A stretch of 64,000 bases of DNA. It comes from Syntrophorhabdaceae bacterium (GTDB taxonomy: Bacteria > Desulfobacterota > Syntrophorhabdia > Syntrophorhabdales > Syntrophorhabdaceae). Every line of letters starts with the position of its first letter. Position 1 is the first letter of the stretch. The translations under genes and the position numbers were made by a program. The stretch lies in assembly GCA_963665295.1 (NCBI GenBank), contig OY762209.1, positions 320,001 through 384,000 on the forward strand, written 5' to 3'. Positions 1 through 64,000 of this stretch are shown piece by piece. A model generated the notes under the pieces. That model searched no databases, had not been told where the DNA came from, and saw nothing but the letters and a program-made list of their open reading frames with translations.

Positions 1-1
1 C

Positions 2-892
2 TTTGCCGGACTTTTCACCATCATGCAAGGCCGTCCCGTCACGATCAGGACTCTCGACCCCCCGCTCCACGAGTTCCTGCCTCACGAGGAGAAGGATATC
101 CGGGACCTCGCTGCCAAGATGGGCATTACCTGCGAACGGCTCGAAGCTACGGTGGCCGGCCTCAGGGAAGAGAACCCCATGCTCGGTCTCAGGGGCTGCA
201 GGCTTGGCATCCTCTACCCCGAGATCACGGAGATGCAGGTCAGGGCCATATTCGAGGCCGCCTGCGACGTGAAGCGGTTGGGGATAGAGGTGAATCCCGA
301 AATCATGATACCCCTCGTGGGCGATGTGGCGGAATTGAGCCTTCAGGCCGGGGTAGTGGACCGGACGGCCAAAGAGGTCTTCGCGGAACGGGACATGGCA
401 ATCGATTACCGCGTGGGGACCATGATCGAAGTCCCAAGGGCGGCGCTGACGGCGGACGAAATTGCCGGACGGGCCGAGTTCTTCTCCTTCGGCACCAACG
501 ACCTGACCCAGACCACCTTTGGCATGAGCCGGGATGACGCGGGAAAATTCCTGCGCCTTTACGCGGAAAAGAATGTGCTCGACTACGACCCCTTCCAGCG
601 CATCGACGAAAGGGGCGTGGGAAAACTCATGAAGATGGGCGCCGAACTCGGACGGAGGACCCGTCCCAACCTGAAGATCGGCATATGCGGCGAGCACGGG
701 GGAGAGCCCAACTCAGTCAAGTTCTGCCACCGCATAGGGCTCAACTATGTGAGTTGCTCACCTTACCGTGTCACCACCGCGCGTCTGGCGGCAGCCCAGG
801 CGGCAATAGAAGAGAAGCGGGAGTCACGGGCAATCGACGAAGCGGACGGACAGGAGGATGCCGGGCTGAAGGCGGTGCGGGCCGCCCTTTGA
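2..892 (+). CDS. ppdK: Pyruvate phosphate dikinase, C-terminal part (5' truncated by window edge)
   Basis: Motifs [40 protein letters not shown] and [10 protein letters not shown] of the PEP-binding TIM barrel; frame is open from position 2. Confidence 0.95.
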
Positions 893-925
893 CAGGCGAG
901 AGAGCGGTCAAAGGAGGGTGACGGC

Positions 926-3900
926 CTACCGGTCGAGCACCTCGCGGATCTTCCGGAGAAGCGTCACCGGGGACAAGGGTTTGGCAATGAAGTCGATCTC
1001 CTTGTCCTCAATCCCTTTGTCGAGGATGATATCCCTGGTGTATCCGCTGGTAAAGATGACCCTGATATGAGGCCGCAGCCTGTGAATCTCTTCGTAAACC
1101 TCCCGTCCGTTCTTCTTGGGCATCACGGAGTCCACGATAATGAGGTCTATATCCTCGTGCTCCGTGAATTTCCGTATCGCATCTTCGCCGTCCACGGCCT
1201 CGATGGGCTTGTAGCCGTATTGCTGCAGTACATCCCGTATAAAGTGCCTTACCCCTTCATTGTCTTCGGCCACGAGAACCGTCTCCGTCCCCCCCTTGAC
1301 GGGGGCCGCCTTCGGTTCTTCCTGGTCGGCGGGTGCCTTTATTATGGGGAGATAGATGTGAAAGACAGCGCCCCTGTCCGGTTCGCTGTCCACGGTAATG
1401 TACCCGCCGTGCTGTTTCACGATGCCGTAAACGGTGGCAAGGCCGAGGCCGGTTCCCTTTCCCACCTCCTTCGTGGTGAAGAAGGGGTCGAAGATGTTCG
1501 CCAGCGTTGCCTCGTCCATGCCCGTTCCTGTATCGGACACGGTTAATTCCAAATATTTTCCCGGTTCCCCGAACCCTTGGGCCCTCATCAACTCGCCGCC
1601 TACCTCGACCACATCGGTCCCTATGAAGAGCGTTCCGCCGTTCGGCATGGCATCCCTTGCATTGGTGATGAGGTTGAAAAGTATCTGGTCCACCTGCGTC
1701 TTATCGGCCATGACCATGGCGCCGCCCGCGGCAAGGGACGTGCGCAGTTCTATATCCTCGGTAAGGAGCCTTTTGAGCAGTCTCTTCGTCCCTTTTATCG
1801 TCATGTTTATGTCAAGGGGGGCAAGGGCTACCGGTTGCTGCCTGCTAAAAGCAAGGAGGCCCTGGGTAAGGTCGGCCGCCTTCCGGGTAGCCAGGACAAT
1901 GGGCTCCACGTATGACATCAACGGGTCCGTCTTGTCCATGTTCATCTGGAGGAGACTGCTGTAACCGATGATCGCGGTGAGGATATTGTTGAAGTCGTGG
2001 GCGATGCCGCCTGCCAGGGTGCCTATGGCTTCCATCTTTTGAGCCTGGCGAAGCTGGGATTCGAGCAGCCGCAACTCGGTAATGTCCTCGCAGGCCGTCA
2101 GGAAGTCGCCGGAGGCGAGCACCGATGGAATGAAGCTCACGATCTTCTGGGTCCCATCCTTGCAGGTTACGGTAAAAACCCTCGGTTGCCGGGTTCCCGG
2201 CTTCGCAGTTCCCGAGTCCTTGATCCACGTGGATATCACGGTATGCCGGTATTCGGTATTCGGATAAGCCTTTCTGAACCATGTCCTCCCATCGGGGATT
2301 TCCGAGAGGTCAAACCCGAACAACTCTCTAAACTTGGGATTGATATAGGTAAACCGGCCGTTTTTGTCAACGAGGATCATCCCGAAGGGGGCATTGTCTG
2401 AGAGGGTCTTCAGCTTGTCCCTCTCCGCCTGTAGCGTCTGTTCGCTTCTATGGAGGGCCTCTTCCGCCTGTTTCCGGTCGGTAATGTCCCTCAGAAACAC
2501 CAGGCTGTCAAAGCTGCCTTTATACATGATCCTCGTTGCGGACACATCGAGGAACATGGTACTCCCGTCTTTCCTTACTCCCTTGAATTCGTAAGTCGAG
2601 GGGACATTGTCGCCACGCTGCCTTCTCCCGTTGATGTCGATGACCCGTTCCATATCGTCGGGGTGGACCGTGATGGAATGGGACTTGCCGAGTACCTCCC
2701 CGGCGTTGTCGAAACCGAACATATCGACAAATCTCTGATTCACGTATATATGCACACCTTCCCCAACGATCGCTATCCCGTCCCTCGAATGCTCGACTAC
2801 GGTCCGGTAACGCTCTTCAGACTCTTCCAGGGCTTCGATCGAGCGCTGGCGCTCGGTAATTTCGTGGGCAAAGATGGTTACTCCCGACACCTTTTTCTCC
2901 TCGTCAAAAAGAGGATAGCAATAGTGTTCGAAAGCCCTCCCGGACCTCGTGTCCTCGAAATAGACCGGTCCGCCCGTGGCAATGACCCTGCGGTGCCGTT
3001 CTTTCCGGCGCCGGGCCACGTCAGGCGGAAGATGGTCATAGAGACAGGTCCCCACAAGCTCCGGGACCGTCTTCCCCAACCTCTCGGCCCCTACCTCATT
3101 GCACAACATTACGGTGCCTTCCGTATCGATGAGCACCATACTTTCGTGGACGGCGTCGAAAAACGCCTGGAGCGTCCTTTCTCTCTCCTTCAGGGCCTCC
3201 GATGCACGCCTGTGATCGGTAACGTCGCGGATCGACTCGATAGCCCCTATAATCTCGCCCCTCTCGTCGCGAAGGGGGCTCGCCTTACCCCATAACGTCC
3301 TGCTTTGCCCTCGCACGCAGGGCACGTCCGTTTCGGTATAGAGCGTGTCCCCGTCCTTCTTTATGAATGAATACTTCTTCGCAAAATCATCATCCCACAT
3401 AAAGAGGAAGTCCATCAGGATCGGACGTCTCTCTCCGTAGAAGGGTATGGCGTATTCATAGTTTCCCTTGCCGAGCATCGATTCGGCGGAAAAACCCGTC
3501 ATCTCCTCGGTAGCCCTGTTCCATGAGATAATTTCCCCCTTAAGGTCCATGGCAAAGGTGGCGTCGGGCAGAAACTCGATGATGTTGGAAAGGAGGCTCT
3601 CGGAATTCTTCAGCGCCTCTTCGGCTTCCTTCTGTTCCGTGATGTCCCGGAAGATCCCCACGGCATGCCACCCGTCCCTGAACCGCTCGGCGGAAAGGGA
3701 CAAGGCCACGACAATCTCCCTGCCGTCTTTTCTGATGGCCTGCAATTCAACTGTCGTTCCCACCCCTTCTCTATGGCCGGTGCTCAGGAAACCGGGATAC
3801 GCGGCCCGGTACGCTTCATGATATCCCTCGGGTGCAACAAGCTCGTGCAGGTTCCGCCCCACGGCCTCGACACTCGAATAACCGAACATGCGTTCCGCGG

Positions 3901-4852
3901 CAGGGTTCCAGTACGATACCCTGCCCTCGGGGTCCATCATCAGGATGGCGTCACGGGAGCTTTTAAAGAGGGTCCGGAACCGCTCATCGCTCTCCCTTAG
4001 CGCCTCTTCGGTGTGCTTGCGCTCCGTAATGTCAAGGATGGCCCCGATGAGCCCGCTCACGGCCCCCTCACTGTCGGTGAGCGCCGCCTTGCTGAAGATC
4101 ACATAACGCAACTCGCCGAGGGCGTTCTTCATGAGGGACTCGTATTGCTGCACTCCTCCCCTCTCGAAAAGCTCGTCATCCTTGGCGCGGTAAATTTCTG
4201 CGAGGTCCCGGGAATAGAGGTCGAATACGGTCTTGCCTATGAGCCGTTCCCTCGATTCGCCGGAAAACACCTCGAAAGCCCTGTTGCAACCACGGTATCG
4301 TCCGTGCCCGTCCTTGTAGAAAACCGGAATAGGAATGCCGTCGAGAAGCGCATTGAGAAAGCCCTCGCTCTCCCGCAGCGCCTCTTCGGTACGCTTCCGT
4401 TCGGTGATGTCCCGGATAATGCCTGCAACCCCCACAATCTCGCCCTCCGCGATCACGGGAAACTTGTAGGTTTCAAAGAACCTGTCATCCACCGGTTCAA
4501 CAGCGGCCACGACCCGCTTCTCCCGGATGGCCAGTCGATCGCTCTCCTCGCATGCGGCAGCGGCTTCCCAGGGCATAAGCTCCTTGTCCGTCCTGCCCAG
4601 GATATCGGCCTCCCTGCATCCGAAGAACCGGGCGTTTGCGGAGTTGACCAATCGGTAGCGTAAATCGAGGTCTTTCAGAAAGAAGAAATCCGGACCCGCG
4701 TCGATGAGGAGCCGAAGTCGTTCCCTGGAGGATATGAGTTCTTCCTCCCTGCGCACGTGCTCGGCATCGGATCGTTCCAGTTCCTGAATTCTCTTCTTCA
4801 GGATGGATATCTCTTTGACCAGTTCGGCTTCTCTTCCGGATGGATCGTCCAT
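926..4852 (-). CDS. Multi-PAS hybrid sensor histidine kinase/response regulator
   Basis: About seven PAS/PAC repeats ending in DIT/DVT, HisKA QAQKMEAIGTLAGGIAHDFNN, HATPase DPFFTTK...GTGLGL, C-terminal receiver (VAEDN, DSVMP, KP). Confidence 0.93.
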   Translation of the reverse strand: MDDPSGREAELVKEISILKKRIQELERSDAEHVRREEELISSRERLRLLIDAGPDFFFLKDLDLRYRLVNSANARFFGCREADILGRTDKELMPWEAAAACEESDRLAIREKRVVAAVEPVDDRFFETYKFPVIAEGEIVGVAGIIRDITERKRTEEALRESEGFLNALLDGIPIPVFYKDGHGRYRGCNRAFEVFSGESRERLIGKTVFDLYSRDLAEIYRAKDDELFERGGVQQYESLMKNALGELRYVIFSKAALTDSEGAVSGLIGAILDITERKHTEEALRESDERFRTLFKSSRDAILMMDPEGRVSYWNPAAERMFGYSSVEAVGRNLHELVAPEGYHEAYRAAYPGFLSTGHREGVGTTVELQAIRKDGREIVVALSLSAERFRDGWHAVGIFRDITEQKEAEEALKNSESLLSNIIEFLPDATFAMDLKGEIISWNRATEEMTGFSAESMLGKGNYEYAIPFYGERRPILMDFLFMWDDDFAKKYSFIKKDGDTLYTETDVPCVRGQSRTLWGKASPLRDERGEIIGAIESIRDVTDHRRASEALKERERTLQAFFDAVHESMVLIDTEGTVMLCNEVGAERLGKTVPELVGTCLYDHLPPDVARRRKERHRRVIATGGPVYFEDTRSGRAFEHYCYPLFDEEKKVSGVTIFAHEITERQRSIEALEESEERYRTVVEHSRDGIAIVGEGVHIYVNQRFVDMFGFDNAGEVLGKSHSITVHPDDMERVIDINGRRQRGDNVPSTYEFKGVRKDGSTMFLDVSATRIMYKGSFDSLVFLRDITDRKQAEEALHRSEQTLQAERDKLKTLSDNAPFGMILVDKNGRFTYINPKFRELFGFDLSEIPDGRTWFRKAYPNTEYRHTVISTWIKDSGTAKPGTRQPRVFTVTCKDGTQKIVSFIPSVLASGDFLTACEDITELRLLESQLRQAQKMEAIGTLAGGIAHDFNNILTAIIGYSSLLQMNMDKTDPLMSYVEPIVLATRKAADLTQGLLAFSRQQPVALAPLDINMTIKGTKRLLKRLLTEDIELRTSLAAGGAMVMADKTQVDQILFNLITNARDAMPNGGTLFIGTDVVEVGGELMRAQGFGEPGKYLELTVSDTGTGMDEATLANIFDPFFTTKEVGKGTGLGLATVYGIVKQHGGYITVDSEPDRGAVFHIYLPIIKAPADQEEPKAAPVKGGTETVLVAEDNEGVRHFIRDVLQQYGYKPIEAVDGEDAIRKFTEHEDIDLIIVDSVMPKKNGREVYEEIHRLRPHIRVIFTSGYTRDIILDKGIEDKEIDFIAKPLSPVTLLRKIREVLDR

Positions 4853-5261
4853 CAGGCCTCCCTATGGTGGTAAACGACGCAACAACAAACCAGAGAATTG
4901 TCCCACGCACGAAACAGTCAACCTGCGAACCGCGGGCACACACCTTTCATTGTATACAAAGCAAGTTCGAGATGTAGCCCTCACTACATATTATATCGGA
5001 TAATTCCTGCATATGGTTTAGAAAAAAAACACCCCGGGAACTCCGTTATCGTCCACCGAAGACCACTATGAGTCTCCAGCGGGCCAACCTTCCTGTGCCG
5101 CCTCGCAGCAGGCCTTGGGGACGGGAACAATCGGGGCGAAAACCAGGATTCGCCCGAAAAGCGGGGCAAGGGACCAAAGAGCCGTCGTCATCATAATTCC
5201 TCTGCATTATCCGGACTGGTGTAGTATACTTTTAGTGATAGAAGGAATCTTAGGGGCGACA

Positions 5262-6485
5262 ATGAGAGAAGATGAGAATGCGAGCAGGGAACAGCTTCTT
5301 CATGAACTTTCGAAACTCCGTGACCGGGTTTCCGAACTCGAAGGCCTGGAAATCGCCCATAAGAGGCAGGAGGGCAGATTAAGGGAGAGCGAAGAACGTT
5401 TCCAGACGCTTTTCAGGCATCACCACGCCGTGATGCTGCTGATCGAGCCCGATTCAGGAAAGATCGTCGATGCCAACGATGGGGCCTCCCGGTTCTATGG
5501 TTATACGCGGGATCAGCTTCTTTCCATGAATATCAGCGTCATCAACCGGTCGGATCCCTCGGAGATAGCCCGGAAGAGCCAAAGTGCCAAGAAGGGGGAA
5601 CGTAATTACTTTGTGTTTCCCCATCGCCTGGCGGGCGGGGAGGTGAAGACGGTGGAAGTGCATTCCACCCCCATCGATGTGCAAGGACAGACATTGCTGT
5701 TTTCCATCATTCATGACATCACGGATCGAAAGAAGGCGGAAGAGGAGCTTCGGGGCTATCAGGAGCGGCTTGAGGCTTTGGTCAAGGAACGCACCGCCGA
5801 GCTTGAAAGAAAGAATGAATTGCTTACCCTGGAGATTGCCGAGCGCAAGCAGGCTGAGATTGCACTCCAGATCAGCGAAGGGAAACAGGGGCAGCTTGCG
5901 TACGAACTTGAAACCATCATCGACAGTTTTCCCGGCCCGATCTTTTACAAGGACGCGGAGAACAACTTCTTAAGGGTAAACAGGTACCTGGAAGAGATGC
6001 ACCACCTGGCAAAAGACCAGTTGGAGGGGAAGAGTCTCTTTGACCTCTACCCCGCGGATTTGGCGCAGGCATACTGGGACGACGACATGGAGGTTATCCG
6101 AAGCGGAAAGTCAAAGCTGAACATTGAAGAGGCCTGGAGCACACCCGAAGGGCCGAAATGGGTGTTGACTTTCAAGATTCCTTTTCTCGATAAGACGGGC
6201 AAGATTGTAGGTGTGATCGGCATCTCTCAAAATATCACCAAGAGAAAGAAGGCGGAAGAGGACCGGGAAAAACTTATTGTCGAGATCAGAGAGGCGCTCT
6301 CAAAGATCAAGACCCTGAGCGGCCTGCTCCCCATATGCTCTTCCTGTAAGAAGATACGCAACGACAGGGGGTACTGGGAGCATATCGAGATTTACATAAG
6401 AGACCATTCGGAAGCGGATTTCACCCACGGCATTTGTCCTGAGTGTGCGGAAAAACTTTACCCCGAATATCACAAGAAAAAGTGA
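5262..6485 (+). CDS. Two-PAS protein with C-terminal Cys/His-rich domain (no kinase domain)
   Basis: Two PAS domains, coiled coil, C-terminal LLPICSSCKKIRND.GYW..IE.YI..HSEADFTHGICPEC; start moved to ATG 5262. Confidence 0.85.
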   Translation: MREDENASREQLLHELSKLRDRVSELEGLEIAHKRQEGRLRESEERFQTLFRHHHAVMLLIEPDSGKIVDANDGASRFYGYTRDQLLSMNISVINRSDPSEIARKSQSAKKGERNYFVFPHRLAGGEVKTVEVHSTPIDVQGQTLLFSIIHDITDRKKAEEELRGYQERLEALVKERTAELERKNELLTLEIAERKQAEIALQISEGKQGQLAYELETIIDSFPGPIFYKDAENNFLRVNRYLEEMHHLAKDQLEGKSLFDLYPADLAQAYWDDDMEVIRSGKSKLNIEEAWSTPEGPKWVLTFKIPFLDKTGKIVGVIGISQNITKRKKAEEDREKLIVEIREALSKIKTLSGLLPICSSCKKIRNDRGYWEHIEIYIRDHSEADFTHGICPECAEKLYPEYHKKK

Positions 6486-6592
6486 GTCCCGGCCATGTTC
6501 CAGAGGGAGGTCGGACGGGAAGCGGGACGCCGACCGTCACGGACTATTACCTCAGGTGTTGCCTTTTCCCATCTCGTGTATATATTACGATA

Positions 6593-6795
6593 AAAGAGCG
6601 TTGCATGCCCAAGGTCCGACAGGGCGTCAATGTCTGTGTATCATCGGCCCCTCAGAGGTGCGAGTAGGTGGCGAACCGGGTAATCCGGTCGAAGAAAAGC
6701 CCTTTTCTGCGGTACCTGGAATCCTACGACCTCCGCGCGTCCCTGGTTGACCTGAAACTCATTTTCCGACAGACCCGTGACTGCTGCTCTCTTTT
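6593..6795 (+). ncRNA. Candidate structured leader RNA or sRNA upstream of the MEDS gene
   Basis: Nested pairings 6595-6600/6785-6790, 6632-6637/6769-6774, 6655-6668/6723-6733, hairpins 6675-6689 and 6693-6708; TTGCCT-N16-TATATT just upstream; no family recognised. Confidence 0.3.
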
Positions 6796-6828
6796 TCAAC
6801 GGCACGGTAATCGAGGAGGGTAAGAAAA

Positions 6829-7476
6829 ATGAAGAAGGTAGCCGGGGCGGGATCGGGGAACGGGAAAGTCCCCATGGGATTTACCCGTGAGACGTTTCCG
6901 CGGGGCATTCACATGTGCTACATATACAGCGATGAAGTCGAGCGAAACAAGACCATCCTCCAATTCCTCGAGAGCGGGCTGGCAAACGGAGAAAAGGCGG
7001 CTTACTTCGCCGACGTGCCATCCATACCCGAACTGGAGAGATACGGGGATGCCCTGGGTCTCACCAGGCTCTGCGAGAAACACGGAGAGCGCTTCTGTCT
7101 GGCGACAACCCGTGATGTGTATTATCCCGACGGGACATTCGTACCCGACGAGATGCTCGACAGGCTGGACACGTTCTACACGGAAAGTATCCAGGAGGGG
7201 TTCACGGGGGTGAGGGTGGTGGGGGAGGCTTCCTGGTTGGCCGGGGGCGTGCCGGGCTCTTCCCGGTTCATGGAGTACGAAGCCCGCGTCAACAATCTGA
7301 AATGCCCTGTCAACGCGATCTGCCTGTATGATGCACACCTCTTTGACGGCGCGACGCTGCGTGACGTATTGGCCGTCCATCCCATGATAGTCGTCCAAAA
7401 ACAGATAGTCAAGAATCCCTACTACATAAAGTCCGCCTGGCTCTTGAGGAAATACCTGGGACTCGATCGGGGTTGA
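6829..7476 (+). CDS. Stand-alone MEDS domain protein
   Basis: HMCYIYSDE, FLESGL..GEK, GVRVVGEASW, MEYEARVN, AICLYD..LFDG..L.DVL.VHP; SD GAGGAGG. Confidence 0.85.
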   Translation: MKKVAGAGSGNGKVPMGFTRETFPRGIHMCYIYSDEVERNKTILQFLESGLANGEKAAYFADVPSIPELERYGDALGLTRLCEKHGERFCLATTRDVYYPDGTFVPDEMLDRLDTFYTESIQEGFTGVRVVGEASWLAGGVPGSSRFMEYEARVNNLKCPVNAICLYDAHLFDGATLRDVLAVHPMIVVQKQIVKNPYYIKSAWLLRKYLGLDRG

Positions 7477-7610
7477 AACATACCCGGGCTTGCCCGCCAT
7501 GGCGGGGGTCGAAAAAGCCCGTTCTTCTATCGACAACTGATCGGGCGGGGTTCCATGACCCCGATACCCGCACGGTCTTTCCGGCAAGGGCCGTATGACA
7601 CGAAGCCCGG

Positions 7611-8393
7611 TCAGTCCTTGTCCGGCGCAGGCGCCTGACCCCGCTCTTCCTTTGGGACGATGAGGCCTTCCGACACCCGGTGCAGGGCATCGAGGAATCG
7701 GGCATAAAGCCCTTCTTCCTGTTCCTTGCCCAGGGCTGTTTCCGCGTCCCGGAGCCCGTGCAACTCGCGAAGCATTTCCGGACTGAGACCGAACTGGTGG
7801 GCGAAGGCCTCGATGATGTTCTTCTCGCTCCCGTAATTGCCGCCTCTCGCGGACAACAGGATTTCGAGGGTTTCGAAGAAGCGCTTCGCCTGTTGGGCCA
7901 TGATGGCGGTGAGTTGCTGCCCGTTGTTCACAAGGTAATGACGCCGCATTCTGAGCAACATATTCATGAGGCGCTGGCGGATACGGAGAAGGGCATAGTC
8001 CGTTTTCACTTCCAGGTCCGCCAGGAAGTCTATTCCATAAAGGAGTCTGTACCGGTTCTTCATGGCCATATACTTGAGCGGAAAGATATCGACGGTGGCA
8101 CGGACGTCCTCCTCGGTGAGAAAGAAGGGCGCAAGGCTTCCCTTCCGTCCTCGCGCCACAGGCTCAACAAGCTCCTTTAAGGCGGAGAGGTCGATCCGGT
8201 CGACGAGGATGAGCAGGTTCACGTCGCTCCTGCCCGGACGATAGGCTTCCGACGTTGCGCTTCCGTACAGGATTGCCGACTTGACGGACCCGTGCGGGAG
8301 GCCCCTCAGTGCGGAGAGAAGTTCCTCCAGGGCACCCCTTTCCTCTTCTCCCAGCTTCGTTCCTGTCAGTGCGCCATCACGTAATGAATTCAT
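7611..8393 (-). CDS. Nucleotidyltransferase-fold (Pol beta superfamily) protein
   Basis: ILYGSA...SDVNLLILV (GS...DxD-like motif with Asn in place of the second Asp) followed by a helical domain; ATG 8393 with GAGGGA upstream. Confidence 0.75.
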   Translation of the reverse strand: MNSLRDGALTGTKLGEEERGALEELLSALRGLPHGSVKSAILYGSATSEAYRPGRSDVNLLILVDRIDLSALKELVEPVARGRKGSLAPFFLTEEDVRATVDIFPLKYMAMKNRYRLLYGIDFLADLEVKTDYALLRIRQRLMNMLLRMRRHYLVNNGQQLTAIMAQQAKRFFETLEILLSARGGNYGSEKNIIEAFAHQFGLSPEMLRELHGLRDAETALGKEQEEGLYARFLDALHRVSEGLIVPKEERGQAPAPDKD

Positions 8394-8420
8394 TTTTTCC
8401 CTCTCTTGTGTCACGGATAA

Positions 8421-9503
8421 TCACCCGCAACCCCCGTTCGCCGCGGCCCGGGGCACGTTCTCCTCCCTCCGGCGGGCCAACCAGCATCCCGGATCGGCGC
8501 AAAACGGTGAGCCGGTCATGGCGTGGGACAGGCATCTAAGCCCGCCCCGGCAGACTTCTGCGTAAAAACATTCCCCACAGCCCTCGGCGATCCGGTCCCT
8601 CTCCCGGAGGCTCACGAGGAAATCACTTTCGCCATACAGCCGGGCAAGGGGGGCGCTCATGACATTCCCTATGGGAACCGCCATTCTTCTGCACGGGTAG
8701 AGGGTGCCGTCCGCCCCAAGGGCGAGAAGGGTGCCTCCTGCCCCGCAGCGATAGGGCTCACCCCCGCCCACGATGAACTGGAGAGCGCGGCCCATGGCTA
8801 TCTCCGTGTGTCCAAGCCATGATCTTTCCGCCTTTTCTCTGGCCTTTTGCAGTATTTCAAAAAACTCTTTTGTCTCTTCGGGAGAAAGGGCCTTATCCGC
8901 CATGGCGGCGCCTCCGCCTGCGGGAATCAAGCGGTCCGCCCACACCCGCGCCACGCCGAGCTTGGTCCCTGCGTCGGCCACTTCTTTGAATTCCCGGTAG
9001 TTATCCTTGTGCGCCGTGAAAGAGATGTAGGCCCTCAACTTCTCTTTGCGTAAACAATCCACGCCGCGGAGGACCCGTTCAAAATCTCCCTTTCCCCTTA
9101 TCCTGTCATGGGTGGTCTTTCCGCCCTCCATGCTGACCTGAACGAAGGCCGGTTTCAACACCCTGAGACGGACTGCCGTTGCCTTGTCCAGAAAACTGCC
9201 GTTGCACAGGATCGCAAAGCTGAAGGTATCCCTGTGAGCCGACAGGGCCTCGAGGAAGGGAATAAAGTCTTCCCTCATGAAAGGTTCGCCGCCCGTGACA
9301 TTGATGTGTCCCCGCCTGATAGCCCGGGCCGCAAGGAGTTGCCTGTATTGTTCCACGACTTCGAGGAGTTCGCCGAACTTCAGCTCGGGGCCGGAATAGG
9401 TTTCCTGGTAACAGTGGCTGCACCGAAGATTGCAGCGATCCGTGACGTGCCATTGAAGGAGCAGCCTTCCCGGCCTTACGGGTCTTTTTCCCTTGTCTTT
9501 CAT
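8421..9503 (-). CDS. Radical SAM enzyme with SPASM domain
   Basis: QWHVTDRCNLRCSHCY (CxxxCxxC), TGGEP, QVSMEG; SPASM cysteines CGAG...GTLYPC...CGECFYAEVCRGGLRC...DPGC; start at MKDKGK (9503). Confidence 0.92.
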   Translation of the reverse strand: MKDKGKRPVRPGRLLLQWHVTDRCNLRCSHCYQETYSGPELKFGELLEVVEQYRQLLAARAIRRGHINVTGGEPFMREDFIPFLEALSAHRDTFSFAILCNGSFLDKATAVRLRVLKPAFVQVSMEGGKTTHDRIRGKGDFERVLRGVDCLRKEKLRAYISFTAHKDNYREFKEVADAGTKLGVARVWADRLIPAGGGAAMADKALSPEETKEFFEILQKAREKAERSWLGHTEIAMGRALQFIVGGGEPYRCGAGGTLLALGADGTLYPCRRMAVPIGNVMSAPLARLYGESDFLVSLRERDRIAEGCGECFYAEVCRGGLRCLSHAMTGSPFCADPGCWLARRREENVPRAAANGGCG

Positions 9504-9523
9504 CACCCGGTCCTGGTAGTCTC

Positions 9524-10483
9524 TCAGCCACCGCATCCGCCGCACCCTCCTCCGCACCCTCCTCCGCATCCGCCGCCGCCGCAACCACTTCCCCCGCAAC
9601 CGCCCCCTCCGACGGAGTCGCCCGACGTCCATCCGCTGCACCCTCCGCAGGACCAGCCTGAGGGCCTGTGGAAAGCCGCCTGGTATGCCCCGTATCCGTG
9701 GGCAGCCCCGAGGACCGCGGGACCGAACACGGCAACGGCGAAGGCCGGGTCTATCCCCGTCAGGGCGCCTCTTTTTGCCTTCTCCCTGACCCACCCGAAA
9801 TCCGTGGCCAGTTTATCGAGGTACTTCTTCCCGAGGCACGAGATCTGTGACCACGGTCTGAGTGACAGGGCAAGAACGACCACGGATGCGATCAATAAGA
9901 GAAAGAGAAGGGACACGGGTTTTCCCCGTGCCAAGCCTAAGTGTATCTTGATCAAGCCGGGCAGGAGCATCACCACCAGGACCGCCGCCGAGACAAGGCG
10001 GCCCCTCGTCATATCGGGACCGGTCTTCATGAGGCGCAGTTCCGTCAACTCCCGCGCCGCCAACCGGAGGTGGGGATCCAGGTTTTCCTTCAATTCCGCC
10101 GACCGGAAAAGTTCGGATGATTTCCTCTTCCTGTCCAGGAACCGGTAAATTATGCGTGTCTCGGGTTTGAGGCTTCTCATCTTCATGGACAGTTCAATCT
10201 TTCCCGCTCCCCCTTGTGTGAGGGTTACGCCGGCGCCCGCCCCGCTTACCACGACCAGGCCTTTGTGCCAGAGTTGGAAGACCGCCGACCTGATGACGCC
10301 GGGATAACCTGCCCTGAGGTAAGACAAGGATATCGGATCCAGACGGGTAAGGTCCGGCATGGGATACTCCAGGCTGCTGTCCGCGCGAAGCCGCCATCGG
10401 CCTATCAGGACGCAGAGCGCAACAAACCCCGCGTAATAAAAAAGAAACAAGGGACCCGGTATCAGCCTGATCATTTCAATCAC
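9524..10483 (-). CDS. TIGR04222-like membrane protein with Gly/Cys low-complexity C-terminal tail
   Basis: GPLFLFYYA N-terminal TM, LDPISLSYLRAG...AVFQL, central TM pair with KIHLGLARGKPV.LL, AVAVFG, tail GWSCGGCSGW...GGGGCGGSGCGGGGCGGGCGGGCGGCGG; GTG 10483 follows GAGGA. Confidence 0.85.
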   Translation of the reverse strand: MIEMIRLIPGPLFLFYYAGFVALCVLIGRWRLRADSSLEYPMPDLTRLDPISLSYLRAGYPGVIRSAVFQLWHKGLVVVSGAGAGVTLTQGGAGKIELSMKMRSLKPETRIIYRFLDRKRKSSELFRSAELKENLDPHLRLAARELTELRLMKTGPDMTRGRLVSAAVLVVMLLPGLIKIHLGLARGKPVSLLFLLLIASVVVLALSLRPWSQISCLGKKYLDKLATDFGWVREKAKRGALTGIDPAFAVAVFGPAVLGAAHGYGAYQAAFHRPSGWSCGGCSGWTSGDSVGGGGCGGSGCGGGGCGGGCGGGCGGCGG

Positions 10484-10683
10484 GAATGTTCCTCGCACCG
10501 CTTATTAAGAACGTCCCGAAGGTATGTCCACTGTATCGATTATCACTTGTGATGCGGGATGTCCAGAGAAATCCACCGTGCCCTTTGCACCTGCGCGCCC
10601 CTTCCCGCTTGTCGCCGGTTAGGTTTCGTCGGATCGGGCGAGAAAGGGCATCCCCTGTGTAATCGGCAAGAATTCGATAGGCC

Positions 10684-10733
10684 TTGACAAATCCGCGCAG
10701 GGGGAATAAGTTTAATACTGACCGTACGGTATT
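10684..10733 (+). promoter_or_regulatory. Sigma70-like promoter with downstream palindromic operator (likely TetR autoregulation)
   Basis: TTGACA(10684)-N17-TAAGTT; perfect palindrome ACCGTACGGT (10721-10730) inside ATACTGACCGTACGGTAT. Confidence 0.6.
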
Positions 10734-10747
10734 CATGGGAGGTTTTA

Positions 10748-11389
10748 GTGAAGAGAGCGGGTGGTATAGAGACAGAGGAGAAGATCATACAGGCAGCCCT
10801 GGAACTTTTCGTGCGTAAAGGGTATCACGGTACGTCCATCACCGACATCATGAACAAGGTTGGGCTATCCAAGGGCTCCCTGTATGCCCACTTCAAGAGT
10901 AAAGGGGAACTCCTGCTGCGGATTATCGATGGATACAAGGTAAGATACCTTGACGAGATGACTCGCCTTGCGAAGGATGGTGAAGGAGATGCCCTCGACA
11001 AGCTCCACCAGTGCATCAGCTTCAGCGCCCGATTCGCGGCCGAGCACCAGAGCCTGTGCGGATTCCTGATATGCATCACCACAGAGCTGAAGGCGGATAT
11101 TGAGTTCGAGCCGGTGCTCAAGGCCGTCAACCACCACTACCAGAGACTGTTCAGCGGGATCATACGCCAGGGGATTACTCAGGGTGTAGTGGACAAAGGA
11201 ACAGACCCGGGTATGGCCGCTTTGACTTTCATGGCTCTCCATGGCGGAATGCTGCATCAATGGGCTCTTAACCGGAATATGATCGATGCGGGGGAGTATG
11301 TGAGAACCTTCCGAAAGACGTTCATTTACGGCCTGGCAAGCGATAAGGGAAGGAATATGTGCGATGAAAGGACATGGCGATCGAGGTGA
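10748..11389 (+). CDS. TetR/AcrR family transcriptional regulator
   Basis: IIQAALELFVRKGYHGTSITDIMNKVGLSKGSLYAHFKSKGELL HTH; SD GGAGG. Confidence 0.93.
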   Translation: MKRAGGIETEEKIIQAALELFVRKGYHGTSITDIMNKVGLSKGSLYAHFKSKGELLLRIIDGYKVRYLDEMTRLAKDGEGDALDKLHQCISFSARFAAEHQSLCGFLICITTELKADIEFEPVLKAVNHHYQRLFSGIIRQGITQGVVDKGTDPGMAALTFMALHGGMLHQWALNRNMIDAGEYVRTFRKTFIYGLASDKGRNMCDERTWRSR

Positions 11390-11585
11390 GGCTGTCCGGT
11401 CCCGGGGCCGTTTAAGTAATCGGCATCAAACCGGGGGATGGTTCGCCAATCTCCACCGGATATTTTCTCATACTTGTAGTTGAAAAGGGCCCTCATTTCA
11501 AGGATAATGAATATTCACCATACTATTCGCAATATTCATTCTGCCGCCCGGATAGTTCATGCGGCAGCCGCCTTGGGAGGTAACC

Positions 11586-12095
11586 GTGGCGCCAACAGGG
11601 CACAACGAAGGGAAAGATGGAGACGTAACGATGAAACGCGAGATACAGGAAATGGTGGACCGGGAGACGCGAGCCTGGAATATGGGGGACGCGGAGGCCC
11701 TCGTATCCCTCTTTCACCCCGACATGGTGTGGCCCTGGCCGTCCAATCCTTATGCCCATGACCCTGTAACATGGGTCTTCCCGCAAGGGCGTTTCAATCG
11801 TGAGAGGTGGAAACAGGGTTGGCAAGAGCTTTTCCGGACATATGAGTTGGTGCGCAACCAACGGACCACGGTGCAGATTGTCATTTCGGCCGAGGGCGAC
11901 GGAGCTTTCGCGGTTGTGGACGTGGATACACTGTGGCGGCACAAAGAGACGGGAGAGGATTTTCACTGGAAAGGGAGGGCTTGCAAGGGCTACACCCTGG
12001 TCGGCAACGAGTGGAAGCTCATCTATCACACGGGACTTCTCGACTACGAACACAAACACATAACCCCTTGGCCTTCGGCGCGAAGCGGGCCTTGA
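11586..12095 (+). CDS. NTF2/SnoaL-like fold protein
   Basis: ETRAWN.GDAEAL..LFHPD, AFAVVDVDTLWR, WKLIYHTG; GTG 11586 follows GGAGGT (alternative ATG 11631). Confidence 0.75.
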   Translation: MAPTGHNEGKDGDVTMKREIQEMVDRETRAWNMGDAEALVSLFHPDMVWPWPSNPYAHDPVTWVFPQGRFNRERWKQGWQELFRTYELVRNQRTTVQIVISAEGDGAFAVVDVDTLWRHKETGEDFHWKGRACKGYTLVGNEWKLIYHTGLLDYEHKHITPWPSARSGP

Positions 12096-12345
12096 CATCC
12101 CCGTCCCACAACATTCAGCAGTGACAATCGGTCTGAAGCCGGAAACGGCGTGCGCCACGGGAGCGACAGAGGGCCCCGGGAAACTTTCTTTGACGGAGTG
12201 TAACCTTATGGCGGCCCCGTCCGACATGTTCTTTATAGTTGCGGGCGTGTGCTTCGGGTGATGGGCCACGCAATAGCCGGGGCTCCGGGCGCGGGAAGGA
12301 AGGGTTGATTACGCCGGGGCCGGGATAGAACCAAAAGGGGGGAAA

Positions 12346-14388
12346 ATGAAGAAAGATGTAGCGGCAGTCTGTTTCGCCTCCGTGAAGCTGTTTGTTCTTG
12401 CCCTTCTCATTATGGGCATGTCGGGAACGGCGGTTTTTGCGGCTACCTACACCATATCAGGCACCATAAAAGCATCGGGCACAGGGCTCGCGGGTGTCAC
12501 CGTTGCCCTTTCAGGTACGGCAAGCTCCTCCACCACCACGGACAGCAGCGGCGCGTACAGTTTTTCGGGCCTGTCGAAGGGCAGCTATACCGTGACGCCG
12601 ACCATGGACAAGTACACATTCAGTCCCGCGAAGAAGACAGTGACCATCAATTCTTCGGATTCCAAGGGAAACAACTTCACCGCCAAGTCCTCGGTCCACG
12701 TCTTATCGGGCACCATAAAGGCATCGGGCACAGGGCTCGCGGGTGTCACCGTTGCCCTTTCAGGTACGGCAAGCTCCTCCACGACCACGGACAGCAGCGG
12801 CGCGTACAGTTTTTCGGGCCTGTCGAAGGGCAGCTATACCGTGACGCCGACCATGGGCGGATACACATTCAGTCCCGTGAAGAAAACGGTGACCATCAAT
12901 TCTTCGGATTCCAAGGGAAACAACTTCACCGCCAAGTCCTCGGTCCACATCATATCAGGCACCATCAAGGCATCGGGCACAGGGCTCGCGGGTGTCACCG
13001 TTGCCCTTTCAGGTACGGCAAGCTCCTCCACCACCACCACGGACAGCAGCGGCGCGTACAGTTTTTCGGGCCTATCGAAGGGCAGCTATACCGTGACGCC
13101 GACCATGGGCGGATACACATTCAGTCCCGTGAAGAAGACGGTGAACATCAATTCTTCGGATTCCAAGGGAAACAACTTCACCGCCAAATGGAAAGTGACG
13201 GCATATTATCAAAACGGCGGAACGGCGGTAAAGACCGGTCAGGCCTATGGATCGACCACAGACGATGAGTCGGGCGTGGAAGTGATCAATTCCGGCGTGT
13301 TGAACCTTTCCTACTCCACGGTTACCACGAAGGGCAACACGTCCTCCCCCGATGACAGCAGCTTCTACGGTCTCAATGCCGGTGTTCTCGCCACATCCGC
13401 GAGCGCCATCAACCTCTCGAATGTCACCGTCTCCACCACGGGCATAGGGGCCAACGGCGTCTTTGCCACAGGGGAGGGAACGACGATCACCCTCGACAAT
13501 GTGACCATAAACTGCACGGGTCAGTTGGGCCACGGCGTCGATGCCACTCTTGGCGGCACGCTTATCCTCAATGACGTGGATATCACTACCGGGCCCGGGG
13601 CAAATTCAGCGGCCATCGCCACGGACCGGGGGAGCGGCACCATCACCGTGACAGGGGGCACCATGACCACCTCCGGGACCGATGCGCCCGGTATCTATTC
13701 CACGGGAGTCATCACCGTTACGGGCTCCGCCATCAGCGCCACCGAATCGGAGGCCGCCGTCATTGAAGGGTCAAACTCTATTGTCCTCACCAATACGACC
13801 CTCTCCGGAGGAAAGAAGCGGGGAGTCATGATCTACCAGAGTATGTCCGGCGATGCCGACGGTTCGGAAGGCACTTTCACCATGACCGGAGGCTCCCTGT
13901 CCGCCTCCGTGGGTCCCCTCTTTTACGTCACCAACGCCACGGGGACAATCTCTCTTGCGGACGTTGCGGCATCGGCCGCTTCCGGCACCCTTATCAACGC
14001 GGCCGCCGACACCTGGGGCACAAGCGGCAGTAACGGCGGGACAGTGGTGTTTACGGGCACAAGCCAGGTCCTGAGCGGCAATATTGTTGCCGACAACATC
14101 AGTTCCGTAGCCCTCACCCTGCAAACGGCATCCTCGCTCCAGGGCACGATCAACGCGGGGGATACTGCCAAGGCAGTAAATGTTACCCTGGATTCCACGA
14201 GCAGTTGGACGGTGACGGCAAATTCCTATATCACCTGTCTCTCTGATACGGACGGAATCTCCGGCACCGCCGTCAACAACGTGCACGCCTCCTCCGGCAT
14301 CACGGTTTACTACAGCAACGCTTCCTGCGCCGCCCTCGGCGGAAAGACATACACCCTGAACGGCGGTGGTTCCCTGGTGCCGCGATGA
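12346..14388 (+). CDS. Secreted/surface protein: three carboxypeptidase-regulatory-like (Cna-B/SdrD-like) repeats plus beta-helix region
   Basis: Signal peptide ending AVFA; three ~83-aa repeats ISGTIKASGTGLAGVTVALSG...TTDSSGAYSF..L..GSYTVTP; Gly/Thr/Ser-rich autotransporter-passenger-like C-terminal half. Confidence 0.8.
   Translation: MKKDVAAVCFASVKLFVLALLIMGMSGTAVFAATYTISGTIKASGTGLAGVTVALSGTASSSTTTDSSGAYSFSGLSKGSYTVTPTMDKYTFSPAKKTVTINSSDSKGNNFTAKSSVHVLSGTIKASGTGLAGVTVALSGTASSSTTTDSSGAYSFSGLSKGSYTVTPTMGGYTFSPVKKTVTINSSDSKGNNFTAKSSVHIISGTIKASGTGLAGVTVALSGTASSSTTTTDSSGAYSFSGLSKGSYTVTPTMGGYTFSPVKKTVNINSSDSKGNNFTAKWKVTAYYQNGGTAVKTGQAYGSTTDDESGVEVINSGVLNLSYSTVTTKGNTSSPDDSSFYGLNAGVLATSASAINLSNVTVSTTGIGANGVFATGEGTTITLDNVTINCTGQLGHGVDATLGGTLILNDVDITTGPGANSAAIATDRGSGTITVTGGTMTTSGTDAPGIYSTGVITVTGSAISATESEAAVIEGSNSIVLTNTTLSGGKKRGVMIYQSMSGDADGSEGTFTMTGGSLSASVGPLFYVTNATGTISLADVAASAASGTLINAAADTWGTSGSNGGTVVFTGTSQVLSGNIVADNISSVALTLQTASSLQGTINAGDTAKAVNVTLDSTSSWTVTANSYITCLSDTDGISGTAVNNVHASSGITVYYSNASCAALGGKTYTLNGGGSLVPR
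12451..13188 (+). repeat. Three near-identical 249-bp tandem direct repeats
   Basis: Units start at about 12451, 12700 and 12949; the third has one extra Thr codon. Confidence 0.9.
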
Positions 14389-14642
14389 CGCTGTCGGGAA
14401 ACAGGCCGAAAGACCGCGAGGCAACCAGGCGGCACCATCCCGGCTGACCTCGCGTCGGCGGCAGGGTCCGGGCAACAATGTCTGTAATGGAAAGAAACCG
14501 GGGCTGGAAAGAGGAAAATGAGCGCCATTAGCCGGGAATGATGATTATGGGGGAGGATGACAGGGGTGACCGTAAATAAGGCGATAGCTTTGCCATGCCC
14601 GTCAGAAGGGCTGCGGACTGTGAGTTATCTACCTGTTTAGGG

Positions 14643-17345
14643 TCATCCCGAAGGCTCCTTCGACCCGAGCGGGAAATGCGCATGGATTACCGTGCCTTTA
14701 CCGGGTTGAGACACAAGTTCCAGGTGTCCTCCCGCAAGGGAGGCGCGCTCTTTCATGCCAAGCAAGCCGAAACTCTCCCCCTTCAATGCCTTCATGTGGG
14801 TATCGTCGATGTTAAATCCCTTTCCATCATCCCTCACGGTGAGGTGAAGTTCTTCGCTCAGCTTTTCAAGATCGACATACACCATCTTCGCGTGGGAGTG
14901 CCGTGCAACGTTCGTGAGCGCTTCCTGGGTAATTCGGAAACACGTCAACTCGAGGATAGGAGAAAATCGTTCCTCCGTGAAGTCCGCATGGAATACCACT
15001 CTGAATCCCACCCTGGCGGACAGCCAGTTCACATACCAGTCCAACGCCGCGGTCAGGCCAAAATCGTCGAGGATAGAAGGGCGAAGCTCGATGGAAAGGT
15101 TGCGCACCTTGTTTATCAGTTCCGTCACCGTGGGTGTGCTTTCGCGCACCAGGGTGAGCGCCGACTCCAGGCTATCGGAACGTTCCGTCCGTTTAAGGTC
15201 GATCCTGAGTGCGGTGAGGGCCTGACCTATTTCATCGTGGAGTTCGCGCGCGATGTAGCGGCGTTCCGTCTCCTGTATCTCGAGGAGGCGGTGCGACAGG
15301 GTCCTCAACTGTTCCATGGTGCGCTGCAGCGTTTCCTCCATGATCTTTTTCTCCGTCACATCCTCGACAATCCCGTCCAGGTGATGAGGAACCCCGTTCT
15401 CGTCACGGATCATGCTCAGCGTGAGGTGGCCTACCCATTTCCGGCCATCTTTACGGAGGTATTCATGCTCACATATTATCCGCGCGCCCTTTTTCCCTGT
15501 GCGCTGTAAAGTCTTCGCGTTCTCCTGCAGGTCGGCGCACATCCGGGCAGCGATGTCGGCGGCGGAGCCGATTGCATCCCGTGGCGATCCGTACCCCAAA
15601 ATACGGGCAAAAGCAGGGTTCATCCTGGTAAACCCGCCTTCAAGGGTAGACTGAAAGATACCCAGGGGAGAATTTTCAAATATACTGCGGTATCTTTCTT
15701 CGCTCCTTCTGAGCGCCGCTTCGGCCTGCTTGCGGTCAGTGATGTCCATTCCGAAGGATATTATGCCGACGAACTTGCCGCCATGCCGGAGGGCACTGTT
15801 CCTCCACGAGATTATCCGCTCTTCGCCGGACTTCGTCTTTATGGGGTTCTCAAAGGTATTGATAATCGAACCCGCTGAACCCGCGTTTTTCAGCCTGTCG
15901 AATTCATCTGCTACGCGCAAACCCGTTGCCCTGGAAATAAACAGCTCAACCCAACTCTTTCCTATAACCTCATCCGCGCGGTAACCGGTCATCTTTTCCC
16001 CTGCTTCGTTGAGGAGGGTGATTCTCCCGACGGTATCCAGCCCGACAATGAGGACGTTTGCCGAGTTAATGAGGTTTTCCGTATAATCTTTTGCCTCCCT
16101 CAGCGCCTCTTCGGCCTGTTTACGGTCAGTGACGTCGCGTATGGACTCGATAGCCCCGATGATGTCTCCCGATTCATCCCGAAGGGGGCTTGCCTTGCAC
16201 CACAGCGTCCTCTTCCGCCCGCGCATGTGCGGCACGTCCCTTTCGGCATAGAAGGTACCGTTGTCTTTATTGATGAATGAATACCTCTTTGCGATATCGT
16301 CATCCCAGGAGAAGGGCAGGTCCACGAGGATGGGGCATCTCTCCTGGTAAAGGGCTACGCCGTATTCATAGTCGCCTTTGCCCAGCATCGTTTCCGCGGA
16401 AAAACCGGTCATCTCTTCGATGGCCCTGTTCCATGTAATAATTTTGCCTTCAAGGTTTATCGCAAAGGTAGCGTCCGGAAGAAACTCGATAATGCCGGAA
16501 AGACGATTCTCCGACTGCTTCACCGCTTCCTCCGCCCGCTTGCGGGCAGTGATATCCTGGCACGTACCTTCGATGTGCAGTATATTGCCCTCGTCGTCCC
16601 GCGCAAGGCGCATGTTGAGCATGCCCCAGATAATGCTTCCGTTTCTGTGGCGGCACCGCACCTCGTAGTTTCTCACAAAACCATGTTTCTGCAACAGGGT
16701 AAACATCGTATCGCGGTCCTCAGGGTTTGTGTAAAGCTGAGACCCCGTATCCGTGATGGCGGCTATTAATTCTTCCGGTGACTCATAACCGAGCATCCGG
16801 GCGGCAGCGGTATTTGCCCGAAGAAAACGGCCTTCGGGGGTGGTGACGAATATGCCTTCGACGGCGTTCTCAAATATGGTCCTGAAACGCTCTTCACTCT
16901 TGTGGAGCGCCTCCTCCACCCACTTACGTTCCGTAACGTCCGTCACCTGGGTCAGGAAGAAATCCTTATCACCGATAGTGATCTTCGAAGAATTGAACAA
17001 ACCGTATCTCGGCTCGCCTCCCTTTACATGCATCTGCAACTCCAGGTTTTCCACGAACCCCTTTCGGCGGTATTCGTCAAGAAATATCGCCCGGTCTTCG
17101 GCGGTGATATAACCGGCGCCGACGGACGTATTGTCTATGAGTTCTTCCCGTTTCAGGCCCATGACCTTCGCGAACGCTTCATTGACCTCAACGTACCGTC
17201 CGTCCTTCATGACCGTTATAGCCATGGGAATCGGACTCTTCAGGAAAAATGTGGCAAACTTCTCCTCGCTTTCTATGGTTGTCTTTTCGAGTTCTTTGAT
17301 TCTCTGTTCCAGGTCATGATAGGTGGGTTTTTCGTTCACGGACAA
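14643..17345 (-). CDS. Multi-PAS histidine kinase, HisKA_3 (NarX/UhpB) type
   Basis: Five PAS domains; QETERRYIARELHDEIGQ, FRITQEALTNVARHS, DDGKGF, GLLGMKER. Confidence 0.92.
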   Translation of the reverse strand: MSVNEKPTYHDLEQRIKELEKTTIESEEKFATFFLKSPIPMAITVMKDGRYVEVNEAFAKVMGLKREELIDNTSVGAGYITAEDRAIFLDEYRRKGFVENLELQMHVKGGEPRYGLFNSSKITIGDKDFFLTQVTDVTERKWVEEALHKSEERFRTIFENAVEGIFVTTPEGRFLRANTAAARMLGYESPEELIAAITDTGSQLYTNPEDRDTMFTLLQKHGFVRNYEVRCRHRNGSIIWGMLNMRLARDDEGNILHIEGTCQDITARKRAEEAVKQSENRLSGIIEFLPDATFAINLEGKIITWNRAIEEMTGFSAETMLGKGDYEYGVALYQERCPILVDLPFSWDDDIAKRYSFINKDNGTFYAERDVPHMRGRKRTLWCKASPLRDESGDIIGAIESIRDVTDRKQAEEALREAKDYTENLINSANVLIVGLDTVGRITLLNEAGEKMTGYRADEVIGKSWVELFISRATGLRVADEFDRLKNAGSAGSIINTFENPIKTKSGEERIISWRNSALRHGGKFVGIISFGMDITDRKQAEAALRRSEERYRSIFENSPLGIFQSTLEGGFTRMNPAFARILGYGSPRDAIGSAADIAARMCADLQENAKTLQRTGKKGARIICEHEYLRKDGRKWVGHLTLSMIRDENGVPHHLDGIVEDVTEKKIMEETLQRTMEQLRTLSHRLLEIQETERRYIARELHDEIGQALTALRIDLKRTERSDSLESALTLVRESTPTVTELINKVRNLSIELRPSILDDFGLTAALDWYVNWLSARVGFRVVFHADFTEERFSPILELTCFRITQEALTNVARHSHAKMVYVDLEKLSEELHLTVRDDGKGFNIDDTHMKALKGESFGLLGMKERASLAGGHLELVSQPGKGTVIHAHFPLGSKEPSG

Positions 17346-17549
17346 GAGACCTCCTTCTGTTCACAAAATGGGGTGCATCTGAAGGGATTTCTCGGCCATT
17401 TTCTTCTTGTCGAAAGCATACACCTTCTCTCATAACAAGGCGCTTTCTGTGATAAAAAAACTATAGGCGGAATGACCCCTTAAGTCAAATCAATAATTGG
17501 GCATCCATACCGGTCTGCGGTATTCAGGCAACCCTGAACAAGAAAAGAC

Positions 17550-17580
17550 TTGACCTGCCTACCGCTTCATAGTGCAGAAT
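17550..17580 (+). promoter_or_regulatory. MerR-type promoter with 19-bp spacer
   Basis: TTGACC(17550)-N19-CAGAAT(17575) with dyad CTA-N8-TAG in the spacer, directly upstream of the merR-family gene. Confidence 0.55.
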
Positions 17581-17599
17581 ATCTTCCAGGAGGTACGAT

Positions 17600-18202
17600 A
17601 TGGCTCCATCAACCGGCAAGAACCATCACGGAGGCGGCTTTCTCACAGACGAATCGGGACCGACGACGTTTCCCATGTCCATCGGCCGACTGGCAGGAGC
17701 CTTTGGACTCGCGCGAAGCACCCTTCTTTATTATGATGCCATCGGCATTCTTCACCCATCGGAACGAAGCGGGGCGAATTACCGGCGATACACACGGGAA
17801 GACCATCGCAAACTGGAATTGATCTGCATGTACCGTCAAATCGGGCTTCCCATGGCATCCATCAGGGATATCCTCCAGGCGTCGCAGCACGTGGTCAGGG
17901 ACATCCTGGAGAAACGTCTCATGGACCTCGCGGGGGAAATCGTGAAACTCCGGGAACAGCAGCAAGTGATCATCCGCATGCTGGCCGATCCGTCCCTGCG
18001 GGACCGGATCCCCTTCATGGACAAGGGAGGTTGGATTGCCCTCCTGCGAGCCGCCGGTCTCGACGACGACGGCATGGAGAGATGGCATCGGGAATTCGAG
18101 CGGTTTTCTCCCCGACTCCATCAGGAATTTCTCGAAGGACTGGGCATTGCCCATAGCGAGATCGAGGAAATCCGCGAGCAGTCAAGGCGGTCGGGGCCCT
18201 GA
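17600..18202 (+). CDS. MerR family transcriptional regulator
   Basis: SIGRLAGAFGLARSTLLYYDAIGILHPSERSGANYRRY; C-terminal WHREFER.SP.LHQEFL..LGI. Confidence 0.92.
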   Translation: MAPSTGKNHHGGGFLTDESGPTTFPMSIGRLAGAFGLARSTLLYYDAIGILHPSERSGANYRRYTREDHRKLELICMYRQIGLPMASIRDILQASQHVVRDILEKRLMDLAGEIVKLREQQQVIIRMLADPSLRDRIPFMDKGGWIALLRAAGLDDDGMERWHREFERFSPRLHQEFLEGLGIAHSEIEEIREQSRRSGP

Positions 18203-18226
18203 CCGCTCGACGGGAGCCGCTAACGC

Positions 18227-18400
18227 TTACAGCACAAAGAAGGTCCAGATCAACGCCGCAGCGCCGGTCAGGATCACGCCTGCCACCACGATCCAGGTCA
18301 GGTGCCTTGAGCTAAGGCGCCTTCCCCGCGGGGGGTGCGCGTGTTTCTCTTTCTCCCGTTCTCTCTCTTGTCGATGGGACAGATCGCCTTCGTGGTTCAT
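18227..18400 (-). CDS. Small 57-aa membrane protein (not in ORF track)
   Basis: MNHEGDLSHRQEREREKEKHAHPPRGRRLSSRHLTWIVVAGVILTGAAALIWTFFVL*; SD AAGGAG; one C-terminal TM helix. Confidence 0.65.
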   Translation of the reverse strand: MNHEGDLSHRQEREREKEKHAHPPRGRRLSSRHLTWIVVAGVILTGAAALIWTFFVL

Positions 18401-18535
18401 ATCATCTCCTTAGTCCCCCATGAGAGCCGTCTCTGCCATAGCCTCCAGGTTCCCTTAATTAAGCGTGATTGTTGCGCCCGGCCCCTTTTGCATAACATGC
18501 CGACGCACTCTCCATAGTTGCCGCCCGGAATCACT

Positions 18536-20020
18536 CTACCTCCCTCCGTCAGGTCTCCCCTGCGGCTGTTGGTGTTGCTGTCCCTGGTGTTGCTGCCCCT
18601 GAGGCGGTCTCTGAGGCTGCTGCCCCTGAGGCTGCCTTTGAGGCTGCTGAGCCTGGGGCGGTCTCTGAGGCTGAGTCTGTGGTGGTCTTTGAGGCTGAGC
18701 CTGAGGTTGGACCTGAGGCGGTCTTTGAGGTTGCTGAGCCTGAGGCGGTCTTTGAGGTTGCTGAGCCTGGGGCGGTCTCTGAGGCTGAGTCTGTGGTGGT
18801 CTTTGAGGCTGAGCCTGAGGTTGGACCTGAGGCGGTCTTTGAGGTTGCTGAGCCTGAGGCGGTCTCTGAGGTTGAGCCTGTGGTTGGACCTGAGGCTGCC
18901 TTTGAGGTTGCTGAGCCTGGGGCGGTCTCTGAGGCTGAGTCTGTGGTTGGACCTGAGGCTGGGACGGTCTCTGAGGTTGCTGAGCCTGAGGCGGTCTTTG
19001 AGGCTGAGTCTGTGGTTGGACCTGAGGCTGATTACCCTGAGGCTGCCTTTGAGGGTGTTGTCCCTGGGGCTGCCTTTGAGGCTGATTACCCTGAGGCTGA
19101 ACCTGGGGCTGTCCCTGAGGTTTATGTCCTTGTGGCTGTCCCTGAGGCTGATGTCCCTGGGGTGGCCTTTGAGGGTGTTGTCCCTGAGGCTGTCCCTGGA
19201 ATTGTCCCTGAGGCTGGTGTCCTTGTGGCGGACGTCCCTGAGGCTGGTGTCCTTGTGGCGGACGTCCCTGAGGCTGGTGCCCCTGGAATTGTCCCTGAGG
19301 CTGGTGTCGCTGAATATCGGGCCTCTGTCGATATTCCTGCTCCCTTTGCAGCCTTAGTTCCTGTCTCTGTTGTTGCGGCCGAGGGCGATAACCCTGGACA
19401 CCCCAGGTTCCTTGCCTTTCCCAATGTCGGTCATTATGCCAGCTCCGCCAGTTGTGCTCAAGCTGCCGGTTAGGAATCCGTTCATAATTCCACCGGTGCC
19501 CATACCAATCATGGCTTCTGTAGTGTCCTCTCCAACCCGGGTCTACATCGAAATAGAAAGTCGGAACCCGGTTATAATAACCCCAGCCCCTATTGTAATG
19601 GGGCGAACGATACCAGCGACCTTCCCATAGACGCCACCAGAAACCGTTCCAGAAAAACAGGTCTGCGTCTACATCAGGCGCAACATACACGCCGCTCGCG
19701 TCGGGCACTACTATCACGTCCGGAGGTGCTTGAATTGCGATCGGCGGCGGCAAAGGAGCAGGTACTCCGGCTCCGGACCCCCCCGTCCCTTGTACGCCCG
19801 TTGCGGCCGGCGGCAATTCCTGTGCGGGAGTTGTCGCTGCCGTCGGTTCCTGGGCCGGAATCCCCCCTGCCGTCGGTTCCTGGGCGGGAGTCCCTGCTGC
19901 CGCTGGGTCCTGTGCGGGTGTTTCCGCGGGTTTCGCCGGCTCCTGCGATCGGTTGCAGCCGATCAAGGTAAAGGTCGCAAGCAACGTCGCCGCTGCAAAT
20001 AACACTATTAACTTCTTCAT
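18536..20020 (-). CDS. Putative lipoprotein with Trp/Tyr/Arg-rich domain and long Gln/Pro repeat tail
   Basis: SD AAGGAGG; MKKLIVLFAAATLLATFTLIGC lipobox; TPAQE-type repeats; FFWNGFWWRLWEGRWYRS domain; ~260 aa of QPQ/RPPQ repeats. Confidence 0.8.
   Translation of the reverse strand: MKKLIVLFAAATLLATFTLIGCNRSQEPAKPAETPAQDPAAAGTPAQEPTAGGIPAQEPTAATTPAQELPPAATGVQGTGGSGAGVPAPLPPPIAIQAPPDVIVVPDASGVYVAPDVDADLFFWNGFWWRLWEGRWYRSPHYNRGWGYYNRVPTFYFDVDPGWRGHYRSHDWYGHRWNYERIPNRQLEHNWRSWHNDRHWERQGTWGVQGYRPRPQQQRQELRLQREQEYRQRPDIQRHQPQGQFQGHQPQGRPPQGHQPQGRPPQGHQPQGQFQGQPQGQHPQRPPQGHQPQGQPQGHKPQGQPQVQPQGNQPQRQPQGQHPQRQPQGNQPQVQPQTQPQRPPQAQQPQRPSQPQVQPQTQPQRPPQAQQPQRQPQVQPQAQPQRPPQAQQPQRPPQVQPQAQPQRPPQTQPQRPPQAQQPQRPPQAQQPQRPPQVQPQAQPQRPPQTQPQRPPQAQQPQRQPQGQQPQRPPQGQQHQGQQHQQPQGRPDGGR
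18560..19310. repeat. Low-complexity coding tandem repeat array
   Basis: Many ctgaggctg / gaggttgctgagcctg units; ~100-bp block duplicated at 114-bp spacing (18651 and 18765). Confidence 0.9.
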
Positions 20021-20375
20021 GTAATTTCCCCTCCTTATCTCTTTCTGTCTCTTTGGTGAAGGCTTTGTTCTCGCGCCAAACCGGTGCGAGAAGCAAAATA
20101 CCGTCACCCGATCCGGCGGGACGGGCGAACGAAAACCCTTTACAGTATCCCTTTCATCTCTACAAAGGATCGGCGCGGGGTCAAGGGGGAGGGACATTTT
20201 TTCATCCAGTGTATTCTCATTCACCGGACCACTGAGCCAGCCTTTCCGACTGCCGTCTCCTTATACTGTATTATCAGAAATATGCCGTCAAATTACAACA
20301 ATTATTGTGTTCGGGCTTTTTGCGGAAAGGCCGCGGTGGAACCCGAAGGGGCCCTCGGAGAGGGAACTTGAGAAA

Positions 20376-20650
20376 CTACCCGTTCCTGACCCTCCATATA
20401 ATCTCGTGGACAGCATCCGACCAGCCGAGGGGCATGAAATGCACTCCCTGGACCATAGGGGCAATCTCCCTGACCAGACGCGCCGTCATCTCGATGGCCT
20501 TTTCTTTTCTTTCCCCCGTAGGCACAGAGCCTATCTCCCCGATAAAGGGGTCCGGAACCGTGATCCCCGAAACGTGAACATTCATGCACGAGACCATCTC
20601 GGGAGACTTTATGATCACCACGCCATGAGGATACCCGACCCATGACAGGC
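20376..20650 (-). pseudogene. metF: C-terminal remnant of methylenetetrahydrofolate reductase (MetF-like)
   Basis: GVVIIKSPEM...MN.HVSGITVPD...AIEMTARLVREI.P.VQGVHFMPLGW resembles the last ~90 aa of MetF; N-terminal two thirds absent. Confidence 0.6.
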
Positions 20651-20742
20651 GGAAAAATATGCTGGTCCGCATGGGGTTAATCGGGTTAATATGGTACTAT
20701 ACGTCCTAATTTGACATCCCATGGGTAAGGAGAAGAGACTCT

Positions 20743-22803
20743 ATGGAAAATAACGATAACAGAAAAGCGTTCAGCGGATGTGCCCTATGCTACCATAGCT
20801 GCGGAGTAGAGGTGACTGTAGAGGAAGGAAGGGTCGTAAAGGTTCAGGGCCAGGAATCCCATCCTGTAAACAAGGGAAAGTTGTGCCCCAAAGGGGAGGC
20901 AATAATCGAGCATCTGTATCACCCTGACCGACTCAAATACCCCCTGAAGAAGGTGAATGGAGCATGGAAGAGAATATCGTGGGACCAGGCTATTTCCGAG
21001 ATAGGGGCGAAGCTCAATGAGTTGAAGGAGAAGTACGGTCCGTCCGTTCTCGCCTTCTTCTGCGGTTCCATCGGCGTCGAGAACCTCGAAATGATCTCCC
21101 TCACCCACCGGTTCAAGGCCGCCTTCGGTTCCCCGAACTTTTTCTCCGTGGAGAGCATCTGCTACAGGATGAGGATTCGGGCCAGGCAAATTACTTTCGG
21201 GAAGTACCCGGTGGAAGAGATGGATTCAAACCTTTATATCCTGTGGGGTCACAACCCCGCGGCCTCGGATTTCCCCCTCTCGCTGGCCATAGAAGAAAAC
21301 ATGAAGAAAGGCGCGAAGGTGATCGTCATCGACCCGAGGAAGATCCCCATCGCACAGAACGCGGAAATGTATATCCCCATAAGGCCCGGCACCGACGGCG
21401 CCCTGGCCCTCGCACTCATGCACGTCATTATCAACGAGGGTCTCTATGATGAGGAGTTTGTGGAGAAGTGGACCTTTGGATTCGACAAACTCGTTCCCCA
21501 TGTCCAGCAGTATACGCCCGAATGGGCGGAAAAGATTACCTGGGTGAAGGCCGACGACATCAGGACCCTTGCTCGCCGCTTTGCAACGACCCGGGGGGCA
21601 AGCATCTTCCACGGCACCTGCACCCAGGACCAGTGCGCGAACGGCAGCCAGAACGACCGGGCCCTCGCGATCCTGCAGGTTCTCACAGGCAACATAAACG
21701 TCCCGGGAGGATGGGTCATAAGCCCGAGACTCCGGCTCAACGACGTGGGTCTTCCCTCCCCCGGCAAGCCCCTGGGAGCCGATGAGTATCCCCTCTTCTA
21801 CGAACTGTGGGGAAGAACCAGCCCCTATGCGGTGATGAACATGGTCCCGGAGAGCACGCCGGACAAGCTCAGGGCCTTCATCGTGGCAGGCGGAAACCCC
21901 CTTGTAACCATGCCCGATTCCAATGCCTTGAGGGATGCCTTCCGGAAGCTCGATCTTGTGGTAGTCTACGAGCAGTTCATGACGGAGACAGCCGAGTTTG
22001 CCCATTACGTGCTGCCCGCCTCCAATCAGCTTGAGTTCTTTGGCCTTGCCTACAACTATAATGTATGCCACTGCGTCCCCTACCTCATGCTCCGGCCTGC
22101 GATAATAGGCCCGTATTACGAGTGCCGCTCCATTCGTGAAGTCTATACCGATCTCGCGAAGGAATGCGGGTTCGCCGACAAATTCCCCTGGAAGTCGGAT
22201 GAGGAGGTGGTCGCTTTCGAACTCGAACCGTGCAGGCTCGATTTCAACGCCCTCATGGAGAAACCGGAAGGCGCCATTTATCAGGAAAAGGAATACACGG
22301 TGCGCCAGGGCTCCTTTTCGACGCCCACCGGCAAGATCGAGATATACAGTCAGGCCTTTGCCGATGCAGGGTTCGATCCGCTCCCCACGTACCGTGAACC
22401 CGACAAAAGCCCCCAGGGCTCGCGCTGGACGGAACTGGGAGAAAAGTATCCTCTCATCCTTTCTACGGGAACGCGGGACTTTTATTTCAACGGGAGCATG
22501 CTCCACAACATCAAATCCCTCCAGGTCCGGTCGCCTTTTCCCAAGGCCGAACTGGGGCCCGAAACCGCCGCCGGATACGGGGTGGCTCATGGGGACGATG
22601 TCATCGTGGAGACGGACCGGGGTTATGTGAAGATGAAGGCGAGCGTGGATAAGAATGTGGTTGAAGGCGTGGTGCTTGTGCCGCACGGGTGGCCGGGAGA
22701 GGGTAACTGCAATCTTCTCACGGACTGCAACTGCAGGGAGCCTATCATGGGATACCCCCAATGGAAGGGACTTCTTTGCAGTATCAGAAAGGCAGTGGAT
22801 TAA
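20743..22803 (+). CDS. Molybdopterin (bis-MGD, DMSO reductase superfamily) oxidoreductase catalytic subunit
   Basis: CALCYHSCG...LCPKG Fe4S4 motif, HPDRLKYPL, ISWDQA, IDPR, IRPGTDGALAL, FMTETAEFAHYVLP, TPTGKIEIYS, HGW; no Tat signal seen. Confidence 0.92.
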   Translation: MENNDNRKAFSGCALCYHSCGVEVTVEEGRVVKVQGQESHPVNKGKLCPKGEAIIEHLYHPDRLKYPLKKVNGAWKRISWDQAISEIGAKLNELKEKYGPSVLAFFCGSIGVENLEMISLTHRFKAAFGSPNFFSVESICYRMRIRARQITFGKYPVEEMDSNLYILWGHNPAASDFPLSLAIEENMKKGAKVIVIDPRKIPIAQNAEMYIPIRPGTDGALALALMHVIINEGLYDEEFVEKWTFGFDKLVPHVQQYTPEWAEKITWVKADDIRTLARRFATTRGASIFHGTCTQDQCANGSQNDRALAILQVLTGNINVPGGWVISPRLRLNDVGLPSPGKPLGADEYPLFYELWGRTSPYAVMNMVPESTPDKLRAFIVAGGNPLVTMPDSNALRDAFRKLDLVVVYEQFMTETAEFAHYVLPASNQLEFFGLAYNYNVCHCVPYLMLRPAIIGPYYECRSIREVYTDLAKECGFADKFPWKSDEEVVAFELEPCRLDFNALMEKPEGAIYQEKEYTVRQGSFSTPTGKIEIYSQAFADAGFDPLPTYREPDKSPQGSRWTELGEKYPLILSTGTRDFYFNGSMLHNIKSLQVRSPFPKAELGPETAAGYGVAHGDDVIVETDRGYVKMKASVDKNVVEGVVLVPHGWPGEGNCNLLTDCNCREPIMGYPQWKGLLCSIRKAVD

Positions 22804-23254
22804 TCCGGCGAGGGCTCTATGAAGGATATCCTTTCTTTCAGTTTCGAGGAATAGGGCCGGATGGTGGAATCTCCTGCAACGAAGCCCACCCGGTAGCCAT
22901 GGGAGCGATTTGCCCCGCCTGCAAAGGCGGGCTTCTCCCGTACCGGTCGGGGCAGACAGGCTCGGATGAAATGGTTCTGAGCCTTCTTGGGTAGCAAATT
23001 AGTACACCCTGGAGCCTATGGCGGAAGAGTATGGCTGAGGCGAAGCGCAGCGGAGAGGTCTTGATTATCCCCGAAAAAATGTTTATACCCAAGAGAGCCG
23101 GGTAATTCCGCCTCAAGGTCGCATTCCCTCAAACCCCGGGGCCCTGTAACCTTGTCCATGTCCCGGCCGACTGTATCTTGCAGCGGAGGCCTTATCCTCG
23201 GGACTCCATATGGACTGCGTCAACGAATGGCGGGACAGCCGAAAGGAGGGGGCC

Positions 23255-24262
23255 GTGACAGTCAATCGAAACAGGCTCTATGTAATCGTCATCGTCGCCT
23301 CCACGGTGGTCATCAGCTGCCTTCATTACACGACATCCTCCATCGCATGGCCGCTTCACAGCATTTACATGGACCTCTACTATATCCCCGTGCTTCTGGG
23401 CGCCCTGGTGTTCGGCCTCAAAGGGGCCGTCCTTACGTACCTTTCCGTGGTGATCCTTTATTTCCCCTATATCCTTTTTGTGTGGCACGCGAAAGCCATG
23501 TTTCTCGCCGAAGATGCCTTGCACGCCCTATTCTTCGGAGTCTTTGCATGTCTCGCGGGCGTCCTGGTCGACAGGGAAAAGAGGCACCTGGAGCAATTGG
23601 AAAAAGACGCGTACCTCTCGGCCCTGGGCCGCACCTCGGCGTCCGTGGCCCACGACCTCCGGAACTCTCTCACTGCCGTTACGGGCTTTGCCCGGCGTCT
23701 GTCGGAGAAGAAAGGGGATGGGGATACCGCAATAGAAGCAATTCTGAATGCAACCGGGACTATGCAGGCCATTGTAGACGGCACCCTCGATTTTGCGAGA
23801 CCGCTCCAAATGAACCTTGAGGAGTCGGATATCCTTCCGGTTATCAGCCATGCGGTGGACACGTGCAAGGCGAAAGCGGAGCGTCATCAGGTGATTGTCT
23901 TCCTGGATATTCCTCCTGAGCCGGTGCGGACCGCCGTGGACGCGGCCCTCTTCATAAGGGCCCTCGTTAATCTCATAGACAACGCGATTGACGCCTCCGG
24001 GAAGGGCCGGACCGTCAAGGTCACGGTGAGCCCCGGGCCGGCGTCGGTGACTATCGCCATAGCCGATCATGGACCGGGGATGGACCGGACGACCCTCAAA
24101 AACATCTTCACGCCCTTCTACACCAGGAAAGCCAAGGGGACCGGGATCGGCATGGCAATAACCAAGAAGATCATCGATCACCATCAAGGCATCATCAGGA
24201 TCCAGAGCAAGCCCGGACACGGCACGACCGTCACCATCGAGTTGCCCTCCCGCTCCCCGTGA
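23255..24262 (+). CDS. Membrane sensor histidine kinase
   Basis: About four N-terminal TM segments; VAHDLRNSL, NLIDNAIDA, DHGPGM, PFYTRK..GTGIGM; GTG follows AGGAGG. Confidence 0.9.
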   Translation: MTVNRNRLYVIVIVASTVVISCLHYTTSSIAWPLHSIYMDLYYIPVLLGALVFGLKGAVLTYLSVVILYFPYILFVWHAKAMFLAEDALHALFFGVFACLAGVLVDREKRHLEQLEKDAYLSALGRTSASVAHDLRNSLTAVTGFARRLSEKKGDGDTAIEAILNATGTMQAIVDGTLDFARPLQMNLEESDILPVISHAVDTCKAKAERHQVIVFLDIPPEPVRTAVDAALFIRALVNLIDNAIDASGKGRTVKVTVSPGPASVTIAIADHGPGMDRTTLKNIFTPFYTRKAKGTGIGMAITKKIIDHHQGIIRIQSKPGHGTTVTIELPSRSP

Positions 24263-24303
24263 AACTACAGCGAAACATCGATTGACCCAGTGAAATGTGG
24301 CGG

Positions 24304-25185
24304 CTACTCCCCTTCCACGTGCCGGAGGAACGCGCGGACTGTAGACAGGTATGGTCCGGGCTTCTCGATGTGGTGCTCATGGGACGCGTCTTCGAATACA
24401 ACGACCTCCGATCCGGGGAGCATCGCGTGGTAATACTTGGCGGCCACCGGTGTGGCTTCGTCGTACCTGCCGACGGTAAAGAGAACGGGCGTCCTGATCC
24501 CTTTAAGGTGCTCCGCCCGCTCATAGTCACCGAGGGTTCCCGTCAAGGTGAATTCGCTCGGACCCCACATGTACTCGTAGACCGTCCGGCCGAGGCCCGC
24601 GAGGGTTCTTTCCATGCATTCCGGCCATGGGTAGAGGCGGCACAGGTGCCGCGCGTAATATGCCGTCACGGCGGCCTCATACCCGGGCGTCCCGAATGCC
24701 CCCGATGCCTCCCCTTCCCCTATCGCCTCCCGATGCTCCGCGGGGAGCTCCAGAAGGTATTTCCGCTGGTCGGCCGCAAAACGGGAAGCGCTTAAGACGG
24801 GAGAAGAGAGGACAAGGCTCGCGACCCCTTCCGAATGGCCTGCAAGCATGTAATCGACGGCAAGCATGGTGCCCCACGACTGGCCCATGATGTGGACCTT
24901 TGCGAGCCCCAGGGACTCGCGGACGCAGTGGAGTTCGTCCACGAAACGCTCCACGGTAAAGAGGGACACGTCTTCCGGCCTGTCCGAATTCCCGCACCCC
25001 AGTTGATCGTAAAAGATCACAGGCCGCTCGTCGCTCAAGGCCTCCAGGGGTTCCAGATAATCATGGGGTGCTCCGGGACCGCCGTGCAGGGTGAGGAAGG
25101 GAATCCCCCTTCTTCCTGCTCCCACGACCTTGAACCATACTCTTCCGCCTTTGACCGGAATATAACCTTCTTTCGCATGGAACAT
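24304..25185 (-). CDS. Proline iminopeptidase-family alpha/beta hydrolase
   Basis: LHGGPG, YDQLGCGNSD, GQSWG nucleophile, MWGPSEF, GRYDEATP, SHEHH.E. Confidence 0.92.
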   Translation of the reverse strand: MFHAKEGYIPVKGGRVWFKVVGAGRRGIPFLTLHGGPGAPHDYLEPLEALSDERPVIFYDQLGCGNSDRPEDVSLFTVERFVDELHCVRESLGLAKVHIMGQSWGTMLAVDYMLAGHSEGVASLVLSSPVLSASRFAADQRKYLLELPAEHREAIGEGEASGAFGTPGYEAAVTAYYARHLCRLYPWPECMERTLAGLGRTVYEYMWGPSEFTLTGTLGDYERAEHLKGIRTPVLFTVGRYDEATPVAAKYYHAMLPGSEVVVFEDASHEHHIEKPGPYLSTVRAFLRHVEGE

Positions 25186-25406
25186 CGACGTTACCTCTCT
25201 CTTTCCTTATGCCCGCCCCTTAACTGCCCGGGGCAAGGCGTCGCAGGGCGCGCGTCGCGGTCCGTCCGAAATGCGCCCCCTCCTCTCCTGTATACCAGAA
25301 TATGCGCGCCACCGCAACGGGCTCTGGCCCTGTCTCCCGGGAAACAAGGATGAATATCCCGGAGGAAGAGGCATACGGCGCGGCGTTGAAGGTCTGAAGC
25401 CGTCAA

Positions 25407-25549
25407 TTTTCCGGAGCGGCCTCTTGACCGCCGACTTTCCCGAAACTTAAGCTACGGGTGTAGGGATAAAGATCATCGCAAAGGATACCTTCAGGAAAAA
25501 CACGCAATCCTGTAGGTATCCGGACGATGTGAATCAGGGCTCCGGAGAA
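25407..25549 (+). ncRNA. Candidate structured RNA element
   Basis: 11-bp closing stem 25407-25417/25539-25549, long hairpin 25474-25529, two small hairpins whose loops can pair; no family recognised. Confidence 0.3.
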
Positions 25550-25791
25550 GGATGACAAGGTTGTAGGCGGGATTGGCACGCCACGAAGAGCGAGGACCGG
25601 GGCGCCACGGGATGGCCCTCCTCCCGGCGTGCACAAGATTTTGCAATCTTCAGCGGTTTATGCGATAACTTTAGGGTGAAGTTCCACGAAGCCTCCGTTG
25701 AGAAGCAGCCGCAGAAATTACCGTTTTTGTCGTCTCTTCGTAACTCCAGCTCCATGCACTTCAACATTCTAATAAAAAAGGGGAATACTAC

Positions 25792-25992
25792 ATGCCAAAA
25801 GGAACAGTAAAGTGGTTTAACGATGCAAAGGGTTTCGGCTTTATCACGCAGGATGACGGCAACGACGTGTTCGTTCACTATTCAGCAATCAAGGATTCCG
25901 GCTTCAAATCCCTGTCTGAAAACGACAAGGTGACCTTCGACGTAGTGAGCGGCCCCAAGGGTCCCGCGGCAGCGAACGTCGTAAAAGACTGA
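25792..25992 (+). CDS. cspA: Cold-shock protein (CspA family)
   Basis: [34 protein letters not shown]. Confidence 0.97.
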
Positions 25993-26000
25993 ACAAAACA

Positions 26001-26037
26001 GGGCAGGTTTGGGCCCGTCCGAGCCTGCCTTTCTTTT
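26001..26037 (+). terminator. Rho-independent terminator after csp
   Basis: Stem GGGCAGGTTTGGG/TCCGAGCCTGCCT followed by TTCTTTT. Confidence 0.75.
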
Positions 26038-26095
26038 CCCCGTACCCGATCAGCCTCTTGAGACGCCCATTACCCACGACACATTTCGCGTGCGG

Positions 26096-26293
26096 TCAAT
26101 CGTCCCGGTTCTCAGGGCGGATCTTCCCCAGGCGCGGGAAATTCTTGCACTGCCGGCACAGGGTTTCTATTCTTGCCTTTGCCTTTTCTATAAGAATTCC
26201 ATACCTTTCCGCCACGTGAATCAGGTTCGACACCTCCCCGCTGCATTCAAAACTGAACACGCGGTCACATGCGGCAAAACCGAACTCGTTCAT
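26096..26293 (-). CDS. Small hypothetical protein (65 aa, four Cys, C-terminal CxxC)
   Basis: Strong SD AAGGAGG before ATG 26293; LCRQCKNF. Confidence 0.5.
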   Translation of the reverse strand: MNEFGFAACDRVFSFECSGEVSNLIHVAERYGILIEKAKARIETLCRQCKNFPRLGKIRPENRDD

Positions 26294-26534
26294 AATACCC
26301 TCCTTTTCGACACCGGCGTCCGGGCCGTCATTCCTTGAAGCCGAACTTCTCCATGGCAAGGATATGGCCGGTAACTACGTTCACCGTTCATAGCACCCCT
26401 TCTCTTCCGGGTCGAGGGCCGAACCGCCATCCCCGCCGCGCTCGTGCCCGGGGCGGTTGGTTTTCCCTTTAAGAAGATAGCCCCCGTAAGGGCCGACGTT
26501 ACATAAATCACGGAAGTCACCGCCTGGATCGGTA

Positions 26535-27638
26535 TTACGGACTCGCCGTCCATGCCGCCCGCGTATGCGATCTTCTTTGTCTTGCCTGCAAACACGAAGT
26601 GACCACAGCTTCAGAAGAGAGCCCGCTTCCTGCAGCCGTGGCGATTTGCGACCTCACTTTTACTTCGGTCTCCACCAGGGGCCGGCCGAACCCCGTGGAA
26701 AAGATACTCGTGGCGTCGCTGCGGTGCATATTCCTGATAAGGTCTTTACAAAATTCCACACGGTCCTTTTCAAAGACGAGTACGTTCGTCGAACTTCCGG
26801 GATGGTAGAGGCTCTTCGGCCGGCCCGCGCGAAGAAACATCCCTTTCGTAATCCACTGGGGGTAGTTGTAGCGATGCTCGCAGTAACACTGCTCGATGTC
26901 GCCTATAAGGAGGGCTGCCACTTCCACCATGGCTATCAGGCCGGCCCCTGTCCCGCCTTCCACGTCCGTGTCGATGATGGTAACCACCCTCTTGTTCTTC
27001 GAAAAGGGCGTGGCTACGGCGATAATCGCCTCGGGATTACACGAGTGGCAGGCTCCGTCCAGCTGGTAGATATCGACGACTTTTCCCGAAACAGGGACAT
27101 GGTTGTAATGGTACTTTTCAGGCGTGAGTCTGAACACAGCCCAATCGCCCCCTTCAAAAAAGGTGCGCCACACGCCTTTGTCCTTCCCGAGAAGTTCCTC
27201 GAAGCAAAAGAACTTGTTCTTGAGAAAAAGTTGGGACGTCTCCGAAAACGAGCCTATGAGCATTCTCGAATCCGAAGGAGAGACTACCGCTCTCAAATCG
27301 TTCGGCATGGGGCGGGTTTCCCAATATTTGATTTGACGCTCGAATATCTTCCTCGCCGTGTCAAGAAATTGAGGAGCCTCCACGCACTCGGACAGATCGA
27401 CTTCGAGGGCTTTAAAGAGGCCCCTCGTACCGGTAATCTTCGAGCCTAGCACGCTGTCGTAGTTGAAACGACCGAGAAGTCCCGTCATCCTTGCGGACGT
27501 CAGGGCCCTAAACAGGGTGCGGGCGTTTTCTCTCACCTCCGAATATATGAAGTTGACTACCCGATGCCCGAAAATCTTCTCGTCCCTTACCAGTGACGTT
27601 TCCCGTTCGATATACTGATGAAGCGTATTTTCCCTCAT
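26535..27638 (-). CDS. psd: Phosphatidylserine decarboxylase family proenzyme
   Basis: VVSPSDSR, FRLTPEKYHYNHVP, PGSST self-cleavage motif; start MRENTLHQY. Confidence 0.88.
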   Translation of the reverse strand: MRENTLHQYIERETSLVRDEKIFGHRVVNFIYSEVRENARTLFRALTSARMTGLLGRFNYDSVLGSKITGTRGLFKALEVDLSECVEAPQFLDTARKIFERQIKYWETRPMPNDLRAVVSPSDSRMLIGSFSETSQLFLKNKFFCFEELLGKDKGVWRTFFEGGDWAVFRLTPEKYHYNHVPVSGKVVDIYQLDGACHSCNPEAIIAVATPFSKNKRVVTIIDTDVEGGTGAGLIAMVEVAALLIGDIEQCYCEHRYNYPQWITKGMFLRAGRPKSLYHPGSSTNVLVFEKDRVEFCKDLIRNMHRSDATSIFSTGFGRPLVETEVKVRSQIATAAGSGLSSEAVVTSCLQARQRRSHTRAAWTASP

Positions 27639-27822
27639 AATCCCTTTCTCACATCGATAATTCGATCTCCACGGTCGGGCTGTCGGGGATAGTCCGGAGC
27701 CCCCTCCGATTCGCCTCCCCCGCGGTCGAGCCTCAGGACCAGGGCCAAAAACCGGACCCCCCGGAGGTGTGAAGACTGGTCTGTCTTTCGTGTTCCATCG
27801 CATTATAATGGTACCCGACTTC

Positions 27823-27850
27823 GATTAAGGGGAGATTAAGATCCCGTTAA
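27823..27850 (-). promoter_or_regulatory. Candidate Pho box upstream of psd
   Basis: Minus strand TTAACG-N5-TTAATC-N5-TTAATC, followed by TATAAT (27807-27802). Confidence 0.65.
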
Positions 27851-27931
27851 TAATCTGTAAGCGCACCGCCTTTTCCTCTCATACCGGCTGCAACCGTTCC
27901 GGGAGGGGGTTTTCGTGCAAGAGCGGTTTTA

Positions 27932-27959
27932 TTTATACAAAGTTAATACCCCCTTAACA
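27932..27959 (+). promoter_or_regulatory. Candidate Pho box upstream of HAD gene
   Basis: TTTATA-N5-TTAATA-N5-TTAACA. Confidence 0.6.
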
Positions 27960-28004
27960 GAGGGGGTATACGTTCTTAGGGATGACGTGAGGAGGTGCCA
28001 TACT

Positions 28005-28772
28005 ATGGATAACTGGATGAAACTGCTCGGCAGTCACTACCGGCGGGAGCGAACGAGGCGGCCCCGCGACAAGTTGCTCATCGTCTTCGACATCGACGGG
28101 ACCATTCTCGACATGAGGTATATGATCCGCTATGTACTCAAAGAAATTGATAGGAATCACGGAACGGACCATTTCGCCCACCTCGGGATATCCGAGATAG
28201 AGGTCCACGAGGGGGATGTAGACATCTATCTCGACCGCCTCGCCATCACCGGACCCGAGAAGGAGAGGATACTCTCGTCCTATCGGGCAGCCCTCTGGTC
28301 TTCGACTGCGGTAGCGGATGCCCACGAGCCTTTCCAGGGGGTTTTCGACGTGATCCGATGGTTCCAGTTCCAGGAGAACACCTTCGTCGGATTGAACACG
28401 GGCCGTCCCGAGGCCCTCCGTTTCAACACCATTTCATCCCTCAACAGGCTCGGGGAGCGCTATTCGGTGCATTTTTCCCACGACCTGCTCTACATGTTGC
28501 CCGACGACCGGCCGGGCAGCCTGCCGGAGGCAAAGGTGGAGGGGCTCAGGCATTTCCGGAGTATCGGATACCGTCCCATTGCCATGATAGATAACGAACC
28601 GGAGAACCTGGAAGCCATAGCGAGGCATGAAGCGGGGCGGAACATGCTCCTCCTCCACGCCGATACCATATTCAGGTCCAGGCCCATGTTCCCGTCACGA
28701 AAGATCATTCGGGGCGATTCCTATAACGTCGATGAATTTATGGACGGCCACGGTCTCAAACGGTCGGCATAG
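28005..28772 (+). CDS. HAD superfamily hydrolase (putative phosphatase)
   Basis: IVFDIDGTILD motif I, NTGRPE motif II, Lys motif III, IDNEPEN motif IV; SD GGAGG. Confidence 0.82.
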   Translation: MDNWMKLLGSHYRRERTRRPRDKLLIVFDIDGTILDMRYMIRYVLKEIDRNHGTDHFAHLGISEIEVHEGDVDIYLDRLAITGPEKERILSSYRAALWSSTAVADAHEPFQGVFDVIRWFQFQENTFVGLNTGRPEALRFNTISSLNRLGERYSVHFSHDLLYMLPDDRPGSLPEAKVEGLRHFRSIGYRPIAMIDNEPENLEAIARHEAGRNMLLLHADTIFRSRPMFPSRKIIRGDSYNVDEFMDGHGLKRSA

Positions 28773-28862
28773 TCGCCCGCAAGGTCCCGCGACGGGACCT
28801 TGTTTCAGGGGGGGCAGATCAGGGAATCCGGGAAACGGGCTCCGTCCGTCGTGCAAGAAGGG

Positions 28863-30812
28863 TTATGCCGCCATGGAGGCCCTTCTTGCCATGATCTCTT
28901 TTATCTTCCGGGACAGGTCCGCCGCGCTGTAAGGTTTCTGGATTGCATCGATTCCATTATCCCCGGCGAGACCGGGGGTCTCGCCCATGCCGTACCCGGT
29001 CACAAAAAGGGAGGGCACGGACTGATCGATCTTCTTCATCTCCAGGTATGCCTCATAACCACCCATCCTGGGCATAGCCATATCGAGGAGCACGAGGTCT
29101 ATGCTCCCGTGGAGTCTTCTGAACACCTCCACCCCTTCGAGGCCGTCGCAGGCGACGTGAACCTCGTACCCCAGGATACCGAGGAGTTCGGTGGCGGTGC
29201 TTCGGACCTCTTCATCGTCTTCCACGACGAGAAGGGTCCCCTTACCCTCAACGGCCGAACGGCCCTCGAGGTCCTCCCTTTCTTCGGGAGAGACCGCCGT
29301 GGCGGAAGGCAGATAGATATTGAACCGGGCGCCTCTGCCTATGTCCGTTTTCACTGTAATGAAACCGCCATGCCGGCTGACTATACCGTACACCACCGAG
29401 AGCCCGAGGCCGGTTCCGTTTTCCTTTGTCGTAAAAAACGGTTCGAATATCGCGTTCATTACCTCCGCGCTCATTCCGACTCCCGTGTCGGACACGGACA
29501 GAACGACGTAATCGCCCGGTTTCGCGTCGGAATGGCGGTTGCAGTCCTCGCGGTCAAGGGTCGTGGAGGAAAGCTCGATGGTGAGCCGGCCGCCGCCCGG
29601 CATGGCCTCACGGGCATTCACCACGAGATTAAGGAGCACCTGATTGAGCTGCGCCATGTCGGCTTTCACCACGGGAAGCCCCTTGCTCCCGCATATGCTC
29701 ATTTCGATATTTTCGCCTATCACCCTGCGGATCATCTTTTCGAAGTCGTCCACAATGCGGGACAGGTCAACGACCTTGAGGTCAAGGGCCTGCCTTCTGC
29801 TGAAGGCGAGAAGCTGCTTCACGAACCCTGCTGCCCCGGCGACCGCCTTTTTGATGGCCTCGCAACGGTTATGGGCCTTCCTGCTCAGGTTGGACTCCAT
29901 CTGTATCAGTTCGGCGGCGCCGAGGACGACACTAAGCATGTTGTTGAAATCGTGTGCGATGCCGCCCGCAAGCCTCCCCACGGTTTCGAGCTTCTGGGAC
30001 TGGATGAGTTGATGCTCAAGTTCCTTCGCCTGTTTGAGCCGCTCCACCATGTTCTTCATGGCCGAGAGTAGTTGGCCGGTCTCATCGCGGCTTTTCACTT
30101 CTATCTCCACGCCGAGGTCTCCCTCGGCGAGCCTGTTGGCGACTTCCACGCCCTTTTTTATGGGCCCGGTAATGCTCCTCGTGAGCAGGACGGCGGCGGT
30201 AACGGCGAAGAGGACCATGACGACGGCGATGATGATAAAGGATTTCCTCGCGGCGTTATACGTCTCAACCGCCTCGCCGTACCGCGCGTTGCTCTGTCTT
30301 TCCTCAAAGGCCACAAGCTCGGAGCATATCCGGTGAAGGGCCGACACCTCGGTCCGGGCATCGTTGAGGTAGGCCGATGCGGCGCTCCGGCGGAGCCCGC
30401 TCTTCTTGAGGTCGATGGCCACGTTCACGTGGCTCATCGCCCCTGCCAGTTCGGCCTTGAGTCTCTCTATAAGCTCGCCACCTTCCCGGGATTTTTCCAG
30501 TCCCTGGAGGTTCTCAAAGCCATTGTCGCACATGGCCCGCGCCGTCATTATCCTTACAAAATCGAAGTCGTTCCATTCGTCGTCGTGGGTCCGGATCAGG
30601 GTAAGCATGGCTTCGTCGATGGAATGGATTGAGTCGTTTATGGCGTTGGCGTACCATATTTGCCTGTTGTTCTGCTTGATTATGGCATCCATCTTCTCGT
30701 TGATATTCTTCATGCTCAAGGTTCCGAGAAGGATGAGGGTTACCATAGGCACCATTATGAGTCCCAGGCCGAAGCCCATTCGCGTGCCGATCCTGTGCCC
30801 GCCCAATAACAT
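28863..30812 (-). CDS. Membrane hybrid histidine kinase (four-helix-bundle sensor, HAMP, HisKA, HATPase, receiver)
   Basis: Two TMs around a helical periplasmic domain, RDETGQLL HAMP, QSQKLETVGRLAGGIAHDFNN, EPFFTTK, VEDD...DMAMP...KP. Confidence 0.92.
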   Translation of the reverse strand: MLLGGHRIGTRMGFGLGLIMVPMVTLILLGTLSMKNINEKMDAIIKQNNRQIWYANAINDSIHSIDEAMLTLIRTHDDEWNDFDFVRIMTARAMCDNGFENLQGLEKSREGGELIERLKAELAGAMSHVNVAIDLKKSGLRRSAASAYLNDARTEVSALHRICSELVAFEERQSNARYGEAVETYNAARKSFIIIAVVMVLFAVTAAVLLTRSITGPIKKGVEVANRLAEGDLGVEIEVKSRDETGQLLSAMKNMVERLKQAKELEHQLIQSQKLETVGRLAGGIAHDFNNMLSVVLGAAELIQMESNLSRKAHNRCEAIKKAVAGAAGFVKQLLAFSRRQALDLKVVDLSRIVDDFEKMIRRVIGENIEMSICGSKGLPVVKADMAQLNQVLLNLVVNAREAMPGGGRLTIELSSTTLDREDCNRHSDAKPGDYVVLSVSDTGVGMSAEVMNAIFEPFFTTKENGTGLGLSVVYGIVSRHGGFITVKTDIGRGARFNIYLPSATAVSPEEREDLEGRSAVEGKGTLLVVEDDEEVRSTATELLGILGYEVHVACDGLEGVEVFRRLHGSIDLVLLDMAMPRMGGYEAYLEMKKIDQSVPSLFVTGYGMGETPGLAGDNGIDAIQKPYSAADLSRKIKEIMARRASMAA

Positions 30813-30859
30813 TCTTGTCTTTCCTCCGTTCTTACGGTTTTAATCCGGCAGGGTCTTCC

Positions 30860-31930
30860 CTACGGCTTTTTCTTCAACAGCGGGGCCCCGTTGTACGTCA
30901 CCGACTTCAGGATGGATTCGGCCTTCTTCACCACCCCTTTGGGAAGAGGAACGTAGCGAAGGGGTGGTGCGTGCTTCTGCCCTTCATGGGTCACCCAGTA
31001 GAGCATCCTTACCAGTTCCTCCGCAGTCTCCCTGCTTCTGCCGCTGTAGCTCTGTTCCTTGAAGACCACTATCCATGTGAACCCGCTGATGGGATAGCCG
31101 TCCGGCTGAGGAGTATCGGTCAAAGAAGACCCGTTATCCCATGGGGCCGCGCTGCTCGCGGCGGCCGCCACCGTTCCCGGCGAGGGATCGACAAACTTCT
31201 CTGAGCGGTTCTGAACCGACCCGAAGGTCATACCGTTGGCCACCGCATAGGTCAGCTCCACATACCCTATGGCCCCTGTAACCTGCTTCACCATCCCTGC
31301 GAGCCCCGGGTTGCCTTTCGCTCCCTGCCCCACAGGCCAGTGCAGCCGGGATTTTCCGCCTCCCATCGTCTTTCGCCACTGCCCGTCGGTCTTGCTCAGA
31401 AAGTCGGTGAAGATGAACGTGGTGCCGCTTTCGTCGGAGCGGTGGATAATGTTGATCACCAGATCGGGCAGCCTTATTCCCGGGTTGACCGCTGTCAGCT
31501 TCGGGTCGTTCCATTTCGAAATATTTCCCAGGAATATGTCGGTGAGGATACCGGAGGTGAACCTGATCTTAGGATTGTCCGGCAGGTTATAGATGATTGC
31601 CACGGCGCCCAGGCACGTGGGGACCCGGACCAGGGGCGCGGTCGCGGACCCGTCCTCGGTCCCCTGCCCTGTCACTCCGATATCGCTTCCCGCAAAATCG
31701 GTCTTCTTCGCCATGAGGCTCCTTATCCCCGCACCTGATCCCACGCCCTGATAATTTACCTTCCACCCGTGCTGCCGGTAGTACACGTCGAATATCTTGT
31801 GGTAAAACGGCTCGGGAAAGGTAGCGCCCGCGCCCTCGATCTGTCTGTCCGCGCCGCACGCCAGGCAGGCCGACAGACAGATGCCGGCAATAACAGCAAA
31901 GATGCTCATCCCCTTCACTATATGCAGCAT
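30860..31930 (-). CDS. pstS: Phosphate ABC transporter substrate-binding protein, second paralog
   Basis: GAGATFP, NYQGVGSGAG, FAGSD, HRSDESGTT, GAIGYVE, YPISGFTW; signal peptide. Confidence 0.92.
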   Translation of the reverse strand: MLHIVKGMSIFAVIAGICLSACLACGADRQIEGAGATFPEPFYHKIFDVYYRQHGWKVNYQGVGSGAGIRSLMAKKTDFAGSDIGVTGQGTEDGSATAPLVRVPTCLGAVAIIYNLPDNPKIRFTSGILTDIFLGNISKWNDPKLTAVNPGIRLPDLVINIIHRSDESGTTFIFTDFLSKTDGQWRKTMGGGKSRLHWPVGQGAKGNPGLAGMVKQVTGAIGYVELTYAVANGMTFGSVQNRSEKFVDPSPGTVAAAASSAAPWDNGSSLTDTPQPDGYPISGFTWIVVFKEQSYSGRSRETAEELVRMLYWVTHEGQKHAPPLRYVPLPKGVVKKAESILKSVTYNGAPLLKKKP

Positions 31931-31990
31931 TTTCAAACCTCCGTCCCCTGCGGTCGTCCACGGCAGGGCACCTATATGATGCTGGCCGTC

Positions 31991-32029
31991 TGTTAATTGT
32001 TGATAACCGAATGATTAGTTTTCCGTTAA
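31991..32029 (-). promoter_or_regulatory. Candidate Pho box upstream of second pstS
   Basis: Minus strand TTAACG-N5-CTAATC-N5-GTTATC-N5-TTAACA. Confidence 0.65.
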
Positions 32030-32074
32030 TTCTCCGGGAAAGGCGGGGTTTTGTCCCTCGTTGCGTGTTTGCCC

Positions 32075-33052
32075 TCAGGCGGCAAGGTCCTTGCTGCCGT
32101 CATGATAGTCGAAAAACCTTTCCACCCCTGATTCCCCCATGATGCGCCGCAATGCATTGCGGTTGAATTTCGTCAGATCCAGCAGGATCAGTCCGCAGTG
32201 GGCGGCCTCACGTGAAGGGTCCGGGCCAAAGCCTATGAGTGTGCCCCCAAGCTTTATGCAATGTCTCAAATCGGGCGGGACTCCTTTGCCGTCGGCCTCT
32301 ATTTCGGATATCAGCCTCGAGAGAAGGCTTACGTCCTTGAATCGGGTTTTCGAGGTTCTCATTCCCATACCCGGTTCGGCGTGCCCCACCTCGGCGACGG
32401 ACCCGTCAGGCCCTGCCGTCCTCAAGATGCAGTTGTTCCTCTTGAGAAAGGAAACCATGAGCTGCCGCGATATGGGACGGTATTCGAAACCCGTGGAAGT
32501 CGGGCTTATGAGGGCCTTGTAACGGGGGTTATAGGAAATAAAACGGCCGACCCCTCTCCACAACAAAGATGCAGGCGAACGGCGTCCCCGCCATTCTCTT
32601 CTCACAAAGACCTTACCGATCTCCAGGGCAGGTCCTATCTGGTGAAGGAAAAGGGGCGAATAACGAAACATGGCACCCGTAAAGAGACCGCTCAGGCCGA
32701 ACCTCTTCAGGATAATATCGGCCTGACCTATACGGCAGCCGCCCACTATCTCTCTTCCCTTCTTGCTCCAGATCACGAAATGGATATAGTAGAGATCGAA
32801 ATGGTCGATACCGGACGTCTTCCCCCTGTCTTCCCTTTTCCCGGTAAAGGTCTTCTCTCTCAGACGGCCGAGTTCGTGGAGCGTGTAAGGTATCTGGTCG
32901 GCCCTCGCCTTCAGCACGATATATTCATCATTTTCAGCCATTACGTTTATGTGCTCCCCGGACAACCGCCCCATCTCACTTCCGATCAGGTTGCCGCGGA
33001 CAGGCCGAACCGCGCACCCGGGCATCCTTCCAATCCTATCTTTGTGAACCAT
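32075..33052 (-). CDS. GNAT N-acyltransferase of the OlsB/OlsF (ornithine-lipid-type) family, divergent
   Basis: ELGRLREKTF, DHFDLYY, IVGGCRIG, ALEIGKVFV, LLWRGV, GVP..LR..IKLGG; SD GGAGG before ATG 33052. Confidence 0.72.
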   Translation of the reverse strand: MVHKDRIGRMPGCAVRPVRGNLIGSEMGRLSGEHINVMAENDEYIVLKARADQIPYTLHELGRLREKTFTGKREDRGKTSGIDHFDLYYIHFVIWSKKGREIVGGCRIGQADIILKRFGLSGLFTGAMFRYSPLFLHQIGPALEIGKVFVRREWRGRRSPASLLWRGVGRFISYNPRYKALISPTSTGFEYRPISRQLMVSFLKRNNCILRTAGPDGSVAEVGHAEPGMGMRTSKTRFKDVSLLSRLISEIEADGKGVPPDLRHCIKLGGTLIGFGPDPSREAAHCGLILLDLTKFNRNALRRIMGESGVERFFDYHDGSKDLAA

Positions 33053-33128
33053 GGCCGCCTCCTGTTCCTGTTTTGGGCGCCTCCCTTCCGGAGCGCACCC
33101 TCTCATATCCTGAAGGATACACAGCAAA

Positions 33129-33167
33129 TGTTAATATCCGATAAAGGCCGTGCAAGTAATGGGTTAA
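33129..33167 (-). promoter_or_regulatory. Weak candidate Pho box upstream of GNAT gene
   Basis: Minus strand TTAACC-N5-CTTGCA-N5-TTTATC-N5-TTAACA (11-bp phase kept, inner units degenerate). Confidence 0.4.
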
Positions 33168-33207
33168 ATAGTGTCCCGGAAGGGGTTTTCCGACGGGTCC
33201 CCGAAAA

Positions 33208-33235
33208 TTAACGATTAATTAATCCGTCCTTAACG
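33208..33235 (+). promoter_or_regulatory. Candidate Pho box upstream of MCP
   Basis: TTAACG-N5-TTAATC-N5-TTAACG. Confidence 0.65.
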
Positions 33236-33331
33236 AGATATTCCATATGGCGGTGGTAGATATAGCGAACAGGCCGGCGGACGCTGAAAAGATGTCTTTC
33301 GCCCTGAAACCCGACCTTCAGTGGAGAGATT

Positions 33332-35905
33332 ATGACAATCAAAAGAAGGCTGCTCCTTAATATGGGCGTCACTATTATCGGAATCGCCGCCATCGGCGCG
33401 GTAAGCGTTCTGGGGCTGAACACTTTGAAAGAAAAGATACGGACCCTTACGGGAAAATCGACCCCGTTTCAGATAAAGACCCTGGAGCTTACCAAACAGC
33501 TCCAGGAACATGCGGTCAACCTCTTCGCCGTGTCGTCCGCCGGCACGCACGAGCAACTGGAGGTTGCGGCACGCGACGCGGAACAGACATTGAAGAAGGT
33601 GGGCGCCGCATCGAAGGAACTCACGTCCCTCATGGGGGAGAAGGGGAATGGCGCGTCATCCGTCCTGCCGGAGGTCACCGGCCTCACCGGGGATATGATC
33701 AGGACCGCGAGAGAGCGGATACGGACGGAAAACGAGGCGTCCGGAGCCATTTCCGCGTCGAGGGCGAAGCTCACCGACGCCTTGCAGAGGCTCGCCAACC
33801 TCCAGCAATCCATGAAGGCCCTCCAGACCGCCGCCGTGGTGAATCTCACGCGGTCAAGCAGGAACTCGAAACAGATAACGGGCGAGCTTGGCGACGTTCA
33901 GAAGATCAAGGACGGGACCCAGGAGCTTCAGATGGCCCTCACCGAAATCTATTCCGCACCGACGGATTCGGTGGTCAATGCCGCCAAGGGCAGAATACGG
34001 TTTGCACTGCAGGGTATTTCCCAGGCGGCAAAGGACCACAAACCTATCGCGGACCTTGCGGGCGAATTCGGGAAGATGACCCTCGACCAAAAAGGTCTGG
34101 CGGACATGAAGGAAGCGCTCCTCGGGACGCCCCGGGGGCCGAAGCTTGAAGATAGTTTCAGGACTGCCTACCAACGGTGCAAGAACACCATGGACAATCT
34201 GGTCATGGCGGTCAACGAAGCCCTCGACGGCACATCCCTGTCGTATCAGGCTGAAAACATCGCCCTGGACGGGACCATAAAGGCGTCGGAGGGGGTCCAT
34301 CAGATCATGGTCCTCAACAATGAAATGGTGAATACGGGGTTTGCAATTCAGAACATGGTGAATGTCCTCTTTGCCTCGAAGAGCGTCGGTGAACTTGACG
34401 CGGCGAGAAACATGCTTGTCGATAAATTCAAGGTTGCCCGGCAACTTTCCGGCAGGATAGACCGTTCCCTTTCCGCCGCGGGCAAGAAGGAGGAATGCCT
34501 GCTCATACGGCAGGTCTCTTCCTCGTTCAAGGAGATCGAAGCCGCCCTTACCGCCCGCAGCGGGGTCACGGACACGCTGAAACGCACCATGGAAGCCCAA
34601 ATCCTTTCAACGATTATGAACACCAAGCTCGGCAAGACGATCCGGGACCAGAAAGAGAAGGGCGGAAAGACCATAACCGCGGCCTATGAGGAACAGGCCG
34701 TAGCGGTGAAAACCGTGAACTTTGTGGTAAATTCCGTAACAGTGCTCGTCCTCGCCATGGGCCTTGCCGTACTCATAATGGGCGTGGTCTTCAGCAAGAT
34801 CACGGAGCGTTCCATAATGAGGCCCGTGGAATCCCTCGTTGACCTTGCCGAAAGGTTCGGAAGGGGCGATTTCTCCGCGAAGATCGACGGTTCGAAAAAC
34901 GACGAATTCGGCAGGGTGGCTGTCGGCTTTAACAGTGCCTCTTCGAAGATACGAGAGATGGCGGCGAATATGTCCTCCCTGTCCGAGGGTCTTGCCATGA
35001 GCTCGAAGCATCTCATATCCTCCGCGGAGAACCTCAGCCATAGCGCCGGCAGACAAGAGGAGGGGACTGAGCGGTCTGTCTCCGCCATTGCGGAGATGTC
35101 GCACACCAATGCGGAGACGGCGAGGAACACGGGCGAGTCGGCAGTCCGTGCGGTAGAGATGAAAAACCTTGCCCTCGACGGCAAAAACCTGCTCGGCCTC
35201 ACCTCCGGAGAGCTTGTGGAGTTTGCGAATATTACGGCCCTTTTCGGCAAGAGGATGGATGATCTCTCCATCAAATCCCATAATGTGCGGGGGATCTCGG
35301 ATATGATCCAGGATATCGCGGAACAGACCAATCTGCTTGCCCTTAACGCGGCCATCGAGGCGGCGAGGGCGGGCGACGCGGGCAGGGGCTTTGCCGTGGT
35401 GGCCGATAACGTGCGCTCCCTCTCCGAAAAGGTGTCCTCATCTGCAAAGAAGATAGACGCCCTTACCGACGCCATGTTCTCTGAGCTCAAGGCATCAGTG
35501 AAGTCCATGGACGACCAGAAGGCGGCCATCGGGCGCGTTCTCGCCCGGATAAAGGATACGGGGACCGCCATGGACGGCATCGTTCAATCCGTGGAGCAGG
35601 TGTCGGGCATGGTCGAGGCCGCCGCAATCGCCACCGGGCAACACGCGCTTACATCCCGGGATATTTCCGAGACCATGGAAAGGATGTCCCTGACCACGAA
35701 AGACCTCATGGGGTCCATACAGGAAATAGAAGACCAGGCAAAAGGCCTTGCGGCAATGGCCATGGACCTGGACGGCAAAGTCAGGTGGTTCGGAACCGAT
35801 GATGAAGGGGATCACCCTATCCCGCGGTATCCCCGTGAACCCTTCGAAGCCTGCCTTCCCACGAGAACGCTACGCGAAGACCTGAGCCCGGCCGGACCAG
35901 GTTAA
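33332..35905 (+). CDS. Methyl-accepting chemotaxis protein with large helical periplasmic domain
   Basis: Two TMs, HAMP (NDEFGRV), [30 protein letters not shown]. Confidence 0.93.
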
Positions 35906-35907
35906 CC

Positions 35908-37755
35908 TCATGCCGCGGGGCCGGAGATGTAGTCCGCGTCGCCGTCGGCAACGGGGGCGTGTGCCCGGGAGAGGGAGAGCACGGAGCTTTCGGTCCGGGG
36001 CATGAGGTTCTCGAAGGCGATCTTGTCGGGGGCGCTCTTGGCCCTGTGCTTGAGTGTCGCTATGGTCTGGGCTATGTCCTCCAGCGTGAGGTCGAATGTC
36101 CCTTCGCACAGGAAAAGGACGGCGGCGCTCACCGTGAGCAGGGGCACCCGGACCATTTCACCTTCCCTGTTCTTTGCAACTATATGACCGGCCCTCTTCG
36201 CTCCGTCGTCATAGAGGTTGACGGCGTCCTCCCGGAACTTTTCCACTATCTTCCCGACCACGCTCATGTATGAGTCGCCGTCTCTCCCGCAGGCCGCGGA
36301 GGCGAAGAAATCATCCCCGCCGATGTGGCCCACGAACATCTGGTGCATGTGGGAGACCTCTTTCAGAATGTCGGCGAAGAGCAGTATAGCCCTGTCCCCT
36401 CTCCTGAACCCGTATACGTCGTTAAAGGGCTTGAAGTTGTCGAAGTCGAAATAGACGAACATGTACCCCTTTTCCTTGCTTTCCAGGGCCTGGGCAATAT
36501 GGCTGTTGATGATCGTGTTGCCGGGGAGCTTCGTGAGGGGGTTCTGGTCCCGGGCGATGGTAAGGTTCTTTTCATTGAGTACGTTGAGAAGGGCGAGCAT
36601 GCTGAGATAACCTATGTATCTGCCGTTTTCCGTGACGATAATCGCTTCGCAGTTCTTGTTCATGGTACAGATCTCGAGGATCTTTTCCACTTCCGTGGTA
36701 ATTTCGGCCACCGGCATCTTGGTGAGGAAATTAAGGAGGGTCATTCCGAGCCGCTGGTTCTTGAGCAGGTCCTTTCCGTAAGGGGAGTACACGTATTCCT
36801 TGAGGTCCTTTTCACTCACGATCCCCAGGGGTTCGTGGTTGCTGTTCACCACGGGAAGGTACGTCACGGACTTGTGGGTCCGGAAGACTTCAAAGAGGTG
36901 CGGGATGGAATGCTCGGGGTAGCGGATAGGCTCCATGTATTCCATCCGGCTGTAGATGAGCCTCTCGTCGGAAGACGTCTTCCTGCGGTTCTTCCGGTTG
37001 AAGGCTGCGACGGCTTCGTATTTGTATTCCAGTTCCGACACCTGCCGGGTGGGCCTCTGAACGAGAAAACCCTGCACGAAGTCACAGCCCATGTCATGGC
37101 AGACATAGAACTCCTTTTCCGTCTCCACTCCTTCGGCAATAACCTGGATGCCCAGCACATGGGCAAGCTTTATTACGTTGGAGACGAAGAGCCTCTTTTT
37201 CGGGTCGTTTTCGATTTCGGCAATAAAGAACCTGTCTATTTTAATGAAATCGGGCTCCGAATGATAGAGCAGCCTGAGACCGGAGAAGCCCGTCCCGAAG
37301 TCGTCTATCGCTATCTTGTATGCCTGCTGCTTATAGGCGTTGAAGGTGTCGGTAGTCTCCCGGCAGAACACGAGTTCGTGTTTTTCCGATATCTCGAAAC
37401 AGACCGAGCTCCGGCTCAGGCCGTAGCCTTCCAGCAATTCCGAGGTGGCCCCGGGACTGTAGTCCGGTGTCAGAAGGACCCTGTTATCCACGTTGTAAAA
37501 GAGTTTCACTTTGTTTTGAAAGGCGATGGCGGCAAACTTCCTTATGGCCCGGTCCCTCAGGAGCAGGTCAACGCCGAAGAGACATTCCTCGTCGTAGGCG
37601 GCGTCGAAGAGGTCTTCTATGGTTTCAAACCCGGCCGATTCGTGCCCCCTCATGAGGGCCTCGACCCCGTAGCAGATACCAGTGTGAATGTTGATAATCG
37701 GTTGAAACGCATAGTCGATGCATTCCGCGTATTCGGTCCATTTCCGGTCGATCAT
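35908..37755 (-). CDS. EAL-CBS-GGDEF c-di-GMP metabolism protein
   Basis: AFQPI, EALMRG, IAIDDFGTGFSGL, FIKIDR, IAEGVET; CBS-like pair; NPLTKLPGN, DFDNFKPFND.YG, GGDDF; start uncertain (37755 or 37815). Confidence 0.92.
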   Translation of the reverse strand: MIDRKWTEYAECIDYAFQPIINIHTGICYGVEALMRGHESAGFETIEDLFDAAYDEECLFGVDLLLRDRAIRKFAAIAFQNKVKLFYNVDNRVLLTPDYSPGATSELLEGYGLSRSSVCFEISEKHELVFCRETTDTFNAYKQQAYKIAIDDFGTGFSGLRLLYHSEPDFIKIDRFFIAEIENDPKKRLFVSNVIKLAHVLGIQVIAEGVETEKEFYVCHDMGCDFVQGFLVQRPTRQVSELEYKYEAVAAFNRKNRRKTSSDERLIYSRMEYMEPIRYPEHSIPHLFEVFRTHKSVTYLPVVNSNHEPLGIVSEKDLKEYVYSPYGKDLLKNQRLGMTLLNFLTKMPVAEITTEVEKILEICTMNKNCEAIIVTENGRYIGYLSMLALLNVLNEKNLTIARDQNPLTKLPGNTIINSHIAQALESKEKGYMFVYFDFDNFKPFNDVYGFRRGDRAILLFADILKEVSHMHQMFVGHIGGDDFFASAACGRDGDSYMSVVGKIVEKFREDAVNLYDDGAKRAGHIVAKNREGEMVRVPLLTVSAAVLFLCEGTFDLTLEDIAQTIATLKHRAKSAPDKIAFENLMPRTESSVLSLSRAHAPVADGDADYISGPAA

Positions 37756-37824
37756 TATCCTACCCCCAGGCCGGTCGAGTTCCGGCTTTCCGCTCATCTT
37801 AATCGGATGAAACATTTAGGAATT

Positions 37825-37852
37825 GGTTAAGGCAATATTAAGTTTTGGTTAA
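37825..37852 (-). promoter_or_regulatory. Candidate Pho box between EAL/GGDEF gene and phoB
   Basis: Minus strand TTAACC-N5-TTAATA-N5-TTAACC. Confidence 0.65.
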
Positions 37853-37992
37853 TTATTTCATCTCAAATAGTTACGCATCCTTTTTGTATTGACTTTTGAA
37901 CGGACTTGCCTGCAAATTACAGAAAAAGCGTGGTTATTTTCCACCATGACCATGGTTTGCGATCACGAAGCAACAGGAAGAGCGGAGGATGC

Positions 37993-38673
37993 ATGAGCAC
38001 ATTAATCGCCGTCGTTGATGACGAACCGGACATCGTAGAACTTGTGACGCTCAATCTCGAAAGGGCGGGGTTCAGGGTCCGGAGCTTTCCGGAGGCAGAC
38101 CCCTTCCTGCGTTTCCTCAACTCCGAGATACCGGCCCTCATCATACTCGACCTCATGCTTCCGGATACGAATGGTTTGGAGATATGCAAGCACCTCAAGG
38201 CCCATGACGCTTACGCCCCTATACCTATCATCATGCTCACCGCCCGGACCGAGGAGACCGAAAAGGTGCTCGGCCTCGAACTGGGGGCCGATGATTATGT
38301 GACCAAGCCTTTCTCTCCGAGAGAGCTGACGGCAAGGGTCAAAGCGGTCCTGCGCCGGCCGGAGCAGCGCCGGGAGACGAAGAAGATCTTCGTGGACGAC
38401 ACGCTGGTCATCGACCTCGAAAGGTACGAGGTGAGCGTGGAGAACAGGAAGGTTGACCTCACGCCCACCGAATTCAGGATCCTCCAGCTTCTCAGCTCAA
38501 AAAGGGGCCGGGTGCAATCACGGGACCAGATCCTCAATTTCCTCTGGGGTCAGGACAAGACCGTCATCGACAGGACTATAGATGTTCATATCCGCCATTT
38601 GAGGGATAAGCTGGGTGGAGCCTCCGCGCTCATCAAGAACGTGCGCGGCATGGGCTACAAGATCGAAGGATGA
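37993..38673 (+). CDS. phoB: PhoB/PhoP-like OmpR family response regulator
   Basis: VVDDE, LDLMLP, GADDYVTKPFS, LTPTEF, RTIDVHIRHLRDKL; next to phoR and pst. Confidence 0.9.
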   Translation: MSTLIAVVDDEPDIVELVTLNLERAGFRVRSFPEADPFLRFLNSEIPALIILDLMLPDTNGLEICKHLKAHDAYAPIPIIMLTARTEETEKVLGLELGADDYVTKPFSPRELTARVKAVLRRPEQRRETKKIFVDDTLVIDLERYEVSVENRKVDLTPTEFRILQLLSSKRGRVQSRDQILNFLWGQDKTVIDRTIDVHIRHLRDKLGGASALIKNVRGMGYKIEG

Positions 38674-40415
38674 AAAGGTCCATTTTTGTCAAGATATTCA
38701 CCGGGTACATTACTGTGGCCCTTCTCCTGTCGGGACTTATCCTTGCCTCTTCTTTCCCCGCGGTCCGCGAGTTTTACGTTGACAGCACGGCAAGAGACCT
38801 CAAGAACCTCGGGATAGCCTTCGGGGCGAGCGCATCACCCCTCGTCGCCGGTGGAAACGTTTCCGAACTTGACGCGCTCGCGAAGAGGATCGGGAAAGAG
38901 ATAAATACACGGATTACCGTCATCGCCCCCGATGGCCGGGTCTTGGCCGACTCCGAGGCCGACCCCCGGACCATGGAGAACCACCGGACGCGGACCGAGG
39001 TCCTTCAGGCGCTGGAAGGCGGGGCAGGCAAGTTCGTGAGACTGAGCGACACCCTCAAGGAAGAAATGCTCTATGTCGCCTTGCCCCTGAGGCACGGGGA
39101 AAGGACGATCGGGGTAGTGAGGTTCAGCCTCTTCCTCAAGGAAATAAACCAGACCATGAACCAGTTCAGGATAAAGATCCTCGCCGTTACCTTCATAATC
39201 CTCTGCCTGTCCCTTTTCGTGGCAATGCTCTTTTCGAGAAGTCTGTCGAGGCCCATCAGGGAATTGAGCGCCGCGTCGAAGAAGGTTGCGGCCCAGGACT
39301 TCAACGTGAGGGTCTTCTTAAGAAATCAGGACGAACTCAAGGATCTTGCCGACAATTTCAATGCCATGATCGCGCAGATACGGAGCCTCTTTGCCGAGTT
39401 GACCCGTCAGAAGGGGGAACTTGCCGGCATTATCTCGTCTTTACAGGAGGGTCTCCTCGTGCTCGACCGGAATGACGTGGTACTGCTCTCGAACGAAAGC
39501 TTCAGGCGGATTGTCCCGGCGTCTGCCACGGAAGGAAGATTTTACTGGGAAATATTCAGGGAGCCCCGGTTCGACGAACTGGTCGGGAAGGTGCGCGGCG
39601 CGAGACAGAACCATATGGAGGAGATCGAGTTCAGCGGAAGGATATTCCTTTGCAGCGCGACCTTCCTCGAATCGGAGGGTGGAATCGCGACGGTCTTTCA
39701 CGACATCACCCAGATCAAGAACCTTGAGATGATCAAGACCGATTTCGTGCTCAACGTGTCCCATGAACTCCGGACGCCGCTCACCGCGATCAAGGGGTTT
39801 GCCGAAACCCTTCAGGAGGTCTCGAAAGATGAGGATATAAGGCACTACGTGAGCATAATCAGGAGGAACACGGACAGGCTCATTAACATCATCAACGACC
39901 TCCTCACCATTTCCCGCCTCGAGGCGAAAGAGGTCGAACCTCAGTTCGCCCCGGTCAGCCTGAAGGACCTCGTCGAAGACGTGGTGAAGATATTCGATTC
40001 AAGGCTGCGTGAAAAGAACCTTTACCTGAGGCAGGCCGTTGATGACGACCTCCCCGTGATCGAGGCCGACCCCTTCAGGCTCGAACAGATGTTCATCAAC
40101 CTTGTCGATAACGCTGTAAAATATTCGGAGAGCGGCGGTATCGATATCACTCTGAAAAGAAGCGGGCGCGCCGTGGCGATTACCGTCAAGGATACGGGCA
40201 TAGGCATATCGAAGGAACATCTGGCCCGCATATTCGAGCGTTTTTATGTGGTCGACAAGTCCCGTTCCAGGAAGATGGGCGGCACGGGTCTGGGCCTGTC
40301 CATCGTAAAGCACGTGGTGATGCTCCATAAGGGCACTATTGAAGTGAACAGCTCCGTAGGGACGGGCACCACCTTTACGATCATCCTGCCGGAGAAACCC
40401 GGAAGGCCCCTGTAG
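38670..40415 (+). CDS. phoR: PhoR-like sensor histidine kinase
   Basis: ENHRTRTEV periplasmic motif, HAMP, PAS, DFVLNVSHELRTPLTAIKG, RIFERFY.VDKSRSR..GGTGLGLSIVKH. Confidence 0.92.
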   Translation: MKRSIFVKIFTGYITVALLLSGLILASSFPAVREFYVDSTARDLKNLGIAFGASASPLVAGGNVSELDALAKRIGKEINTRITVIAPDGRVLADSEADPRTMENHRTRTEVLQALEGGAGKFVRLSDTLKEEMLYVALPLRHGERTIGVVRFSLFLKEINQTMNQFRIKILAVTFIILCLSLFVAMLFSRSLSRPIRELSAASKKVAAQDFNVRVFLRNQDELKDLADNFNAMIAQIRSLFAELTRQKGELAGIISSLQEGLLVLDRNDVVLLSNESFRRIVPASATEGRFYWEIFREPRFDELVGKVRGARQNHMEEIEFSGRIFLCSATFLESEGGIATVFHDITQIKNLEMIKTDFVLNVSHELRTPLTAIKGFAETLQEVSKDEDIRHYVSIIRRNTDRLINIINDLLTISRLEAKEVEPQFAPVSLKDLVEDVVKIFDSRLREKNLYLRQAVDDDLPVIEADPFRLEQMFINLVDNAVKYSESGGIDITLKRSGRAVAITVKDTGIGISKEHLARIFERFYVVDKSRSRKMGGTGLGLSIVKHVVMLHKGTIEVNSSVGTGTTFTIILPEKPGRPL

Positions 40416-40461
40416 ACCCTTTTGCGCCGGACCGCTTCAATGCTCCTGCGAACAAAGACCC

Positions 40462-40515
40462 TTAACACAAAATTAACACTTCGTTAATACTGCACTAACA
40501 CACCTTTTGTATAGT
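40462..40515 (+). promoter_or_regulatory. Pho box array and -10 of pstS promoter
   Basis: TTAACA-N5-TTAACA-N5-TTAATA-N5-CTAACA (40462, 40473, 40484, 40495), then TATAGT at 40510; weaker second set near 40549-40576. Confidence 0.8.
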
Positions 40516-40620
40516 ATAGCCGGTTAGGACAGGGAGGCGCACCGGTTAATTAAGGGTTTCTAATGCCGGCTTAACATGGCCTGCATACATTATGATCAAT
40601 TCAACGTGGAGGTATATCTC

Positions 40621-41670
40621 ATGAAAAACGTCGTTAAGCTGGTTCTACTGGTGGCAATCGTAAGCCTTGTATTCGCGAACGCGTCATGGTCCAGGGAACA
40701 GGAGCTTCTCGGGGCAGGCGCGACCTTCCCCCAGCCCCTCTATTCGAAACTCTTCGACTCTTACAACCAGCAGTACGGGGTGAAGGTCAATTACCAGGGG
40801 ATAGGCTCGGGCGGGGGCATCAACCAGCTCATAAAACGGACCGTGGACTTCGGCGGGACTGATGCGTTCATGACCCAAAAGGAGCTGAAGGAGGCCGGCT
40901 CCCCGGTGCTCCACATTCCCACATGCCTCGGGGCGGTGGTAGTCACCTATAACCTTCCGGGAAACCCGAAACTCAAGTTCACCCCCGACCTCATCGCCGA
41001 CATCTTCCTCGGCAAGATAAGCAAGTGGAACGATCCGAAGATCGCCGCCCTTAATCCTGACACGAAGCTGCCCGATCAGGCGATAAGCGTGGTCCACCGG
41101 GCCGATGGAAGCGGAACCACCTATATCTTCAGCGAGTATCTCACCAAAGTGAACAAGGACTGGAAAGAAAAGGTCGGCGCGGGAAAGTCTCTCAACTGGC
41201 CCGCGGGACAGATCGGTCAGAAAGGGAACCCCGGGGTTGCGGGATATGTAAAACAGACGCCAGGCGGGATCGGATATGTGGAGTTGATCTACGCCCTTCA
41301 GAACAAGATGGTTTATGGGGTCATAAAGAACAAATCGGGCAAATTCATCGAGCCTACCATCAAGGCGGTGAGCGCCTCCGCGAACGTGAGGCTGCCCGAC
41401 GACACGAACGCATCCCTCACGGACACCGACGCCCCCGATGGATACCCCATAAGCAGCTTCACGTGGCTCATATTCTATAAGGAACAGAACTATGGCGGCA
41501 AATCGAAAGAGAAGGCCGAGGCCCTCGCCAAAATGATGCGTTGGGTGGTCACCGACGGCCAGAAGCTTGTGGAGCCCCTTCAGTATTCACCTCTGCCCAA
41601 AGAGGCGGTGTCGAAGTCACTGAAGATTATTCAGTCCATTACCTTTAACGGCGCCCCGCTCGTCAAGTAG
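40621..41670 (+). CDS. pstS: Phosphate ABC transporter substrate-binding protein
   Basis: GAGATFP, GSGGG, DFGGTD, HRADGSGTT, YPISSFTW; SD GGAGG. Confidence 0.96.
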   Translation: MKNVVKLVLLVAIVSLVFANASWSREQELLGAGATFPQPLYSKLFDSYNQQYGVKVNYQGIGSGGGINQLIKRTVDFGGTDAFMTQKELKEAGSPVLHIPTCLGAVVVTYNLPGNPKLKFTPDLIADIFLGKISKWNDPKIAALNPDTKLPDQAISVVHRADGSGTTYIFSEYLTKVNKDWKEKVGAGKSLNWPAGQIGQKGNPGVAGYVKQTPGGIGYVELIYALQNKMVYGVIKNKSGKFIEPTIKAVSASANVRLPDDTNASLTDTDAPDGYPISSFTWLIFYKEQNYGGKSKEKAEALAKMMRWVVTDGQKLVEPLQYSPLPKEAVSKSLKIIQSITFNGAPLVK

Positions 41671-41842
41671 CGCCGCAAGGGCGGGCATCTCACCCGCGAG
41701 CAGGTCCGGACGCCCGGGGAGGGTCCCCGGGTCCGGGCTGTGATAAAGGTGTTGATCCGGCGCGTATGCCGTAATGGGAAGAGGGCCGGCTTCCACGAGA
41801 CTCGAAAGGGATTGCCATGAATGGGAAAGGAGTTTTACACGG

Positions 41843-42763
41843 ATGAAGGATGGTTGCGAAGTCACAAGACCCGCCTATGTGGATAAATCGGAGAGAAGGT
41901 TCAATGCAGTGCTTGTGATCTCGGCCCTCTTCATGGTCGTGCTCCTTCTCGCCGTCTTCTTCACCCTCCTCGTATCATCCATACCCGCCATCAAGGCCTT
42001 CGGTGCAGCCTTCCTCTATGGTAAAGCATGGAACCCCGCAACCGACACCTTCGGCGCCCTCCCTTTCCTCGCAGGAACGCTGCTCACTTCGTTCCTCGCC
42101 CTCATCCTGTCCATACCCTTTTCCATAGGCATCTCCATATTTCTCGGCGAGTATCTCAAGACAGGGCCCGTCTCGACCTGCTTAAGGAGCGCCATCGAGG
42201 TCCTTGCGGGTATACCCTCCGTCATATATGGTCTCTGGGGACTATTCCTCCTCATGCCCCTGGTCCGCTCCCTTGAAAAGTTTGTTGGTGCGGATCCCCA
42301 TGGCGTGGGGATTTTCACGTCCGCCATTATTCTCGCCATCATGGTCATCCCCTTTTCCGCCTCCATCGGGAGAGAAGTGATCACCCTCGTCCCCGCCGAC
42401 CTGAAAGAGGCGGCCTATTCCCTGGGAGCCACGAGGTTCGAGGTCATAAAGAACGTGATCGTCCCCTATGCCCGCTCGGGCATTATCGCGGGCATCCTTC
42501 TTGCCCTCGGGAGGGCCATCGGGGAAACCATGGCGGTTACCATGCTCATCGGAAACAGCAACTTTCTTCCCACAAGCCTTTTCAGTCCCGCAAATACCAT
42601 GGCCAGCGTGATTGCCAACGAGTTTGCCGAAGCGACGGGCACCATGCTTTCCTCACTCGTATATGTGGGGCTCGTGCTTTTCCTGGTCACCACCCTGGTC
42701 AATATGGTGGGCAACTACGTGATCAAGAAGATCAGCGTGGAGTCGTCGAGGGAGGCGGGATGA
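41843..42763 (+). CDS. pstC: Phosphate ABC transporter permease
   Basis: LAGIPSVIYGLWG, EAAYSLGATRFE, GRAIGETMAVTM, IANEF.EA. Confidence 0.95.
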   Translation: MKDGCEVTRPAYVDKSERRFNAVLVISALFMVVLLLAVFFTLLVSSIPAIKAFGAAFLYGKAWNPATDTFGALPFLAGTLLTSFLALILSIPFSIGISIFLGEYLKTGPVSTCLRSAIEVLAGIPSVIYGLWGLFLLMPLVRSLEKFVGADPHGVGIFTSAIILAIMVIPFSASIGREVITLVPADLKEAAYSLGATRFEVIKNVIVPYARSGIIAGILLALGRAIGETMAVTMLIGNSNFLPTSLFSPANTMASVIANEFAEATGTMLSSLVYVGLVLFLVTTLVNMVGNYVIKKISVESSREAG

Positions 42764-43608
42764 TGGAAGACCACGCAAAGACACGGATACTGAAGGACAA
42801 GATGTTCCGGATCACCGTGATGTTTCTCGCGGTCGTCTCCATGCTGCCCCTTTTCCTCATCCTCTACTACATAACCAGGAACGGCATCGCGGTCATAAAC
42901 TGGGGGTTTCTCGCCACCCTGCCCCGTCCCATCGGCGAACCGGGCGGGGGCATATACAACGCCATTATCGGCACCATATACCTGATCGTCCTCTCGAGCA
43001 TCTTCTCCATCCCCATAGGCATTACGGCAGGCATCTACCTCTCGGAGCGAAAGGAAGGAAAGCTCGCGGAACTGGTGCGGCTTTGCGTGGTGGTGCTCCA
43101 GGGAACGCCCTCCATTGTGATCGGCATCGTCGCCTACTCATGGATAGTGGCCCCGATCCAGACCTTTTCGGCCCTTTCGGGGGGTATTGCCCTCAGCATC
43201 ATGATGCTGCCCGTTATTATAAAAACGACGGAAGAAACCTTGAAGCTGGTGCCCTACCACCTGAAAGAGGCGTCCCTCGCCCTGGGCGTGCCCTATCACA
43301 GGACGATACTCAAGGTCATACTTCCTTCGGGGCTCACCAGCATACTGACGGGCATATTGCTGAGCGTCGCCCGCATTACCGGTGAAACCGCCCCGCTTCT
43401 CTTCACGGCCTTCGGCAACCAGTTCATGAACTACAACATACTGAAACCGATAGACTCCCTGCCTTACCGCATATTCTATTACGCCATGAGCCCCTACCCG
43501 GAATGGCACGCCTTCGCCTGGGGAGCATCGTTCATTCTAGTCGTACTGGTCCTGGGGTTAAATATGCTTGCAAGGGGGTTGGCAGTTAAATGGAAAGTAC
43601 AATTCTGA
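42760..43608 (+). CDS. pstA: Phosphate ABC transporter permease
   Basis: [34 protein letters not shown]. Confidence 0.95.
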
Positions 43609-44348
43609 GAGTTGAGAATTTCTGCGCCTTTTTCGGCGATAACAAGATTCTCAAAGATGTAAGTCTCGCCACCACGAACAATGTGGTGACGGCTTTAATG
43701 GGACCTTCCGGCTGCGGCAAGACCACCTTGATAAGGTGCGTCAACCGGATGCACGAACTGATCCCCGGAGCGAAGGTAAGCGGCCGGATTCACCTTAAAG
43801 ACCGCGACGTTTACGCCATGGAGCCCATCGTACTGAGAAGGCAGATAGGGATGGTGTTCCAGAAGCCGAACCCCTTTCCCACCATGAGCATATACGATAA
43901 CGTCATCGCAGGTTACAAGCTCAACGGCATAAAGATGCCCCGGAGCGACTTCGACGGCATCGTGGAGCAGTCGCTGAAGGACGCGGCCCTGTGGGGAGAG
44001 GTGAAAGATGCTCTCCACAGGAAGGGAACCTTCCTCTCGGGAGGTCAGCAACAGCGACTCTGCATAGCGCGGGCCCTTGCCATGAAGCCCGAGATCCTGC
44101 TTCTCGACGAACCCACCTCCGCCCTGGACCCCAAGTCCACCACCCATATCGAGGAGCTTATCGTCGAGCTTAAGAAGAACGTCACCATGCTTCTGGTCAC
44201 TCATAATATTGCGCAGGCTGCGAGGGTATCCGACTATACGGCTTTCCTCTATCTGGGCGAGTTGATTGAGTTCGGTCCAACGGACAAAATGTTCACAGTG
44301 CCCAAGGACAAAAGGACCGAGGAATATTTAACGGGAAAATTCGGATAG
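43590..44348 (+). CDS. pstB: Phosphate ABC transporter ATPase
   Basis: [52 protein letters not shown]. Confidence 0.96.
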
Positions 44349-44356
44349 GAGAAAGC

Positions 44357-45010
44357 ATGCTCGAAGACAGGATCAATGAGTTAAGAAGACAACTTATCGA
44401 ATACGGCGCCCTCGTCGAAAAGATGATCGAGAAGAGCGTTGCCGGCCTTTTGGGGAAGGATGCTGCCGTTCTCTCGGATGTGATCGAGAACGACGAGCCC
44501 AGGGCCAACGACTTTGAAATACGCCTGGACGAGCGGTGCATCGCCATGATCGCCCAGTATCAGCCCAAGGCCAGGGACTTGAGGACCATACTCATGGTGC
44601 TCAAGATGAATAACGACCTCGAAAGGATGGGGGACCACGCGGTCAATATATGCAAAAGCGGCCTGTTTCTCATTGCCCGCCCGCAGGTAAAGCCGCTCAT
44701 CGACATTCCGAGGATGGCCGAAAACGCCATGGCCATGGTCAGGGACAGCATCAGTTCCTTCGTCACCGGCGACGCCGCGCAGGCGAGATCGGTGTGTGAA
44801 AGGGACAACACAGTGGATGCCCTCATGGAGCAGGTTTTCAGAGAGCTGGTCACCCACATGATCGCCGAGCCGAAAACCATAGAGCGGGCCATGCGCCTGA
44901 TCACCATTGCGCGGAACCTGGAGAGAATCGCGGACCTGTCCACAAACATCTGCGAGGACGTGATTTTCATGGTGGAAGGCAAGGTAATCAAACATCGTCT
45001 CAACATATAG
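44357..45010 (+). CDS. phoU: Phosphate signalling protein PhoU
   Basis: QPKARDLR, DLERMGDHAVNI, LERIADLSTNICEDVIFMVEG. Confidence 0.96.
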   Translation: MLEDRINELRRQLIEYGALVEKMIEKSVAGLLGKDAAVLSDVIENDEPRANDFEIRLDERCIAMIAQYQPKARDLRTILMVLKMNNDLERMGDHAVNICKSGLFLIARPQVKPLIDIPRMAENAMAMVRDSISSFVTGDAAQARSVCERDNTVDALMEQVFRELVTHMIAEPKTIERAMRLITIARNLERIADLSTNICEDVIFMVEGKVIKHRLNI

Positions 45011-45068
45011 ACCGGCACGCCTCAAAAGACCCCGGGCGTGTCCGGATTCTCTTATTGAGAGACAAGAC

Positions 45069-45116
45069 AGTCTTGCACAACAAGACACATTTGTCTTGTT
45101 GTGCAAGACAAATGTG
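45069..45116. promoter_or_regulatory. Tandem palindromic sites (candidate enhancer-binding-protein UAS)
   Basis: Two (A/T)GTCTTG-N5-CAAGACA sites (45069-45087, 45092-45110) that together form a perfect 18-bp-arm inverted repeat. Confidence 0.55.
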
Positions 45117-45217
45117 GGGTCATTCCCCTGTAACCGAATATCCTCATTTTGTGACCATGACGCGTAACATTTTGAATTAACAGCTACTTCCCACCTCCGT
45201 ACATATGTTCCCGGTCA

Positions 45218-45233
45218 TGGCACAAATCTTGTA
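45218..45233 (+). promoter_or_regulatory. Sigma54-type -24/-12 promoter upstream of rpoH-like gene
   Basis: TGGCAC-AAATC-TTGTA (consensus TGGCAC-N5-TTGCW, one mismatch). Confidence 0.55.
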
Positions 45234-45378
45234 ATACAAGTCACGGTGAGATCACAAACACATATATTCACATGGTCGGATTTGAACACAAGGATACGCA
45301 ATAGAGATATCTGCCCGCGCCTGTTCGAAAGACAAGCCGGAACCATACAATTTATAATGAGAGAGGAGGAAGACTGAA

Positions 45379-46275
45379 ATGACAGACATGAGAAATGTGA
45401 ACGAAGGCGAAGCCGTGATTGACCTGGACAAGAGTCTCCCTATGGCTTACGACCCCTTGAAGTCATACCTCAAAGAGGTATCAATGCACAAAGTGCTCAC
45501 CAGGGAAGAGGAGTTCGAGACTACACGTCTCGTTTACGAGCAGAACGACCGGGACGCGGCCCAGAAGCTCGTGGTCTCCAACCTGAAGCTCGTGGTCAAG
45601 ATATCCCTTGAATACTATAACGCCTACCTCAACATCCTGGACGTAATCCAGGAGGGCAACGTGGGCCTGCTCCACGCGGTAAAGAAATACAATCCCTATA
45701 AGGGCACCAAGTTCTCGACTTACGCCTCGTTCTGGATAAGGGCATATATCCTCAAACATATCATGGACTCGTGGAGTCTGGTAAAGGTGGGGACTACCCA
45801 GGGCCAGAGGAAACTCTTCTACGGCCTCAACAGGGAAAGGCGGAAACTCGAATCCCTCGGCATCTATCCTTCTCCCAAGCTTCTTTCGAGCAGCCTCGGA
45901 GTGAAAGAGACGGAGGTCGAGGAGATGACCCAGAGACTCAGCCGCACGGACCTGTCCCTGGATACGCCCCTTAACGACGAGAGCAGCGACACCGTGCTGG
46001 ATACCATTGCCAATGAAGACAACGTGGAAGAGATCGTGAGCAGGAGCCAGGAATCGGAGGTAATCTCCCGGAAGATCCTGGAGTTCCGAAAGGGACTCAA
46101 TGACAAGGAGGCTTTCATATTCGACCGGCGCGTCCTTGCAGAGGAGCCGGAAACACTCCAGGAGATCGGGGGCCGGTTCAATATCTCCAGGGAGCGGGTA
46201 AGACAACTCGAAGTCAGGGTTATGAAACGCCTCAAGAGAAGCTTCGAGGAAGACAGGGTCGCCCTGGGCATGTAG
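45379..46275 (+). CDS. rpoH: RNA polymerase sigma-32 (RpoH-like) factor
   Basis: SNLKLVVKI, IQEGNVGL, FSTYASFWIRAYI, RpoH-box-like VKVGTTQGQRKLFY, TLQEIG.RFNISRERVRQLE. Confidence 0.85.
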   Translation: MTDMRNVNEGEAVIDLDKSLPMAYDPLKSYLKEVSMHKVLTREEEFETTRLVYEQNDRDAAQKLVVSNLKLVVKISLEYYNAYLNILDVIQEGNVGLLHAVKKYNPYKGTKFSTYASFWIRAYILKHIMDSWSLVKVGTTQGQRKLFYGLNRERRKLESLGIYPSPKLLSSSLGVKETEVEEMTQRLSRTDLSLDTPLNDESSDTVLDTIANEDNVEEIVSRSQESEVISRKILEFRKGLNDKEAFIFDRRVLAEEPETLQEIGGRFNISRERVRQLEVRVMKRLKRSFEEDRVALGM

Positions 46276-46364
46276 CCCGGGACCACCCGCGGACGATCAG
46301 CCGGGCCCCTCTTTCCTGCCCGTTGGCGGGAAAGAAAGGCTGGTCCGTGGTGAATTCAGGGGCC

Positions 46365-47165
46365 ATGAACAGAACCTCGCAACCTGCATACAGCCGGATG
46401 GACAACGCCTTTTATGACCGCGCAGGCGCTGAATGGTGGCGCAAAGACTCCGCCCTTTCCTTGATGAAGGCCTGCGTCAACCCTGTCAGGGTAGCCTATA
46501 TCAGAAGGAAACTGGAGGAGCGGGGCATAGACCCCGCAGGATTGGCCGCCCTCGAGGTGGGTTGCGGCGGCGGGGTGTTGAGTGAAGAGATGGGGCGCAT
46601 GGGTTTCATCCTCACGGGCGTCGATGCCTCGGTGCCTTCCCTCAGGGTCGCATTGGACCATTCCAGGGCCGGCGGGCTCAGTATCGGCTACGCCGGGGGA
46701 AAAGCCGAGTCCCTTCCCTGCCGGGACAACGCCTTCGACGCGGTCTTTTGCTGCGATGTGCTGGAACACGTAGGTGACGTGCCGCGGGTGATTTCCGAGA
46801 TCGGACGTGTTCTCAGGCCCAAAGGGCTTTTCTTCTACGACACGGTCAACCGCACCCTCTTCTCCAGGCTCGTGACCATCAAGATATCCCAGGAATGGAA
46901 ACGATGGGCTTTCATGCCCGCTGACGTCCACGTATGGGAGATGTTTGTCCGGCCTGCGGAGTTGAGACTCCTCCTCGCAGCGCATAATTTCGAGTGGAAA
47001 GAACACCGGGGCATGGAACCCGGCCTTTCCGCGCCAAGGATTCTCCGCTGTCTCCGGCAAAGAGTGAAAGGTCGCCTGTCGTACGCGGAACTGGGCGCAC
47101 GACTGTCTCTCGTGGAGAGCGCCGACATGTCGATCATTTACATGGGCTACGCGATCAGGAAATAA
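46365..47165 (+). CDS. UbiG-like class I SAM-dependent O-methyltransferase
   Basis: WW...NPVR..Y, LEVGCGGGVL, CCDVLEHV, FYDTVNRT; ubiquinone role not assumed. Confidence 0.85.
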   Translation: MNRTSQPAYSRMDNAFYDRAGAEWWRKDSALSLMKACVNPVRVAYIRRKLEERGIDPAGLAALEVGCGGGVLSEEMGRMGFILTGVDASVPSLRVALDHSRAGGLSIGYAGGKAESLPCRDNAFDAVFCCDVLEHVGDVPRVISEIGRVLRPKGLFFYDTVNRTLFSRLVTIKISQEWKRWAFMPADVHVWEMFVRPAELRLLLAAHNFEWKEHRGMEPGLSAPRILRCLRQRVKGRLSYAELGARLSLVESADMSIIYMGYAIRK

Positions 47166-47169
47166 GGGA

Positions 47170-48078
47170 TTACCGGCCCCCTTGTTTCTTCGCCGTCTCC
47201 TCGAGATAGATCGTCTCGACGAGGCTTGGCCAACGCGCGCCGCCGGGACGGTCATCGACGTTGAAAGCGGACTTTACGTCGGCAAGGGTCCTGCCCTCCG
47301 CCACCATTGCCCTGATCTTCGCCTGTTTTTCCTCTATGGTCCGTATGTGGTCCCTGATTTGCGCCTTCGTAACCGGGTCGCTGTGGCCGCTCAGGAAGAG
47401 ATCCGCGTCGAGTTCGAGGATAGACTTCAGGACCTTGACGAGGCCGGAGGAGTTCCCGGACTTATGCCGGTGGATGAGCTGGTCCCTGTCTGTAAAGATG
47501 AGGTCACCGATGAACGCGACCTTTTCACGAGAGAAAAGAATGACCGCGTCCCCGTCCGTGTGAGCGGGTCCGAAATAGAAAAATTCGATACGGTGATGCC
47601 CTGTCCCGGCAGGATAGAGATGGAGTCCCTGGGAGAAGGTGATATTGGGGAGGTACGACCGTTCCCGGGCCGATTGAAAAGCCTTGTCCATGTGGACCCG
47701 CGTATTTTCATGAGATATGATGGGTATACCCCCGGGAAACCCCACAAGGCCGTTCACGTGGTCTTGGTCGCTGTGGGTGATCGCGATAAATGAAATGGGC
47801 AGGGTGGTCAGTTTCCTGATTTCCCCGGTCATCTGCCGGGCCGATGCCTCGGTCATCTTCGCATCGATCACCACCACTTCCTTCTCGCCGATGAAGAATC
47901 CCGTATTGGCTCCCGCGCCGCCCTTTACCTGGTATACGCTCCCCCTGATGTTCTCGACAACAACGCCGGAAGGGGCCTGGACAGCAGGCTTTTCCGGGAC
48001 CTGCGACCTGGCGGTAGGAGGACAAAGAAAGGACAGTGAAACAAAAAGGACCGTGACGATAACAAAAAGGCGCTTCAT
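47170..48078 (-). CDS. Secreted metallo-beta-lactamase-fold protein
   Basis: Signal peptide; VVIDAK, THSDQDH, AHTDGD, GDL, SGH. Confidence 0.85.
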   Translation of the reverse strand: MKRLFVIVTVLFVSLSFLCPPTARSQVPEKPAVQAPSGVVVENIRGSVYQVKGGAGANTGFFIGEKEVVVIDAKMTEASARQMTGEIRKLTTLPISFIAITHSDQDHVNGLVGFPGGIPIISHENTRVHMDKAFQSARERSYLPNITFSQGLHLYPAGTGHHRIEFFYFGPAHTDGDAVILFSREKVAFIGDLIFTDRDQLIHRHKSGNSSGLVKVLKSILELDADLFLSGHSDPVTKAQIRDHIRTIEEKQAKIRAMVAEGRTLADVKSAFNVDDRPGGARWPSLVETIYLEETAKKQGGR

Positions 48079-48180
48079 AGGGATACCTCCTTACCGCATT
48101 GCCGCTTGAGGACGGTTGCCCGCCTCGATGCGCATGTTTCCGCCCTTCTCATCGCGCGGCCCCATGACCCGGACCACGGG

Positions 48181-49401
48181 TCACACGTCGCTGTTTCTCA
48201 CGCCTGAGGGCCTCCATGCAGGAGAGATCACCCCGGGGCCATTGCCCTGGGTGATGGTCGATGCCCGTGTGATGGCGTGTTCTCCGAATTTATCGTTCAC
48301 CGTATCCACGGCCTTTGCGAGGGCGGCCTTCTTCTCCTCGTCCGATTCCTGGAAGAGGGACATCTGTCGATCGGACTTCCCGAGGGACGAGAGGGAAATA
48401 CCGAGGAGCCGCACGCTCCGGTGGAGGCGTATCCCGTTGAGAATAGCCGCCGCGGAGTGGTAGATCTCGCCCGTGTCATTCGTGGGAACGGACAGGGTGG
48501 TCTGCTTCGTAAAGGTCTTGAAGTCCGCATACCTGACGGTGAGGGTAACCTTCTTCCCTTTATGGCCGTAGCGCCGGGCCCGTCTTCCCACCTTTTCACT
48601 CAGCCTGAGAAGGCATTTCATGAGTTCTTCCCGCTCCCACAGGTCTTTGGGAAGAGTGACGCTGTGGCCTATCGATTTCGGCTCCCGGGATGCGACCTCC
48701 AGGGGCCTCTCCAGCCTCCCTGCGCCCATCTCCCTCAAGCGCTCACCAAGAACACCGAACTTCCTGGTAAGGAGGGCAAGAGGCGCCCTTCCCAAGGCGC
48801 CGCACGTGGTGATGCCCATGGCCCGCAACTTGTCCGCGGTGTGCGACCCTATGCCCCACAACTTTTTCACGGGAAGGTCCTCGAAAACGGATGCCAACCC
48901 GTGTTCATCGATCCACCGCAAGCCATCCGGTTTTGCGAGGTCGCTCGCGAGCTTGGCCACAAGGACATTCGGCCCGATGCCTGCGGTGCATGTAATGCCC
49001 AACTCCCGTTTCACTGTCTCCTTGATGGTCCGGGCCACACTCTCGGGACCGCCCGAAAGGTGATGGGAGCCCGTGACGTCGAGGAAGACCTCGTCGATGG
49101 AGTAAATCTCTATATCAGGGGTGAAGCGGAGGCAGATCTCTTCCAGTCTCTTACATATCTCCGCGTATTTCCGGTTGTTCCCCGTCACGAGGATGATGTG
49201 GGGGCAAAGCCTCTTTGCCTCGTACACGGTCATACCTGTCTTGACCCCGAATTTCCGGGCTTCGTAGGACGAGGTGGTGACCACTGTTCTCTCTCCGGCC
49301 CCGGTTACGGCTATGGGCTTGCCCCTGAGCTCCGGGTTGTCCCGCTGTTCCACGGAAGCGAAGAAGGCGTCCATATCGACGCATATGATTATTTTCGCCA
49401 T
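48181..49401 (-). CDS. dinB: DNA polymerase IV
   Basis: CVDMDAFFASVEQ, SYEARKFGV, YSIDE, AKLASD..KPDG, clamp-binding QMSLF. Confidence 0.95.
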   Translation of the reverse strand: MAKIIICVDMDAFFASVEQRDNPELRGKPIAVTGAGERTVVTTSSYEARKFGVKTGMTVYEAKRLCPHIILVTGNNRKYAEICKRLEEICLRFTPDIEIYSIDEVFLDVTGSHHLSGGPESVARTIKETVKRELGITCTAGIGPNVLVAKLASDLAKPDGLRWIDEHGLASVFEDLPVKKLWGIGSHTADKLRAMGITTCGALGRAPLALLTRKFGVLGERLREMGAGRLERPLEVASREPKSIGHSVTLPKDLWEREELMKCLLRLSEKVGRRARRYGHKGKKVTLTVRYADFKTFTKQTTLSVPTNDTGEIYHSAAAILNGIRLHRSVRLLGISLSSLGKSDRQMSLFQESDEEKKAALAKAVDTVNDKFGEHAITRASTITQGNGPGVISPAWRPSGVRNSDV

Positions 49402-49885
49402 GGGTGATTATACCCGGATTACGGACGAAGAACAATGGCTTTCAGAATCCCGGTCATGGTCTTCAGGCCGGAAGTTTCCCGCGCCCCGTCATTCCTTGAA
49501 GATGGTCAGCTTCCTCATCATTTTCGATGGTTTTCCACATTATTTGTTCATAACCTGTTCACAACAATGTAGATTTCTTCCCTAAGTCTTGGATTTTATT
49601 TGAAAGATAGCTTATTGCCGCACCACGAAGCAACGTTTAAAACTTAGTTATTACAGTTACTTAGAAGAGGGAGGCAGGCACCCTGTGCCCTACGGATCTC
49701 CTTAATGAGCTTCACGTAATGGCCTGCAATATCGGGCCGTTTAAGATCATGCCATTTTTCACAAGTGGAACTATTTTGTCTGTCGGGAAGTTACGAGGGG
49801 TTCATCGAGACCGCCGATCTTTGCGCAAATGGTGGTTTTCGACCGGGGGACACGAGACGCCCCGGCCTCATGGGGGATCTTCAAC

Positions 49886-50227
49886 TCACCGGGAAGAAAG
49901 TTTTTGGCGATCCCGGGGCTCTTCCCGGTCCCCGGCCTTCATTGCCGTGCTCCCGGCGACATGGTTCTCTCCGTCTCCGGATTTGCGGACTTTGCCCTTG
50001 GGATGTATCGCATCGCGCGTCGCGCGAATGAGCTTCGCCCCCGGAATAATATGCCACTTGAGGAGCAGGGCGACAGCCACCGCCACCAATACGGGGAAAA
50101 CGAATCCGGATATTGCCTCGTAAAAATCTCTGATCAGATCCAATACAACCTGTCCCGACTCCGGGCTTCCGTATATCAGGCACAACATTGCAGCCTGCTG
50201 CCCGGCCCCGGAGCTTGCGTACTCCAA
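49886..50227 (-). CDS. Hypothetical single-TM protein
   Basis: TTG start after GAGAGGAAG; hydrophobic segment FVFPVLVAVAVALLL; no family recognised. Confidence 0.35.
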   Translation of the reverse strand: MEYASSGAGQQAAMLCLIYGSPESGQVVLDLIRDFYEAISGFVFPVLVAVAVALLLKWHIIPGAKLIRATRDAIHPKGKVRKSGDGENHVAGSTAMKAGDREEPRDRQKLSSR

Positions 50228-50498
50228 CTTCCTCTCTATTTCTTTTCCATGGGCAGAAATAGGGCAGAAAAGGGTAAATTCACCGAATGGCGTTAAGAGC
50301 CATCGCTGTGTTTAAGCATACGATATTAAAGCCGTTATGTAAAGTGTCCCGGCAAGGGGGTAACGGAATATCCCCTTTTTCCTGCTCTTTCCGGCGATCC
50401 TTACGCGGGCGGGCCACGGGTGCCCTGCTCAGTTGTCGCACCCTGACTTTGTAATGTACCGGAGAGCAAGGAAAAGGGCCTCGCCGGATAAGGACTCA

Positions 50499-50527
50499 TT
50501 GACATACAAATCGGTTATTCTTATACT
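50499..50527 (+). promoter_or_regulatory. Near-consensus sigma70 promoter
   Basis: TTGACA-N17-TATACT. Confidence 0.75.
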
Positions 50528-50577
50528 TTCATCTCACCACGGGAGCGACGTATATACCACATGAGGAGGATTACGCC

Positions 50578-50757
50578 ATGGATTCAAAAGAGGCAACGAT
50601 TCTGGATGTGATGAAGAAGGAAGGCAAGTGCATGAGACCGGGTGACATCGCCAAGAAGGCCGAGATGGACAAGGATGAGGTCTCGAAGATCATCGACAAG
50701 CTGAAGAAGGACGGGAAAGTGACCTCTCCCAAGCGATGTTTCTATGAACCGGTGTAA
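50578..50757 (+). CDS. Small 59-aa winged-helix DNA-binding protein (not in ORF track)
   Basis: MDSKEATILDVMKKEGKCMRPGDIAKKAEMDKDEVSKIIDKLKKDGKVTSPKRCFYEPV*; SD GAGGAGG; promoter upstream. Confidence 0.85.
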   Translation: MDSKEATILDVMKKEGKCMRPGDIAKKAEMDKDEVSKIIDKLKKDGKVTSPKRCFYEPV

Positions 50758-50866
50758 ATGACAACGGCGGAAGATCGGTTGTTCCACCCTGAGTCCTGCC
50801 GGTATATAACCAGGGGAGAATCAGGCGCCGGGACAACACACAACAAAAACATACAAAGGACTGATT

Positions 50867-51283
50867 ATGGACGACACCGTCACGCAGGAACAGCGCATTA
50901 CGGAAGTATTAGGCGCGGATAATATCACGGTTACCCTGAAATCGTTAACCCTCTACCGGGATTATCTCAGGAAGAACCTCGATGCCTCATTCACAATGAC
51001 CGGGGTTGAAGGCTTCCCCTGGGAAGGAGAGTATGCGTTTAATCCCGACGATACGGCAGACCGGGAAGCCCTGAAAAGGAAGCAGCCTTCCCCTGCGGAC
51101 ATTTACGAACTGAAACGCTTTGAAGATCTCATTGACGAAGTCACGGGAATCCTTGTAAAAGTGAAACGGGTAAATGACAACCAGCGCTTCATCGTTAAGC
51201 TTGCGTCCCTGAAGGCGACAGACGAGACATCGAGGAACTTCACCCTTCTCGATGATTATTCGGCATGGTTCGTCAACCACTGA
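50867..51283 (+). CDS. Hypothetical protein resembling the CcbP-like calcium-binding family
   Basis: TGVEGFPWE, GILVKVKR, L.SL...D...NF.LLDDYSAWFVN; family call from memory. Confidence 0.6.
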   Translation: MDDTVTQEQRITEVLGADNITVTLKSLTLYRDYLRKNLDASFTMTGVEGFPWEGEYAFNPDDTADREALKRKQPSPADIYELKRFEDLIDEVTGILVKVKRVNDNQRFIVKLASLKATDETSRNFTLLDDYSAWFVNH

Positions 51284-51363
51284 AATGAATCCTGAACAGA
51301 CGCCGGGGTCCGGGTTTTCGACGCGGCCCGCGGCGGAAGCCCCTTATCCGACGGAGGCTCCGT

Positions 51364-53106
51364 TCAGATTCTTTGCTTTTTGCGGTTCTTCTCCTGGTAC
51401 ATAAGATCATCCGCCCTGGCAATAAGCTCATCGAGGGAGTCGCCGGGTTCAAAAAGTGCCGTTCCCACGCTCAAGGAGAGCCGGTATCCTCCGGTTTCAT
51501 GTGTGTTGAACTCATGGAGTATACTGTCAAGGCGTTCCATGAGAGATTCTCTGCTTTCATGGTCCGTATCGATGGCGAGGGCCGCAAATTCGTCCCCTCC
51601 CATGCGTCCGATGATGTCCGATTTTCTGAATGTCTGCCGGAGAATCGCGGAGACGTCGACGAGGGCCCGGTCGCCCTCCCTGTGACCCAGTGTATCGTTG
51701 ATCTGTTTCATGCCGTCGAGGTCGATAAAGAATAACTCCATGCCCTTCCCGGTTCTCTCCGCCAGTTTCAATTGCTGCTGGGCAAGAGTGAGAAACCCGC
51801 GCCGATTGTATAATCCGGTAAGTTCGTCGGTGGTCGTCATGGCCTTGAGCCTTTCTTCCATCTCCCTCCTTTCCGTGACATCCCTCAAGTAGGCAAGAGA
51901 GGCCGGTTCTCCTTCGAAGAAGGTCATAGCCACGGAGGCTTCGATATAAATCACGGTCCCGTCCTTCCTTATCCCCTTATATTCGTACCGCGACGGGGCA
52001 GGCTCGCCCTGTTGCCGCCTCCGGGCATATTCCACCACCCTCTCCCGGTCATCGGGATGGGCCTCCCGGTGTTCCTCTCCCTGCATAAAGTCTTCAAGGC
52101 TTTCGTAACCGAATATATCCAGAAATTTCCGATTGATGAAAACGTTCCGGCCTCCCTTGTCCAGCGCCACCCCGTCGTTGGAATGTTCTATGGCCGTACG
52201 GTAACGCTCTTCCGATTCCTTCAGCCTCATCTCTATCTTTTTGCGCTCTGTGATGTCTGCGCCGATGCCGAAGAAATAGTCAAGGCTCCCATCGGGTTTT
52301 CTTATGGCACGGCCGTTCCATTCCACCAGCAACTCCCTCCCGTCCTTCGTCAATACCCTGTTTTCATGGAGCGTCGGCTCGACCCGGACCATCAAATCAG
52401 AGATAACCCCCAAAAGGCGCTCCCTGTCCCCATGGGGGATGAGGGTTGAAAGACAATCCTTGCCCGTTACCTCTTCCAGGGTGTAGCCAAGCATACGAAG
52501 GGTGGAATTATTCATCACCCTGATTGTGCCGTCGCTGTTGACGGCAACAAGAAAAGCAGGAGAGGTTTCAATCATGGTGGAACTGAAATCCCTTTCCTTG
52601 CGCAGCGTCTCCTCGATACGCCTGCGTTCCGTGATATCACGGACAACGGCCTGGAGAAACGGTTTGCCGTCCAGCACCACGGCAGTGAGCAGCACATCGG
52701 CAAGGAAGGTCTCACCGGTGTCGGCGCGCTTGTGGACCCACTCGAATTGGACCCTGCCCTTTTCGAGGGCTGCGGCCATGCGCCGGTTACTCAGAGTGAT
52801 GGACTCCGTGCCGCAAGGCTGGAAGGGCGGGGACAAGTCGCCGGGGTGCATCGAACAGAACCGCTCTCTGCTCTCGCAGCCGAAAACCGCCAGAGCCGCC
52901 TCGTTGCAGTCGAGAAAGCCCTTCTCGTCCGCCAACATCACTGCGTCGCCGGTCGCATCGTAAAGGGTGCGGAATTTCATCTCGGAGCGAAGCAGTGTTT
53001 CTTCGGTGTGCCGATATTCTCTTTCCCGCAGTTCCAGTTCCCGGACCCTCTTTCTCAAAGCCGATATTTCTTCGACGAGTTCCTTTTTTGTCCTGGATGG
53101 GCTCAC
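51364..53106 (-). CDS. Three-PAS diguanylate cyclase
   Basis: DELTGLYNRRG, IDLDGMK.IND.LGH..GD, RKSD I-site, GGDEF. Confidence 0.93.
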   Translation of the reverse strand: MSPSRTKKELVEEISALRKRVRELELREREYRHTEETLLRSEMKFRTLYDATGDAVMLADEKGFLDCNEAALAVFGCESRERFCSMHPGDLSPPFQPCGTESITLSNRRMAAALEKGRVQFEWVHKRADTGETFLADVLLTAVVLDGKPFLQAVVRDITERRRIEETLRKERDFSSTMIETSPAFLVAVNSDGTIRVMNNSTLRMLGYTLEEVTGKDCLSTLIPHGDRERLLGVISDLMVRVEPTLHENRVLTKDGRELLVEWNGRAIRKPDGSLDYFFGIGADITERKKIEMRLKESEERYRTAIEHSNDGVALDKGGRNVFINRKFLDIFGYESLEDFMQGEEHREAHPDDRERVVEYARRRQQGEPAPSRYEYKGIRKDGTVIYIEASVAMTFFEGEPASLAYLRDVTERREMEERLKAMTTTDELTGLYNRRGFLTLAQQQLKLAERTGKGMELFFIDLDGMKQINDTLGHREGDRALVDVSAILRQTFRKSDIIGRMGGDEFAALAIDTDHESRESLMERLDSILHEFNTHETGGYRLSLSVGTALFEPGDSLDELIARADDLMYQEKNRKKQRI

Positions 53107-53262
53107 CCGGCCTCCTTGTGTAGTGAATAATGGTTATTATCGCATAATACTTCTGAAAATCTCAGCAAAATTAGCGGGTCACCCGGGGCGGGTATGACGT
53201 GGTAACCGTGACATTGATGCAAGGTAAATGGTACCTTAGCATAAATACCTGGGCATTATGAT

Positions 53263-53586
53263 ATGTCATGGAATAAGAATGCAGGAGGCAGACCCGTGGA
53301 ACCCAAACATATACTGACCCTCGATGAGACCGCCAAGAGACTTGGATTAAGCAGAAACAGGGTGCGATCTTATGTGGATGAGCGTCGCCTGACCCCGGAA
53401 TACGTGAACAACAACGGGACACCCTACTGGTCGCCGGAATTTGTTGAGAGACTGAAACAGGTTCTTGATATACAGCGCGCCCAAAAGGTGGTGGGACGCA
53501 AACCGAAAATGATAATCGATCCCGATTACGAACCACCCCGGCAGCGGGCCGGGACAGACCGGGAAGCAGGGGATAGCAGTAGCTGA
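53263..53586 (+). CDS. Excisionase/MerR-like helix-turn-helix protein
   Basis: ILTLDETAKRLGLSRNRVRSYV..RRL.P. Confidence 0.7.
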   Translation: MSWNKNAGGRPVEPKHILTLDETAKRLGLSRNRVRSYVDERRLTPEYVNNNGTPYWSPEFVERLKQVLDIQRAQKVVGRKPKMIIDPDYEPPRQRAGTDREAGDSSS

Positions 53587-53645
53587 CCCTTCGGCATAGC
53601 CGCAAAGCACCGAACCTGCGTCACGTGAGAAGGAGAAGAAGATTC

Positions 53646-56279
53646 ATGGACCGCATCAGAGAAATGTTGAATCCCCGATCGGTAGCCCTCATCGGTGCTA
53701 CCGAAAAAGAGAATTCCGTGGGAAGAACCGTCCTCACGAACCTCCTTCACGGCTCCAACCGTTTCGTGTACCCCGTAAATCCCGGCAGGCAGACCGTGCT
53801 CGGTGCCCCATGTTTCCCGTCCATCACGGACCTTCCGGCCCATGTCGATCTGGCCGTCATCGCCGCACCCGCCGCCGCCGTTCCCGGACTCGTGAGGGAG
53901 TGTGGAGAAGCCGGGGTGTCGGGCGCCATCATCCTGTCCGCGGGCTTCGGAAAAGCGGATCCCCGGGAAAGAGAGTTGGAAAAGGAAATCATCCATGTCC
54001 GCAGGAAGTGCGGAATGAGGGTCATCGGCCCCAACTGCCTGGGAGTCATCCTTCCCCATATCGGCCTCAATACCACCTTCCTCGCGACGAACCCCAAGCC
54101 GGGTAAGATCGCCCTTATATCCCGGGCCCTGGGCGATGCGATACTCGATTGGGGCGGCACCATGGGCATAGGCTTCAGCATGTTCGCGTCCCTCGGCTCC
54201 ATGATAGACGTGGGATACGGCGATCTCATCGACTTTCTCACCGACGATTACAGAACCAGGAGCATGATGATCTACATGGAGAATGTGGGAGACGCGAGAA
54301 GGTTCATCAGCGCCGCCCGCGGCTTCGCCCTGAGCAAACCCATTGTCGTGCTGAAACCGGGTCGGTCACGGGCCGGCGCCCGGTTTATCTCCACCCGCGC
54401 AGGGGGACCGGCGGGAGACGACCGGGTGTATGATGCCGTCTTCAAACGGGTTGGCGCGGCAAGGGTGCGGGAGGTATCGGACCTGCTCAATATGGCGGGA
54501 GTCCTCGACTCGCCCCGCCTGCCCAGAGGTCCGAGACTTGCCATCATCACGAATGCGGGGGATGTGGGAATCCTGGCTGCTGATACCCTGACGGAACTCG
54601 GGGGCACCCTGGCGGGACTCTCCGGCAACGACACGGATAAGCTCGACCTCTATCTGCCCGAACAGTGGACCCGGGACGATCCGGTCGACATAGGGGGAAC
54701 TACGGATACAGGACGGTATATGAACACCATCGAGGCCTGTCTCGGCGATGCAGGGGTGGACGGCATCCTGGTGATCTACACACCACGGGCTGCCGCCCAG
54801 ACAACCGACCTTGCCCGGGCCCTTATCGACATTTCACGGAAGACTGCGAAGCCTGTTATCGTCACCTGGATAGGAGGAGAGCATGCCGCCGAAGGCAGGC
54901 GTATTCTCCTACAGAACAATGTGCCCGCCTACGCAACCCCGGAAGAAGCGGTGAAGACCTACCTCTACATGTACGGTTACCGGCGCAACATCGAGCTTCT
55001 CTACGAGACCCCCGCGGAAGTGGCGCAGAAGGACCCGCCTCTCAAGAATTACCTGAAAACGATCATCCGGAAGGCGGTAACAGAGGGAAGGCCTCTACTG
55101 GGCGCGGAAGCGTCTCTTGACCTGCTCAGGAATTACCGTATCGGGACGGCGAAAACGGCGGTGGTCGGCAACGTGGACCAGATTCCGGGACAAGCCCGGA
55201 AACTCGGTTTCCCTGTATCCCTCACCATACGTTACCTTCGTGAGGGCAGGGACGGCCGGGCTGTTTCCCTGTCAGGAGAGGAGGAAATAGACCGGGTGTG
55301 CGGCGAGGTCAGGCGAAACCTCCACGGGCAGGGCCTCATTGAAGGGCAGGATATGGAGATCATCCTTCAGAAAATGACCGACCCCCAGGCATTGAGGCTG
55401 AAGGTCGCCTCAAGGCGGGACACGGAGTTCCGGACCGTCCTGGTCCTCAGCCCGGACACAGGAAACGGCGATGATGCAGCCATAGGCCTGCCGCCCCTGA
55501 ACAAGACCCTCGCAAGACGTTTCCTCGAAGGGACCCCGGTCTATCACACACTCAGTTGCACCGGCCCGGGGCAGGAGACCATCGGAAAACTTGAAGATGT
55601 CCTGCTCAGCTTTTCGGACCTGGTTATCGATTTCGGAGAAATTGAGAGCTTTGAATTCGTCCTATCAATCGGCAAGTCGGATGTTCTCGCCCAGGAGGTA
55701 TCGGTCGTTCCCTCACGGCACTATGACGATTCCCGTTCCTATCCCCACCTCGTGATCACCCCTTATCCCTCGCGCTACATGACCGCGTGGAACCTTCCCG
55801 ATGGAACCGACGTCCTTTTGAGGCCCGTCCGGCCCGAAGACGAGTCCATGGTCAGGGAGATGCTTGACAGTCTGTCCGAAGAGACGTTACGAGTGAGGTA
55901 TTTCACTGTCCGGGAGATAGACCACGACCTTCTCATACGGTCCTGCAATATCGACTACGACCGGGAAGTAGCGATAATCGCAGAGATAAAGCATACCGGA
56001 GGGAAAAAGATGGTCGGGGGGGCCAGACTCATCAGGGAGCCGGGCTCGGCAAGAGGCCAGTTCGCCATCCTGGTACACGATGATTACCAGGGCATGGGAT
56101 TGGGGGCAAAGCTGATCGACACCCTCATAGGCATAGCCCACGATAAGCGGCTGGAGGAGATGTACGGTCTTGTGCTGACCGAGAACCAGAGGATGCTTGC
56201 CCTGGCCGCCAAATTCGGATTCGAATTGAAGCGCGAACCGGAAGGCATCTCCAGGGTCACTTTGTCCTTCACGACCTGA
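53646..56279 (+). CDS. Acyl-CoA synthetase (NDP-forming)-like/GNAT fusion, Pat/YfiQ-type protein acetyltransferase
   Basis: PRSVALIGA, YPVNP, IGPNCLG, TNAG, VI.PYP..Y, LRPVRPED, IDYDREVA, QGMGLG..L GNAT motif A. Confidence 0.88.
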   Translation: MDRIREMLNPRSVALIGATEKENSVGRTVLTNLLHGSNRFVYPVNPGRQTVLGAPCFPSITDLPAHVDLAVIAAPAAAVPGLVRECGEAGVSGAIILSAGFGKADPRERELEKEIIHVRRKCGMRVIGPNCLGVILPHIGLNTTFLATNPKPGKIALISRALGDAILDWGGTMGIGFSMFASLGSMIDVGYGDLIDFLTDDYRTRSMMIYMENVGDARRFISAARGFALSKPIVVLKPGRSRAGARFISTRAGGPAGDDRVYDAVFKRVGAARVREVSDLLNMAGVLDSPRLPRGPRLAIITNAGDVGILAADTLTELGGTLAGLSGNDTDKLDLYLPEQWTRDDPVDIGGTTDTGRYMNTIEACLGDAGVDGILVIYTPRAAAQTTDLARALIDISRKTAKPVIVTWIGGEHAAEGRRILLQNNVPAYATPEEAVKTYLYMYGYRRNIELLYETPAEVAQKDPPLKNYLKTIIRKAVTEGRPLLGAEASLDLLRNYRIGTAKTAVVGNVDQIPGQARKLGFPVSLTIRYLREGRDGRAVSLSGEEEIDRVCGEVRRNLHGQGLIEGQDMEIILQKMTDPQALRLKVASRRDTEFRTVLVLSPDTGNGDDAAIGLPPLNKTLARRFLEGTPVYHTLSCTGPGQETIGKLEDVLLSFSDLVIDFGEIESFEFVLSIGKSDVLAQEVSVVPSRHYDDSRSYPHLVITPYPSRYMTAWNLPDGTDVLLRPVRPEDESMVREMLDSLSEETLRVRYFTVREIDHDLLIRSCNIDYDREVAIIAEIKHTGGKKMVGGARLIREPGSARGQFAILVHDDYQGMGLGAKLIDTLIGIAHDKRLEEMYGLVLTENQRMLALAAKFGFELKREPEGISRVTLSFTT

Positions 56280-56373
56280 CAAGAAAAAGGGGTATCTCTT
56301 CTCCCGCGCCATATTTTCCCTCCACCCTGCGACAAATGTCGTGGGCGGATTGCCGCGAATGGCTTTGAGCGAT

Positions 56374-56784
56374 CTACTCGCCTTTCGGGCCGGGCCAAAA
56401 ATGGGGATTCCATGCCACCTCCCACAAATGTCCGTCAGGATCGGCGAAATATCCCGAGTAACCACCCCAAAACACATCCTGCGCGGGCTTGATGAGCTTC
56501 CCGCCCGACTCAACGGCCCGATCGATCACATCCCTGACCTCTTCCTTGCTTGACACTACATGGGCCAGGGTAATTCCCCGAAAACCGGCCCCATCGGCCG
56601 TGACCGCGGCATCTTCCGCAAGGGCATTCCACGGATACAATGACAGCCATGAGCCGTCCAGCATGAAGAAGGCGGCGCCTCCCTCAAAGGGCATTCGGGG
56701 AAAACCGAGTCCCCTTTCGTAGAACCGGACCGCCCTTTCCATATCCGCAACACCGAGAGTAATCATGTTGATCCGCGGTTTCAT
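56374..56784 (-). CDS. VOC/glyoxalase family protein
   Basis: ITLGVADM.RA..FYE.GLG, FWGGYSGYFADPDGHLWEVAWNP. Confidence 0.92.
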   Translation of the reverse strand: MKPRINMITLGVADMERAVRFYERGLGFPRMPFEGGAAFFMLDGSWLSLYPWNALAEDAAVTADGAGFRGITLAHVVSSKEEVRDVIDRAVESGGKLIKPAQDVFWGGYSGYFADPDGHLWEVAWNPHFWPGPKGE

Positions 56785-57139
56785 TATTCATCTCCTTTGA
56801 GTATAGCGAAGTATTCAGCAGCAGGCCGGCGTTTCCCGCCAATTCCGTTTCCCCGACTCCCGCCCACAGATTCATTATCCTTGAAATCAGGGTCACTTTC
56901 AAGGGGAAAGCAGGGGAACAGCTACCGGGCCTCAACCGCTCTCATCGGCCGCGCAGAGATACTGCATCGGGGACCCGGATGGCGGCGGGAAACAGATGCC
57001 GGGCATCCAAACGGATCCTTTACACAAAGGAATTTACTTATACCGCGCCGTAGCGTATGATTGAAACAGATCCTTCCGGTCCCGGCTTGTCCGGGCCGGT
57101 GGTGATGCCCGACATTCAGACAAAGGAGAAAATCACCGG

Positions 57140-57892
57140 TTGGAAGCAACGTGTCTCGTCATATCGGCGCTGGTCATGGAGTTCATCGACAGCTTTCTGG
57201 GTATGATGTATGGGACGGTCCTGGCGCCTCTCCTCATCATCATGAATTACGGCACGAAGGACGTAGTGCCCTCCATCCTTATTTCCCAGGCCATAGGTGG
57301 TTTCATCGCCTCCTGGCGCCATCACTGTTTCAGGAACGCCGACTTCAACCGGGGCGCCACGGACCGGCACATTGCAGTAACGATCATCTGGTTCGGCGTC
57401 TTTGCCTGCCTCGCCGGCGTATTCCTCTCCGTGTCCATATCCCCCAAAGCCCTGAATACCTATATCGGTCTTCTCGTAACCGTCATCGGCGTCCTCATCC
57501 TCTGCAGACAATCCCTTGTCCTGACCGACGGGAAGGTGTATCTCCTCGGATTCGTGAGCGCCTTCAACAAGGCCTTGTCCGGGGGTGGATTCGGCCCCCT
57601 TGTTGCGGGAGGACAGCTTGTGTTTCGCGACCGGTCCGAAAAAGGGGCCATCGGTTCCACCGACTTCGCGGAAGCCCCGATCTGCCTCTTCAGCTTTCTT
57701 CTCTGGGTAGCCTTCAAAGGATTCCCCTCCCCGCGCCTGTGGGTACCCCTCTCGATAGGTTCCGCCATCGGCGGCTTCTTCGGGCCCAGGTGCCTGAGCG
57801 CGATACAGTCAAAGGAGAAGCTGAAACGGTTGTTGGGCGTCCTGGTTCTTCTGGAAGGCGTCTGGGTCCTTTACAAGGTTTGGATCAGGTAG
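57140..57892 (+). CDS. TSUP (TauE/SafE) family membrane transporter
   Basis: EFIDS.LGMMYGT...P.L, FNKALSGGGFGP, about eight TM segments. Confidence 0.85.
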   Translation: MEATCLVISALVMEFIDSFLGMMYGTVLAPLLIIMNYGTKDVVPSILISQAIGGFIASWRHHCFRNADFNRGATDRHIAVTIIWFGVFACLAGVFLSVSISPKALNTYIGLLVTVIGVLILCRQSLVLTDGKVYLLGFVSAFNKALSGGGFGPLVAGGQLVFRDRSEKGAIGSTDFAEAPICLFSFLLWVAFKGFPSPRLWVPLSIGSAIGGFFGPRCLSAIQSKEKLKRLLGVLVLLEGVWVLYKVWIR

Positions 57893-57896
57893 GTCC

Positions 57897-58823
57897 GTGA
57901 ACTCGTACCGGCTCTCCTATCTTCAGCACCTCGAATCGGAATCGATCCACATCATGCGGGAAGTGGCTGCCGGGTTTAAGAACCCCGTCATGCTCTATTC
58001 CGCGGGCAAGGATTCGAGCGTGATGGTGCGGCTGGCCCAGAAGGCATTCTATCCGGGCACGTTTCCCTTTCCCCTCATGCACATCGATACGGGATTCAAG
58101 TTCCCCGAGATGTACGCCTTCCGGGAGGAATTCTGCCGGAGGATCGGAGCGGAGCTTATTGTGGAGAGGAATGAACCCTGGATTGCCCGGGGTTGTCACC
58201 CTCTCACCACCGGCGTCGACAAATGTTGCAGCTATCTGAAGACGGGCGCCTTGCTCGACGCGATTCGCACCCACGGGTTTGATGCGGCATTCGGCGGGGC
58301 AAGGCGTGAAGAGGAGAAATCCCGGGCCAAGGAGCGGGTCTTTTCCCTGAGGGACGCCTCCGGTCAATGGGACCCGAAGCATCAGCGGCCCGAGTTATGG
58401 GACCTCTACAATACCCGGATCAACGAGGGAGAAACGGTGCGGGTCTTTCCCTTGAGCAACTGGACGGAGCAGGACATCTGGGAATACATCAAGGCGGAGG
58501 AGATTCCCGTGGTACCCATCTATTTCGCCTCCGAACGGGAGGTGGTCATCCGTAACGGCATACTTATCCCCCTTGCCGCCTGTTCGGCAGGCAACCACCA
58601 GACCCAAAGGGACCGGGCCGGAGAAAAGGTCGAAAGAGTCATGTGCCGGTTCCGCTCGTTGGGCTGCATTCCGTGCACCGGTGCGGTCGCTTCGAAGGCG
58701 GCCACTATCGACGACATCATCGTCGAAGTCCGGGCCGCGAGAAAATCAGAAAGGGAAAACCGCGTCATTGATCTCACGAGTGACAGCTCCATGGAACAGA
58801 AGAAGCGGGAGGGGTATTTCTGA
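57897..58823 (+). CDS. cysD: Sulfate adenylyltransferase subunit 2
   Basis: LESESIHIMREV, YSAGKDS, GGARREEEKSRAKERVFS, VRVFPLSNWTE, SMEQKKREGYF. Confidence 0.96.
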   Translation: MNSYRLSYLQHLESESIHIMREVAAGFKNPVMLYSAGKDSSVMVRLAQKAFYPGTFPFPLMHIDTGFKFPEMYAFREEFCRRIGAELIVERNEPWIARGCHPLTTGVDKCCSYLKTGALLDAIRTHGFDAAFGGARREEEKSRAKERVFSLRDASGQWDPKHQRPELWDLYNTRINEGETVRVFPLSNWTEQDIWEYIKAEEIPVVPIYFASEREVVIRNGILIPLAACSAGNHQTQRDRAGEKVERVMCRFRSLGCIPCTGAVASKAATIDDIIVEVRAARKSERENRVIDLTSDSSMEQKKREGYF

Positions 58824-60751
58824 TGCCTTACGGCGAAAAGTCCCTTCTCCGGTTCACCGCCACGGGCAGCGTGGATGACGGGAAATCCACCCTTATCGGC
58901 AGGCTCCTCTACGAGACGAAATCCGTTTATGAAGACCAGTACGAGGCGATCGAGCGGACTTCCAGGAGAAAGGGATTCAAGGAGGTCGATCTCGCCTGGC
59001 TTCTCGACGGCCTTGCCGCGGAGCGGGAACAGGGCATCACCATCGACGTGGCCCATCGCTATTTCGAGACGGATAAGCGCAAGTTCATCATTACCGACAC
59101 GCCCGGCCATGTCCAGTATACGAGAAACATGGTCACGGGGGCATCGATTGCCGATTGCGCCGTTATCCTCATCGACGCCCGGAACGGGGTCCTTACCCAG
59201 TCCAAAAGGCACGGGTTCATCCTCTCTCTCCTGCAGATCCCCCACCTCGTGGTGGCAGTCAACAAGATGGACCTCGTGGGGTACGCGGAGGAGGTCTATG
59301 CCCGCATCGTAGAGGCGTACCAGGATTATTCCCAGAAACTGGACATCCACGACATCACCTTTATCCCCGTATCAGCCCTGAAGGGGGATAACGTAGTGAG
59401 AAAGAGCACCCGCATGGGCTGGTATGAGGGCGCACCCCTTCTCCACCACCTCGAAAACATCCACGTCGCTGCCGGCAGGAACCTTGTGGACTTCCGCTTT
59501 CCCGTCCAGTATGTAATCCGTCCCCACCAGAATTTCCGGGGTTTTGCGGGAAAGATCGCCTCGGGAACCATCACCCCGGGAGAAGAGATCGTGGTCCTGC
59601 CCTCCGGGACCGGGGCCGCGGTAAAGACCATCACCACCTACGACGGCGATCTGCAAGAGGCCTTCGCCCCTCAATCGGTGGTGCTTACCCTGGACAGGGA
59701 GATCGATGTAAGCCGGGGGGACATGATCGTCCGGAAGAGGAACCTGCCCCAGGGCGAAACCCGTCTCGACGCGATGGTCTGCTGGATGGACGAGACGGCG
59801 TCGTCCATGGCCGTTTCCTACATCATGAAGCAGACGACGCGCCACGTCCGGGCAGTTATCAAAAAGATAGTCTATAAGATAGACGTGGATACCCTGCACC
59901 GGACTCCGGCCGACGCCTTTTCGCTGAACGAGATCGGCAGGGTGGAAATCTCCACCGCTTCTCCCATCTTCTTCGATCCCTATAAGGCCAACCGCGCCAC
60001 AGGCAGCTTTATCCTCATTGATCCCCTGACCCACAACACGGTTGCCGCGGGAATGATCCGGGGTGTGCCCGGCCACGTTCATGGCATCCCCGGTGGGGGC
60101 GGCCGGATAGGGAAAGAGGGGCCCATATCGCCCCACGTCGTGTGGAAGGCCGGGAACATCCCCCTCAAGGCAAGGGAAGAGCGAAACGGCCACCGCTCCG
60201 CCGTGCTCTGGTTCACGGGCTTTTCCGGCTCAGGCAAATCGACCGTCGCCGGACTGCTGGAACAGAGACTCTTCGACGCGGGCTGCCGGACCATGCTCCT
60301 CGACGGAGACCACCTCAGGCACGGCCTCTGCGGAGACCTCGGGTTCTCCGAAAAGGACCGGCAGGAGAATATACGCCGCGCAGGGGAGACGGCGAAGCTC
60401 TTCTTTGAGGCGGGGCATATCGTCCTGTGCACCTTTATCTCCCCTTTCGCGAGAGACAGGCGGTTCGTCCGTTCCCTCTTCCCGGAAAAGAGCTTCTTCG
60501 AGGTCCATGTCAAGTGCGGCATTGAGACGTGCATCAGCCGCGATCCCCACGGTCTCTATAAGAAGGCCCTCGCAGGAGATATCCCCGGGTTTACCGGCAT
60601 CAGTTCTCCCTACGAAGAACCGACGGTCCCTGAAATCGTCGTGGATACGGATTTTCAAAGTGTGGAGGAAAGCAACACCCTTCTCTTCGGCAGGCTGATA
60701 GAAGAGGGGATCGTCCCTTCATGTCCGCTTCCTCCGCAAGGCTTTTCATGA
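58823..60751 (+). CDS. cysNC: Bifunctional sulfate adenylyltransferase subunit 1 / APS kinase
   Basis: GSVDDGKSTLIGRLL, EREQGITIDVA, DTPGH, NKMD; APS kinase WFTGFSGSGKST, LDGD, FISPF, FTGISSPYE. Confidence 0.95.
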   Translation: MPYGEKSLLRFTATGSVDDGKSTLIGRLLYETKSVYEDQYEAIERTSRRKGFKEVDLAWLLDGLAAEREQGITIDVAHRYFETDKRKFIITDTPGHVQYTRNMVTGASIADCAVILIDARNGVLTQSKRHGFILSLLQIPHLVVAVNKMDLVGYAEEVYARIVEAYQDYSQKLDIHDITFIPVSALKGDNVVRKSTRMGWYEGAPLLHHLENIHVAAGRNLVDFRFPVQYVIRPHQNFRGFAGKIASGTITPGEEIVVLPSGTGAAVKTITTYDGDLQEAFAPQSVVLTLDREIDVSRGDMIVRKRNLPQGETRLDAMVCWMDETASSMAVSYIMKQTTRHVRAVIKKIVYKIDVDTLHRTPADAFSLNEIGRVEISTASPIFFDPYKANRATGSFILIDPLTHNTVAAGMIRGVPGHVHGIPGGGGRIGKEGPISPHVVWKAGNIPLKAREERNGHRSAVLWFTGFSGSGKSTVAGLLEQRLFDAGCRTMLLDGDHLRHGLCGDLGFSEKDRQENIRRAGETAKLFFEAGHIVLCTFISPFARDRRFVRSLFPEKSFFEVHVKCGIETCISRDPHGLYKKALAGDIPGFTGISSPYEEPTVPEIVVDTDFQSVEESNTLLFGRLIEEGIVPSCPLPPQGFS

Positions 60752-60755
60752 TGCA

Positions 60756-60787
60756 GCGGCACTCCCCGTAGCAAGAGGGAGTGCCGC
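60756..60787. terminator. Hairpin between convergent cysNC and tail-collar genes
   Basis: Perfect 11-bp stem GCGGCACTCCC/GGGAGTGCCGC. Confidence 0.6.
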
Positions 60788-60817
60788 GCCATAACAAATT
60801 TTGTCAAACCGACCGGT

Positions 60818-61351
60818 TCAGGGCCTAGCCGGGTATGTCCCATCCCAGCAGATGCAGAAGTTTAGCGCCTGGAACGGTTGCCTGTTTTCGTGGCTCTGCC
60901 CGTCGCCCCCGCTTATCTGAACGGTAAGAGGACTCAGGGAAGCGAGGTTTGCAGCGGCCTCCTTATAGAACTTGGGATTGCCGGGGGTGCCGCCCTTAAC
61001 GGCCGCCACTATCATTCCAGCCGGATTGGAGGTCGTGGCGGCTTCCTGTTCCGCATAGGCGGTGTGGGTATGGCCGGGCATCGTGTCTATCGACAATGCC
61101 ACCCCTGCGGCTCCTCTTGTCTGGCCCAGGCTCCATGGGGACAGACCCGGGCCTGTTCCCATGCCCACGGGCACCGTCTGGGAAAGGTCCGGCACGTTGA
61201 AGACTTTATTGTTGCCGCCGTAAGTATTTCCGATAACCTGATAGAGAGCCTGGTACTGCTGGACATTCACCTGCTGCCCATTGCAAAATAACCAGCCCAT
61301 CGGCTCGTAGTCATATGTAAACACTCTGATTTCACCGACAAATCCATCCAT
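60818..61351 (-). CDS. Phage tail-collar domain (MdpB-like) protein, type A copy 1
   Basis: FVGEIR.F, GWLFCNGQ, IG.TYGG, F.VPDL, HTH, HENRQP, FCIC..G.YP. Confidence 0.9.
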   Translation of the reverse strand: MDGFVGEIRVFTYDYEPMGWLFCNGQQVNVQQYQALYQVIGNTYGGNNKVFNVPDLSQTVPVGMGTGPGLSPWSLGQTRGAAGVALSIDTMPGHTHTAYAEQEAATTSNPAGMIVAAVKGGTPGNPKFYKEAAANLASLSPLTVQISGGDGQSHENRQPFQALNFCICWDGTYPARP

Positions 61352-61366
61352 AGCATCCTCCTCTCG

Positions 61367-61888
61367 TTATTGGCCTGAAGGGAACAGCCCGCTTGCTGCG
61401 ATAATGAAATTGACGCATGACGAAGGCATTATGTTCGCATGGGGCATGCCTCCTCCGGTGCTCATTATTGCCCTCGGATCGAGGGCCATGGGATTTGTCT
61501 TCGCGTCATACAAAGGAACATCCGCTGCCGTTACAGCCGGCATCACCCCCGTCCCCGGCATGGCGGTCGCAGCCGCAGCCGGGGAAGCCGCCAGTCCGTG
61601 AGCGTGCGGGGGCCATCCGTCTGCGGGGACAACCACCGCTTCCGTGCCGAAATACTGGCCTATTGGCCTTGGAGTCAGCCCCGTTCCGGCGCCCTGGCCT
61701 ACGGGGAGCCTTCCACGAAAGTCGGGTACGCAAAAAGTCTGTGCACCGTTGCCGCCAAAAGTCGTACTCAGCACGGCAAAGAGGTTGGGGTACTGCGATA
61801 TGGGCAGCTCACTCCCATCACATAACAGCCATCCCTGGGGGGCATAGTTTCCCGCAAACATCTTTATCTCTCCTATAAAAGGTTGCAT
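61367..61888 (-). CDS. Phage tail-collar domain (MdpB-like) protein, type B copy 1
   Basis: FIGEIKMFAGNYAP.GW..CDG, PDFRGRLPVGQG.G.GLT, HAH, PHANIMP. Confidence 0.9.
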   Translation of the reverse strand: MQPFIGEIKMFAGNYAPQGWLLCDGSELPISQYPNLFAVLSTTFGGNGAQTFCVPDFRGRLPVGQGAGTGLTPRPIGQYFGTEAVVVPADGWPPHAHGLAASPAAAATAMPGTGVMPAVTAADVPLYDAKTNPMALDPRAIMSTGGGMPHANIMPSSCVNFIIAASGLFPSGQ

Positions 61889-61908
61889 TGTTCCCTCCTT
61901 ATGTTTTC

Positions 61909-62418
61909 CTATTGCCTCGACGGATAGAGCCCCGTTGTCGCTATGTAATACGCAGCCACAAGGGATGGTTGCATGTTGCTGTGGCTCTGTGCGCCGCCCG
62001 AAGAACTCGTGCTGTCGTCCATTGCCACTGTGTTGGCGGGCGCTCCGTACAAGTTCGTGGTAGATGCGGCAAGGAGCCGGTTGGAATTCGTTCCCACCCC
62101 GGGCTTGTCGGCATTTTCAGAGCTCCCTATGTACCCATGCATATGGGGCGGAACGGTAACCGTACTCAGAGCCACCGTTTCCGCGCCCCCCATGGTCCCT
62201 ACCACGCAAGCCCCGTAGAAAAACATCGGGGTCCTCCCCCTTAAGTCGGGGATACCGAAAGTCGCCTTTCCGTCTCCGCCGTACCGGATGCCGAGAAGAG
62301 CATAGAGTGCCTGGTTTTGCGCAATCTGCAACAACCTCCCGTCACACGGGAGCCACCCGTACATGTCCTTCACGAACCCCATCAATCTTATTTCACCTAA
62401 ATAAGGTTCCATCGCCAT
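61909..62418 (-). CDS. Phage tail-collar domain (MdpB-like) protein, type C copy 1
   Basis: YLGEIRL, CDGRLL.I.QNQALYALLG..YGGDG, PDLRGRTP, HMH, HSNMQPSL. Confidence 0.9.
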   Translation of the reverse strand: MAMEPYLGEIRLMGFVKDMYGWLPCDGRLLQIAQNQALYALLGIRYGGDGKATFGIPDLRGRTPMFFYGACVVGTMGGAETVALSTVTVPPHMHGYIGSSENADKPGVGTNSNRLLAASTTNLYGAPANTVAMDDSTSSSGGAQSHSNMQPSLVAAYYIATTGLYPSRQ

Positions 62419-62528
62419 ACCTCCTCTGTTTGATTAGAAAACCTTTGTCCGAACTCTCTTCCTCGAAGGTCCACCTCCATTCCGTGGCAGGATACCGACC
62501 TCGTAACAGATCCGTCGATCAACCCGTT

Positions 62529-63071
62529 TCATCCAGGCCGGCGCGGAAATATCCCGTCATAACAGATGCAAAAATTCACCGCCTGGCACGGTTGCATGTT
62601 GTTATGGCCCTTCCGGTCACCCGACAACTCAACAGCAGCCTTGTCCAGGTAAACCAGGTATTGCGCCTGAGCGTTCGCTCTATAGAACTGCGGGTTGCCC
62701 GGGGTACCGGCCTTGACCGAAGCGACTATCATCCCTGCCGGGTCCGAAGTCGTGGCGTTTTCCTGCTCCGCATAAGCCTGGTGGGAGTGACTCGGTATCT
62801 GGTCGGCAGTCAGCGACACGAGCGTTTCCCCGCCCGCTGCGCCCAGACGCCATGGGGACAAGCCCTGGGCAGCCCCCATGCCTACGGGTACGCGGCCCTT
62901 CAGATCAGGCAGATTGAAGCCTTTGGCGTCGCCGCCGTAAGTGTTTCCGATCACCGCGTAGAGAGCTGCATACTGCCGAACGCTCACTTGCTGCCCGTTG
63001 CAGAAGAGCCATCCCTGAGGCTCGAAGTCAAACGAAAACGTCCTTATTTCACCGACATATGGGTCCGCCAT
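62529..63071 (-). CDS. Phage tail-collar domain (MdpB-like) protein, type A copy 2
   Basis: Shares AYAEQE.ATTS.PAGMIVA.VK.GTPGNP.FY with 60818-61351; HSH, HNNMQP. Confidence 0.9.
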   Translation of the reverse strand: MADPYVGEIRTFSFDFEPQGWLFCNGQQVSVRQYAALYAVIGNTYGGDAKGFNLPDLKGRVPVGMGAAQGLSPWRLGAAGGETLVSLTADQIPSHSHQAYAEQENATTSDPAGMIVASVKAGTPGNPQFYRANAQAQYLVYLDKAAVELSGDRKGHNNMQPCQAVNFCICYDGIFPRRPG

Positions 63072-63084
63072 AATATCCTCCTTG

Positions 63085-63606
63085 CTATGGGTTTGAAGGG
63101 AATTCTCCGCTCGTGGCGATAATGAAATTGATGCATGATGAAGGCATCACGTTCGCGTGGGGCTGGTTGCCTCCCGCAACCCCTATCGCCCTCTGATCAA
63201 GGGGCTTGCGGTTTGTCTTTGCGTCATACAAAGGGACCTGGGGCGACGTCTTCGCCAACACCACTTCCTTGCCCGGCGTTCCGGTCACGACCCCCTCCGA
63301 GGAGGCCAGCAACTTGTGATTGTGAGGGGGGCACCCCGTCAATGATATTGTCGCCGTTTCCGCACCGAAGTACTGACCCATCACCCTGCGGGTCAACCCC
63401 GTTCCGAGGCCCTGGCCGACCGGGACCCTCCCGCGCAAGTCGGGCACGCGAAATTTCATCACGCCGTCGCCGCCGTAAGTGATACCCAGCAGGGCAAAGA
63501 GGGCCGGGTTCTCCCCTATGGACAATTCGCTCCCATCACACAGGCACCATCCGTCGGGGGCAAAGTCCCCGGCAAACATTCTTATTTCCCCTATAAAGTT
63601 TTCCAT
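63085..63606 (-). CDS. Phage tail-collar domain (MdpB-like) protein, type B copy 2
   Basis: Shares GQYFG.E, VPLYDAKTN..LD.RAI and PHAN.MPSSC.NFIIA with 61367-61888; HNH. Confidence 0.9.
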   Translation of the reverse strand: MENFIGEIRMFAGDFAPDGWCLCDGSELSIGENPALFALLGITYGGDGVMKFRVPDLRGRVPVGQGLGTGLTRRVMGQYFGAETATISLTGCPPHNHKLLASSEGVVTGTPGKEVVLAKTSPQVPLYDAKTNRKPLDQRAIGVAGGNQPHANVMPSSCINFIIATSGEFPSNP

Positions 63607-63623
63607 GGTTCCCTCCTGTCTTC

Positions 63624-64000
63624 CTATTGCCGTTGCGGATACAGCCCCAAGGACGCGATGTAATACGCGGTCACCACCGACGGCTGCATGTTGTCGTGGC
63701 CTGTAATACCGTCCCCCACAGGGTCCAGATCGTCATCCATGGCCACCATATGGACGGGCCCTCCGTACAGGTTCACGGTGGATGAGGCAAGGAGCCGGTT
63801 CGAACCTGTCCCTACCCCGGGTTTGTCGGCACTCTCCGTGGTCGCCGTAAACCCGTGACTATGAGGAGGAGTGTTGGCCGTGGCGAGGGCCACCGTCTCT
63901 GTGCCGACTTTAGCTCCCACACTGTAAACTCCGTAGAAATGCATGGGGGTCCTTCCCCTCAGGTCCGGAAGGCAGAAGGTCGTTTTCCCGTCCCCGCCGT
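63624..64000 (-). CDS. Phage tail-collar domain (MdpB-like) protein, type C copy 2 (5' truncated by window edge)
   Basis: GGDGKTTFCLPDLRGRTPM; ADKPGVGT.SNRLLA.ST.NLYG shared with 61909-62418; HSH, HDNMQPS. Confidence 0.88.
   Translation of the reverse strand, partial: GGDGKTTFCLPDLRGRTPMHFYGVYSVGAKVGTETVALATANTPPHSHGFTATTESADKPGVGTGSNRLLASSTVNLYGGPVHMVAMDDDLDPVGDGITGHDNMQPSVVTAYYIASLGLYPQRQ

Follow-up and report, generated by a model that had tools for sequence, protein, structure and literature searches.

A conserved radical SAM/SPASM neighbour of Gly/Cys-tailed TIGR04222 membrane proteins as a candidate tail-modifying enzyme

The window analyzed here is a stretch of 64,000 nucleotides from a Syntrophorhabdaceae genome, and the locus of interest consists of three close genes on the same strand, separated by gaps of 20 and 27 nt as first described in an earlier note (Table 1). 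The second gap would be 6 nt with a GTG start at 8414; however, a purine-rich ribosome-binding site is found at ATG 8393. The operon encodes a Gly/Cys-tailed membrane protein, a radical SAM/SPASM enzyme lacking an RRE, and a degenerate nucleotidyltransferase-fold protein. No classical RiPP feature (short precursor, RRE, peptidase or transporter) was found in these three genes, and promoter and terminator scans of the locus performed no better than chance. The source genome (G000; 5.5 Mb, single contig, 98% complete) carries its sole TIGR04222 gene, its sole enzyme of the clade described below, and its sole Gly/Cys terminal tail of this kind at this locus. A crude screen of the genome found no separate short precursor ORF, in agreement with the earlier note.

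Table 1 Features of the locus (positions in the window).
Feature	Positions	Strand	Remarks
TIGR04222 membrane protein gene	9524..10483	minus	GTG 10483 has the better RBS
Alternative start of the membrane protein	ATG 10474		gives 316 aa; basis of residue numbering
Predicted docking patch, residues 224-241 after TM3	9752..9805	minus	with residues 41 and 43; model only
Gly/Cys tail, residues 273-316	9527..9658	minus	8 Cys, five GGCG motifs; proposed substrate
Radical SAM/SPASM enzyme gene	8421..9503	minus	360 aa
CxxxCxxC motif	9411..9434	minus	C24, C28, C31
SPASM domain	8484..8747	minus	C253, C271, C309, C312, C318, C324, C340
Nucleotidyltransferase-fold protein gene	7611..8393	minus	260 aa

The membrane protein scores 90.5 bits against the TIGR04222 model (cut-off 43; residues 13-255), confirming the family proposed for it, and it displays the low-complexity Gly/Ser/Cys C-terminus that is a trait of this family. 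Its 44-residue tail had been quoted exactly and contains 26 Gly and 2 Trp besides the Cys residues; the terminal GGCGGCG columns are at least 90% conserved in an alignment (A2) whose rows were partly chosen by tail. More than a quarter of the TIGR04222 family lacks such Cys (PMC12452194). The protein shares homology with the membrane portion of DUF2207 (hhalign 98.5%, E 2e-15, 80 columns), and its Atlas clusters are hypothetical ones only. Three clear hydrophobic segments (residues ~8-25, 160-180, and 186-205) and a marginal fourth (243-258) precede the tail, the fourth being the weakest (5.0 versus −1.5, 1.9, and −4.4, with 8.0 for a loop control) in a rough hydrophobicity estimate. The TIGR04222 tail has been predicted to be periplasmic (PMC12452194), whereas the topology evidence here leans to a cytoplasmic tail.

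The identity of the second gene product as a radical SAM enzyme, proposed from its CxxxCxxC motif, is borne out by Pfam Radical_SAM (PF04055, 78.4 versus 29.5 bits). A SPASM domain is present as well (TIGR04085, 40.4 bits versus a cut-off of 27), but the "full SPASM Cys set" claimed earlier needs to be qualified, as there are seven conserved Cys with CxxC-x5-C-x5-C spacing and not the eight of SbtM. This unusual spacing is found in 76 of 78 clade members, and the AuxI Cys of the domain is followed by R272-R273. The enzyme lies under the cut-off of all 25 best-matching NCBIfam named families listed, the best being SbtM (TIGR04082; 142.5 of 350 bits), and by these comparisons it belongs to no named family; some clade members match MftC, ACGX, or TIGR04053 best. 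Among 8000 candidates scored, 1162 matched at E 1e-30 or better, not all of them in the clade. Simple orthology to SbtM was rejected on the basis of the score below cut-off, 27-29% identity, seven versus eight SPASM Cys, and separate clades. The two clades are separately supported and are not sister in either tree. SbtM further possesses a 190-residue N-terminal domain, in contrast to the enzyme described here; in each of 120 homologues CxxxCxxC starts at residue 51 or earlier, and an extra domain of the SbtM type is absent.

A locus search by single protein gave one close relative only, and further relatives were recovered by alignment scans and motif scans. The nearest enzyme homologues do adjoin Cys-tailed TIGR04222 genes, so the linkage on which the earlier proposal depended holds. 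Of 64 enzyme-first loci drawn from GTDB by motif scan, 49 have a Gly/Cys-tailed neighbour, 12 have none, and 3 lie at a contig edge, compared with 8 of 142 control radical SAM loci from outside the clade; the linkage of enzyme and tail is far above chance. In the tree, a 94-row clade (support 98) holds 76 tail-linked rows, versus 3 of the 90 non-SbtM rows outside it. A GGC tail ends 52 of 56 enzyme-adjacent TIGR04222 rows, the other four being pieces of split genes, and none of 12 Cys-poor TIGR04222 matches lies beside a radical SAM gene. Among 401 genomes of the window's phylum, the enzyme occurs in six and TIGR04222 in five, and all five TIGR04222 genes adjoin the enzyme gene; the sixth enzyme-bearing genome encodes a 73-aa precursor with a Gly/Cys core at its end. 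In four other phyla, 4 of 19 Cys-rich TIGR04222 proteins occur without an enzyme, and TIGR04222 was not found in 4 of 10 "orphan" enzyme genomes. The pairing recurs in many bacteria and archaea, and a literature search found no paper describing it.

Structure prediction supports docking of the enzyme on the membrane protein. The complex model scored 0.74, against 0.22 for the best of three controls, and passes the mark used; 116 of 157 solved complexes attain this mark, as do 2 of 215 mismatched pairs, and it is a rough guide here, with own alignments and ligands included. The runs share at least 25% of contacts, with partner pLDDT of at least 74. Tail residues are absent from the confident contacts, the modelled interface lying on the folded domain. 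Interface residues were also considered as a discriminator of radical SAM and MNIO partners, and gave no clean split (W228, 43% versus 0%; F226, 79% versus 60%); they carry no weight in the conclusions below.

The same tail is borne by DUF2207, TPM, and zinc-ribbon proteins and by TPR fusions, and across these proteins the tail is the constant element and the carrier varies; one supposed TPM carrier (L061) was rejected, as it scores as TIGR04222. At four loci (L193, L223, L235, and L249), the gene directly upstream of the enzyme gene encodes a short precursor that has a leader motif (YxxPxV) and a GCGCG core; L223 also encodes a second radical SAM enzyme together with PqqD and an S24-like peptidase. 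The earlier view of the membrane protein as an anchored leader or scaffold therefore stands in part: the complex model agrees with it, but the enzyme family does not require the membrane domain, because the tail also occurs on other carriers and short precursors.

The enzyme slot varies too. TIGR04222 proteins with a Cys/Gly/Ser tail and an adjacent MNIO gene (DUF692, PF05114) have been described, the tail being the proposed MNIO substrate (Antoine et al. 2025, PMC12452194); "SPASM" and "rSAM" do not occur in the main text of that paper. In the operon studied here, the slot is instead taken by a radical SAM enzyme, oxygen-independent and unrelated to MNIO, and an MNIO search gave no match in the source genome nor in the 9 other clade-bearing genomes checked. 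Among 46 tail-first loci, an MNIO follows the tail in 20, a clade enzyme in 4, and both in none, although the two occur together at one locus (L205); at the remaining 22, some of them on short contigs, no gene for either enzyme lies within 3.5 kb. The MNIO label changes six times on the TIGR04222 tree. At one further locus (L433), genes for an NTase and a TIGR04222 protein are followed by an SbtM-family gene overlapping the TIGR04222 stop by one base. Its product scores 458 bits for SbtM (cut-off 350) and is 48-53% identical to six SbtM (support 100); 90 more genomes contained no other such locus (1 of 91 related genomes in total). The clade enzyme would likely be an oxygen-independent stand-in for the iron enzyme (MNIO) that partners the same tail elsewhere.

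We consider it highly probable that the enzyme modifies the tail and that the tail Cys are its substrate. The tail could instead be an unmodified, SlyD-like metal-binding segment, with the enzyme co-regulated with another target or merely anchored by the membrane protein. SlyD-like proteins do carry a similar Cys-Gly run without an enzyme, and by eye 12 of the first 80 matches to the tail pattern resemble SlyD-type PPIases (one was checked, 134 of 174 bits); the 22 enzyme-free terminal tails and the modelled interface on the folded domain fit this explanation as well, as does a Cys-free small membrane ORF upstream of the enzyme at three clade loci (L190, L212, and L242). Those three genomes, however, carry a Cys-tailed TIGR04222 gene elsewhere, three unrelated peptide-modifying enzyme types occupy the same slot, and short free precursors with a leader motif and PqqD bear the same core. 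Together with the absence of radical SAM genes beside Cys-poor TIGR04222 matches, this makes an unmodified tail improbable. More improbable still is a small RiPP set free by cleavage of the modified tail, in which case the membrane protein would serve as a genuine leader or as an aid to export. The short-precursor version with an S24-like peptidase (L223) belongs to the same clade, but the operon encodes no peptidase or transporter, genes of either kind are not a recurring feature around tail-first loci, and the sequence ahead of the tail shows no conserved cleavage motif.

The MNIO and SbtM families both make thiooxazoles, and for the tail we narrowly favour, by analogy, an SbtM-like formation of thiooxazoles from Gly-Cys. 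SbtM acts on Gly-Cys within the GGUG motif of SbtA (PMC9204691), a short selenocysteine precursor, whereas the proposed substrate here is a membrane protein with Cys. Six catalytic-site positions were compared by the scheme of PMC10288494: they read YTLSRR in 70 of 78 clade members, Y[TS]LSRK in 10 of 10 SbtM, and FFTSHQ in CteB, so that the enzyme shares five of six residues with SbtM and one with CteB. YTLSRR also occurs in more distant enzymes (26 of 42), the majority of which lack a tail neighbour, and it therefore marks a wider subfamily.

Thioether crosslinks from Cys sulfur to the Cα of Gly or Ser, in small unnested rings of type 2 sactipeptide kind stapling the CGGC/CGGGC ladder, would be an unlikely outcome, though a less remote one than an unmodified tail. 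Small unnested sactionine rings are formed by GggB and QmpB (PMC9389541), and thioether SPASM maturases share with the enzyme the fold, a seven-Cys SPASM domain, and a Cys-rich substrate. The seven Cys, one of them ahead of the PC motif, are CteB-like and not SbtM-like, and the enzyme model (pLDDT 87) matched SkfB, CteB, PqqE, SuiB, and anSME in Foldseek; among solved structures, SkfB and CteB rank first by both sequence and fold. These matches have 15-23% identity and do not include SbtM, however, and besides the poor catalytic-site agreement with CteB, the enzyme scores far under the cut-offs of the PapB (96.5 of 340 bits) and StsB (84.2 of 625 bits) models, has no RRE, and shares its slot with thiooxazole-forming families. 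The C-C crosslinks of the earlier note are not favoured: the source tail has two Trp that a cyclophane or Lys-Trp type chemistry could use, but Trp is not conserved: just 11 of the 56 tails beside an enzyme gene contain it, and the short precursor cores have none. Such a product is thus extremely improbable.

The tail would probably be cytoplasmic, or be modified before membrane crossing, and the folded domain of the membrane protein may well stand in for the missing RRE/leader system. In the thiooxazole mechanism, a 5'-deoxyadenosyl radical would take H from the Cys Cβ, and the carbonyl of the preceding Gly would close the ring, two rounds giving −4 Da per Cys. Since the operon has no peptidase, a more tentative suggestion is that the product stays on the membrane protein and there buffers or senses a soft metal, for example copper; no metal-homeostasis gene was found to be a conserved neighbour. 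As a whole, the reading that the enzyme docks on a predicted cytoplasmic domain and oxidizes the tail to a tethered, predicted metal-binding segment seems somewhat the better bet. Thiooxazoles are characterized by −4 Da per Cys and ~304 nm and are still iodoacetamide-reactive (PMC9204691), so that looking only for −2 Da losses and alkylation-resistant Cys would miss this product. Bufferins/captophorins, the MNIO-made 5-thiooxazole copper chelators (10.1101/2025.11.18.689057), have similarly repeated Cys motifs, and −4 H at each would give the same heterocycle; they are, in contrast, secreted peptides whose oxygen-dependent enzyme works with a DUF2063 partner, and the source locus has none of these features.

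A broader possibility, somewhat less likely than not, is that GGCGGCG is a portable maturation tag on unrelated membrane proteins or short leader peptides, read interchangeably by MNIO (oxygen-dependent) or clade/SbtM-type (oxygen-independent) enzymes to give one poly-thiooxazole. Anaerobic bacteria and archaea would thereby gain a membrane-tethered chelator or sensor of metal on the cytoplasmic side. In any case, a large uncharacterized radical SAM clade gains a concrete proposed substrate, and modification of the TIGR04222 tail becomes testable through the clade's soluble short precursors. Should a thiooxazole be the product, one heterocycle would be put on the same tail by either of two unrelated enzyme families according to oxygen, RiPP chemistry would reach membrane proteins of full length, and protein labelling could make use of a leader-free enzyme that recognizes a short Gly-Cys tag.

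The third protein has a G-S...S-D-x-N motif; in 97% of 33 homologues, Asn takes the place of the second Asp. Its catalysis is probably altered or absent. It had no Pfam match itself; among its homologues, one barely passes Polbeta and NTP_transf_2, three are below cut-off, and two have no match, while PF01909 is found in 14-30% of the members of its Atlas clusters. No informative relative was found among solved structures (best E 0.06). The "adjamnio-II" family (PMC12452194) is similar in size and has a different Pfam name, and we do not equate the two. The gene occurs in 25 of 64 clade loci and in 9 of 20 MNIO loci; the protein is an optional third component common to the radical SAM and MNIO versions, and it most likely acts as a dispensable partner to the membrane protein.

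The three-gene layout proposed in the earlier note, with gaps of 20 and 27 nt, was borne out on re-reading of the sequence, as was its description of the gene 1 tail (44 residues with 8 Cys, 2 Trp, and 26 Gly). Gene 1 passed the TIGR04222 profile check at 90.5 bits versus a cut-off of 43, and profile searches recovered gene 2 as a radical SAM enzyme (rSAM) with a SPASM domain. A profile search gave no family match for gene 3; its homologues and Atlas clusters suggest a nucleotidyltransferase (NTase) fold in which DxN replaces DxD. The window's genome (G000) holds a single copy of each of the three genes, and a genome search for MNIO, the DUF692 enzyme family paired with TIGR04222 elsewhere, found none. 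The gene block is patchy: of 61 genomes, 3 carry the enzyme, G000 being one of them. The pairing encoded here, very likely a protein-tail maturation system, is real and conserved, and apparently undescribed. The pairing is not described in the literature searched, most subscription papers lying outside that search; the terms "SPASM" and "rSAM" are absent from the abstract, passages, section 17, and two spreadsheets (one partial) of PMC12452194, whose gene-organisation figure and supplementary PDF could show an rSAM.

Coordinates of the operon, other window features, and comparison operons
Feature	Location	Strand
Gene 3, NTase-fold protein	window 7611-8393	-
Gene 2, radical SAM/SPASM enzyme	window 8421-9503	-
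Gene 1, TIGR04222 membrane protein with Gly/Cys tail	window 9524-10483	-
Perfect 10-bp palindrome	window 10721-10730	
TetR gene	window 10748-11389	
Secreted protein, three near-identical SdrD_B/carboxypeptidase-regulatory-like repeats, Thr/Gly-rich C-terminal region	window 12346-14388	+
ORF, lipoprotein-like start, Trp/Tyr/Arg-rich middle, long Gln/Pro repeat tail	window 18536-20224	-
SlyD-like protein with Cys-bearing tail	G000:C1:4000957-4001583	
MNIO-PqqD fusion, precursors, and clade rSAM	L205:620-5061	
NTase, TIGR04222, and SbtM-family operon (genome G606)	L433:3245-6658	

The expected linkage of gene 2 homologues to Cys-bearing tails was confirmed in a neighbourhood check: 49 of 64 clade loci have an ORF ending in Gly/Cys within 3 kb, the other 15 comprising 12 without a tailed ORF and 3 at a contig edge. 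These 64 loci came from a clade motif scan of GTDB, and five of them repeat contigs of another search. Under the same 3-kb rule, 8 of 142 out-of-clade rSAM control loci matched, 4 of which look like real related cases; the profile score decided clade membership, except that 9 loci were transferred by hand to the out-of-clade set, following the tree. A 194-row FastTree, from which every second low-scoring row was omitted, groups 94 rows in one clade (support 98); 67 of these come with a tailed protein, another 9 with a short ORF, and a tail occurs in 3 of the 90 remaining non-SbtM rows. Ten orphan enzyme loci were checked; TIGR04222 genes are present elsewhere in 6 of the genomes, all Cys-tailed (one by a single Cys), and were not found in the other 4. 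Cys/Gly-rich short ORFs or tails also lie beside rSAM genes of lineages outside the clade (comparison loci L032, L042, L055, L066, and L436). At L190, L212, and L242, the usual substrate-gene position upstream of the rSAM gene is taken by a small membrane ORF whose end is rich in Asp and free of Cys.

The reciprocal search covered 401 genomes of the window's phylum, G000 included, with at most 4 candidates per genome scored for the enzyme, which was found in 6 genomes; TIGR04222 was found in 5, and all 5 genes adjoin a clade enzyme. Excluding G000, 4 of 4 are adjacent versus about 0.05 expected by chance (our own arithmetic, and related genomes are not independent samples). In the sixth enzyme-bearing genome, the gene directly upstream encodes a 73-residue precursor with a Gly/Cys core.

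Judged from sequence comparison, the constant element of the system is the tail. A GGC tail ends 52 of 56 enzyme-adjacent TIGR04222 rows collected with a tail-free profile, the remaining 4 being split-gene pieces, and Trp is present in 11 of the 56; over a quarter of the family lacks such Cys, according to passages of PMC12452194. Tail carriers include DUF2207, TPM, zinc-ribbon, and TPR-fused proteins. At four loci (L193, L223, L235, and L249), the gene before the clade enzyme encodes a short precursor that has a YxxPxV leader motif and a GCGCG core, and these clusters are an uncharacterised RiPP family within the same enzyme clade. YxxP-type leaders are bound by PqqD/RRE. L223 also holds two PqqD genes, an S24-like peptidase, a second rSAM, and an HPr-kinase-like gene; L193 also holds an NTP_transf_5 gene and a methyltransferase, and its precursor appears in the PMC10288494 supplement as "Other Uncharacterized, Singleton". 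One genome (G451; L392, L394-L396) has four tandem TIGR04222 paralogues with differing tails, distant from its single motif-scan clade enzyme, which suggests enzyme action in trans. In three related genomes (L388-L390), the TIGR04222 gene lies directly 3' of a Fur-like gene identified by eye, and a metal link is possible.

The enzyme slot behind the tail is interchangeable. A tail-first scan gave at least 121 matches, 80 of them listed with flanks, and at least 46 loci at which an ORF of at least 100 residues carries the tail at its end (one duplicate dropped). Among the 46 listed, 20 have MNIO, described as oxygen-using, as the following gene (6 called by Pfam, the others from clustering and a local profile). 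The clade enzyme is the neighbour in 4, no locus combines the two enzymes, and in 22 neither occurs within 3.5 kb. NTase is found in 12 of these 46 (9 with MNIO and 3 with rSAM); among the 64 clade loci, 25 have it. By eye, 12 of the 80 matches listed with flanks have SlyD-like tails, with no enzyme; G000 itself encodes a protein that looks SlyD-like by eye and has Cys in its tail, and this tail can serve as a natural unmodified control. Searches starting from TIGR04222 in four other phyla (7 of 161, 10 of 151, 6 of 71, and 2 of 151 genomes) gave 32 matches, one open fragment being excluded. MNIO flanks 11 of the 19 Cys-rich proteins, rSAM 4 (2 of them seed genomes picked for carrying rSAM), and neither 4. 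The 12 Cys-poor ones (3 under the cut-off) are flanked by MNIO in 3 cases and by rSAM in none. MNIO was not found in any of 9 other clade-bearing genomes searched. Both enzymes occur together at 1 of 118 higher-scoring enzyme loci: L205 encodes an MNIO-PqqD fusion of 785 residues and two precursors that end in Gly/Cys, divergent from the clade rSAM. Explaining the MNIO label on a 92-row TIGR04222 tree takes 6 changes, of which strong branches force at least 3; this fits repeated enzyme swapping.

Gene 2 lies far under the cut-off for the best 25 of 76 matched named NCBIfam families, the top match being SbtM (TIGR04082; 142.5 of 350 bits), a thio(seleno)oxazole-forming family. Its clade is distinct and without the leader-binding RRE; the best 120 homologues (52-97% identity) start CxxxCxxC by residue 51, and CxxC-x5-C-x5-C spacing marks the clade, in 76 of 78 members scoring at least 400 bits. 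The gene 2 structure model (pLDDT 87) matches SkfB, CteB, PqqE, SuiB, and anSME at 15-23% identity. Membership of gene 2 in SbtM is ruled out by 27-29% identity, by a non-sister position in both trees, and by SPASM cysteines numbering 7, as in the thioether-forming CteB, versus 8 in SbtM; the full SPASM Cys set described in the earlier note comprises these 7.

At the Gly-Cys of a GGUG motif, SbtM causes a loss of 4 Da, with H abstraction from Cys C-beta, and its thiooxazole absorbs at 304 nm and stays iodoacetamide-reactive (PMC9204691). MNIOs related to the TIGR04222-adjacent ones make 5-thiooxazoles on bufferin-type peptides (PMC12452194, 10.1101/2025.11.18.689057). At L433, NTase, TIGR04222, and SbtM-family genes form one translationally coupled operon, the last two overlapping by one base; the enzyme exceeds the SbtM cut-off (458 of 350 bits), is placed with SbtM in the tree (support 100), and is without the N-terminal domain. 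This operon, the single case among 91 related genomes of an SbtM-family enzyme behind a TIGR04222 tail, is the best single test case for a thiooxazole on such a tail. Six active-site positions (scheme of PMC10288494, mapped via CteB) read YTLSRR in 70 of 78 clade members, Y[TS]LSRK in 10 of 10 SbtM, and FFTSHQ in CteB; YTLSRR also occurs in 26 of 42 more distant enzymes. By analogy, the gene 2 enzyme probably works like SbtM. Modification of the tail by the system is very likely, and we lean slightly towards a thiooxazole as the product.

The scaffold role proposed in the earlier note gains support from a complex model (0.74 versus 0.22 for the best control), in which the tail has no confident contacts. 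Of 157 solved complexes, 116 scored at or above the mark for a complex, as did 2 of 215 mismatched pairs; these counts are rough for the present pair. At least 25% of contacts agreed between runs, and partner pLDDT was at least 74. In the confident contacts, enzyme residues 243-249, 313-317, and 342 meet membrane protein residues 41, 43, 224-228, and 239-241, and the model supports binding of the two. Positive charge follows TM1 and TM3 (4.9 K/R versus 1.4 D/E in the 20 residues after TM3; 92-row mean). Apparent signal peptide starts followed by an added domain (homologues at L102 and L066), together with homology of the family to the membrane part of DUF2207, suggest an N-out topology with the large loop and post-TM3 domain cytoplasmic. 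A marginal fourth segment could place the tail outside the cytoplasm, where a prediction in PMC12452194 also puts it.

Elsewhere in the window, the ORF with the Gln/Pro repeat tail gave no Pfam match. In the closest homologous operon (L247), TetR does not adjoin; in the window, the TetR gene is divergent from the operon, and the palindrome just upstream of it is a possible operator.
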